64,000 nt of DNA from Mizuhopecten yessoensis (lineage: Eukaryota): assembly GCF_002113885.1 (NCBI RefSeq), contig NW_018407459.1:344227-408226 (forward strand), written 5' to 3'. Both the position numbers and the translations under genes were made by a program. Every line of letters starts with the position of its first letter. Position 1 is the stretch's first letter. The notes under the pieces are model-generated. The model had not been told where the DNA came from. It saw only the letters and a program-made list of their open reading frames with translations, and did no database searches. Below, piece by piece: positions 1 through 64,000 of this stretch.

Positions 1-339
1 TACTTTAAATCCATCTGATGTATTATTGTATCACCAAATGTATGAAAATATGGAAATGTAAAGAGATGTGACAGCAAAATGTGTACTGTATTACTCAGGA
101 AAGTTGAAAACTATTCCTGGAATGAAGTGAAAGGAGAAGAGATACTGTAATTGACAACATATATTGAAGCTATATACATATTTCCTATTTCAAAATAAAA
201 TTATTTGCATAGGAATTGTCTCCCTTTGTACATATTTCAAACCAAGAAAATTGAAATTGAAATTGCCCCTTTTTGCCAATAATTGATTCATCTAACACCA
301 TTATAACCAAAAATATGTCTTGTGTTTATTAATTACAGG

Positions 340-815
340 TAGATTTTGCTATTAAAAGAAGTATAAATGTTGACCAAGTCTTATCAGAAATCCTGTCATA
401 TTTGACAAAGTTATTGTGCAGAAACTATCAACCAATCAGAGCAGAGTATGCTTATAAATTATGTGTGATTTTTTTGCTCAACTTAGAACTTAGCATCAGT
501 CTTTGTATAATGTACATGCATACCAATTTTCATCAAAATCAAACGATATTTAAGCAAGTAATCTGCGGAAACGCATGTTTGGAAATTGACCAAGGGAGCA
601 AAGTATGCTATTAATTACCAGGGGTAGTTATGCAAGGATTTTGTTTACTTTGAACTAGGGGCTTAGACTTCGTATAGTGTACATGCATACCAAGTTTCAT
701 CAAAATCCAATGATATTTAAGCAAGCTATTTGGGGAAACCAAAGTGTGGACAGACAGACAAATGGACACTCCCAATACCATAATATGTCCCTTCATAATT
801 TTTGACGGGCATATC
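340..815 (-). mobile_element. Degenerate Helentron/HINE-like non-autonomous element fragment
   Basis: Two internal repeats (catgcatacca..tttcatcaaaatc at about 515 and 683), a (gaca)n microsatellite and a terminal hairpin-like tgtccc...gggcata, the architecture of the other copies in the window. Confidence 0.45.
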
Positions 816-960
816 AGAAATATTTTTTGTAGTGTTAAAGAATGATACTACTTGATGTATAATAAAACAATTTAGAGTTGAAGATAGTTAGCTCAAACCT
901 ATTTGAATGAAATAACCCTCAAAGTTAGCAAATTATCTTTTAATCAGGTAAGCTAATTAC

Positions 961-3900
961 CTGTAAGTTGGTGACATGTCTATCAGCATCGTTCTCCGCT
1001 ATACAGGCCTCCATCACAGATTTGGTGGCAGGATCAACATGACTTGTGGCTAAATCATGCCTGCAGTATAAACAGTAGATGTTAAAGCAACTACAATTTA
1101 ACAACAACTTTTGATCAAGTAGTACATGCAATATAATAGATGTGATGACAGTTTTGTACAGAAACTGCCACCTAAAAAATGATCTGCTTATTACCGCTAT
1201 GACTTTAAATTTAATATAATGGAATTTGAAACAAAATATGGTTTTAAAGACTAGGACAACTCATTAAGCCTGAAGATGTATTTCCAATGACGCCCCTGAT
1301 TTTATCAACAAAGCATGTATCAGTATGATTCAGAAGCTTTCAATCCAAAGCAGACCTGAAGAAAAGGTTGCTGTCACCATATTCCTCCTTCTTGATCCAT
1401 CCTGCAAGTGACAGCAACCCGAGGGCTCGGTCAGGGAAGTGTGTGGCTAGGTGCCATGCTCCATGTCCACCCATAGAGTGACCTAGAGGTAAACAGTACA
1501 TACACATGTATTAGTACGCTGTATAACCAAAACATTCAGCAAATGACACCAATGGAAGAACTTGGTTAGGGAAGTTTGCGACTAGGTGCTGCATCTAAGG
1601 TCAACCCATAGAGTAGTCTAAAGGTTAACAAGTATATATTTATCCTGTTCATTAAGTTTTATCGACGGTAGGGATAACTGTAGCTACTTGCCAGCAAACA
1701 GTACCCTAGAGTTGTCTGCCTTTTCAGTGATCCATTCACAGGACTGAGTTAGCGATACCAGTCTGTCCAGAGCTGCTATAGCCGTGAGACTGCCAGGACC
1801 CTCCCAGTTGTGGGCACCATGTCTGTTTATACATAATACATGAACAATTACGTTCTAGAAATCAAGAATAAAAATATAGTACATATACCATTACTTTGTT
1901 AGCTCTTAGTATTTAAATAAAATCAAAGACATCATTATTTCCTACTTATGGAATTCAATAAAATGATAGAATACTTAGAGTTCAGCTGGTTATAAATATC
2001 AAAACTACAATGTCAAAAGTAACTACATGTACCAATTATTTTTTCGGAAGATTTTCTGCTACACTCACCTTGTTGGAGCCAGCAACCAACCATGTGGGAT
2101 TCCAAATACATATTCTCCATTCCTCATCACCTTGTAGCTGTCAGCCTGGTTCTGTGGTGGAACAGTGGTGCCGTGTAGTGTGAGAAGGGTAGGACAGGCG
2201 GCACCTCCACAGCCACTAATAGGAGCTATGGCTGCTGCATGCTGCACAGATCCATCATGGTCTAAAAATGTAAAGAGGAAGGACTCTCCGGGCTTCCTAC
2301 AGCGGAGATTGACCTTGAAGGGTATGGTCCCCATTGATGTGGTAATGGACAGGATCACATTTAAAGTGGTGCACCTTGTCAACACAATCCCGTTATCGGC
2401 AGTCTCCAATGAAAATAGGACCGACACAGTTTGACCTGGAGCAATATTAACAGGATGGAGCAAATGACTCCTCAGTACATGTCCTTCTGACTGGTCAGTC
2501 ACAGATACCTTGGAAACCCGAACCCATTTAGAATGATGGTTATTTGTCATTGGAACAGCAACATGTTTACCAAATAGGTGACCATTTACAAGATCAGGAA
2601 GGAAGTGAGAAGGGAGAATTTCAAGGCTAGATTCAGGTATCTTTATGGAACACTTGAAAGTTGCAGACACTTTCGAGCGTAGGCGAATGTAGATTGTATG
2701 GACACCCTGCGACAAGTGTGTAGTGGTCCAGAACACATCCCTACGGTATACATCTCCTGTCATTGGTCTGCCATCAATATAAAATGTGTGGACATCCAAA
2801 CACTGGAACACCACCAGCTGGTCTTTCTCATTCACAGCAAACTCCCCTACTACCCAACCCTGCCATTCAGTAATCCCGATGGAACTGAGGGAGTTTACCA
2901 AGTCATTCCAGTTTACTTGTGGGCTTATTTTAATGGTTTCACCAGCAACTGACTGCTTGAATGATTTCCATTTTATTTCTCCTCCAGGAACCAACTCAGA
3001 GAAAAATTTAATATTTTTGTTGTTCCTTTTTTTGGAAACTTCAAAAACACCACCAAACGGTTCCAGTGGATCACCATCAAGCTCCATTTTTCCTATGACA
3101 AATGGTCCAATAAAATCCCAGGAGGTAACAAATGGGCTGACCTTTCCAGACAGTTTTGATGCATGTTTGAAACAGGAGACCGCTTGAGATGTCTGACCTT
3201 TCCTCTGGTAAAGTGTACCAAGTGCAGACCACTGGAATCCATCATTTTCCTTGGCATCCAGTGCAACAAGTATGCATGATATTGCTTGGTCAGTCTGTGA
3301 TAAATTTAGATATGTAAGATATGAATAAGGAAAACTTTTGTACATGAGTAAAGGTCATCAAATTAAATATTAAGAACATACAAATATTTCTCATTACAAA
3401 GGCAAAAAAAATGGAAATGCCTGGCAGTTTTGAAACTGATCCAATTCTTTTTTCACAGCTCAGCGAGAAACAGCTATGCTATACTTCACCACCAAAAGAT
3501 CTTCAATACAAAATACATGATACATAGTAACAAAGCTTTCATTTAAAGTTGAAATGTATTAGATATATCTCTTCAAACACTTTACTTGCTTAAATTATAA
3601 TGTCTCAATAAAATCATGATATAAATTTCAAATTTGATATTGTTGACAATTATGATAACCAGGTATTTTAGACAAAAAATGTGTCATTGTTGATAGGTCC
3701 AATGATGTGTGACACTATGACTAATACAGTTGTATACTGTACCTCCGCTGTCCACCTTAAACGGTTGATGCTGCTTGATGTTATCTTTTTTGGACAAGGT
3801 GCCGTAAACTTCTTCTTTTCTTTGTCTAAAAATTCTCTTACACCCTAAATAGGAAAACAAAAATCTAAATTCACTAAAATTAAATTAACACTGCACATAT

Positions 3901-5415
3901 CCCTGTTATCTGTATTAATTTTGTGGACATTTTGGGTATAAAACTTTTTATTTTTTTAAAGATAGGACCATGCTTAAAATATGGTTGAATAATAGGATTA
4001 TCAACAATAAATTCATTATGTGATTAGCTACTGATCACCCACTGGTATGTTGGACCTCTGGTTTCATGCATAAAATGTACCCCCTACCAAAAATATTTAG
4101 ATACATTTTGTAACTACATTAAATGTGTCTCTCCTAAATAAAATAAAATCCCCTTAAAAAATCCATTATTTAGAAATAATCTAAAATAGTCAAAATATGA
4201 AAAGGTCGAAATAGGGGAATGCCAGCTACCCACCCCCCAGCCACACTTAATCCTAACCCTAAAATGTTCCTGTCTGGGAAAAGAATCAGACCTATTGATA
4301 ATCGCTGAGGCACCCTGCATTTGAAATCTGCTATTTCTCAAGTGTCGCCATCCACATTTTAGAACCACTTATTGAGTTGTTGTTTTTTCAGAATGCTTGA
4401 AGCAGTGAAGAGTCCTGTATCTAGTCTCTAGTGGTCCAGTTTGGTGATGAACTTTGATGTTGGACCTAATCGAAGGCCCTTGAAAGTCCCATACAACAAC
4501 CAAATAAACCTGGTCCTTGCTATACTGTTGATAGATCACTGTTGATGGCAAGTTGTGACTCACATGATCTGTGAGAGCAAAATATGTACTAGTCAAGTGT
4601 TCACAGACGGTATAGCAAGTATCATACTGATATTTTCAATACATTACAATATAATTGTATTACGGTGTTCTCTAGCAGTTCACAGCATACTGAGAAAAGA
4701 ATTACTGGGTGAAATACTAAAAATTTTGTTCAACATAACAAAAATACTGGTCAACATGACATACAAAAATACATAACAGTTATATACATTCTCAGAAGAA
4801 AAAAAGAAAAAAAATTAACTACAACTCACTACACCACACCACTACACTACACCAGAGGTCCTATATCCTGCATGGACACACACTTGAAGTCGTTGACAGT
4901 GCTAAATACCTGGGAGTGACCATCAACAAAGATCTGACCTGGACGAAACATAACAACCAGACAACAGGTAAAGCCTCTAAGACCCTTGGCTTTCTACGAA
5001 GAAATCAGGGGAGATATATACCACCCTAGTTCGACCAACCCTAGAGTATGCATCTCCAGTATGGGATTCACATCACAAACATCAGGGAAATTGAACAAGT
5101 ACAGAGTAGAGCGGCACGGTACTAGCTTCGTCTGTCAATAAACCTATACTATAATCGTATAGGTGTACATGTATTGACAGACGAGGCTAGTACCTGTAAT
5201 ACATGTATTGCCCTATCACTGACAAGTACTCTTGTAGATACACACAATGTTTCAGCTCACAGGAGTCTGAAATTTAGTCACAAATATGTTGACTAAATGT
5301 CAAGCACCTGTAACTTAGGCCAACCGCTTATACTTACGAAACTATCTTTCTTTTTCGATAATGAGATTTGAATAAATGCAGTCACAAAAAGGAGAGGAAA
5401 AATTGTGGTTTTCAT
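961..5415 (-). CDS. Secreted TPR-containing alpha/beta-hydrolase (peptidase S9/esterase-like, uncharacterised); 3' end lies beyond the left edge of the window
   Basis: Exons (minus): 5415-5338 (MKTTIFPLLFVTAFIQISLSKKKDSF, signal-peptide-like), 3844-3743, 3294-2069 (TPR-like FQWSALGTLYQRKGQTSQAVSCFKHA; ...LLTLHGTTV...WLLAPTR), 1822-1692 (HGAHNWEGPG...RVLFAG; GC donor), 1482-1356 (GHSMGGHGAWHLATHFPDRA, GxSxG elbow), 1060-961. Splice phases join into 588 open codons; no stop reached in the window. Confidence 0.85.
4350..4570 (-). mobile_element. Decayed LINE (CR1/L2-type) reverse transcriptase fragment
   Basis: Frameshifted minus-strand translation SCESQLA...DQVYLVVVWDF/SRAFD*VQHQ...KLDH* resembles the non-LTR RT segment SCETQL...QVDxxxLDFSKAFDKVPHxxLxxKLxxY. 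Confidence 0.55.
4860..5118 (+). mobile_element. Decayed LINE (CR1/L2-type) ORF2 C-terminal fragment
   Basis: YILHGHTLEVVDSAKYLGVTINKDLTWTKH...KASKTLGFLRRN / YTTLVRPTLEYASPVWD / IEQVQSRAAR, typical post-RT motifs. Confidence 0.8.
5123..5189. mobile_element. 67-bp palindromic MITE, TAG...CTA ends, GTAC target duplication (Academ-like)
   Basis: tagcttcgtctgtcaata ... tattgacagacgaggcta (1 mismatch), inner stem acctatac/gtataggt; gtac on both flanks (5119-5122, 5190-5193). Confidence 0.65.
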
Positions 5416-5918
5416 CGTTTAGTTTTGCTTGGCTTGACATCAACTCTGTGATCAATATGCTCTTTCCAACCGGTCTGCCAAAATGTAAACAGCAGACCAC
5501 ATGTCAACTTCCTGTTTTGGCGGTGAATAGTGAAAAAACGACCAATATAAACAGAAAAAAATTGTTCGGTTACATGAAAGTTCCGTCATTACATAACGTA
5601 GAATATTAATAAATAATATTCTGAATCAAATACAACTTCAGTATTATAAGTAAAAGGCGTAAAGTAAGGCTACCGGCATTAGTCCTTCGGAACTTTAAAC
5701 AGCAGGTAAAATGTTCATGTTGCACATAAAATGTCAAATATCTTTGATCATGCATACGCTTTAATGTCAAGGGCTCAGCAGTTAAGCATGTAAAGTACAT
5801 TGAATATTGATCACCCGACGCTTCGCAGCCAATGGCAATGTGAAAAACTGATAAAAACACTGGTCTTTGGAATTTGGCCGGTTTCTCTGCTTGCCTGCAC
5901 CGTCCAACAACATTCATT
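5416..5918. promoter_or_regulatory. Putative bidirectional promoter between the hydrolase gene and GNPAT
   Basis: Divergent ATGs about 500 bp apart (5415 minus; 5919 plus, tentative); locally CpG-richer; ETS-like acttcctg near 5507 and ccaat near 5542 and 5829. Confidence 0.5.
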
Positions 5919-8900
5919 ATGGAGGAACAGTCGAGAAACGTTTGGATCAAACAAGGTTCTGGTTTTATATTATATTTCACGTCTTGTTCATTGATTTGAT
6001 GACGTCGTTCATCGTGAAATGATCATACACTAACGATATCATCAGATCATATATATGGTCATCATCATCGAATGCATAAGACCCCATATCTACTGAATCA
6101 AGGACATACCAGCATGCATTATTTAGGACACTCTATGTCATGGGCATGCATCCCTCATAAATGCAATATAAATAGTTTACCCAAACCCCAAAAAGAAACA
6201 ACTGTCAAAATACCTTTATAACTTACAATAATGAATATGACAGCTTTAGGAGATTCTACATCAGGGCAAATATTGCCACATGGATTCCTTCCTTAGTTTG
6301 CAACAGGGGTCTAGTTTTAGAGCGAGTCTGCATGAGCTTTATTTAAATGTTTGTACATAGGTGCACACACAATGGGTGTCAGACGTTTCGCCCCAAAACC
6401 GTTACGCCCCAAACCAGTTCACCCCAAATTTGATTCATATCGCCCAAACCAGTTCGCCCCAAAAACTCCATAACGTCCCAAAAAACCATAGCCCCAAAAA
6501 ACCATAACGCCCAACTAGTTTGCCCCCAAAAAATATAACGCCCCATTCCTAAAAAAAGGAGCTTGCTTATTTTCCCATTTATTTTGTCATTGTGTTTACC
6601 GTGCTTAAAGGGGAATAACTCTTGTTTTGTGTATACTACGGAAAGGTGGGCGCATCGAATATATGCATATTATTTAAGTTTTGCAAAGACGGAATAGTAA
6701 AAGAGATATGTTTCCTTTAACGTTCGTTTTCAGTTTATGTTTCCTTAAGATGTGACTTACGGAAATGTAGCATTGTGTACATTCTTTCATCATACACCGA
6801 CGTGTTAGGCTTTAAAATAAACAACAAATCCATGATTTCATGTGCTATTATAAAGAACATATTTCTTTTAGGTATGTGTACATCTTGTCATCAAACTTTG
6901 ATGCCTGTAGCTATTAAACAAACAGCAAAGCCATATATAACGACAATCTGTAGTAAATTGCTTAGATCAGATAGGCAATTATTTTCCTGGTTCCTGAACA
7001 TTTTGTGTTGCTGCATTGATGGCAGGTGTTATTAGAATAACAACGTTAGGAAACTGTATCCACAAAAATATTAAGTGATGTATTGTGCATGATATATATC
7101 TTGTTATATTATGTTGTATCATTTGTTAATGTAACCTGTTGTTGTTGTAAGTAATTAATAATTAACTCTCTCAATGTATATGTATATTTGTACAATAATA
7201 TTCAGGTATATGTAAAAGATAATGAGATTATTTCCACAAGTGCCGAAGGTAGCTAACGTATCATATCTATAATATCTATGTTAAGCATGCATTTATATAT
7301 TTTAGATCATATATATGTTTAAGTAATTAGATTATTTCCACGCGAAATTATTCGAAACAAGAAATGATTAATTGATATTGACAAGGAAATAGTCACAGCC
7401 CTTAAATTGAAAGAGTTACCTCCCATTACCTGCCTTTTATAGTTCAATATAGGTTCGTAGCGATTGGGTCGATACAGAATTTTTGGGGCGAAACAGATTT
7501 TGGGGCGATATGGTTGTCATACTTGGGGCGAACTGAATTGAAAATAGGGGCGATGTGAAAAAATTTTGGGGCAAACTGGTTTGGGGCGAAATGTCTGTAA
7601 TTCCACACAATCACGAGTTTGTTGACATCATTGTGTTCGTGAAGCAGCCTTATATAACAGGTGAAGTGTTAAAATTAAAAATGGCTTCCTTCTTTGCAGA
7701 ATATGTGTATTAATAGTTTTTAATCAATTTCGAGAATAGGATGACCATTTTGATATTTATTTTCCTAACGTCCTTTAAATCTGATATATCAGAGCTATTG
7801 TACGTATACCAGGTATGTATTCAAAGAAAGTTAAACCTCTTGAATATTGAATGACCTCCCTTGGTGATCATACCTGACAATAACTGTTATCCCCAAGAGG
7901 TAGTTTTAGAAACGCCAGTCTCAACCAAATCCTTCGTTCCATTCTTTTCAATACACTGATGTAAGTCTGACAACACTGCATCAGAAGTCTTCTTATGACC
8001 TATACCTAGTCAATCAGTGCTGCCCACACAGTTTTTGGTATTGGAAAATGTACATGTAACCATACAGGAATGGAAAGAAAGGTCAGCTGATGTAACGCTA
8101 TCAGATCTGATGCTCTAGTTTATTGTAGAAGACCAAAGGCTCTTGAATTTCTACTTTTTATCACTTTTCTGAACAAAATTTCAACTAAGTAGCCCTTCTT
8201 CCTTATTTGCAGTCAACTGGATGATATTTATATAATTTTAACACAAGAAGGGATTTAAATGTAAATTGATTGATTATGAGAAGTTCTTTTTACACAACCA
8301 ATAAAAAATTCTATGGTTGTGTAAAAAGAACTTCTCATAATCCATACTTACCAACCTGAAGAAAATGTTTAGAAAAAATTGATTGATGGTTTCAGATGAT
8401 CCAAAGCTGGTGTCCTCTAGACATAAGGACATATTTGAGGATATTCTAGAGGACCGCAGGCACTCGAGTGATGTCGGATGGTGCCTGCGTACAAGGGATG
8501 TCCCTACATACAAAAACAACAAAACCAGAACAATAGGCCAGATAAAGGAGCATGTCTTGGCCAGTGATCGTGTGAAATATGCTGTTGAACAAGTGAGACT
8601 TCCAGTTAACAAAACTAGTGTTGTTCCAATTAATCAGTGTCTGATCATGTTTCCTTTATAACAGAAAGCTTTTAAGAGTTATTGATAATATAGCAGACCT
8701 GTCAAATGATTTAATGTACAATTTCATTAATAAACATTTTACCATAAACTGCATAAAAATATAAAATGTATCAATATTTTTGTGATTTTCCAAATTTTTT
8801 AATGCTTTCTCTATTCATTTCCTGTTCTTCTTACGATTGAACAAATATGACATTTAAATTGAAAATCGAATAAAAATTATTATTGAGTTCCCTTATTATG

Positions 8901-11900
8901 AATCTTGTTTACAGGTCTGTATGGAAAGTGGACTGCCAACTGATGAGGTGTGGGGTCAAACCAAGGAAATCCTGGAGGAAATGTCACACAACCTTAAACT
9001 TGGTGCTATCAGGGGATTTGCTGTGTTCCTTGTTAAAGTTCTGAAGGCACTATTTAAAAGAATTTATGTCAATGAGGAAGGCATTCAAAAGGTACATAAA
9101 CTTATCAGTAAAGCAGTTTACTAATGTTAAGCCACTGTACCATGATGTACATCTCTTTTCCATACAAACTTGTAAGATAATTTATGATTTTATTTATTCA
9201 AATATGGACTTACCAGGTAGTTAAATTAAAATTCAAAAGAATGCGTTGATTGTTATTAAATAGACCTGTATTATAAGGAAGATGTGAAATAAGGACAATA
9301 ATGACAAAAATCACAGATATAATGCTTAAACCAACATACACTATACAGACGTTGATAACACTTGAGTAGATCTGTACAATAAGGAAAATGTATTAAAATA
9401 AAGGAGAGAACACAAATCACAGGTATGATGTTAAGGTAACATATAGCCTTAAATAAAAGAGTTCTATTACATTTTATTTCATATTTTCAGCATGGTACAA
9501 CCACTGGTACAACATAAGTCATTTGAGAGATGTATATGTACATACTACCTGTCAGTCTTACCAGACAAACAAATAACTTGTCTTCATTTTTTGCAGGTCC
9601 GGGCAATGATTAAAGAGTACCCAATATTGCTGACTCCCAGTCATCGTAGCTACTTTGATTTCCTCCTCATGTCGTTTGTGTTTTATCACTATGATCTACC
9701 ATTGCCTGTCATTGCTGCAGCCATGGGTAAGTATGGTACTGCTTGTAGGAACATCTTATTAATCTCTTTAACCTTTTACCAATTTCTCATGATGTTTATT
9801 TTAAGCAAATTCAAGGCTTGTTTCTTTTATTTTATTGGTTGATGTCATGGTTGATTGAATATCTTATTAATTGTTACAAAAACTAAGTTATATAATAATA
9901 AGTGTTGACACAAAGGATACAATTTAAAAAGTCATGTAGTTTAAATTTACAACCTGTAAAACAAATTATTGAAAGTTTGGAACAACTTCATTCTACTCTG
10001 ATGCTTTCAGATTTCATGGGAATGAAATTCTTCGGATGGCTGTTGAGGAATTCAGGTGCCTTTTACATTCGGCGTAGTTTTGGTGATGACCAGCTGTACT
10101 GGGCTGTTTTCACAGAGTATGTACAGACACAGATATGTAACAGTGATCACCCGCTGGAATTCTACGTGGAGGGCACTCGCAGTAGGACAGCTAAATCATA
10201 CTGTCCAAAGTTTGGTATGTCATCCAAAACTGAACCAGATGGTCTATTTCTTATAACATTTATAACTGCATGTCATATGCATGCTGTCATCTGACATCTG
10301 GACATTTCCTTTCCCAATATTGTTCTGACCAAAGGTCCTACATATTTTTCTATGTTCATATAAACTATAAAATGGCAGTAATATTTTTCCTCTGTACATC
10401 TTTCCTTTATAATGTTCATGTGTTTTACTATTTGTATGGACTTTGAACATGACATGATATAAATATCCTGACACCTTGTTTTCTATCCTTTATGTTTTTC
10501 TCTGTATCAGGAATGCTGTCAGCGTCACTAGAGCCATATTTCAAAGCCCACATTCCTGATATCATGGTCATTCCTGTCAGCATTAGCTATGACAAAATCC
10601 TAGAGGAGAAGCTCTATGCTTACGAATTACTTGGAGTCCCGAAACCCAAGGAGTCCACTTCAGTAAGTGTTTCCAAAAACAAAATGTTAACTTCTGTAGT
10701 TGTTCCATAAAACTGACCAGGTAACATGAGGACATGTTCCCAATCTAGAGGAGTTTAACTCAGTATCTGTTCTTAATATCTAGAAATTAACCTTCTTACG
10801 ACCCTGACCATTCCTGAAAATATTTATCATTTAACTAAGTAAATATACATTAGATTCAGATAGGCCTTTCTTTTAGAAATGTTGTCAATGTGTTTGTAAC
10901 AGAAAATAAGTAATCTTTCGTTTTGAATATACATGTATTATTTGTTGTTTTGTCTTTCTCCATGTCTTTGATGATGCCTAAAAATTTGACTTTTTTTGTC
11001 TATAGAAGGAACATAATCTGTTTGTATGTTCGTAATTAAATTAATTCAGTGGGTTTGATATAACAGACTGAAATCGCAAATAACCTACATTTGTTTTATG
11101 TTTAATAGGCATTGTTTAAAGCGAGAAACATATTGTCAGAAGACTTTGGAAATGTACACATACATTTTGGAGATCCCCTATCAATACGAGAATACTCAGT
11201 CGGCAAAGTAGACCGAAGCATCCACAACCTGGCACCACGGTAACTACTCTCCATCTGTTGGCAGATTTAGATAGACTGAACAGCTACCCTGTCACTTTCA
11301 GTTCTACTTGCATTTTCATATTTAAACCTTTCTAGGAAGGACACTATTGATAGATTTATATATAATGTCGTTTTTATTGACAAAAACACAACTGGAATTA
11401 TAAACTTCACCTGTATTTTATCATAGTGCATTGCATTTATATTGATATCTTAGTGGGGTTTTTTATGCCAAGCTTCCTTATAATTTTTAAAAGGGGATTT
11501 TGAGAAGAACACTAGTTAATCATTGTTTATCATCTTACTATGAAAGGAAAATTAATTTTAGTAATTAAGTCATTCACAGTTCATTATTGCAGTAATTGGT
11601 AGATTTTTTTCTCAACTTTTTAAGAATATTACAGATTTAAAAAAAACACAAGCGTATTTGTGTTTGAACAGGTATATTGCCAGTTTGTCTGCACAAGAGA
11701 CAGATCTACTGAAGAGCCTTGCCTATGATATTGTGTTACTTCACCTCAAACACATGGTTATCTCCCCTTGGTCTTTGACGGCAGCAGTGATGGTACAGAA
11801 CAAGGAGGGCATATCAATGCGACAGCTTGTCCGAGAGGTGGAATGGCTCAAACGCCATGCCTTGAATCTGGGGGCATACATAGACTGGCCAGGTTAGTGA

Positions 11901-14900
11901 GATGTTATTACATAGACTTGCCAGGTTAGTGAGATGTTATTACCTAGACTGGCCAGGTTAGTGAAATGTTATTACATAGACTGGCCAGGTTAGTGAGATG
12001 TTATTACTTAGACTGGCCAGGTTAGTGAGATGTTATTACCTAGACTGCCCAGGTTAGTGAAATGTTATTACATAGACTGGCCACGTTAGTGAGATGTTAT
12101 TACTTAGACTGGCCAGGATAGTGAGATGTTATTACCTAGACTGGCCAGGGTAGTGAAATGTTATTACATAGACTGGCCAGGTTGGTGACATGTTATTACC
12201 TGTTATAGAGCCGTGGGGCATACATAGCCTGGCCAGGTTAGTGAGATGTTATTACCTAGAATGGCCAGGTTAGTGAAATGTTATTACATAGCCTGGCCAG
12301 GTTAGTGAGATGTTATTACATAGTCTTGCCAGGTTAGTGAGATGTTATTACCTAGACCGGCCAGGTTAGTGAAATGTTATTACATAGCCTGGCCAGGTTA
12401 GTGAGATGTTATTACATAGTCTTGCCAGGTTAGTGAGATGTTATTACCGAGACTGGCCAGGTTAGTGAAATGTTATTACATAGCCTGGCCAGGTTAGTGA
12501 GATGTTATTACATAGTCTTGCCAGGTTAGTGAGATGTTATTACCTAGAATGGCCAGGTTAGTGAAATGTTATTACATAGCCTGGCCAGGTTAGTGAGATG
12601 TTATTACCTAGAATGGCCAGGTTAGTGAAATGTTATTACATAGACTGGCCAGGGTAGTGACATGTTATTACCTGTTATAGAGCCGAGGGGAATACATAGA
12701 CTGGCCAGGTTAGTGAGATGTTATCACTTAGACTGGCCAGGTTAGTGAGATGTTATTACTTAGACTGGCCAGGATAGTGAGATGTTATTACCTAGACTGG
12801 CCAGGCTAGGGAAATGGTATTACATAGACTGGCCAGGGTAGTGACATGTTATTACATAGACTGGCCCGGTTAGTGACATGTTATTACCTGTTATATAGCC
12901 TTGGGGCATACATAGACTGGCCAGGGTAGTGACATGTTATTACCTGTTATAGAGCCATGGGGCATACATAGACTGACCAGGTTAGTGACATGTTATTACC
13001 TGTTATATAGCCTTGGGGCATACATAGACTGGCCAGGGTAGTGACATGTTATTACCTAGACCGGACAGGTTAGTGACATGTTATTACCTGTTATACAGCC
13101 TTGGGACATACGTAGACTGGGCAGGTTAGTGACATGTTATTACATAGACTGTCCAGGTTAGTGACCTGTTATTACGTAGACTGGCCAGGGTAGTGACATG
13201 TTATTACCTGTTATAGAGCCTGGGGGCATACATAGACTGGCCAGGTTAGTGAGATGTTATTACCTAGAATGGCCAGGTTAGTGAAATGTTATTACATAGC
13301 CTGGCCAGGTTAGTGAGATGTTATTACCTAGACCGGCCAGGTTAGTGAAATGTTATTACATAGCCTGGCCAGGTTAGTGAGATGTTATTACTTAGACTGG
13401 CCAGGGTAGTGAGATGTTATTACCTAGACTGGCCAGGCTAGGGAAATGGTATTACATAGACTGGCCAGGGTAGTGAGATGTTATTACTTAGACTGGCCAG
13501 GATAGTGAGATGTTATTACCTAGACTGGCCAGGGTAGTGAAATGTTATTACATAGACTGGCCACGTTAGTGAGATGTTATTACTTAGACTGGCCAGGATA
13601 GTGAGATGTTATTACCTAGACTGGCCAGGCTAGGGAAATGGTATTACATAGACTGGCCAGGGTAGTGACATGTTATTACCTAGACTGGACGGGGTAGTGA
13701 CATGTTATTAACTGTTATAGAGCCGTGGGGCATACATAGACTGGACAGGTTAGTGACATGTTATTAACTGTTATAGAGCCGTGGGGCATACATAGACTGG
13801 ACAGGTTAGTGACATGTTATTACATGTTATAGAGCCATGGGGCATACATAGAGTGGCCAGGTTAGTGACATGTTATTACCTAGACTGGGCAGGTTAGTGA
13901 CATGTTATTACCTGTTATAGAGCCTGGAGACCTTCTCTTTGGGAGGGGCTGTATCTTTACACATTGGTCCAATTCCAAAAAATGTATATCTTCTAACAAA
14001 AGTTTACATAGTTAACAATGACATGATCAGAAGCCAGGGTCCAATGTGGTCAGTTTTATCTCCTGAAAAAGCTGGTTATGAATATATGCTTGTAGACATG
14101 TACCATGCTGACAACAACAGAGTGAGTTTGATTTCACACCTAAGATATTCTTGTCACCTTGAATTTACACAATTCATTGCAAGCAAGAAGCTATTATAGT
14201 ATATAAGCCTAATGAAATGTTATTGATCACAGTCGAATAAAGATAAAAAAAATAAACAGGTTTAATGAGAGTTTACACACAAGAGGGTACCATAGGGAAA
14301 ATTTGAAAACATACATCATATAATTATCTGCAGGTTTAAACCTAAAATAAATGACTCATCTTAAACAATTATCTAGATGTTTTGAAGATGTTATTAATTC
14401 AGAATGAATGTATTCCAAACAAGTTAAGTGACTGAAACATGACTAGTTTTACGCTTCGGCTAGGAAGACATTTTTATGTTAACAAAAATCAAACATGTTT
14501 GCACATGTACAGTTAGTTAGAAGTTCACCAGCAGCTGCTGATAAAATGTATAGCTATTCCATTAAGGATGTTTTCACTATTGAATTAGAATGCAAAAAAA
14601 ACATTGGCTCTTGTCAATTTTGCTACACAAATTGTCCATGAGGAGTATCTAACTAAAAGATGGTTATCATGAAGTATTTTGTGACAAGGTTATTAAAGAA
14701 AATACTTCTCGAAATCGTCCAAAAAGTTGTTAAACAAAAGAAAATGACATGGAATTCCTTCAAAAACAGAGTCAAGTCTGGGACATATTTACAAATTTCA
14801 ATTAAGTGCCTAGTTATCCACTGAATACGATACATGGAATGATAAATAAAATACTGATACTAATATGGTAATATTATTATGATTTTGTATTCTACAGGTA

Positions 14901-17312
14901 ATGAATCATCTGACACTGTGGTGAGAAGTACGCTACAACTCCACAAGAATATTGTAGCCATCAACAAAGAGGATGTGATCGAGTTAATATCAATGGATGT
15001 TCCATCACATGTAAGTGAGGACCAATTGATGCAGTCAGCAGCCCAGCATCTGATGCTGTCCATCTACCGCAATCAACTGATGCACATCTTCGTCCGTGTA
15101 GCAATGGTATCCCTGACCATCAATGCCTGCACCCAGGACACTCTTCCCTTAGGTCAGTGTTATATCAAATTAGTTGCTGGTAAATTTTCTTTTCTGCAGC
15201 ATTAAAATATTCATAACAGTTTTAAAGAAATGAAAAAGGGACGTGTGTGCTAGGGATGTATTTCAACTTGTTAATCCATATTTATGATGTATATCAACAA
15301 TCAAAAGTATTAAACTAAAGAGTAATCATTCAAATCTTCTGAAAACATATTACTTTGTTTCTCCATGTTTTATTTTACAGATGACCTTTACAACAAATAT
15401 GTGTTCCTGGAGCACCTTTTAAACAGAGACTTCATTTTCCATCCTGAACACACAAAGCTGGCAAGTACTCTCCCAATTAGGATATTCAAAACAAATTCCA
15501 TACTCTACAAATTAAACAAATATTGTTTTTATTTTACATGACAGTTTAGCATGAAGCACTTACATGTACCATACTCAATTTCAAATAACATTTTAAAAGC
15601 AAATCTGACATGAAATATGTCAGCATGAACTGTTGTCAAATAATTTCCTATTCAGTTTTTATATTGTATCAAAATTGTCCTAATACATCACATTTGCTTG
15701 TAGGACTTTGAGCATTCCCTCCTTACCCTCACACACAACTGTGGTGTTGTAATCAAAGACGATTGCATCCTGATCAAATCCTCCACCAACAAGTACACTA
15801 CATTCTTCAGCCAGATGTTTGAACCCTTCCTCCTTGGATACTGGGTATGTCTTTTTCTTTTGAGAAGATTTCTTTCTCTATTACCTTGTCAAAGATTTGA
15901 AGAGCTCACCCATCTTTCTACCAGTCCATCATTTAGACACAATCTTGTATTTAGTGGTGTTAAAATTTTATATCATTGCTTATAGATATGATTCAGAAAT
16001 GTCTTTTAACAAACATGCATTAGTGTATTATTGCTGATCATATCAAATATTGTTGAAACAAATCTTATGCTTTCATCGTTATAGCTCAAATTTGTCATCA
16101 TGCTACTTTCTAGCTTATTCAATAATGGCCAGTATCTTAATTTTTCTTTCGAAGCATTTATATGTTTTCTTACACTTTTTTTCAGATTATGTGTCGTTGC
16201 CTATTATCATCACACATTGACGTGCATGGTAAACCTAAGGCCAAGCCCCCCAAAGTGATCACTAAGGAGGCCCAGATGTTGAGCGCAAGGCTTTTGAGGG
16301 AAGGGGCTATTAAACACTTAGAAGTTCTCTCCCTTGACATCCTGAGCAACGGGCTCCATGCCCTCCACCACATGAACGCGGTGTCAAAGGAGAAGAGGTA
16401 TACTGAGTAATGTTTGTAATTTACAAAACAACAATATTATCCAACGCTTTTCCCCAAATGAGTCCCTTTTAGTACACTGGAAGTAATTTACATTTTGTAA
16501 TCATGTTCTCAGAAGAGTTACATGTAGCAATAAAAACATATCCTAACATTTAAAAACATAAAACAGTTAGTAGATGTTGAGAATCTCATTATTACTGAAG
16601 ACTATAGATAACCATTAAAACATTTTGAAGTGGATTGTGTTAGAGAATCTTTTAGACTGTGGTGTATGTGCAGTAGCAGTTCTTACAAAACAAAAACCGT
16701 TCTGTTAATGTTTGATCTTGTATGTATATATTGAGTTAACCTAAGTATATATTATGTAATTAATGATGTAGTTATAAGTTCCCTTTGTACTTGACAGAGA
16801 TGGGCAGGCCTATATGTACCCCAACGCCATTGTTCTCACCAACGTCTGTGAACAACTGGGTAAGTCAGGTTTAAAGGAGGGTCTACTTACATTAATCAGA
16901 CAGTTAGTGAAGATATGTCTGATGTTTATCAAAACTAGATTTGAAATGATGCAGTCATTCCTTTTTTTAAAAAAATACAAACCCACTAAATTTTGTTTTC
17001 AATGTTTTTGATATGACTTACTAAGTACTACTTAATATGAACAAAATTATACTCTGACAGGAAAACATTCACACTTGCAGTGGGTATTTTTAATAAAAGC
17101 AACTGGAAAGAGATTTGTTATATACGCTGTATATTCATAATTGGAGTTATATAAACTTCACTTTATTTCAATTTGAAGAAAAAAACAATAATTTTATCTG
17201 ATTGAAAAATGTCTACTTTTCTTTTGTAGAAAAATTCCTTGATGTTCCACAAATTCCCATGACAAGCATTCTGGTGGAATCTAAAACAGTGGTGATCAAT
17301 GCTAAGTTATAG
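5919..17312 (+). CDS. GNPAT: Dihydroxyacetone phosphate acyltransferase (glyceronephosphate O-acyltransferase), peroxisomal
   Basis: Exons: 5919-5955 (tentative first exon, phase-compatible), 8396-8592, 8915-9091, 9597-9726 (PSHRSYFDF, HxxxxD), 10011-10214 (GAFYIRRSF; [10 protein letters not shown]), 10511-10662 ([12 protein letters not shown]), 11109-11239, 11672-11892, 14898-15152, 15381-15460 (GC donor), 15704-15844, 16186-16397, 16798-16859, 17230-17312. About 693 aa ending ...VVINAKL* (PTS1). Confidence 0.95.
6374..7604. mobile_element. Non-autonomous DNA transposon with TIRs and subterminal cgcccca repeats; 7-8 bp TSD
   Basis: Left end gggtgtcagacgtttcgccccaaa plus about 10 cgcccca motifs; right end tggggcg repeats ending tttggggcgaaatgtctgtaattcc; (c)acacaat on both flanks (6366-6373, 7604-7611). 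Confidence 0.8.
11870..13927 (+). repeat. Minisatellite of 32-bp and 56-bp units containing the GNPAT exon-8 end and 5' splice donor
   Basis: Unit catagactggccag|gttagtgagatgttatta (32 bp); longer variant adds cctgttatagagcc(g/t)tggggcata; roughly 55 units by estimate. Confidence 0.95.
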
Positions 17313-17577
17313 ATGTATGAAGAGCCAGTTCCTCCTCCTAATAATGACAGATGATTCTTTGTATGGATGGCAAGGAATACATTAGAAATGTGATAGTTTT
17401 CTTAGACTCTGGTATCCAAGGACAAAGGCAGAGTGACAGACATGCGTTTCAGGAAAGTGTTCTGGGTCAAAGTAATGCTTAAGAAAAGGGTCAGAGTAAT
17501 GCTTCAGAAAAGGGTCAGAGTAATGCTTCAGAAAGCACTTTTGATGATTTTTGGAAGTTAAGGTTATTTAACTGCAA

Positions 17578-17612
<35 letters not shown>

Positions 17613-17669
17613 TATACATGTTCAGGTTGATTGAAAAAATCATAATAATAAGTTAACAACATATATCAG

Positions 17670-18275
17670 CTGACAACTGATAATGATGTAAGATCTTGTA
17701 TTACATACTCATCAACTGGTAATGATGTAAGGTCTTGTATAACATACCCATCAACTGATAATGATGTAAGATCTTGTATTACATACTCATCAACTGGTAA
17801 TGATGTAAGGTCTTTTATAACATACCCATCAACTGATAATGATATAAGATCTTATATTACATACTAATCAACGGGTAATGATGTAAGGTCTTGTATAACA
17901 TACTCATCATTGATAATGATGTAAGATCTTGTATTGCATACTCATCAACTGGTAATGATGTAAGCTCTTTTATAACATACCCATCAACTGATAATGATAT
18001 AAGATCTTGTATTACATACTCATCAACTGGTAATGATGTAAGGTCTTTTATAACATACTCATCATTTGATAATGATATAAGATCTTGTATTACATACTCA
18101 TCAACGGGTAATGATGTAAGGTCTTTTATAACATACCCATCAACTGAAAATGATGTAAGTTCTTGTATTACATACTCATCAACTGATAATGATGTAAGAT
18201 CTTGTATTACATACCCATCAACTGATAATGATGTAAGATCTTGTATTACAGACTCATCTCTTGATAATGATGTTA
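17670..18275 (+). repeat. 39-bp minisatellite downstream of the GNPAT stop (probable 3' UTR)
   Basis: Unit aactg(a/g)taatgatgtaag(a/g)tcttgtattacatac(t/c)catc, about 15 copies; produces the spurious 13-aa-repeat ORFs on both strands. Confidence 0.9.
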
Positions 18276-20609
18276 CCAATTTTTTAAGAATACTCCTGTT
18301 CTGATCATGATTTAACCACATGTACCAGCTGTCAAATGGTAATGATGTTGCAATTTGTATCATCTGATAACTTTGTTGCTAAAGGAAAAAGTGGCCAGTG
18401 CAATTTAAATATGACTTCCTCCTCATTATATTGCTATTTTAACATATTCATGAGGGTGTGAAACCCTTCGTGGTATGATTAGGATTTGAAGTACACCTGT
18501 TTTTGTCTGTTTCAGGAAGATATGTTTGTTTTAGTGCCTATATTGATTGAATGTGACAGCAATTTGTAAAATTGTGTAAATGAGTCTGTTGAAATAGTGT
18601 GATCCTGAGTGTGTGTTATCTTGATTCATATGATAGCGAGTGTAGTGATCTTTCTAGGAATTAATTAATTTATGTTTCTTTGTCAAGTTGGAGCATTGTC
18701 ATGATCAAAGATATAAATTGCTTTTCTGTCACTACAACGTATGAGTGTATATAACTGGGTATATGATACAATGTGGTACCATTGCAAAGTAATTATATTG
18801 TATATATTTATTTACAAACTTTCTAGTGCTTCGAATCGATGGGTCATTATTTCACTATTTTGTCCTTTAAGAATATCTTACCAGTGATAGAATTTTCATT
18901 TTATCTTGTATGCATGATTTTACACTTACTAAGTATGAGATAAAACATGTTTTTCATGATATTTCGAAAGAAAACTTGGAATGAAGTATGAGCTTTGTGT
19001 GAAAATAAGCCACTTGGAAATATATAAAGCACTACAGAGTTTTCATTATTATTTATATAGCCATAGATTAAAGGATATCTGCTATATTGAGTAAATAACA
19101 TGCTACAGGAAACAAATTGGGAATACCTCATGATTAAGAATTAACATACATGTAAATCATTATTTGCCTAATAAATGTTTTCATGTATTAAAAGCAATTC
19201 TTTTACAATGTAATGTTTCGAGAAATTGACATTTATTTCTCCTGACCTTCACTGGTGTGTCTCAAGTTCTAGCTGGGAAAGATCAGCTTGTCGCCCCCAG
19301 GGGAGAGATAGCCTCATGCAGAATAGCATGTGCTAAATTGTGACTTAAAAATGAAGGGCAATTGTGACATCATAAAATGTGAATGGCATTATTCTTATGC
19401 TACATGTGCTTTTTCAGATGTGACTGAAATAATAGGTTGGGAGAAATCTACTTGACAGTATGAAAGAGAAATCTCCAACCCTAAGGGTGATTTTTCTTGA
19501 TTTCTATCTTGAGGCTCTGCCAAGGGTAAGACAATAAAATAGTCACTGGAGGTTGATTAAGATTCCATTTATTGAAACTTTAAAAGAAATTTAATGATAC
19601 TGGTGTGAATGCGTATCATTCTCAATATAACAAGTTTCACTTTGTAGCATAATAATATTTACATTCTAATTATCACATCTATGTAAACACTACAAAGTTA
19701 TTAGTCCTATCTCAATTGGGAAGAAATGTTGATTTGTCCTTATAAGTAACTTTCACGTAATAGACATAACAACTCACAGAGCACCATATCTCTTGTGGTT
19801 TCTGTAGGATCAAGAACCTGTATGAGCCAGACCTTGTAAGAGTTATGCTTATTAAATACAATTTATGTTTATTAAACCTGTGTAATTCAGAGTTCTGTCT
19901 ATTCTGAATAGGAAATCCATGTGGTGTTTGATTTAGACAGGTTTTACTGTGATATCTTTGTTTGTTTTTTATTTGGGAAAAGAAAAATCATTTTTTCCTC
20001 AGCTGTTTTTAGATATATAGGTAACAAGTCCCAAGAAAACAGTATATTTCATTCTTTTACATAAGGTATGTCTGAGATGTGAGTTGTGTGCATACTATGT
20101 ATATGGTAACAGTTGTTGGTCACCTGTTTATCCAGGTGTGGTAGAAATATTCCATGATAAATCATTATATTGTTGGTCTATGATGCAATAAGTAATAATA
20201 TATATTGCAATTTAATAAAAGTTTCCAAATTATGACATGAATAAAATGTTTAAAATGCTTGTTTGTTTTTATATTTTTACTATTTTTCCTTCTAAAGCTG
20301 TCTAAACAAGATGCACATGCCTATCAGTGGGGTTCCATTTCATCAACGTGAAAGAGAAAATATTTCACAGTGATTCCTACACTATAAAATGTATGTACAC
20401 ATTTGGTGAAAAGGTGTTGACTTGATTTGTTTAATGAAATGTATGGACTTGGATGATTGCATATAGTCTTCTAGCTTACATCAAACAAAGAACTCGATAA
20501 AGTTCAAACATAAAATATTCAGGATTGAATTCTTTTTAAATTTGTGTCCAAATCAAATCAAGACCATTGTGTCAAAAGTCCATATAGATTGTCAAGAGCA
20601 TTAATATTG

Positions 20610-21400
20610 TTAGCTCACCTATTGTGAAGGACCATTGAGTGTACAGAGGTTCATCATCTGATGTTGGATGTCCATCTATTTTAGCTCGTGTAAACATTAC
20701 AAAATGTCAATGATGGTACAGCCACAGTCGGTCATCCATATGTCATTTGTTTACTTTGAAAACTGGAAGACGCATATTTTGCCAGTAGGTACCTAGGATT
20801 GGATTGGTATACATTCTGCAAATACTCTTCTTATTTTCAAGGTTATATACAGATCTCAAATATGTTAAAAACTTCAAGAAACAATTTCTTAACTATCAGA
20901 AGGTCTAGAGTATTGATACTTGGTTATACCACAGAATAGGTTATCTAAGTCCGTGGTTATACTGTGTATATGTAGACCATCGGTGCAAATCCGTATTTTA
21001 CAAATTGTCTAAAGGTCAAAGGTCAACTTTGAGCATTGTCCAGGGTCGAAGGATTTACATTGGCTATAATGGGTAAAACGAATTTTGTTCTTGAGTTCCA
21101 TAAGGCACAGGGCCCTGATATTTAACAACTTACAAGTAGATACATGTATCTTGCATAGGGATCGAAATTGAAATTATATTATAACATTGCATTAAGTAAT
21201 TTATTTCAATATTATAACCTTAATTCAGTTTAAACCAGCTTTCAAGGTTACAGAGGTCAAGTAAGTTAAATTTCATATTACTTCAACACCCATAAGACAT
21301 AGTATTAATTGTTTATATTTTCCTGTAGATTGCTGGTAAATTAATAGGCTGTCAAATTTGTTGTAACTGTGAATGACCCAATTTCAATATAACAGGGACA
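20610..21400 (+). mobile_element. Old HINE-like element copy
   Basis: Begins ttagctcacct; contains degraded caaggt(c/t)acagaggtcaa / aaatatgttaaaaacttca units shared with the copies at 27130, 33779 and 52080. Confidence 0.45.
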
Positions 21401-21846
21401 GAATATTTTAAAATCTCCTTTTTCCATCCAAAGGCTTGTAGCTTACTGTAAATGAAGGACGAGTCTACCAACTTTGTTAAAAAAAAATGATATTATGGAG
21501 TTATTGTTGTTACAGCAAGAATAATGTTTGTTTCAATAAATATAAATACGACTTATAAGTCCAAGATGCTTGTTTTATATATTAGACATTCTGTTTCAAT
21601 TTTGCATTTTTTTTAATATTTTGGTTTCTTTATCAAAATCATGAGTTTTTATTATTTCAACGGTTCCCGCTAGAAGTTATATTAAAATATTTGGTAGACT
21701 GCATCCACGTTCCCGTTAGTTACCTCCCTTTTTCTGCCTCTCATTCGTTGGAGATATAAAATTGAAAACGTGTAGTCGTGATTATACAAAATCTGAAATA
21801 AGATGAAATAGCGTTTTAGGAGACAATTTGTTATAACCCTTCAGCT

Positions 21847-24800
21847 ATGGCATCAACAGCCGATGTTCAGACGTTAATGGAGATGGGGTTTACAAAAAAC
21901 AATGCGTAAGTCGAGTTGAAATTATACAAATCAAAACTATTTACTGATCGAGCTACATATGTAGCCGAAGAAGTCATTACAATTCACTTATTTACCGATC
22001 TCCTTCCATAAATGCTTCCTGAAGTTAATAATTTATACATTGCTGATGTATATAAATGATATTTACAATACAATTTAGCTATACGTGAGAGTGATTAGCC
22101 TGTTGAGTGACGTAATATTCCTAAAAATAGCCCTACTTTCATTTTGGGTTTGATAAGAAAAATTTAACTAACAGGATCTCGTCTATTTCTCAATATCTTG
22201 GTATACTTACTGTATGGCTTTCAATAAGAGAAACAAAAACTAGTTACAGTTATTGTCATGCGTGATTATGATATATCAGGTCTCACGCTTCTCTGTATCA
22301 GTATGAAAAGTTTGGCAACTTACTTGCAGCCTCCTTGCCGAGCTAATACACTAGACTTTACCAATAAAAATAAAAAGGATGTGATCCATAAACAGCTGGA
22401 ATGGAAGCTTTCACCTTCTTTACTTTACGGGGGCTCCATCAAAGCCCCCGTAAACTACCCTAGCTGTTTTTCCAACTGCAACAATCCATAATGCAGAAAA
22501 TTATTGTCACCAGCATTATTCTAATTTGGAAAACCAGCAGATCCTTGTCTTTGGTCTAAATTTACAATGTTAGTAACAGTTAAAAGACGTGCTCATATTG
22601 TATGCGGTAATTGCTGTTTAAAAATAATTAAATCTCTACATTTATCTGCTTACTTCACCTAGCTTGCACAAATTAGTCCATTAGTGTGCTATTTAAATCA
22701 TCATATTACATCCATCATCAGGATTTCATTTTAACAACTTCCACATTACCAGAAGACAATGTCATGTAGCCTGTAGCATAGGGTATTGGTTTTGTATACA
22801 TTTTCTATAATCACTTTCTTGTTCAAGTGACAAATGTGTTAAAAAAAATCGAAAGACTACAGAAGCCTTTCAGCATTATAAATATTTATGCTATATATAT
22901 ATGTATATTTGTATGGGTAAAAGAAGTAATATAGACAGTAAAATCCCATATAACACTGGATCCTAATGGAGGTATGTCCGTAGGATACAAATCACTTAAA
23001 ATAGTATATGGGGCAAAGAAGGATTTCCGACAGTGTGGTCCACACTGTTGGAATTACTTTGCCCCATATATATATATTTGTATATACATTAAGGTATTAT
23101 TACCATTGAATAACAGGTAACAATACAGGCTCCTTGTGCCTTTTGTTGGTTATATGGTTCACAGTATAGTTTAAAACTAGTACAATGTAACCATGTAAGA
23201 TTCCGAAGATCACCATATAAAATAAAAAATGTTTATTACTGATTTACAGGGAAAGGGCACTTGCAAAAACCAGTTACCAAGGAGTACAACTAGCCATGGA
23301 TTGGTAAGTGGAGTCTCGTATACAATAACATTACCTCGAGCTCCCACCTGTATTATCTTAGAATGAGAGTGATACTCTGAAAAACCTGCAAGATACATGT
23401 ATAGGGTTGTTACCATATTATACACACACAGATTCATACATTTGGAAAATAATGGAAGTAAACTTGTTGTAGTCTCATTAAATAATTCTTTTGCAGGTTA
23501 TTTGCTCATGAAGATGATCCAGATATCAATGAACCCTTTGAAGCACCAAAAGGGAATGTACTAGGAGGTAAGTAATGGTTCAAGGTGTAGAGCCGTTTCT
23601 GTAGTTTAGGTTTGATTTGTTCTCTTTATCCCTTACCTGGGTACCGACCGGTATGCAGGGCGATTGAAGAAACAGTGAAAACTAACTATAAGAGTCAATC
23701 GCAACAGGTCCTGGATAAGTTGAGTTTTATTAGCTCACCTGGCCCGAAGTCCGTCGTCCGTCAATTTTTTCCTTTAAAACCCTACTAGTCCTGGTCTGGA
23801 GCATCATTGGCCAAAGGGTTCTCAGTTTTGGATTAACGGAGGGTATGGTCCCCCTAGGGGCAGAGGGGCGGGGCCAAATAGGGGGAAAATAGGTAAATCT
23901 TTAAAAATCTTCTTCTTCTCAACCAATCGAAGGATTTTGACCCAATTTGTCCTAAAGCATCTTTGGACAAAGGAGACTCAAGTTTGTATAAACAGAGGGT
24001 ATGGCCCCTCTGGGGGCGGAGGGGCGAGGCCCAATAGGGGAAATAGAGGAATTTTTTTCTCCTGCTATACAAGTAAAGGGATTTAAAGCAAATGCAGTCT
24101 GAAGCATGATTAGGGACAAAAGAATCAAGTTTGTATAATCTGAGGTGTGTGGGCCCCCTTCTCGGGGCCGCTCGGTGGGGCCCCTTCGCGGAAATAGAGG
24201 AAAACATCAAAGATCCTTCTCCTTTTGTACCGATGAAGGGATTTTGACCAAATTTGGTCTGGAGCATCATTAGCCAAAGGGTTCTCAGTTTTGTATAAAC
24301 GGAGGGTATGGTCCCCCTGGGGGCAGAGGGGCGGGGCCAAATAGGGGGAAAATAGGTAAATCTTTAAAAATCTTCTTCTCATTCAATAGAAGGATTTTGA
24401 CCCAATTTGTGCTAGAGCATCTTTGGACAAAGGACACTCAAGTTTGTATATCCTAATTGTCTGGAGAATCTTGGGCAAAAGGGACTCAATTTTGTATAAA
24501 CAGTGAGTGCCCCCCCCTTTAAACCTTTAAAATCCTTCTTCTACCATAGGGATTAAGGGATTTTATCCTAATTTAGTCTTGGGCATCCTTGGGCCAAGGG
24601 GACTCAATTGTGTATAAGCAGTGGGTGTGGTCTCCCAGGGGGCAGAAGGGCGGGGTCCAATAGGAGAAATAGAGGTTTAACCTTTAAAATCCTGCTTCGA
24701 CCATCAGGATTAAGGGATTTTATCCTTATTTAGTCTGGAGCATCCTCGGGCCAAGGGGACTTAATTTTGTATAAACAGTGGGTATGACCCCCCTAGGGGC

Positions 24801-27800
24801 ATAGGGGTGGGACTCTGTTTGAAGTTTGTTCTCGTTCTATCTCAAGTACTGGATGTATCTTTCTGAAATTTCATACGTGCTTACAGCACCTACCATGGAG
24901 TGCTATATCTTTACTTCATACCAATTATTTAAACATATTCAGGTGAGTGATACAGGCCCTCTGGGCCTCTTGTTCATTTTAATAATAAAGAAAAGTATCA
25001 TTTTCTTATATAGATTGGCTCCTTACAAATAAAGTAGTTACCTGGTTGGTTGTCTATTTTGAGTCATACTCATAGGTCTGTTTTCTTGCAAATTGTACTT
25101 GTTCATCTTTATTTTCCTGTCTATGTGATCATATATAGATTAAATTTGATATCGCTGTATGAACGATACATTGGTTACATGTGCTCTATAATCATTTCCC
25201 AAATAATAGTGTTACCCATGTCACATTATGTTGCGTCCCATCTTGTCCTGTATAGGTCAACCATTACTATTTTTTCAACAGTTTCATCGTCATCGGTTTA
25301 TCGACTTAAAACTATATTTATTTTACAACAATTATGTAACAAGTTAATTCTGACAGCTTATAGTAATCGCTCTTGTTTACATTGTTGGTCTGGATGTTAG
25401 CATGGTGGGGTGGGGGGGGGGGTATGTGGGAGACACCGGAGTACCCAGAGAAAACTCAAATGGTCAGGCAGGTGACCTCGTACCTTTTCACATCCAATCG
25501 GGGAATCAAACCCTTGCGGCCATGGTGAAAGGCAAGTGTGCTATCCACTGAACCACCCAACTTCAGGGACAAGGGGGCTTTCTTGCCTTACAAGCATTTC
25601 TAGTTCATAGCAGAATATAAAAAACTGTACCGCATGTATATTTTTTTTTCTTTTAAAAAATAATAATTTGACTCCTTTACACATTCATCATATTAGGTCT
25701 CCTTTATCACTATTTCTTGTCATTGGAATGTACACTGTATTACCTGTATTAAAATGTAATGTCATTATATATAGATATTCAAGAAGTATAGTACATACAT
25801 TTGTCATTACAGCCTCTATTGTTGACACGCCTCAGACAGACAGCGTTGGTGAAGTAAACCTAGGTGGTGGCGGAGAGCCTGGAGTATCGGGAGAGACAGG
25901 AGAGGCTCCGTCACAGGCTAAGTCTCTCAAATGTGACGAGTACGTTAACCATCAACACAAACACAAGTTGAAATTGAATATGTCTCCATTTTGAATATAC
26001 AGATGGAAATATTTCTTTAAAATGAAGATATATCCTGTCACACTTCATTCTTAAAAAATCATGCTTTTATGGTGTTCTTGTTATTTCTGGTGCCTTACAG
26101 ATAAATCAAGGGGAGACAGGAAAGATAGATTTATGCAATATGCAGAATGCAAACTGACAGACTTTGATAAATTCTGTGGCAATATGATGATAAAAGACAT
26201 TTAAAAACTGACAGTGCAAGTTAAAAAGCTTTCAATTTAGGTTTTTTTAACGGTTTGATAGGTAATGCACTTTTTACACCCAGGGAGACCAATACTTGTT
26301 ACCAAGCAAGGACAAACTGAAATGTCGGCACTTCCTTAGGAACGATAGTTGGAAGAGATGGGGAAGATATCAAAACCAGAATAAAAATATTTTGAAAGAA
26401 CATGTTTTTTTTAATCTCAATTGCAAGCTTTTTAACTTGCACAGTCAGCTTTAAGGTATCTTTATAGTAAAAAATATATAAATTATTTGACATGTTGTTA
26501 TTATAACAATTCATGGTATCTCAAATTGATTATCTGTCAAGGATGAAATAAAATGTCAAAAAACATATTTTTCATAATTTTCATTACAAGGTGAATTTGT
26601 AATGAATTCAACATTGAACATTTAAAGTCAAGTAACACAACATACCTAACTATCTTAAAATGAACAATTCAGCACTGAGCAAATCAGTTCATTTTCACAT
26701 AAAATTGCATCAAATAACAAACTAAAAGTTGTGTGAAATATTTGACATTATGACCAAATTAATATTCAGGCCTTATATAACGTAACTGAATACTTTGATT
26801 GAGCTGATGTTTATGTGTATCTTGAAGCTTGAGTAAGATTTTGAAAGAAGAAGAGAGGTACTTTAGTATCTGGTTATTTTAGATGTGGAAAGTTGCTCAA
26901 AGGAGAGATGGATGCCCAAGCACATGCAGCTAGAACACAACATTCTCAATTCTCAGAGTCAACAGATGAAATCAAACCATTGACGGCTGAGGAAAAGGCA
27001 GAGCAAATGCGAAAGTAAGCATTAATATGTCCTTTATATCACTAGTTTATTCCCAAATATAATGGCATAATTGTTATCTGTAATACATGAAATAAAAGGG
27101 GGGAAAAATGAAGACAAAATGTGTTCAAGTATTTGTATATTATTGTTTTTTAAATGTGGTCTAGACACAAAATAAAAATATCTAAATGCCAAGGATGTTG
27201 ATATTTAGCCTGTGACATGCTGATGTTAAGGGTTACTAAGTTTGTTAAAAAATAATGACCTTCACTCATATTCGAGGTTACAGGGGTCAAATATGTTGAA
27301 ATCTTTAAACAACTTCTAAATATCCAAAAGGCCTAGGATGATGATGTGCGGCCAGGTTCATGCTCAGATAAGAACCTTCGAAGATGGTTCTAATGAATGA
27401 CCTTCACCCATATTCAAGGTCACAGGGGTCAAATATGTTTAAAACTTTTTTTAAACTTTATCTGCATAACCAAAAAGCATAAGGTGGCGATATTTTGTCA
27501 GTAGCATGCTCAGATGGAGAGCTTTCAATTTTGTTCATGTGAATGACCTTGACCCACTTTCAAGGTCGCATTGTCATATGTGTATAAATTAACATTTAAA
27601 TTACCTAATCTCAATAAACAAATTTTATAAGGTGGCAAGTTGCATGTTGAGATGAAGGGCTATAGAGTTTGTTCAACTTAATGACATTGTCAGACTTTCA
27701 CGGTCACATGGAGCCAAAATTGTTTAACTCTCTTTACACATTCTTTTGAATGACTTGCAGTCATAGATACTGATATTTTGCCTATAGCTTTATTTTAGTC

Positions 27801-30800
27801 CACTTTTAAGGTTACGAGTGTGATATTCATACCAGATGAGTGATGCAGGCCCATTGGGCCTCTTGTATCTAATTTATTGCAAAACCCTACCATTGTTTTG
27901 CTGATGTTTTGCTTATTGTTTAATAGAGGGTTTGAAAACATACACGACATTCTTTCCCTAAAAATATGGTAAAAATTGATAATGTTCAAGGAAACGTGTT
28001 ACAAAATCTCCCTACTTAAAATCCAATTTCCCAACTTCAAAACCCAAATCTACCTACATTGTGTTCCAAAGTCATCACAGGATATGAATAAATTATAGAA
28101 ACTGGAGTTATCTCCCATTTATCGAGTTATTTCACTTAGTTTAAAAACGGACCACTCCGAAACTACTGCACAAATTTAAAGGATACTTTAATTGGTTCAC
28201 AATTCACTTACATCGAGGGATATTGATAAATTATTTAAATTGGTGCTACTTCCCCTTATGAAGGAGATGTGCCCCTTTGTTTAAGAATAAGTTTGCATTT
28301 AAGTGATACTTAATAGTGCACAGAGCCCTTATGTCAAGGTTATATAAAATAGTTGAAACAGAGTTACCTCCCAAATTCATGCAGTAATGCCCCTTTGTTT
28401 AAAAATGACCAGGAAAGAACTATTCCTACAGTTGTTGGCAGAAGCTGAAGGTATTAGTCTGCCATTCTGGCAACAGTTCTAGTTTTGACTGATTCTTTGC
28501 GAAGATGGAGTATCTTAATGCGCTATTCAATTATAGATTGCAGGAGAAAATTAAAATGAACAGACTGGAACGAGAAGAAAAAGAAAAACAGGAAGCCCTA
28601 GCAAGGGAGATACAGAGACGGCAGTCAGGAAAAATGATCGTTAATACGAAACAAAAGTAAGTTGCCATGTCTGTATTTTACACAATCCCATAAGAGAATC
28701 AGTCACACCAATAAATACACACCATCAAATAAAGTAAGAGGAGATGGTATGCTGGAATCACCCTGTCAGTTTGAAGACTGTAAATTGTGCTTATGAAACT
28801 TGATAAATGACTCCCCAAGGAGTGTGGACAATTCCTTACAAATTTGGGGTCGGGAGTGAAAGTCATAATGACCTGTTTTGTAAAAAAAAAATCATTTCTT
28901 GACACTTTAACATTCTTAGTTATACCTCAGAACTTCATAGGATGACTACAAATGGTGTTGGAAGAAATTATTTTTCATTTTCAGAATGGAATTGTATGAT
29001 ATGCATTTTAATCGACCATCACCTACTGATGGTAATTTGGATTATAATTTGATTGGTTTTAAATGCATCTTCTCATTTAGTAACAGATTTATTTGTATGA
29101 AGGAACACATGATATATCTTTTGCACAGATTCGAGGAGGCTGAGATAAAGAAGCTTGCAGAACAGCGACAGAGAGAGAAAAGAGACGATATGGAAGCAAG
29201 GTTTGTACCTTTCATTATGAGTGGCCAAATGTTCAGTTACATAGTCATCAGTTAGCTTTAATAGAGGAACCTTTCTTTTTTTCCCTTAATTAAAATAAAA
29301 CCTGAAAAGGTGACCTGAGACAATTTCCAATATATTCAGTAGTATGCATGTTTTTGTTAGTGTTACTGCCTAATCACTGTCCAGCAAGCGATCATTTCCT
29401 AGTTGATTTCATTTTGATAGTGCACAGGTGTATATCTTGAAAAGGGTTGTAAATTAGTGCACATGTTCATTCTTGTTGAATTTCAGACGGAAAGTAAAAG
29501 AGGCAATAGAGCGTGACAAGGCCGAGAGAGCAGCAAAGGTAACTGTCACTGAGTAAATACATTGAGACTGAGCTAGGCATGTGTTTAATATGTGAATGAA
29601 ATGTCATTCATTTGTTTAGCATAATATTAGATTGTGGCACATCACACTTAAACCTGCCTTCAAGACCACCTAATAAGATAACTTGTCTATTGGACCACCT
29701 GGGTATATTACCAACTTAAAGACTCCAGAAATTATATTTTGCCTTTAATAGTAACATTTAAATAAACATTGATTTTAGTTTTCTCTTGGTTTATTGGAAT
29801 ATTTGATAAATGTACACTGATGATTTCCAAATCTCACAGTAATAAAGATCTTAAACATGAAGTACTTGTATTATATTAACTCTATTTCATCAGAAAAACA
29901 AACCAGATGTTTCCCAGACTGCAGATCCGCAACCTAAACCTGCTGCACCTGTTGAGAAAAAGTCTTACACTGATTGTCAGCTCCAGGTAAGTACACATGT
30001 ACTGATGTCGGTCACAGGTAACATGTTTAGTCTACACCAGCTCCAGGTAAATGCACATGTACTGTATGTCGGTCACCGGTAACAGTTTTAGTCTACACCA
30101 CCTCCAGGTAAATACACCTGTACTGTATGTCGGTCACAGGGAACATTTTTAGTCTACACCAGGTCCAGGTAAATACACATGTACTGATGTCAGTCACAGG
30201 TTACATGTTTAGTCTACACCAGCTCCAGGTAAATACACATGTACTGTATGTCGGTCACAGGTAACATTTTTAGTCTACACCAGCTCCAGGTAAATACACA
30301 TGTACTGTATGTCTGTCACAGATAACATTTTTAGTCTACACCAGCTCCAGGTAAATACACATGTACTGATGTGGGTCACAGGTTACATGTTTAGTCTACA
30401 CCAGCTCCAGGTAAATAAATACACATGTATTTAATGTGTACCAGCTCTGGGTAGATACATCTGCTTTGAATATCAGTTACAATATATTCAAACCAGTGTC
30501 ACCGCTGTGTGTATCAATCTACAAGAGACATCTGTGAGTTAAGACAGGTTGATCATGAAGTCAACAAACTTGTGCTGTCATAATGGAGACGATCAGTTGT
30601 GATGCTAGCTATTGACTGTTCCATAAACAAGAACAAAAACATAAGATACAGTGATTGAACAGCTGTGTACTTGTGCTATACCGGTCTTATGTTAATAAAT
30701 CATGTTAATCAAGTTTACTATGTGATAACATTATATTGTTTTCAGGTAAGAGTTATAGGAAGACCATGATACTGATCGCTGCCCACCTTGTTTTCTGTTG

Positions 30801-31324
30801 TAGATTCGACTACCTGGAGGCGATACTATAAACCACACCTTTTCAGCCAAGGAGTCACTGGCAGCTGTGCGGCTATACATCCAGATGAACAAGCCAGAGT
30901 TTGGAGCTTTTAATTTACGCCAAAATTTTCCACCAAAAGTCTATCAACCAGAAGATTATGAAAAACCTTTAGATCAATTAGGTAACTATGTCAATCAAAC
31001 TAAGGCAATGTTACTTCCTGGGTATGGTAGAAAGTGTTAAAAGATAAATGGAATTAAAAAAAAATCTTACCGTTATTATTTACAATTTTCTACCTACTTA
31101 CCTACCTTTTATCTTGTTTTTTTCTTGTGCTGTTTTCAAACAAGATTTCATTTACAGTCAGATCTAGAGGCAATTAGTAAATACAACGATTTCCTGATTT
31201 ATTCTATGTATGTTGTGTGATAACGGCTTTTTGCAATAATATTGTCTCGCATACATTTTTTGTTTTTTTTGTTTTCATTACAGGACTAGTACCAAGAGCT
31301 AATCTGCTCGTGGTGAAGAAGTAA
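21847..31324 (+). CDS. UBXN1: UBX domain-containing protein 1 (SAKS1)-like: UBA, C2H2 zinc finger, coiled coil, UBX
   Basis: Exons: 21847-21905 (MASTADVQTLMEMGF), 23250-23303 (GVQLAMDW), 23497-23567 (LFAHEDDPDI), 25813-25939, 26883-27014 (CDECGKLLKGEMDAQAHAARTQHSQFSES), 28537-28656, 29129-29200, 29487-29538 (IERDKAERA), 29894-29986, 30804-30981 (IRLPGG...AKESLAAVRLYI...NFPPKVY), 31284-31324 (GLVPRANLLVVKK*). All GT-AG, phases consistent, about 332 aa. Confidence 0.93.
23731..24974 (+). mobile_element. Helentron-associated (HINE-like) non-autonomous element with internal GC-rich tandem repeats
   Basis: 5' tagctcacctggcccgaag, (gtcc) microsatellite, repeated ggggcggggccaaatagggg units, subterminal caggtgagtga (inverted to the 5' end), 3' hairpin aggccctctgggcct then cttgtt; T-rich insertion site. 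Confidence 0.8.
25420..25558 (-). mobile_element. tRNA-derived SINE (partial)
   Basis: Reverse complement begins gggtggttcagtggatagcac...gggtttgattccccg (A/B box-like); body motif accggagtacccagagaaaac typical of invertebrate SINEs. Confidence 0.7.
26204..26452. mobile_element. MITE-like inverted repeat
   Basis: aaaactgacagtgcaagttaaaaagctttcaatt ... aattgcaagctttttaacttgcacagtcagcttt, arms about 33 bp. Confidence 0.6.
27130..27867 (+). mobile_element. HINE-like element (same family as 52080-54090, opposite orientation)
   Basis: About 140-bp internal repeats (gaccttcacccatattcaaggtcacaggggtcaaatatg); end ccagatgagtgatgcaggcccattgggcctcttgt. Confidence 0.75.
29975..30455 (+). repeat. 60/61-bp minisatellite containing the UBXN1 exon-9 end and 5' splice donor
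   Basis: Unit cagctccag|gtaaatacacatgtactg(t)atgtcggtcacaggtaacat(g/t)tttagtctacac; ccag ends at 29986, 30046, 30107, 30168, 30228, 30289, 30350, 30410. Confidence 0.95.
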
Positions 31325-31952
31325 AGCCGTGCTATGTGGCGACCATAAACCTATACATTTCCATATCGGCTCTCATTGAAGAAATGGCCGATACAATGCA
31401 TCAAAGGACTCTTAGGCCTCTTTCAGTTGTATTGAAGATGACAGACATTGTATGTGCCATCTGTTACTTTCTGTGAAAGCTGTTTTAAATTTGGTTTTAT
31501 ATGCATTATGAAATTTCTTTATACAATCTGTATTTGTCACAAAATATAGTGCCAACTGACTCTCTATACTAGCAGTGTGCTGAACTAACTCACTTATCTT
31601 GTCCTATAGAGATACATTCATGTATGCCTGACATAGAGTGTTTGTTGAGGATTCATCATTCGTTTGGACGCCCATCTGTAGTGCTGTGATTGCATACCAA
31701 TATTGTATTCAAGTGAAAATGTTTTATGTACTATTTATGAAATGCATCTTTCTTGAAAGTAAGTATATGCCTTACACACCTGGTATTTGTCAAATTAAAA
31801 CAATTCTTGAAACAAATACTGAAATTTTTGTATTTAAGCCAATTCTAATGAAATGAATTAAATCAGAAGAAAGGTGTTGCTAAAATGAAATCTTATACAG
31901 AGTCAAGAATGTCCAGGCCCAATAAAGTAATTTGGAAATATCCTTGAGTCCC

Positions 31953-32037
31953 CATCATTGGATACCCACGGTTGATTTCGCATCAACTGGTGATGAGTGA
32001 GTAACGAAGCGAAATCAACCATGGGTATCCGAGGATG
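31953..32037. mobile_element. 85-bp palindromic MITE, CATC...GATG ends, 9-bp TSD (AcademH-like)
   Basis: ggatacccacggttgatttcgc ... gcgaaatcaaccatgggtatcc (1 mismatch); flanks ttgagtccc / ttgtgtccc. Confidence 0.65.
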
Positions 32038-33392
32038 TTGTGTCCCAAGTGCTGTTATAAATAGAATCATGGAGACTTGGCTATCTTAATAAGTATTTTG
32101 ATAATTCAGTTTTAGTGTAGATATTTATTTGTGAAAACTTAAGATGATTTTTGTAAGATAGAGTATCTGCTTAATATGTTAAATGTTTTCAACGTTGGAT
32201 GGTACAGTTGCTGTTTTGAGTGAATGCGACTTCAAATTCACAGTTAGTACAATTATCAAGTCAAATTATAAAAATGGAAACATGTAATTGATATGTGGAA
32301 TTTTTTCGTAGTGTTTCATTATGTTTGTTACACCTTCATTTCATCACTGTGATTCAGTTAATATGAGATTGGCAAACTTGCCACCCCGCAGTTTAAAGTG
32401 GGAATACATGTATGAAATACACAATTTTCCCAGGAGCTGCTATTGGTGTTGTTCAGTTCATGAAAAATGCTCTAACCAGCCTTCTTATGAGCATTATCAC
32501 CTTGCACCTGAGTTCTTAGTTTAAACAGTATTTTGTTTTGTAAGCCAACACAATTGCTGATAGAGTCTGTAATAGCTACATTCCTGGTAACGATTGACTC
32601 TTTTTCTTCCACCTCTTAACCAAATGTTTGATAAATAGGACATATTCAATGCAAATGCAACGCTAAGGTAGCAGTTTACAGTAGCGTACAGTAGCCATGG
32701 GTAATATTTTTGTACGATGAACAACCCCTGTAATATTACATGTATCAAAAGTGTTAAAAAAATCGGCACTGAAATTGGTTTACACATGATGAAATGGACT
32801 ATGTGGGCTTCATAAAAAAAAAAAAAATGGTTTGAGACTACAATTTTGGCCATTTACAAATCTGTGTCTGCACAACAAAAGCTAGCTTTTCATTTAGTTT
32901 ATTTTTGTACTCAGCAAATGTGTAAATATTGTGAAAAATCCATCTGAACTACCTTTGCTAAAACGCGAGTATTTCTGTTTCCGAGTAAGTGATATTTAAC
33001 TAAAGGTAGTTTTTATGCAGGGGTCAAAGTTTGGGTTAAAAATCATGTTTCAGTTTTGCATTTTTTGGTGTTTTTTTATATGGTAACTATTGTTTTCTCA
33101 AGTTCCAAATCAGGGGGAAACAATTCTTGAAAAAATATTCATTCTTAAATAAATATATATATATATGTAGGTGTGTTGTGCAGAATGAATCCACTATCTA
33201 ACTTTATCTGAGACATGCCTTTTATTTTTCGGATCGTGCCATTTCTTCTGTACTCTGCTACCTAAATATCGCAAAATTTCTAGAAAATGTATGCTCAAAC
33301 TAAGGCCATGTTTGGAAAGAGCAAAAAAGGTTACAAAGGTCACTAACAAGTAGAACCAAATTGTGTTGAACCATACACTTGTGTATGTGATG

Positions 33393-33478
33393 TTAACTCT
33401 TTCACCCTTAGGTAACTTTGGTAGAATCTACATTGATCTAGATTAGTCCATTATGGTCTACAGTGGTGAAAGGGTTAG
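33393..33478. mobile_element. Short TTAA-type (piggyBac-like) MITE
   Basis: ttaactctttcacc ... ggtgaaagggttag inverted ends. Confidence 0.5.
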
Positions 33479-33778
33479 TCAGCAATGCAAATCTTACTCT
33501 AATCTACTGTTTTAAATGTCAAGGTAAACTACGAGTGCTAATAAGGTCAAAGGTCAGCATGGGCTATATTGGGTAAAAGGCTCTTTAGTTCAACAAGTCT
33601 CAGAATCTGATATTTTGCATGTTAATACCTTGGATATAAAGTTTCCTCGCATAAATAACCTTGACATACTTTCAAATATGTTAAAAAATTCAAACAACAT
33701 TGTTGAAATAAGCATATTGTAAAGAACCATGATGCTTTGGTATGGTATGCTACCTAGCTGTGCAAATATTTTTTATTT

Positions 33779-34902
33779 TAGCTCACCTGGCCCGAAGGCC
33801 CAGGGTCATAATATTTGGCCAATAGGTACCTGGGATGGAGTGCTATAAAGTTTCCTCATTAAAATGACCTTGACCTTCTTTCAAGGTCACAGGAGTCAAA
33901 AATGTTAAAAACTTCAGACAACGATATCCTTAAAAGCATTTGGTCTAAAGTCATGATACTTGGGTATGTTATGAAGACCAGCAGTGCGAATCTTTTTCTT
34001 ATTAACAGTAATGAGGTCAAATGTCAACTTTAGGTGCTAGCCGGAGTCCAAGGTCAACCTGGGTTAAAAGCTTTAAAATTACAATTTTCAAATCTCAAAC
34101 AACAATATCTGAAGCATTTAAGAGATTTCTTGTGTTCTAGTTACCAAATTTGGTCTGAAGTTACCTATTTCAGTTTCATGTAACAAAAGAAACATGTGAG
34201 TGATACATGGTGCGGCATCTGTTGTCTATCCGTCTGTACATCCGAATCCGTTCCTTTCAACAAATTCTTCTGAATGACTGAAAGACCTACAGTCATGCTA
34301 TTTGTTTAATAGCTAATACTTGGTAAGAGCCTGACAGAGTTTGAGAATGAAAATGACCTTAACCTACTTTCAAGGTCACATATGTCAAACGACTTCTTCT
34401 GAAGAACTGAAAGGTATAGAATCTCATGTTTAGCTGGTAGCTCCTTGACCTACTTTCAATGTCATAAGGGTCAAATATGTCAAACACTTCAAACAACTTC
34501 TTCTTTAGTTGAAGGTCACAGGGGTCAAATATAACAAATAATTTCTTAATAACCAAGAGCCACAAAGTGATAATATTTTTGATTAAGAGTAACAAAGTCT
34601 GTTCAACTGAATGACTTTATTAAACTCTCAAGGTCACTGGGGTAAAATGTATTAAAATATTGTAACAGGTTGTTTTGAAACAGCATACGAAAGACGACAA
34701 ACTTACACAGAAGGCTTACTTGATCAAGTCATTATCAATTTCTGAATCGCCAATAAACAGCATAGAACAAACATCTTTGATATAGATATTATCCTATAGT
34801 TTATTCAGATTTATTAAGTATATTTGACCTTGGTCCAATTTCAAGCTTTAAAGTGCGAGAATAATAGCAGGTGAGCGATGCAGGCCCACTTGGCCTCTCG
34901 TT
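33779..34902 (+). mobile_element. HINE-like element
   Basis: tagctcacctggcccgaag ... internal caaggtcaca repeats ... caggtgagcgatgcaggcccacttggcctctcgtt. Confidence 0.75.
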
Positions 34903-35183
34903 CTTTAATATTGTGTGCAGGTCAATGGTCAACTTTAAGCACTGGCTGGAGTCAAATTTCAACAAGGGCTTTTATGTCGAAAAAGTTTTTAAACATTTTC
35001 TCGAGTTCAAAAAGGCCCAGGGTCGTGATATTTATGCAGAAGGTACCAGAGTTGTGAAAGTGTTATAGTTTCATATAATGAATCGGATCTATCAATGAAG
35101 ACTTTAGTGAGAAACAAACACGAAACGTGAGGAGAAAAGATGAATGCATTTCGGTGTAACATGTACACTGGTAATATATTGAT

Positions 35184-35529
35184 CATCCTCAATATCCAGG
35201 GGTTACACTCAATATTGCTCTCTACACCCCTGGAATATGTCATAGCAAAATTGAAAGCACAGAGATAGCTGTTTGATTTGTCTCAGGTAAAAAAAAAAAA
35301 AGGCCAATCACTAGGCTGATACCTATGTCCTTTGAAGATTACAAAGGAGAAACGCCTCACTTCTAAGCCTGTCAATTTTTTCCGTTATGTGACCGCAAGA
35401 TTCTTTTGATGTAGTCTTCTTGTCTCATCAACAAGGTGGCACATACTGAGCCTTCAATTTTTCTATGACATATGATATTCCAGGGGTGCAGAGAGCGAAA
35501 GTGAGCGTAACCCCTGGATATCGAGGATG
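35184..35529. mobile_element. MITE with about 60-bp TIRs (CATCC...GGATG), each arm self-hairpinned
   Basis: catcctcaatatccaggggttacactca...cacccctggaatatgtcatag versus ctatgacat...attccaggggtgcagagagcgaaagtgagcgtaacccctggatatcgaggatg. Confidence 0.75.
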
Positions 35530-35921
35530 TACCGGTATATTGATGAACATTTAAATATAAATTCAATAGCATTTTATTGCATCACCTGATTTTTATGTAT
35601 GCTGAACAACACTGATCTGTATCAACTATATATGACTATAGGCAATCAGTCACATTGGTATACGTCAAACAACGTGAGAATAATCATTAAATATTTACAC
35701 AAAGGTGGTATCTTATCTGTTAAACTGACAAACTTAATTATAAATTATGTCAAGTCAATAAATATAAACAGAGTATTATGCATACAGTCTGGCATATATG
35801 TCCTCATTTGCATGAGCTAATACAGTTTCAAGAGTTTGATTGACACAGTTCAGAATTACAAATAATAAGTGTGTTTTGCATAAAACAAACAAGATTTAAA
35901 ATTGTTCATCAGTCATGTTCT

Positions 35922-38488
35922 TCATTGATATTTAACATTTTTTGTGCGAACTATCCATTCCACACCATTTCCATCCTGGTCTACACGAAATGGGAACAGC
36001 AGTTGAAAAGGGATCTTCCAAATGGATCCAAATACTGAGCGGACATTTTCTAGAGATGTCCGTTGGTACCAAGGGATTCCTTTCCAAGCTTCGTAAGATG
36101 TCATACCAGCACAGGCTAGTATGAGCTGCCAACCCAGGAAGAATACGCCACCACAAAGACACATGAAGCAAAAGCAAGAATGAACAATTAGTAACAGTTC
36201 ACCCAAGGAAATATACCCCATAAACATGTAAGCCAGTCCCACCATTGGAATGTACGCAAGTCCATCCCAGGACAAAATTGGAATGGTCTGTGTGGTGTAG
36301 GACAATTGTAGAAACAGGGAGTACAGGTTACCCCACACCATGTATATGCAAAACATGACAAAGAAGCGCTGATTGTAAAAGCCAACACATGAGTTGGTGA
36401 AGAAACAGTGGTGATCTCTCTTGAGTACACAGCGATTGCACAGGCGACAGTGATGGGATCTTGGTGGAGCATCAACCTGTGAACATAGTATGTAAGTATA
36501 AGCATTTATACATAATAACATGTACACCATTTACAATAGGTAAGGTGGTGATACCCTAACAGTATTCCTAAATGTACATGAGCTGTATATTACAGCTAGT
36601 AAAAACAACAATCCTAAAATTTCAAATACATCTACTACATACAACATCTCCAGAAGCAAGTGTGCTTTCCATACAACTTTCTCAGTTTCTTCAATACATC
36701 GGAGTTGTCTGGATTTCATTGGCAAATTAATGCAGAATTACCAGAACCCTGAGGTCCTATATGACAGTATATATATGTACATTACATACATACACGAAAA
36801 CAGATATGTATATCACTTATGTATCGACAGAATGTGCCAATGGACAGAAAATTGGATGATGAAGCTGAATGTGGACAAATGCAAGCATAGAGGAAATTAG
36901 ACAAAAAATCAAGTTATTCAACTACACGCTGACGCAATATGGAGACACCATCGAAATCACTAAGGTAAACAGTGAAAAAGATCTGGGAGTTAACATCGAC
37001 GAAAAACTCATTTTTTCCATACACGTCCAAAAAGCAGCCAGTAAAGCAAACCAAACTGCAGGAATAGTATTTAGAAGTTTTACATATATATGAGCCCACC
37101 CATATTTGTAACACTCTACAAAGCTCTTATACGGCCCCACCTCGAATATGCTTCAACGATATGGTCACCCCTGTATACCAAGGACAAAATTACAATTGAA
37201 AAAGTCCAGCAAAGATCAACGAAAAGAGTACCAACATTAACTGACAAATCATACGCTGAACGTTTAAGAATACTCAGTCTACCAACCCTGGAATACAGGA
37301 GGGAGAGAGCAGACATGGTCAAAGTGTACAGAATCCTCAATAACATTGACAAACTTGATAAGGATAAGCTATTCCAACACTGCGAATACAGATCTACAAG
37401 GGGGCACACCAAGAAGCTGTTTACCGGTAAAAGGCCCTACAAAAAGGAGATCACAGGAAACTTCTTCAGCAATCGCAATATTAAACAGTGAAACTCATTG
37501 CCTGAGGAAGTGGTCTCAGCACCGAGCCTAAACTGCTTCAAGGAAAGACTAAACAAGTGCTGGAGAAATCACCCGAGGAAATTTAACCCATCATTTTGGT
37601 ATTAAATTGCTACACTGCTATGATTAACTTAAGGAAATACTAAGTGGAAAAAGGTAAGTCGCGAGTGAGTGAAATAACAATGATGCATCACCACAAGCTT
37701 GAACTAGCTTTCAACGATGCTACATCAGCATTTCAGCAATTATATTTGTTGGGCTAATATGGGTAATAATATATGTAGTGATCATTTATGTGCAATGCAG
37801 GTGTCACTTCCCTTATAACCTACCTCCTGTGCGCAAACACACATGCAATTACATACATAACGGTACACAGATTAAGGCGCGTCCTTAAATTAGATGTTAA
37901 CTGGACGTTAAACTCTCTAAAAACCATCATAAAAAGACTTGGACTTGAGCAAGTCTGTTAAATATATATAGAAACAGATATATGTATTCGTGATCAAATG
38001 CAGAGTTGAACTCCTAATACTGGAGTGTAATTAATTCATTGCTTGGTATGAATTGGTATTTGATCAATTATTGCTACCATACACTGGTGGGTTTTTTTTT
38101 TTTGTTTCAATGACAATTTACTCACTTGACATTTAGGACAGTTGATCCAGCCGGGTGGCGTCTCCGCGGTTCCGGGAAATTTTTCTTCCTTTATTTCGGA
38201 TGTCACAAAATTATTTTGCCCGAAATACGTGCCCATCCAATTGATTGTACACTCAAATAAGGTGAACCAGACTAGGACTGTGTTTATTACCATGGACCAA
38301 GTGTCGCCCCAGTACAATTTTGGAACGAGAAAAAACTGACTCTCAAAAAACAAGGAAAATACCATTCCCCAGAAGAACATCTGTCCATATCGACTGGCAT
38401 CTTTTTCGTCTGTTTGGAAATTGCGTTTGTGATAATGGTTTGTTAACTTTTCTTTCAGAGTATCTGCCTTTCTCTCTCTGAGTTCCAT
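35922..38488 (-). CDS. DHHC-type protein S-palmitoyltransferase (ZDHHC22/24-like)
   Basis: Exon 1 38488-38126 (MELRERKADT...GWINCPKCQ|gtgagt), exon 2 36476-35922 (cag|VDAPPRSHHCRLCNRCVLKRDHHCFFTNSCVGFYNQRFF...GMTSYE...ENVRSVFG); about 305 aa with TM segments on both sides of the DHHC-CRD. Confidence 0.92.
36825..37610 (+). mobile_element. 5'-truncated CR1/L2-type LINE (ORF2 3' end) in the ZDHHC intron, antisense to the gene
   Basis: WTENWMMKLNVDKCK / EKDLGVNIDEKLIFSIHVQKAASKAN / LYKALIRPHLEYASTIWSP...IEKVQQR...YAERLRILSLPTLEYRRERADM...TRGH / NSLPEEVVSAPSLNCFKERLNKCW; frameshifts and stops. Confidence 0.9.
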
Positions 38489-39049
38489 TTCGACCCAAGT
38501 CCAAATGCAAGCACATGCAAAGTGAAACCGGAAAGGAGTGTTACTGCGCAACCGTGTAAACACACACGATGTCGAACAGACGGGAGCGGTCATTGTTGCA
38601 TACATTAAGATGTAAACGCATAGCAGTATCATATCAATAGCTATAATACATGTATGTATACGCGTGTTATACAGCATATAATATTTAAATTTCAGTTTTA
38701 AATATAATCTATTACATAAAGCACTAAGGGAAATATTTCTACTATCCTTCATTTAATACAATGAGCCGATCCCACTGTAAACAAGCATGACAAGAAAAAA
38801 CACGTGGAAACTTGACATTTCGTCTGGTCCTGTTTCAAAGTAGAGTGAGATATACGGCACGCCAGTGTTCACAATGGATATTGTCAATTCCATATTTCAT
38901 AAAATTATATAAAATATTTATTTTATGATCTAATTCCGCGGTAACAAATGTAAATCGACTTTTTGATGAGGCAAATTCGTGTACGTAACGTTCTAGTGCA
39001 GGCAAATTCGCCATGCACCCAAATTCGCCACCCTGTTACGAAAATGCCA

Positions 39050-39098
39050 TATGACGTCATAATACATAAGATGTGACGTAAATAAGTTAACGTCACCA
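39050..39098. promoter_or_regulatory. CRE/ATF-like site cluster upstream of the ZDHHC gene
   Basis: 12-bp palindrome tatgacgtcata (39050-39061) plus gtgacgta and acgtcac half-sites within 40 bp. Confidence 0.4.
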
Positions 39099-42000
39099 TA
39101 GTTTTCAACACAGTTAAAACCTTCACATATTTTTACAGGAAGAGGTATAATAAGAAGGGCCGAAAAAGTTATATTATTAATCAAAACGGTTAAGAAATAT
39201 CTTAAAATTGTGACACAACGAATCCTAAAAATTTGGTCTGTGCGACCACGGAATTAGATTATCTAAGTCCGTGGGACGACGGACATCTCGTTAACTAAAC
39301 TCATTAATCTGAGGCCCGTTGGTAGTTTTTTAGTTTAAATTCATTACATATGCACATTGACAAAACCCATTGAATGGTCGACTGAGCCGTCAATGCAAGT
39401 AAATTGTTTTTCTACAAGTGTACTTTTAGGTATATACAATGTACTGAAGATCCAATGCTTGTTTATTGAAATGACGCTCGGAAGGATTTGATTATTCATT
39501 TTCCATTTTCACTTATGATGCCAATGCGTATTTAGCGGAATACAATCAAGTCCCAGTATCTTTTTAAAAGTATTGTTTGCGTCTACAATTCAACCATCTT
39601 ACAACACTTAAATCAAAATACCATCCCGAAAAGAATTTGTTATCGGCCTGGGGGTACTGCTGTACAATCACATGCTGATTGTACGTAGAGACCGACAGTT
39701 ACCAAAGACTGATTTTTATATGAAAAGGTAAGCACATTTACAACACCTGTCCGGTGTAAGTAATTAAGACCAAAAATTGTTTTACTTTGTCAGATGTTTC
39801 CCGTTGACGTGCAAGACGACCGGATAGTACATGCATGTGACAAATTATCCAAAAATATAGAACTTCATTATTTCTGAGATTGTGACAGAACTAATTTCCT
39901 TGCCGAGCGGAGATGTAATACTTTATTATTTCAAGCACTGCCGAGCGTAGAAAGCAAGATTTTTTCGGACATTATTTCCATTGTCAAACAGATCGAGTGA
40001 GGCATAAAATAGTTTTCTGAGTTTGCGGTATTATTCCAGGTTCTATTTTATAACATAGTGTATTTATATTTTGTGATTGCCGAGCGCTATTGGTAAGATG
40101 TAGGTTTTTGGTTAAAATGTTGATGTTTATGTCTTGCCCTTCATGTGCTCGTAGTTTAGGAGAGCATTTTAGCTTTATTTTGTCATAAATATGAATTATG
40201 ATTTAACTATTTGTCTTTTATTGTGAATTTGTACGGCTACATATGTACAAGGGCAACACCTAATGAAAAGGATATACATGCTAGGCTTTTATGCTGACAT
40301 TGGTTATTATTCACCTGATAAAGTGATGCTAAGGAGGGTGCTTTATTGTCTTTAAATTTTTTGAAATTTCTGTTTTTTTAATTGGTATAATCACGGAATT
40401 AGATTAGATGTTATCTAAGTCCGTGGTATAATCATGAAACCACCGGTGAAAATACAGGTTTATCTATCATGAAATGGACTCAACCTTTGAAAAAACACTT
40501 TACCTGTATACCTAATTCCAACAGATAGTTGATCACCCCACCGTGACATTAGAACAATAAGAGGATTAATCCCCTATTGTTAAGAGTATAAGTATAGTGG
40601 ACTCCTTGTTTGGGCAACACCCTTAGGCATATATAAATATTCAAACTGCTGGCAAGGGGAAACCATAGAAAATCATGGTTCAAGGGATGGTTGATATTAG
40701 AAGGAAATCCCATATGAAATAGGGGGAAATCTTCAAAAACCTTAGTCCATATTATTTTTGGACACAGAAAAACGGGTGTTGCCCGGGCAACTAGGGCAAC
40801 ACCCCTGAGTCCGCCACTGGCGATCGTTGCGGAAAGCCCTGGACCCTCTCATCCGGACCCGATGCAAAATATGATATTGGGCAGCGATTTGGAAGTTTAT
40901 ATTTGTGCAGGACTGAGTCTTTATTGTGTATCATATAAGTTTCTCGGGCAAGTTTTTTCCAATGAGACAGTATTGGATTATCATACTCAATACGCACTTG
41001 TCTGCTATGAGGTGGAGTCATTTATATGAAGTGTAAACAATGTGCTGGACCATTTTTTCTTATTTTAGGGGCCAAAAACAACTTAATTGGACATGGTTGA
41101 AGTTTCGGGTCAAGCTTGAGGTTAAAGTTTCTGGGCACAAGTCTTTTTGTGAAGTGTTGGATCACCACCATCAATAGGCTGTTGTCTATTATAAGGTTGA
41201 AGTATTTATATGGAGTGTAAGCAATGTCCTGAACCATATATTTGGGCAAGTTTTTTTGCTAATTGTTGGATCACCACCATCAATAGGCTGTTGTCTATTA
41301 TAAGGTTGGAGTATTTATATGGAGTGTTAGCAATGCTCTGAGTGATGTTTTCATAATTTTAGGGGCCAAAACTGGTTAGTTGGAATTGGTTAAAGTTTTG
41401 GGGCAAGGTTTTTTATCCCGTGTTGGGTTGGTCACTAATCGCTAAGAACGTGACGATTGATAAACTGGTAATTAATTGGAGATAACTCTTTTTGTGTTAG
41501 AGCTGTAATTTTCTGCTGATATTGATCAGAGACCTCAAGTAAAGGTCATGCAGTCCCACCTGTTCAAGGGCCCACGTGACCCTGATTGAAGTTTGCGTTC
41601 TATTTATAGAACCACACGCTGGATATACCAACTTGTAATAGAAATGAAAAGTTTAGACAATATCTATTTATGAAAAATGAACAAACATTTTTTGGAATTG
41701 ATAGTATAGTATAAAAGTACATCGGTATTTTATCTAAAAAGGGTGTCCCGATTTGGGTACAGTGATTTTAGATAGCTAATCTAATTCTATGATAATATAT
41801 ATATATATGGTAGGAGTGGAAACATGCACGGTCAGACCACAGGGGTTCGTTACAAATGTCTGAAATGCACATATATGCTATACCGATATTGGTCACAGCA
41901 CACATAAACAAATGTCTATTTTTCTTTCTGGAATCACACTACCTATACCTTATATATGTTTAATAATGTTTCTGTTTAACAATGTCATATATGTGCATGC

Positions 42001-42569
42001 TTGTTATGTTTTATATAATGCGACCTCCGTTTTTATTTATAAATTATAGCCTTCCATAGGTTTGTGTTGCCTTGTTTAACCATGTAGCGACTTTTAAATT
42101 AAATTGACTTGACTTGACTTGACTTGTCTGAAATACAATTGTGCTAACATTATATGCTGATATACGTATAGATACATTGATTTATTCTGACAAAATTAGG
42201 ATTTTACATTCCTTTGACAATCATCTCTGAAATAAATAAAAAAATAAAAAAAAATAAAAACATTTTAAAATAAAAACATATTTCAAAAGTTGCGACGTTT
42301 ACATTTAGATTTATTATTTTGAAAACTGTATCATCTAATTTATATTCAAATTGTTAAACTGTGCTTGAGGTCACAACATTTGACGGAAGATTTATCCGTA
42401 AATCAACAGTTCTCTGTGAAAACGATTTTTTTCTGATATTTGATCTTGAATTCGATTCGTAAATTTTATAGTTGTGTCCACGGGTAAATGAACGTTCCCT
42501 GCTATTAAATATGTCGGATACTTCATGGTCCTATTTCCCGAACAATATTTTGTAAACCTTTATCATGTC

Positions 42570-42700
42570 GCCACGTGATGATTGTATTTCAGTTCAAGAT
42601 TTTTCCAATGCGGGAGTATCAAGATTAATTTCAAAGTCAAGTTAATCGTTAGAGATGTAATAACATAATCGGGGAGACTGTTCCAAAATTTCCGAATATC
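42570..42700 (-). mobile_element. Small LINE 3'-end fragment
   Basis: Minus translation WNSLPDYVITSLTIN...HW matches the WNxLPxxVVxAxSxNxFKxRLDxxW terminus of CR1/L2 ORF2. Confidence 0.55.
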
Positions 42701-43117
42701 ACGCTTACAATGGGTTTTTTCCTGATTTTCTGTGCATGACCTCATGTTTGTTGTTCATTATTTCAAAAACATTCCTTTTCTGATCCCGTGATTTACTCAT
42801 ATGGAGTTGCATCTTCATGCACGAATACATTGTCAACTTATCATTTACAGCTGTAGTTTGATATATTAGAGAAAACATACGGCGTCCCGTTAAATATGAC
42901 AGTATGAAAAACAATAATTCATATCAGAATAATCAGGGACGTATATATACTGTCCCTGGAATAATGTTCACGGTCTACAGCTCAGTTTATCTATCTTTGT
43001 CGAGTTATCTCCCATGACGGAAGTTTTTACGAAAACGTTCAGCGTGCGTAGAAAGAAGCCATGTTGAAAATTTGAGCGCCACACAAATCACAAAGAAAAA
43101 TCAAAATTATTGAAAAC

Positions 43118-44230
43118 ATGTTGCCAGTCGGTAAGTCAATATGTACATTGGACGAGGATGATATGTGTGACCTTGATGACTTTGAATCTTCGTCTTCGAA
43201 CATAGACTTGTTCGAAGGTGAAGAAACTAGCTCGTTTGATTTATTTGACGGTCTGTTGGAAAGAGAAACGGACACAAAAGAAATCAAACCAAAAAACTCT
43301 AACGATAAGAAGCGCTCAGTCGTACGTGTTTATCCTAATGGCGACACCCAAGAAAAACAGCTAAATTTTGCAAGTATTAGAACATTAGAAGAAAAAGAAT
43401 TAATTGATTACTTGGGTAATGGAAATCGAGGACGTCTGATTTCCCGGTCCAGTAACGTTACTTGCAAGAATTCGCGACGTTCGAACACGACAAACGGGAA
43501 ACGCTCAAGTTCGAATGACAGTGTGAAATCAAGCTCACCAGTGGGTTTAGAATCTCGTGACGGCGCATGCATGACCAAGAGTGCTGTTGCAGCTCGCGAA
43601 AACCGCAAAAAGAAAAAGAAATACACAGAAGAACTAGAAACAACAGTTGATATACTGAAGACAGAAAATACAGGTCTCAAAACTAGAAACAATATGTTAC
43701 AAACGTCATTGGATCAGCTGAAAACAGAAGTTCAATATTTGAAAAGCGTGATAGCTAACCAAACAACGTTGGCACACTTGATTGGCAATATACAAAATAC
43801 ACCAGGTGTTAAATTCCAGACTTCATTAACAGTTGATAGATATGACAAAGAAAATATTAAGGACATAAATGAAAACACAGTTGATAAGTCTGTAAGTGTA
43901 CCAGTAGCAACAAAAAAACGCAAGGTTGAAGATGCACATGTCCCTACAATGCAAATGAATACAAGGTATGGGAAACTCAAAAGGGGTACCAGTACTACTT
44001 CAAAAGAAATAAAACCAGAAAAGATGGATGACCAATGTGATTCATCACCTTCATCAACATTAGAACAAAATTCCAATGAAATGCCGGGCCATGGACCAGC
44101 TGGTATATGTCTCCATGTTTCTAATGGATCTGTGTCTTTGGAATTCTGTGCAAATTGTGCTTCCAGTGCTGCTCATGCCAAGGCTATCACCTGTGACCAT
44201 TCCTATGGAAAGGTTCAGGGAGAAGGGTGA
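43118..44230 (+). CDS. CREBZF: CREB/ATF bZIP transcription factor (Zhangfei)-like, single coding exon
   Basis: 370-aa ORF; acidic N-terminus; basic region KSAVAARENRKKKKKY followed by a leucine zipper (...EVQYLKSVIANQTTL); C-terminal GICLHVSNGSVSLEFCANC motif characteristic of CREBZF; DHSY motif. Confidence 0.9.
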   Translation: MLPVGKSICTLDEDDMCDLDDFESSSSNIDLFEGEETSSFDLFDGLLERETDTKEIKPKNSNDKKRSVVRVYPNGDTQEKQLNFASIRTLEEKELIDYLGNGNRGRLISRSSNVTCKNSRRSNTTNGKRSSSNDSVKSSSPVGLESRDGACMTKSAVAARENRKKKKKYTEELETTVDILKTENTGLKTRNNMLQTSLDQLKTEVQYLKSVIANQTTLAHLIGNIQNTPGVKFQTSLTVDRYDKENIKDINENTVDKSVSVPVATKKRKVEDAHVPTMQMNTRYGKLKRGTSTTSKEIKPEKMDDQCDSSPSSTLEQNSNEMPGHGPAGICLHVSNGSVSLEFCANCASSAAHAKAITCDHSYGKVQGEG

Positions 44231-45732
44231 AATAATATTGTGAAAATGGTCGGTAATTTCATTGATAATCAGTGAAAATTAAGAAAAGTACTTAAGCTTT
44301 TAAGTTTCATGTAAAATGAAAAGTCTTTAATATGAAGGTTATGTAGCCTAATGAATGACATGATTATTTGATAGGAAAGAATAGAATATTCATGAAAAGA
44401 ATGAAGAACATGATACCAATCAGATGTGTAGATAGATCCAGCAGAACTTTCGTTCAAAGGAGATCACTAAATTATTTTTAAAATGAATTTTGAAGATTCA
44501 ATTGTATACAATATGTTCAGTTTAAATGTGATACCATTGCTTTTTTAAACAGTTGAACTTTTTTTCAATTGGGGTGACTACATTTTTGATAGATATTTGA
44601 AATAATTTTATAACAATCTATACAAATATGTTTACATTTCCAGCCACACCCGTGCTTGATTTGAGAAAAATGAAAAAGTCTGCACATCATTAGGAACAGT
44701 TCAGAACTAAGCAGTTCGCTTTGGTGGAGTATACAGTGCAAATAAAATGGTCTGTGTCACTTTGTGAGATTGAAAATTGTATGAAATCAAAGCATGTATC
44801 ACTTACAACAGAACTGCAGAAAACTGATTGTATATACACACATTTAAATTTCAACTACAATAACAAAATGGATACAATTGAAAATGTAGACTTTTCTATT
44901 GAAGTGATACAAGTTTTTGATGGAAAAAATAAATAAATAATGAGGTCAAGATAAGATGTTTGTGTTTAAAATTCCTTCAAGTGTTTAAAATTCCTTCAAA
45001 AAAGGAAATTTGAGCCGAACATCAGATAGCTGACCAATATTTATCTCCCTAACTACATGTATCTCCTAACTTCCATTCTTTTTCTCCTTACTTTCTTTCT
45101 TTCTTTTATCAATTTATCATCATCTGAAATGAGTTTCAAAAATAATTGAAATTTCACAACAATATGCAGTATTTCATTCATTGAAAATGTTAACATTTTA
45201 TACAAGAATGGGTTATGAAATATGAATATACCCATGGTATTTAATAAAAAAAATCAGGTTTAAGTAAAACTTACCTGAGAAGAAAATTCTTTTCGCACTT
45301 GAAGCAAGACAAATTAAAAAGTACATTTCAGGTGATGAGCTGCAAAAATGTAATTTTACAATTATACTAAAATGTTACTTCAATTTCTTTTTCAGTTGAT
45401 GTCACACTATTCTCTGGTCAGAGAAGCGATTCCCAATAACAACCTTACTGTAAAAAGTGATACTGAATGAAAATGGTAAGGTGTTTCCTTAAACAATTTT
45501 TAAATCTAAATATATGCGAAAATTTAGTCACCCCAAAAAGTTGAGTCGCTACATTTTTTACTTTGCTGAATGCAGACCTGATATTAATTTGTTCAAAGTG
45601 AGTTTTAAATTAGTGCTACTGTTAAATCCTGTTGATTGTGCTTGCTGGAGTCCTATGTTCCTGGGCCAATATTCAAGAAAACATTCTCGTGCTCAAACTC
45701 AGATTTTGTGTTTAACCTCATTTTATTGTTTA

Positions 45733-47107
45733 GGCCAAATAAAAATATATATGTGTGTTTCCAGTCTTGGCTCCAAAAAAAATAGGGTAGTTAGGAAAAA
45801 CTTTTTGTGTTATTTGTTTATTTTATTTATTTTTCTGGTGAAGAAAATCTCCTGATTACCCCTTATAAACAATGAATGTTACAAATATGGTATTGTTTTA
45901 AAAGTATGTATGGCACCAAATATATAATTTTTTATTCATGTAAAATAAATACACAAATAAAAAATCCCTGCATTTCTAGTTTTTGCGTTGAGCAGACTCA
46001 AACGACACATTGAAGTAAATTATTACAGTAGTGCTACAACCATGGCCAGTGTTACATTTCTAAACCATCCTTACTAGGACACTAGTTTTTAGTAATCCAA
46101 ACTCAACTGATGGTCACCGGTGTTACTCTGTTCTCAATGTCCACTGTCACCAGTTCAAACTAATTGAACAACAAAATAAGTGCATTTATATTTACACTAT
46201 ATTGACAACACAAGACTATTATAACTTACTTCCTAATTCTCACTTTAACTCTTAACTTTCTAGCTCTCTAGACCTCTCAACTCTGTCTCCCTAATTCTCA
46301 ACCTCCTTCTTCAAGACTCCTCAACTCAACTCCCAAACCCAACTCTCTTATCCTCCTTTGACTCCCAAGCTGAACTGTCCATTAGCAAAATCCTGCTACA
46401 TTAAAAATGTTGATCTAGGTTCAACTGGCCATAAATCTTGCTAAATTTGACTCCTGCGGTCAGCATCAGCTAGAGGCACAAACACTGACATCACAGACTG
46501 GACTTCCCCCACCTACACTACAGACGGTCATACTAATTTACAGATTCCATGGAGGCACGATAGTCACGTGGTAGGACGCCGGGCTTGTGACCGAAGGGTT
46601 GCAGGTTCGCACCACGGCACATCAATGTGTTGTATCTTTGAGCAAGATACTTTACTCCGCTTGTTCCAGTCTACTCAGCTGTAAATGAGACGTGGTTGGG
46701 CAGTGCTAGAATTGTTGAATGCTAGCTTTTAGCTCGGCTGTATGCTCCCCAGGGAGTTGAGAAATGTATTGGCTGGTTGCAAAAGCCCTATAACCACGGA
46801 TAATAATTTGTGAACTGCTTTGAGATGACCTACGAACTAGGTTGTGATAAAGCGGTATATAAGAACCTCCAATTATTATTATTATTATCCCATTATCTGT
46901 ATAATAACCACAGTTATATACGGCTACTTAGCAACTATCTTCAAATAAAACTCTTGCTGACCAGGAGCCAATGCTAGTAAAATGCATAGCAAACTATATA
47001 TACACTTTGAACAATTAAACAGCTAATCAATGCATAACAATGACTGTTAAAGACCAATAAAATATATTAGGGTCGGTAGGGAAACACAGCTTTATTTTTA
47101 TTTGGCC
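45733..47107. mobile_element. Non-autonomous DNA transposon with about 30-bp TIRs, carrying a nested SINE
   Basis: ggccaaataaaaatatatatgtgtgtttcc ... ggaaacacagctttatttttatttggcc; subterminal tagggt(a/c)g(t/g)tagg motif at both ends. Confidence 0.65.
46550..46888 (+). mobile_element. Full-length tRNA-derived SINE
   Basis: tRNA-like head ggaggcacgatagtcacgtggtagg...gggttgcaggttcgc, central tgtatctttgagcaagatacttt domain, LINE-like tail (tgctttgag...aagcggtatataag) ending in (att)n. Confidence 0.85.
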
Positions 47108-49229
47108 ATAATACTTATATATTTTTTCCATAATTTGGAAGAATTTCATAGACTTAAAGCAGAATGCTGTTTTCAATATTTATACTCGACTTCTTGACTG
47201 TGTCAGATTTAAGCCAGTTATAAAAAAGTGGGTCTGAGCAGTGTCAATGCTTGAGCACGACAATGGAATCATGAATACATGCCCTAGTCAAGACACCCAG
47301 CAAATGGAATGGCATTGAGACGAATATTTCAATCCTTAAAATACCTGTCAAATATGTGTTATATGAATTGAACAACCAGGACTTTTACTGATTAGCACAG
47401 ACATGAACTTTTTTTGCTGCAATATTTGTAAAGCAATGTTTTCAAGACCAGGAATAATATAATTTGACTGGGAATGTACACCACCAATTTTGGAAAGTTG
47501 TTTTTGAGACACCAGTTATTTTCTTATATTTTCCTAAGAAATCTGATAGAATTTGATGTTAATCATATTTACACTTAATATTCTGCAAAGCAGAATTTTG
47601 AGTAACAGGCTGTACCGTACGTATACTTTTAACTGGATTTAAGATGCATCAAAATGATGAATAAAATGAACTTGATCTACTGATGTTTTCAAAGAAATAT
47701 TTAATGCAAAAAATCTTTGGACAGGCACACAGTTAATACTTTTTAAAAATATCTGTCTGTGTTGACTTGTAAATATTATATGTAGTTCAGACAGTGGTAT
47801 AAACCATCATATGTACATCTGATTTAATCCATTTTTTGGTTTCTTCGGTTTCTACTTGTATAAAACAATCACTTTTCTAAAGTGTATTTTCTTTACTATT
47901 GTGAATTTTGTATGTTGAGTGTACATAATTCCAATTTTGTTTATATTACCTGAGACATGTAAATATGATGTTGTTAATTGATCATTAGACAAGTAGGCTA
48001 GTACACAATTGAACTCTTGATAGCTGTTTAGTTTGTACTTTTTTCATGGTGCTGAACCAGCAGTGGAGAGGCAGACAAAGCTGAACTTGTAATGAAAGGC
48101 TGGGGTAGTAAGTATGTTGACAGACCTCGTCAAGATGAAAACAGTGAAATAGGTTCATAGAAATTTATCAAAGTTACCAGTGGTAGGTAAATACAAAAGA
48201 AGGAACAGTCTGATTTTATTGCAGTCGTAAAAGATTGTGTTTTGTGGATTTCTAAAGTCCTCTTTGAAGTGATTTGCTAACTGGCAGGAAATATTAGTAA
48301 TTACTGACAGATGATTCTAGTAAAGTAGGACTGTCACAGATGACTTCTGCTAATGTTCTAAGTGTATTGATTTATGCACAAAGACACTGCTATTATTTTT
48401 TAATGCTTCATCTACCATGTGATAAGTTAGGTCTAGGACATGATGGTAGATTTAAGTATATTTATTTGATGGTGTATTTGTTATTGATATTTTTGGGTAT
48501 TAATGGCTGTATTAAAATTGAATATTGCGTTCTTGTTTTCTGTTGTATTGTTCAGAAATAATCAACATGTGCATGTATTATGGTGGAATATATATAATGA
48601 GGATGAGAAAATGTTTTGGAAAAAATGATTAACGACATTCGCTTTGCTGTCTGAATTGATTATTTATCCAACATTCTCGATTCCCGAGTTGCATATTCCA
48701 TCATAATGTATAAACATATGTTGATTACATCTTTTCTACCAAGTAAAATGTAACAAAAGCTTTGTCGCGTCTACTTTAGTGTCCATATGTCTTTGATAAG
48801 CAAGGTGGCCTAGATAATCTTATTTATTTTAAATTAGGCTGCTTTTTTGTGTGCACTAACATTTGTCATGTGATGCCTTTATGTCGTCAATTTTCTGACC
48901 CTGTGGACATATGTCCTATTTTACCTGGATATATTTGGGAAGGATTTTGTTTTTCATTTTCAGTAGTCATTCAGTTGACGGACTGTAAACTATAAACACT
49001 GACTGACGTAATGCTTTATGACAGATGTTTCCCTCAATCAATCGGCTCCACCAATGTAGCAAAATCCCTCGTCAACACTTGAAATCAGCATTTGATTGAT
49101 TTACAAACACTACTTCAAGTCACCTACACACAAAGTTCAACGGAACATTCTGACCATAAGCCTGACAGGCTTTAAGTTAATCGAGAAGTAAAATAGATTT
49201 TTGGCAGGAGTGTAACACAATCAGGGCTT

Positions 49230-51340
49230 ATACAAGGTAGAACGGCGATTCCCGTCTGTCCGTCCATTTGTCTGCACTAGGGTTAATAAGAATGGTTTGG
49301 CTCAGTTTCCAAGGTATTAATTATCCTGCATCAATTAAACTTGCATGGCTTATTAGCTCACCGTCCGTACGTCAACAATTTCTTTAAACGACTTTGTTGG
49401 AAACGTTGGAAACAGACTAAATTTGACTGGAAGCATCCCTAGGTGGTGGTGATTAAAAATTGTACAAAATTGTACAAACGACTCCCCAGGGGGCTTAGGG
49501 GCGGGGCCAAAAAGGGGCAATTTGGCTATATTGCTACAAACGACTTCTTCTGTAGAACTGTGCACTGGATATCAATCATATTTGATCAAAAGCATTCCTG
49601 GGAGGCAGGGATTTAAAAAAAGGACAAATGGTGTGGCTGAGGGGCAGGGCCAAAAAGGGTATTTGGCTTTACTGCTTTAAACGATTTCTTCTCTGGATCT
49701 AAGTGATGGATATCAACCTTATTTGACTGGAAGCATCTCTAGGTGGTGGAGATTCAAAATTGTACAAACGGTTGGGCTGACCCCCCAGGGGGCTGAGGGG
49801 CGGGGCCAAAAGGGGGCAATTTGGTTATATTGCTATAAATGACTTCTTCTGCAGAACTATGCCATGGATATTGATCATATTTGGTCGGAAGTATTCATGG
49901 GAGGCAGGGATTCAAAATTGTACAAATGGTGGGGCTGACCCCCCGGGCTAAGGGGTGGGGCCAATAAAATGTATTACTTGGAAATGGTTGAGATCCCCAC
50001 CATATAACCATATATACAATTGCTGAGTATAAAGAGAAGAATGCACATTTGCTTCCAGGATGTCCCTAGGGTCTGGCCCCACCCTTGGAGACATAGTCCC
50101 TGGGCCATAACTTTAAAACGGTTGAGATCCCCACCCCAAAACTATATATACAAATGCTGGGCATAAAGAGACGAATGCAATCATGATATCAGAAATGACC
50201 CTGCAGGGGGTCTGACCGAACCCCTAGGGACCTAGTTTCTTAGTCACAGCTTGGAAACAGTTGAGAACCCCACCCAAAACCCTATATATACAATTGCTGA
50301 GTATAAAGAGATGATTGCAAATATGCTTCCAGGTTGGCCTTGGGGACTGCCCCACCCTTGGAGACTTAACCCCTGGGTCATAACTTCGAAATGGTTAATA
50401 TCCCCACCCCAAAACTATATATACAATTGTTGGGCATAAATGGACGAATGCAGTCATGATAATGTAATTGATCCCAGGGTCTGCCCCACCCTTGCAGACT
50501 TGGCCCCTGGGTCATAACTTTGAAACGGTTGAGATCCCCACCCCAAAACTATATATACAAAAGCTGGGCAAAAAGAGACAAATGCAGTCACGATATTAGA
50601 ATCGATCCTGGGGTCTGGCCACGACTCTAGGGACCTTGTTACTGAGTCAAAGCTTGGAAGCAGTTGAGATCCCTACCCCATAACCATACATAAAATTGCT
50701 GGGCATGAAAAATCTAATACAGATATGCTACAAGGATTGGCCTTGGGGTCTGGCATATTCCCTTGATCTCATTTGGAGAATATTTTGCCATGACTGCTTA
50801 GGTATCCAGGTGAGCGATACAGGCCCTCTGGGCCTCTTGTTTATCTAAGGATGCTTATCATATGCAAAGTTTCGGATACTGATTCTGACCTACATTTTCC
50901 GCTTGACTGACCAGGTTGAGAATATTGGTTAAGGTCAGGTACTAAGTAACTACTTGTTGTACATCAATTAAACTTGCATGGCTTATGTATCTAAGGATGC
51001 TTATCACATGCAATACTTCAGATGCTGTTTTGACCTGGATTAAGAAGGTTGGTTAAGGTCACGCCCCATCTGCACTGGTTAAGAAGATCCAAGTAGCTAC
51101 TTCAACTAATACATCAACTAAACTTGCATGGCTTATGTATTTAAGGATGCTTATAGCATGCAATGCTTCAGATGCTGCTTCTGACCTATATTTTCTGCTT
51201 CAGTGACCAGGTTAAGATGATTGGTTAAGGTCAGTTCCTAAGTTACTAGTTGTACATCAACTAAACTTGCATGGCTTATGTGTCTTAAAGGATGCTTATC
51301 ACATGTGATGCTTGGTATGCTGGCTCTGACCTAATTAAGC
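49230..51340 (+). mobile_element. Host HINE-like element with aaacttgcatggcttatgtatctaaggatgcttatc repeats
   Basis: (gtcc/gtct) microsatellite near 49255; four repeat units, the first split by the 49354-50841 insertion. Confidence 0.6.
49354..50841 (+). mobile_element. HINE-like element nested inside another repeat element
   Basis: tagctcacc...ccgtccgt; two internal repeat types (ggggcggggccaaaagggg; gagatccccaccc); end caggtgagcgatacaggccctctgggcctcttgtt. Confidence 0.8.
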
Positions 51341-52079
51341 TACTCTAAAAACATTCAACCGTTTACATGAAAATGCACTGTAGCGATCCAGCCATATTAC
51401 ATTGGTCTGTTGGAAAATAATACACACGTGGATGGTTTATTATCCATGTTTCTTAACCAATGAAAAGTGTTGTTGCATCGCAAACGTGGTAGAATAACCA
51501 ATAAATTGCATGTGGCTGCCCCAAACACCCAAAATCAATGCTAACTGGGTAGTTTGGTGGTGCATTGTCTGTTGTCAATCGTCTGCTGTTTGTTTACTTT
51601 CGCACTTGACAGCCTTCTATAAAATATAACCAAATATCAGTGCTAGCATACAGAGCCTATGGGGGGTCAAAAGTTTCACAAATTAATAGGGGTTGTGTCA
51701 CACAATTAGAAAACCTGTATATTACATACAGTACAAAGGCATATCATATTGGTGTGTAATACAGAAATTTATGACCTAATGTTATTCAAAAGCTTATTAT
51801 CCTCCATTCATTGAGTTGGCGAGGGATTGAAAAAATGGGGTCTGTCCATGCACCTGGTTGAGAAGAATTGCTCTCATCTATATCTTGCCTACTACAAGTG
51901 CTACGTTGGTTAGACTTAAATCAATTGTGCATCTAGGGTTGCTCTATACTGAACGCATATTATGGAAGCTGATTTTGACCTATATTTTACGCTTCACTTT
52001 GTATTTGTCAGGCTAGCAGAATTTCATTTCAGGCTAGCGGATTATTAGCCCCAGGCTAGTATCCTAAAAAAACACCATA

Positions 52080-54090
52080 AAGAGGTCCAATGGGCCTGCA
52101 TCGCTCATCTGGTATTAAACTCGCACTTGTTACCTTAAAAGTGATATAAAATAAAGCTACAGGCAAAATATCAGTATTTATGACTATTAGTCATTCTAAA
52201 CAACCTGTTAAAAGATTTTAAAACATTTGACCCCTGTGACCTTTAAAGTATGACAAGGTCATTATGAAGAACAAACTTTATAGCCCTTCATCTCGGCATG
52301 CAACTTGCCAAATGTCACCACCGTAAACCTTTTTATTTAAGGAGATAAGGTCATTTAAAGGTTAAAACATATCTGACCAAATGTGATCTTGAAAGTGGGT
52401 CAGGGGCATTAAAATTACTTGATAACCCTTCATCCAAGCATGCAACTGCCCAAAATACAAACATTCTGGGTATCGGGGTCATTCAGAAGAAGTAGTTTAA
52501 AGATTTGAACAAACATGGTAGCCCTTCATCCTAGCATACTTCTGGCCAGATTCAGAAGAAGTCGTTAAAAGATTTTAAACATATTTGACCCCTTGAATAA
52601 AAGTCAAGGTCATTCATTTCAATGAACTTGGTAGCCCTTCACCCGTGCACGTTACCAACTAAATATCATCATCCTGGGCCTTTTTGTTATTTAAAAGATG
52701 TAGTTTAAAGATTTTGAACATATTTGATCCCTGTGACCTTGACTAATGGTCAAGGTCATTCATTTCAATGAAACTTGGCAGGCCTTCATTCCAGCATGCT
52801 ACAGACTAAATCATCATCCTGGGCCTTTTGGTTATTCAGAAAAGTCGTTTAAAGATTTTAAATATATTTGATCCCTGTGACCTTACATATAGGTGACTTA
52901 TTTTAACAAACTTGGTAGCCCTTCATCCAAGCTTGCTACTAGCCAATTATCATCATTCAGGGTCTCGTGGTTATTCAGAAGAAGTCATTTAAAGATTTTA
53001 TACATATTTGATCCTTGTGACCTGGAATAAAAGTCGGAACATTCATTTTTAACAAACTTTGTAGCACTTATTCCTTGCATATTTCTGGCCAGATATCATC
53101 ACCCTTGGCCTTTTGGCTATTCAGAAGAAGTCATTCATTTTAACAAACTTGGTAGCCCCTCATCCCAGTACATTACGGGCTAAATATCATCACCCGGGGC
53201 CTTTTGATTATTCAGAAGAAGTTGTTTAAAGGTTTAAAACATATTTGACCCCTGTGACCTTGAAGATAGGTCAAGGTCATTCATTTGAACAGACTTTGTA
53301 GCCCTTCATGCTAGCATGCTACTGGCCAGATATCATCCTTGATCTGATGGTTATTCAGAAGAAGATATTTTTTTAGACAATTGACCCCTGTGACCTTGAA
53401 TATCAGTGAAGGTCTTTCATTTGTGAAACTTGGTAGCGCTTCATCCCAACATGCTACTGACCAAATATCATCACCCTGGGCGTTTTAGTTATTCAGAAGA
53501 AGTCGTTTAAAGATTTTAACATAATTAATCACTGTGACCTTGATTATGTTGGAAGGACATTTATTTGAACAAACTTGGTAGCCATTCATCCCAACAAGAT
53601 ACTGACCAAATATCACCATCCTGCTCCTTTCGGTTATTTAGAAGAAGTTGTTTAAAGGCTTTTTAAGACAATTGACCCAATGTGACCTTGAATATGTGTG
53701 AAGTTCGTTCATTAGAACAAACGTGGTAGCCCTTCATCCCAGCATGCTACTGGCAAAATATCATCACCCAGGGCATATTGGTTATTCAGAAGAAGTTTTG
53801 TAAAGATTTTAAACATGTTGGACCCCTTTGAAATTGGGTGAAGGTCATCTAATTGAACAAACTAGGTAGCCCTTTATCCCAGTTTGCTTCTGGCTAAATA
53901 TCATTACCTTATGCCTTTTGGTTATTAAGAAGAAGTTGTGTACAATTTAACATATTTGACCCCTGTGACATTGAATAGGTAATTTAATTTAATTGAACAA
54001 ACTGGGAAGCCATTCATCCTAAATATCACCCTAGGCCTTTTGGTTATTAAGAAGAAGTTGTTTATAGTAAAAAGATTACGCCGGACGCCG
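52080..54090 (-). mobile_element. HINE-like element with an expanded array of about 144-bp repeats
   Basis: Starts aagaggtccaatgggcctgcatcgctcatctgg (reverse complement of the 27867 end); about 13 repeats of aacaaacttggtagcccttcatcccagcatgctactgg...ttattcagaagaagt...tgacccctgtgaccttga. Confidence 0.8.
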
Positions 54091-54619
54091 CATTTTTATG
54101 AGTACAATCTCCCCCATGGAAATTTCAAAGGGTAAGTATGTATCGTGATACAATCCATGTGTATTGTGACAAAACTGCAAATAAAGGGACTAATCCTTGC
54201 CTTTTGGGGGTTAATAAGCTGGGTTAAGGGTCAAATTAGGTTGTTTGATTTAAATGACAAATTCCAGCAGAAGCTCGCGTGGATGTACTTGCCTTCAATC
54301 TCTCCCCATCACCCACTTTGCTCCTGAACTTTAACCCTCGTATCATTATGTTGACCGATATCTAAAAATCTAACCAGGTGTTGCCATATTTTGGTGTGAA
54401 TATAAACTAAATTTGTTGAGGGGTTGAGATATTTTAACCTCAAAAATGGTCAAGTGTGACCCTTAAACCTTGACCGATGACCATCAAAATCTAATCGGGT
54501 TTAGAACTTGGCACAACCATACTATGATGTAAATATAAATGACCAATAATAGCCGAGAAATCTTGTACACAGGCTTTTTACTATGTACCCCCTAGCTAAG
54601 TTTGAGGGGGATATAATAA

Positions 54620-56950
54620 AGTTGATGACCCTACTTGGTCTGAGGTAAAACGCAGATTTAAACCAGATCGTAGTGATATAAAATGCTTAGCCATTGGGGA
54701 TGAAATGATAAGAAATGAAAGGCCATGGTTGAATTGAAGATTTGCTTGAAACAATGTTGTCCCAAAACTACTGTCAGTACTGGACACGGTTTCACCAAAT
54801 TGTTATGGTAGTATCCTTTCACTCCCCGAACGCAGCAACATATATAAACAACGGTCGGATGTAGTATTTTACCTCCAAGACTTTGAACATTAACTGGCAT
54901 CTGGGTAATTTGGCATCGATCTCGGTTATAGTACTCCTCCGAATGATGTTCACGGTAGTGTTAAGTTTGACCTTTCATAGTGACATTAACCTATTAAGGT
55001 ACTTGACATCGTAAAGTAATGATATTGACCTTCAATCATGAAACACTCGACCAATTTAGCTTGACATTGCCCAGGCATCAAAGTTATATTGAAGTACTAA
55101 GACTCGAGGCTAACCTGTTCACAAAATTCGAAAATGATAAATCCTGTGATATCCGAAAAATAACCATATCGAACTTTTACCCTGAAGTACACGATGAAAG
55201 CTTTGCCTCTATAACAAGTGGTTGATGAACTATTCAAGTTGTTGCAAATAAGAAACCAAAGACTTTAAAATCAAAAATTCCCCCCAAAACACCTCAGTCT
55301 TATTATTTCCAACCAATATATAGCAGTGAAATGATATGCTCGTATGTTCAAGATTTTGATTCGCATTTTAAAAATTTGCCGCACCACTGGTTACTTGAGA
55401 ACCAATCTTTGAGCAACCGGGGCCCGTTCGTTAAAACGATTTCCACAAAACGGAGTTACACAAGTAGGAGCCAAGGGGAACCCGTGTACAATATTTGAAA
55501 GTCTGCCAAATACAAAAAATAGCGGAAACGAACTTTTATATTGGAATTCGATATGGCCAATGTTCTCATGATATATCCAATTGTAATATTGAACGACTTG
55601 AAAAAGTATCTGTATAATGGTACAGGAAATTGATCAATTTCTATTTTCCTTTTCGAAAAATTAGAAGTAAGTATGTATATTTTACAGACAAGAAGTCAAT
55701 TTATTAGATGCTTTGTTTTTATAACAATTGATCCACAAGTCAAATATGTTTAAAAAACTTTACACAACTTCTTCTTAATAACCAAAAGGCATAGGGTAAT
55801 GATATTTACACAGAAGCAAACTGGGATGAAGGGCTACTAACTTTGTTCAATTAAATAACCTTTCACCCAATTTCAATGTCGCAGGGGTCAAATATGTTTA
55901 AAATCTTCACACAGCTTCTTCTGAATAAAGCTTGGTTCGGACATCAGGTTCATGAAACACTAAAAAGAAATACCGAGAACACTTGTTTACAGAAAGGTAC
56001 ATGACCACGGAAGTTCTGTGATTTGACCATCCCACCATCTGATGGTAATATATTACACAGGAGACAAAGACTAGAAGCCATATCTCGGTTAATCTCGCTA
56101 GTGTTATCTGCAAGTTGGAGAATATCATTGGCAAGAATAATGGAAGATCTGGAACAACGAACTTTTTCAGCACTTGACAATTTTGGTAACTAGGTGTGCT
56201 AACCAAATGGAAAGATATCCTGAATAATTAAGAAGTGTAAGGCCGTTAACCTGGATTTCATGAGGTCTCTAAATGGACACGTAATTCATGCCTTTAAATA
56301 GCAAGCATCTGTCAACTTCCTATTACGGACTTCGATAAATCACCTGTCTTGCTCGCCAGTGATATGTACCGGTATTCTTGTTCGTTGACGATCATGTATG
56401 GCATAAAGGGACACAGAAAATATAGCAAAACTCACAGAGGACCTGCATAGTCTCAAACATTAATCATTGGAGGATCAAAGCAACAGAGTAATTTGAAAGA
56501 GGAGGATCAGGGGAGGAGGCATTAGTCATATATTGGGCAATATGTTTTATTTTCAAAAACCGCTGGATTCACAGAGGTTCCCGAAGATCATACTAATACC
56601 AGACTTCTTCACACATCACTTGTTAGACCTCATTTACAATATAGAACCCCATTGTCAACCGGATACGAATCTGTTGGATGTATTCGAAGCAAACACCAAG
56701 CTACAAATATTGTTATAATTGAAATATATTTCCGAAACGAATAAGGAAGTTAAACATTAATTCACAGTTTGGACTTAAATGTTCCTGTGTTGTCACAACA
56801 CATAGCACAGAAAGGGATCATGGCCTGAGTTCCGAATCAATAGCTCGCTCGCACAGCACTGAGGTGATTCCAGATGGTCCTGAAAGGTGAGCGCTTCCTC
56901 TGCTTGTATAGTACCGTCATATCTTTTATTCAATTCCAGAAGAGTTTTCA
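54620..56950 (+). pseudogene. Decayed protein-coding-like sequence of unidentified origin, interrupted by a repeat fragment at about 55720-55930
   Basis: Protein-like stretches broken by stops (DDPTWSEVKRRFKPDRSDIKCLAIGDEMIRNERPWLN*...NNVVPKLLSVLDTVSPNCYGSILSLPERSNIYKQRSDVVFYLQDFEH*), CpG-richer than flanks; family not recognised. Confidence 0.3.
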
Positions 56951-57079
56951 TAATTAACCAATGATCTAATACGTACATAGACAATGAAATGTCTTGGTTT
57001 GAAATAAAGTTGTGCCATATTTCTTAAACGTCTTAGGTGAAAAGTGGCTATATGTAGATGTCAACAGAACAGGCCCTAG

Positions 57080-57705
57080 AGTACCAAGTTTGAAGAAAAT
57101 CGGTTAACATTTGTTGAAGTATTTGCACGGAAACGAAGCGCGGCAGATAAAGCATTTTTCATTATTCAAGGGGCAAGAACTCCACAAAATGGGGTCCGCT
57201 GAAAGTGGTCATCGAACTTGGCCGAGCCCTTAAGGCATTTAACCCTGTGACCAAGTTTGAAGAAAATCGATTAACATTTGTTGTAGTTATTGCACAGAAA
57301 CGAATACAGCAGATAATGACATTTTTCGTTATTTAAGGGGCCATGACTCCGCCAAATGGGGTCCGCTGAAAGGGGTCATCGAACATGGCCGATCCCTTAA
57401 GGCATTTATCCCTGTGCCCAAGTTTGAAGAAAATCGGTTATCATTTGTTGTAGTTATTGCACGGAAACGAAACGCAGCAGATAATGACGTTTTACGTTAT
57501 TCAAGAGGCCAGAACTCCACCAAATGGGGTCCGATGAAAGTGGTCATCGAACTTGGCTGAGCCCTTAAGGCATTTAACTATGCATGTGGCCAAGTTTGAA
57601 GATATCGGTTAACATTTGTTGTAGTTATCGCACAGAAACGAAGCGTGACAGACAGACGGACAAACCCAAATTAATATTCCCCGTTTCGGTGAAAGCGGGG
57701 GATAA
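57080..57705 (-). mobile_element. HINE-like element with about 167-bp tandem repeats
   Basis: ccaagtttgaagaaaatcggttaacatttgttg recurs near 57085, 57251, 57418, 57591; ends gacagacagacggac...ccccgtttcggtgaaagcggggg hairpin. Confidence 0.75.
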
Positions 57706-58304
57706 ATAATACATAGCTTTAGCCACACATTCACTATTCCCAAGATACCAATGATAGGGAAAATCTGACAACACTTCGCAATAATACATTGGTGTTCTTT
57801 GTCCTTTGGACCAACCTCTAAAAACATTGGTTTAAAACAGATAACTACTTCTTCAAAGCCAACAATAATAGGCGCGTAGCTGTCGGTTCGCTGGGACGCA
57901 GGTAAGTCCACCAAATTTTTACACAAAAACAATCAGCAAAAACGAAAACACTGCTAGCGGCATACTTAATGCATATTCAGAAACTATTTGCTGATATGAA
58001 TTCAATTACAAACGTGTTTTTATTGTAGAATGTGTCAATTTCGCAAACGATTCGTGCAATTTACCCTCTGTAAATGAATCCACTCCAACCAAGGGCTGGC
58101 TACGTCCTTGAATTACCATGAAATCCGAAAGAAATGGAACCTCGTACAGGTTGGAGGCAAAACGATTGGATATTGAAGGATAAAATTAGCAGTCAAACCA
58201 TTAGTTTAAAAGACCACATTGAAATTTCGTATTCGTATTACTCCTAGACTGACGCTTTTGCGTCGGATAATTCACAGGACACGCATATATTTCTAGAATG
58301 ATAA

Positions 58305-59963
58305 ACAAGAGATCCCAGAAGGATCTTGGCGCCCACCATTGTACCATCTTCATTTGTTCTTTGTCAGTTCGATCTTTTCTCTTCTTTCCTCTAATCTGTT
58401 TGATCGAGACATGTTAACAGTAAATGCTCCTTGAGGTAACTTTTGATCTAAACTTAATACTGATGTGTATGAAAGCCAACCTTCAAAGTGAGTTTGTCAT
58501 TTCACATATTCACTAGTACAGTACTTAATGTGAAAGAAACAGAATCGATCATTGCAATATGAGAAAGATCTGTTTTGTTCTTCCTTTAGCCATTTTGTTT
58601 TTATGATCAGTCTCAAAATATATCAAGGGGAACCTACATATTATCAAATTTGAGTTATATCCCTCAAGTTATTCCTGAGCAATAGTACTAACAAACCTTC
58701 AATGTAAAAAATAGAAGATGGCTGTCGGTAGGCCATTGTGTTTAACTGATCAGTATCAAAAGTAAACATGAAAAATAAAAGATAGTGGGGAACCTGCATT
58801 GGCTGGCCCCCAATTATTTTTTTGGGCGAGTAAAAGATGTGAAGCACTGGCCCAAATGACATATTGGTTGACCAAATAATTTTGGGAAGAAATATTTCCA
58901 CAGCATTTAACACAATGCTTCAGCACATTTAAATTACATATAACATGACAACGATTGCAATATGTAAAACAGAATAAAACATTATATTTTTAATTCTTCA
59001 ACCCTAGTTAAAACCTGACATGATCCACTCCATTCAGGTCTTCCCAAAAAGAAATACACAAAACTCGCACCTCAAAGAAGACACATTTTCTAAATCACGC
59101 ACAGTTCGATTCAAGTCGAAGTAATGACAATTGATAAATGTACTGCCTCCCAGTTAAAGTGGAAGGGACTATAATTTCTTTTATTCATTATTTTTTTCAA
59201 CAGTAGCTCAAACTATTTTTGTAGGGCCAGTGACTACCTCACTTTTAACAACTTTTAGTAACTCGAGCAAGACTTTAACCGCCAATGGCGAGCAAGCGAC
59301 CATCCATTTCAGCCACTGCTGCACAACAAGGGGATAAGGGGAACCTACAAATAAAATTTGATAAAGATCCCTCCCGTACTTCCCGAGAAATAGCGATAAC
59401 TAACTTTTACCTTCAAAATCCAAGATGACTGCCTGTCGGCCATGTTGTTTATCCGATCAGTCTCATAAGTTGCCCTGCACAGCTAAGGGCCAAGGGGAAC
59501 CTACATATAAAATTTGAGAAAGATCCCTTTGGCACTTCTTGAGAAATAGCGATAACTAACTTTCACTATCAAAATCCAAGATGGCTGCCTATCGGCCATG
59601 TTGTTTATCCGATCAGTCTCATAAGTTGCTCTGCACAGCTAAGGGCCAAGGGGAACCTACATATAAAATTTGAGAAAGATACCTTTGGCACTTCTTGAGA
59701 AATAGCGATAACTAACTTTCACTATCAAAATCCAAGATGCCTGCCTGTCGGCCATGTTGTTTATCCGATCGGTCTCATAAGTTGCCCTGTACAGCTAAGG
59801 ACCAAGGGGAACCTACAAATAAAATTTGAGAAAGATCCCTTTGGTACTTCTTGAGAAATACCGATAACAAGAATTGTTTAAGGACGGACGACGGACCACG
59901 GACCACAGACCACAGACGCAGGGTGATTTTGAATAGCCTACCATCCGATGACGGTGGGCTAAA
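58305..59963 (-). mobile_element. HINE-like element with about 156-bp tandem repeats
   Basis: Starts aacaagagatcccagaaggatctt (hairpin) ggcgcccacc; ggggaacctaca units near 59340, 59496, 59652, 59807; (ggac) microsatellite; ends ggtgggctaaaa. Confidence 0.75.
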
Positions 59964-60757
59964 AATGTATAGGCCGTTCTACATCAGAAAAGCAGCTTTG
60001 GAGTCACGACTAGAGGTGTTTACTTGTAGGGCGTTCCTTAGTCCATGCCATGTTCACAGTGTCCCATGACCTGGTATTGTATTAAGAATGTGTACCCGAG
60101 TAAATTCAGGTCAATCCATGAGACCGTCTAGTAAGTAATCGACGTTCATACGGGATCTCTAACGAAAACTGGGCACAGGTTGTCTTATACAAACTACGCC
60201 GTTAAAAAGGTGGTATATAAATGGTTGTGTGTATATTGTGTCGCGGTGACCCAGTGACCGACTTTATCTGATACACACATCTGTACACGTGCTATCATCA
60301 TATAATCAATAAATCCTATGTGTTAACTATCACATTTTACTTGTGTATATATCGATATATAACTAACATATACTCCGTTGAAATTGTTTAAAGCTCACAT
60401 GGCAGATTATTTATTGTTGTCATGTGACCTTTTATAAAATACAGGCTATAAATACACGCCAGTGTGTACAGTCACGGCGAACGTCAGGTGCACATTCTAC
60501 TGGACCACCTCGAGATCTGTGGCCACGCTAGATGATAAACAATCAGCGACAGTAGGTGATAACTGGTATCTGTATGACCTTATCATACCACGTACTGTAT
60601 GCATTGTTTGATTACTACCTGATGTGGATAATAGCACAATGCGAACTGGGTGTATTCCGGGTCGTAATCTCTGGACAAAACAGCACTAATACGTAGATAT
60701 CCACTGACGAAGGCAGTGGTCATTTGATGTCCGGCGCAGTTGAAGTGAGTTCACAAT

Positions 60758-62136
60758 ATGAGGTTCTCAGTCCTGCTGGTGTGTGCCTTTTTAGTGTATG
60801 TGGGTACGTATGACATGGTAAACAAATGTGTGTATGCTTTGTCCATATACCGTAATATGATATCGGAAACTTAAACTCAACGATTGGATAAAAATAGTTT
60901 CTTAAAAAGTGAATTTATTGATAAATTTTGCTTATTTTAATTGGAACAAATGAAGTAAATTAGACTTCACGACCAAATATCCAGAGCGAACTTAATTACT
61001 TGACGTACAATTTTGAAAAAACTGATAGCAAATTATGCGGTTGGTATATTGCCGAGGAAGAAATAATAAAATTCATTATTCAATATTGTATATCCAATCC
61101 ATCTGATATGTTACATTCTACACATCACAAAAGGTCTACCAAAGGCCAATGCTGAGTCATTGTACGTCACGTGCCTTTAGTCCGTCGTAAACGCTTTTAA
61201 TGGTTATAGCAGTTACTTTTGTTTTGTACGAAAATAATTTATTTAAATCTGATTGAAGTAAGTATTTTACGTCAATAACGACTGAAATGATGTCACAACC
61301 ATGCAATACGTACATTGACACTAGTGTTCCGATCTTTTTTTCTTTCTTTTTTCGTTCTGTTAACCGTAAACGCATTCGATTTGTCAAAAATTATAGTAAC
61401 CGATAGTCCACTTTAAAATTTTCTTTTTTTCTTTTAACCACAAAGATCTTTCCGATAATGCCGGAATGCTTTTTTTTATCTTGGGATTGGTGAATAATTG
61501 ATTATTTCCGATTTTCAGCTTAAAATTAAAAAATAAAATTAAAAAATACATTTCAAAAAACCTTCCTGTTTTCCGTTGCTCGTATGTCCTCCCGTAATAA
61601 TCGTTACAGTTCATGTCCTTATAAAATTCAGAGTATAGTTGCATGAGGCAAACTAGCACTTCCGTTATAAAATATCGTAAAACCACTGCTCTTCATACTG
61701 TAGTGGAAAGGGCTTTAATTGCCTAATTCAAGTTTAACATTTGGTAAAATAAAATTGATTTGAAATAAAAAAAAATATCGCCATGTCAACGGAACATTGT
61801 CTGCATTCCTCATATTTTCAATATTCATTACCTGTATGGATATTAATTATGACATGTAATTATCAGGTATTGCTTTTCAATGGCAGCCGTTGAACTAGAA
61901 AACAGTTACTGAGACCATCGATCTGCCTATAGTAAGATATTAACAGAGAAATCTATTGGGTTTTTTATTATTATTGTTGAATACTTGATTTGTCACGGCA
62001 TTATATATAAATGTGCCTGTGTGTTTTAGGTGCCGACTATTCGCAATACAGGGATTTTCTCCAGAAGCAGAGTAATAACCAAACCTTCCTCCGACAGTAT
62101 GATGCCCACTTGAGATCTTGGGCCAGCGGGCAGTCG
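60758..62136 (+). CDS. First two coding exons of a secreted protein, tentatively phospholipase B1-like; continues beyond the right edge
   Basis: Exon 1 60758-60803 (MRFSVLLVCAFLVYVG, signal peptide, G|gtacgt, phase 1); exon 2 62030-62136 (ttttag|..ADYSQYRDFLQKQSNNQTFLRQYDAHLRSWASGQS|gtaagg). The exon structure is from the sequence; the product guess rests on recollected similarity to molluscan PLB1-like N-termini, with no catalytic motif in the window. Confidence 0.6.
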
Positions 62137-62350
62137 GTAAGGATAGCTTAATGCTGTCTGTGTATAATTGATTCACATGCGCTGAAAAGGTTGAACTATG
62201 TTTAATGAGTAAAATCATATTCGAATTTCATATGTTCATATCCTATTAGATATTATGTAAGAATGAATTGCGAATCTTGCTCATTCTCTACACGTTTGCT
62301 ACTTTACTTACTGGTGGGTTGTACTGACTAAATTTTTGGCGATAAGTGCC

Positions 62351-64000
62351 GTGGTGATAAGAGGTATACGACGACATGCGTTACGTTAACACTGACATGC
62401 AGTAATAACACACTCATCGTGATGATCGTGGTGATTAGAGGTATACGACGACACGCGTAACGTTAACACTGACATGCATTAATAATACACACATCGTGAT
62501 GATCGTGGTGATTAGAGTTATACGACGACATGCGTTACGTTAACACTGACATGCAGTGATAACACACACATCGTGATGATCGTGGTGATTAGAGGTATAC
62601 GACGACATGTGTTACGTTAACACTGACATGCAGTAATAACACACTCATCGTGATGATCGTGGTGATTAGAGGTATACGACGACATGCGTTACGTTTATAC
62701 TGACATGCAGTAATAACACACACATCGTGATTATCGTGGTGATTAGAGGTATACGACGACATGCGTTACGTCCACACTGACATGCAGTAATAATACACAC
62801 ATCGTGATGATCGTGATTATCGTGGTGATTAGAGGTATACGACGACACGCGTTACGTTAACACTGACATGCAGTAATAATACACACATCGTGATGATCGT
62901 TGTGATTAGAGGTATACGACGACATGCGTTACGTTTATACTGACATGCAGTAATAACACACACATCGTGATGATCGTGGTGATTAGAGTTATACGACGAC
63001 ATGCGTTACGTTAACACTGACACGCAGTAATAACACACACATCGTGATGATCGTGGTGATTAGAGGTATACAACGACATGCGTTACGTCAACACTGACAT
63101 GCAGTAATAATACACACATCGTGATGATCGTGATTATCGTGGTGATTAGAGGTATACGACGACACGCGTAACCTTAACACTGACATGCATTAATAATACA
63201 CACATCGTGATGATCGTGGTGATTAGAGGTGTACGACGACATGCGTTACGTTAACACTGACATGCAGTAATAGTACAAACATCGTGATGATCGTGGTGAT
63301 TAGAGGTATACAACGACATGCGTTACGTCAACACTGACATGCAGTAATAATACACACATCGTGATGATCGTTGTGATTAGAGGTATACGACGACATGCGT
63401 TACGTTACCACTGACATGCAGTAATAACACACACATCGTGATGATCGTGGTGATTAGAGGTGTACGACGACATGCGTTACGTTAACACTGACACGCAGTA
63501 ATAACACACACATCGTGATGATCGTGGTGATTAGAGTTATACGACGACATGCGTTACGTTAACACTGACATGCAGTAATAATACACATATCGTGACGATC
63601 GTGGTGATTAGAGGTATACGACGACATGCGTTACGTTAATACTGACATGCAGTAATAGTACACACACCGTGACGATCGTGGTGATTAGAGGTACACGACG
63701 ACATGCGTTACGTTAACACTGACATGCAGTAATAATACACACATCGTGATGATCGGTGTGATTACAGGTATACGACGACATGCGTTACGTTAATACTGAC
63801 ATGCAGTAATAGTAAACACATCGTGACGATCGTGGTGATTAGAGGTATACGACGACATGCGTTACGTATACGTTACCACTGACATGCAGTAATAATACAC
63901 ATATCGTGACGATCTTTGTGATTAGAGGTATACGACGACATGTGTTACGTTAACACTGACATGCAGTAATAACACACACATCGTGATGATCGTGGTGATT
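62351..64000 (+). repeat. 77-bp tandem satellite (about 21 copies, runs off the window)
   Basis: Unit gtggtgattagaggtatacgacgacatgcgttacgttaacactgacatgcagtaataacacacacatcgtgatgatc; occasional 9-bp internal duplications. Confidence 0.97.

Follow-up and report, generated by a model that had tools for sequence, protein, structure and literature searches.

Which 5' splice site is used when an intron carries dozens of head-to-tail copies of its own donor, and does the number of copies matter for the host gene? Both questions are raised by a GNPAT-like locus in a 64,000-nucleotide stretch of the Mizuhopecten yessoensis genome (contig NW_018407459.1, positions 344,227 to 408,226), hereafter called the window, whose numbering is used throughout.

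The host gene and the anatomy of the array

The features on which the analysis rests are as follows.

8396..17312, forward strand: GNPAT-like gene modelled as 13 coding exons (first exon not located), forming one open frame with 11892 and 14898 joined and ending in AKL-stop
11672..11892, forward strand: coding exon whose 3' end seeds the array; GPAT_C match (E 1.7e-08), RNA depth and a 5' junction
11868..11892, forward strand: exon letters copied into the units, the last 25 nt in 56-bp units and the last 13 nt in 32-bp units
11890..11898, forward strand: authentic donor CAG/GTTAGT, matching the U1 consensus at 8 of 9 positions; RNA reads and contigs join the exon end to 14898
11893..13927, forward strand: minisatellite of 45 units of 32 bp, 10 units of 56 bp and a terminal unit, delimited by unit parsing and TRF; units also present in DNA runs X1 and X6
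11895..11897, forward strand: in-frame TAG encountered by every transcript passing the first donor
12181, 12653, 12869, 12925, 12981, 13069, 13189, 13693, 13749 and 13805, forward strand: starts of the 56-bp units
13893..13927, forward strand: terminal unit with the CTGG microhomology at its end, putatively the original intron start
14898..15152, forward strand: next exon with its acceptor; GPAT_C match (E 9e-09) and RNA

The Pfam domains Acyltransferase and GPAT_C are both matched by single exons of the host gene, and one exon matches a 901-amino-acid glycerol-3-phosphate acyltransferase with an E value of 6.7e-10, as against only 0.018 for mitochondrial GPAT1. The encoded protein ends in AKL, which we take to be a PTS1 peroxisomal signal. 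Because of this combination of domains, the preference for the glycerol-3-phosphate acyltransferase over GPAT1 and the AKL terminus, the sequence evidence makes it likely that the product is GNPAT, the peroxisomal DHAP acyltransferase. A protein atlas annotates the same product as 'acyltransferase' and nothing finer. The exon compared with GPAT1 has one match in the genome among three candidates, indicating a single-copy gene, whose junctions 10662-11109, 11239-11672 and 15152-15381 are present in RNA. The exon that seeds the array is the seventh coding exon of our model, and RNA contigs extend the transcript by 30 and 97 nt beyond the modelled gene start, so that the number eight that the initial annotation had given to this exon is plausible without being fixed.

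Unit-by-unit parsing resolves 56 donor-like positions from 11893 to 13927, namely the authentic donor and 55 copies, separated by spacings of 32 bp (45 times) and 56 bp (10 times). TRF independently reports a period of 32 with 59.1 copies at 11877-13710 (score 2016) and further 56-bp rows to 13913, and the two approaches together confirm the roughly 2-kb array with about 55 donor copies and two unit sizes that had been proposed. The units comprise 33 distinct sequences, contain no N and have a mean pairwise divergence of 8.9% over 31 shared letters. That most copies are identical to the real donor, as had also been proposed, holds for the motif CAG/GTTAGT, which is kept at 34 of the 56 positions (33 of the 55 downstream copies, all of these with 8 of 9 matches to U1), but not over the longer stretch of 12 exon and 6 intron letters, where only 7 of 56 positions (6 of 55 downstream) are identical to the authentic donor. 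The GT dinucleotide itself is kept at 38 of 56 positions (37 of 55 downstream) and lost in 18 of the 55 downstream copies, where GG (11), GA (4) and GC (3) represent all three substitutions at position +2.

Within the 64-kb window, CAGGTTAGT is confined to the array on either strand. Furthermore, a 20-nt junction pattern has seven matches in the 988-Mb genome, all seven inside the array (reversed control, none), and all eight matches of a DNA search of the genome likewise fall inside it, with repeat counts in these searches being lower bounds. As neither search finds a copy elsewhere in the genome, we rule out that a dispersed satellite landed in this intron. The array is thus locus-specific, with a first unit that spans the real exon-intron boundary and a donor that is repeated head-to-tail into the intron.

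Origin of the two unit sizes

The 56-bp unit combines the last 25 letters of the exon with the first 31 of the intron, the two parts meeting at CTGG (11868-11871 and 13924-13927), and unit 37 retains this CTGG junction without mutation. In the 32-bp unit, 13 exon letters meet 19 letters of the intron at TAC[A/C]T, where the variable base is mostly A, as in the exon (21 of 56), or C, as in the intron (27 of 56). The microhomologies put forward in the initial annotation therefore stand for the 32-bp unit, whereas 'gcct.g' has to be replaced by CTGG for the 56-bp unit; after this correction of register, an origin from microhomology is supported. Both the 56-bp units and a C at intron position +9 are concentrated in the middle and at the 3' end of the array, as in the terminal unit.

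The array likely started with a short tandem duplication across the exon-intron junction. The 56-bp duplication may have come first, in an order that is not proven, and the 32-bp unit would then be the product of a 24-bp deletion within it; slippage or unequal crossover could subsequently have multiplied and reshuffled the units.

The array in other samples

Sequencing reads were checked in 6 of 20 runs, comprising DNA runs X1 and X6 (two studies) and RNA runs X11, X13, X19 and X20 (three studies); X17, X18 (both with a share of 0.00) and ten more of the listed runs were left aside. Reads were compared with the two array flanks, each including two or three units. In both DNA runs the single-copy flank contig stops at 11900, at depths of 12.9 (X1) and 12.3 (X6), and unit words continue beyond it at many times the single-copy depth; a flank contig of 3655 letters in X6 ends in an array unit.

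The units present in these runs differ from those of the window. At position 11901, C accounts for all of the depth in X6 (457.8 of 457.8) and for 444.5 of 588.5 in X1, and G or A occupies this position in 38 of the 55 window copies. One 31-letter unit with an intact donor reaches a depth of 246.7 in X6 against the single-copy 12.3, or about 20-fold, and has no copy in the window, and a 56-bp variant that the window lacks reaches depths of 56 (X1) and 68.6 (X6). X1 also holds units of the window type, without differences, at a depth of 35.1. Summed contig depth gives no exact copy number, and one DNA run may derive from the source sample; the variation shown among the window, X1 and X6 is one of unit composition. 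No read or contig in X1 or X6 spans the array, and the length and unit order given here are those of the assembly. Since both DNA runs hold the array with a different unit mix, it exists in other samples, is polymorphic and is not an assembly artefact, the outcome that the initial annotation had named as its refutation.

Donor choice in RNA

Raw RNA reads were drawn from X19 and X20, which belong to one study and of each of which 19% was sampled, with 12 and 24 reads, respectively, on 10450-11960. Junctions were reported from at least three reads, assembled contigs drop rare forms, and NMD, which was not blocked in these runs, would deplete stop-containing RNA. Three reads of X20 leave the first donor at 11892 and continue into the exon at 14898 for a median of 45 letters, neighbouring junctions of the host gene being covered by 2-8 reads each, and no loose ends at donors 2 or 3 are found among the X20 rows listed. 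X19 has no row at the first-donor junction. Contigs of X11 (depth 26; its RNA status is a guess) and X13 (depth 90.1) also connect the genuine end of the exon with 14898, and in none of the four RNA runs, at low depth, does a listed joint connect an array unit to 14898. At this depth, mature mRNA is made mainly from the first donor, with minor use of downstream donors possible; the three reads alone, all three from the first donor, would leave room for a large minority use of downstream sites.

Any transcript that bypasses the first donor is predicted to read Pro-Gly-stop, the TAG at 11895-11897 bearing out the proposed CCA GGT TAG. The acceptor-like sites proposed for the 56-bp units likewise hold as sequence features: each of the ten units has an AG 26 or 28 nt ahead of the donor that follows, and either predicted frameshifting micro-exon would lead to a stop 5-10 codons later. 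The pyrimidine share of these candidate acceptors, 0.59-0.65, lies at the low end of the range of 22 modelled acceptors of the window (0.53-0.88). Neither micro-exons nor read-through appear among the RNA forms listed for X11, X13, X19 and X20.

Masking of the downstream donors by RNA folding was rejected because the results are inconsistent: in a 100-nt window, the first donor is less open than 15 of the 33 downstream CAGGTTAGT sites, and in a 200-nt window the count depends on the site considered (2 of 33 for a 9-nt site, 20 of 33 for a 6-nt site). Partial text of PMC1557585 describes a precedent in the VNTR of human F7 intron 7, whose pseudo-donors can function but are outcompeted by the most upstream site. 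By analogy with F7, first-donor preference in the scallop array would be set by position rather than by sequence or folding. Where splicing slipped into the array, the transcript would include the stop at 11895, and its removal by NMD would make the array less costly. Of the two outcomes entertained in the initial annotation, the picking of the first donor is consistent with all junctions seen and with the F7 precedent, and a tuning of productive versus NMD-targeted mRNA through copy number finds no junction support in any of the four runs.

We therefore consider it probable that the array is a real, locus-born and polymorphic splice-donor minisatellite in a likely near-neutral intron; since the first donor is the one used in the mRNAs seen, near-neutral persistence of the array is likely. 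Against this reading stand the raw junction support of three reads from one run, a weak excess of X20 reads in the array and the 18 GT losses among 55 copies. In addition, human 6-16 and CBS use two proximal pseudo-donors, and the experiments behind the scanning rule were confined to mammalian cells.

These same observations bear on an unlikely alternative, in which proximal or internal donors or micro-exons are used measurably, the resulting stop-containing RNA decays and GNPAT output depends on the allele, without selection. The excerpts of PMC1557585 provide precedents on both sides, as repeats in LMNB2 and PDGF are spliced from the authentic donor only and those of 6-16 and CBS from two pseudo-donors as well, and the scallop array offers 33 downstream sites with an 8/9 match to U1. 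In X20, about 10 reads lie inside the array, 7 of them across a 56-bp unit junction with 3-4 starts, and some 2.1 kb of unique intron has no depth, with the exception of 5 reads at 14017-14062 that carry unrelated sequence on both sides. The probability of such an excess by chance, for 3-5 independent fragments, is 0.03-0.12 for a 2-kb array and 0.12-0.28 for one of 4 kb, and the excess is compatible with extension of the exon into the array, with a longer allele and with slow splicing of the intron. However, no downstream junction is listed in the four RNA runs, X19 has no reads inside the array, and X13 has no array words beside its mRNA contig of depth 90.1. In X11, array words occur together with a contig of unique intron (depth 4.94), and they therefore represent unspliced RNA or DNA.

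The three separate GT-breaking changes at +2 could also be read in favour of leaky splicing, and the loss of GT may be suggestive of selection against donors. Yet, tested on the dinucleotide, the loss does not reach significance (P 0.21), and X6 has about 20 intact copies of one unit. Selective purging of donors as such was not accepted, as the P value of 0.02 pertains to a +2 column chosen post hoc and the units are not independent. We give little credence to a stronger version, in which the number of intact donors would set the share of GNPAT pre-mRNA diverted to stop-containing, decaying forms, as a heritable dose dial for ether-lipid synthesis in which GT-breaking variants would spread as suppressors.

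Donor arrays elsewhere in the same genome

A second donor array is found in the window at 29978-30417, where seven units of 60/61 bp start from the donor (29986) of an exon of a UBX-domain gene, and a third, probable one is located roughly 90 kb upstream of the window. In a survey of 180 kb of the contig we counted 30 merged arrays, two of which clearly start at a modelled donor, with one more probably following an exon; four other frames upstream of surveyed arrays have no Pfam match at E<0.1, and no rate was derived. The array in the UBX-domain gene and the probable third one speak for a mutational process that acts generally in this genome, not for a device specific to GNPAT.

This bears on the proposal that donor choice controlled by tissue or condition, or a selected copy number, sets the level of ether-lipid synthesis. 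GNPAT is called a rate-limiting enzyme in the available text of PMC13654497, the gene is single-copy and every alternative outcome leads to a stop, all of which would suit such control. No alternative junction was seen, however, unit content differs strongly between samples, and the same kind of array in an unrelated gene of the window argues for a mutational process. A stop immediately behind the donor is, moreover, common in AT-rich introns, and we regard regulated control as very improbable. It is more improbable still that the assembler inflated or invented the array: the 82,659 contigs of the assembly, the unit variants common in reads but missing from the window and the lack of a read or contig across the whole array would speak for it, but they are countered by 33 distinct unit sequences without N, by unit words at many times single-copy depth in both DNA runs, including window-type units in X1, and by the 3655-letter X6 contig that runs into a unit.

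Relation to known systems and significance

The probable near-neutral minisatellite described here belongs to a known class: all five class features tested are present, and the array is a splice-donor-spanning minisatellite of the F7/CBS type, or 'mirage'. As far as the consulted parts of PMC1557585 (Borensztajn et al. 2006) extend, the 37-bp VNTR of F7 shares with it a first unit over the exon-intron boundary, a repeated donor and polymorphism, as well as use of the most upstream donor alone, which in the scallop array holds as far as seen at low depth. The two differ in the number of units (5-9 in F7, 56 here), in the exon letters per unit (4 against 13 or 25) and in having one or two unit sizes; the scallop copies are more diverged, a third of them without GT, and the experiments on scanning concern F7.

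The 31-bp VNTR of CBS intron 13 and the 6-16 minisatellite are closer in unit size (31 against 32 bp) and in carrying much exon sequence per unit (portions of PMC1557585 and PMC2630376). CBS alleles contain 16-21 units of 31 bp (PMC2630376, in part), and CBS and 6-16 carry 15-25 pseudo-donors, two of which are used besides the authentic site (PMC1557585, in part); in the scallop array, at low depth, none was seen in use. In lancelets, excerpts of PMC3087553 describe mirages as variable tandem copies of exon-intron boundaries that leave splicing undisturbed. The examples given there (Adh3 and the globins BflGb6 and BflGb9) share with the scallop array the duplication of boundaries in an invertebrate, some units without splice signals and several loci per genome; their length varies between haplotypes, and RT-PCR indicates normal splicing. 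The scallop array differs by phylum, by its larger number of units and by two interleaved unit sizes from two microhomologies. No published report of this locus was found among the titles and abstracts listed, subscription papers and supplements aside, and the accessible parts of PMC13050634, PMC2812944 and PMC10078293 contain no description of the array.

The locus extends a described class of arrays by a further invertebrate example, and its importance would be greater only if array alleles changed GNPAT output. It suggests that, beyond mammals and lancelets too, the first donor is preferred in the face of more than 30 strong competitors, and the array provides a natural substrate for tests of donor choice and, likely, a length marker.

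Further donor-associated arrays

Two further arrays on contig C4132, which carries the window, have units resembling splice donors (the bar separates exon end from intron start):

Window 29978-30417, plus strand: second donor-spanning array, seven 60/61-bp units
L018:2118-2345 (a stretch of C4132; G000:C4132 ~246.3-246.6 kb in the searched genome), minus strand: 29-bp array of CAG|GTAAGT/GTAATT units

The first unit of the second array begins where an exon of a UBX-domain gene ends, at 29986, and the authentic donor there is CAG|GTAAGT; GTAAAT is present in all copies, and by this A at +5 they are predicted to be weaker donor sites than the authentic one. The L018 array starts ~30 bp past a probable 84-nt exon (L018:2378-2461), which is bounded by AG..GT and returned no match in a Pfam search, and the array is likely a third, more degenerate case.

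Minisatellites along the contig

Minisatellite density is very high across the 180 kb of C4132 covered by stretches L009-L020 and the window, with 30 merged arrays of period at least 15. Arrays make up most of L015-L018, and in L017 a single 58-60-bp unit occurs in inverted blocks. Two further arrays are:

L014:5286-6121: 46-bp unit containing CAG|GTAGA, 18 copies at 100% identity
Window 17674-18273: 39/78-bp minisatellite just 3' of the GNPAT-like stop codon

The former, flanked by purine-rich sequence on both sides, has either expanded very recently or been created in assembly; the latter possibly lies in or after the GNPAT-like 3' UTR.

Gene structures in the window

The following features concern the GNPAT-like gene and other putative genes and elements, all but the first read by eye:

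15461-15703: GC-AG intron of the GNPAT-like gene, donor CTG|GCAAGT
1000-4600, minus strand, and 5400-5960: apparent minus-strand gene and candidate first coding exon of the GNPAT-like gene
36000-36480, minus strand: exon, presumably DHHC-type palmitoyltransferase-like
36900-37600, plus strand: decayed end of what we take to be a LINE-like reverse transcriptase
43119-44230, plus strand: intronless open frame with a stretch we assume to be bZIP-like

The LINE-like remnant sits within an intron of the DHHC-type-like minus-strand gene. At the GC-AG intron, loose RNA ends at 15461 continue into the letters of the next exon in all four runs. The apparent minus-strand gene and the GNPAT-like gene appear to start head-to-head at ~5400-5900, and the candidate first coding exon of the latter, whose ATG is at ~5919 and whose phase-1 donor is at ~5955 (also read by eye), would fit the GNPAT frame.
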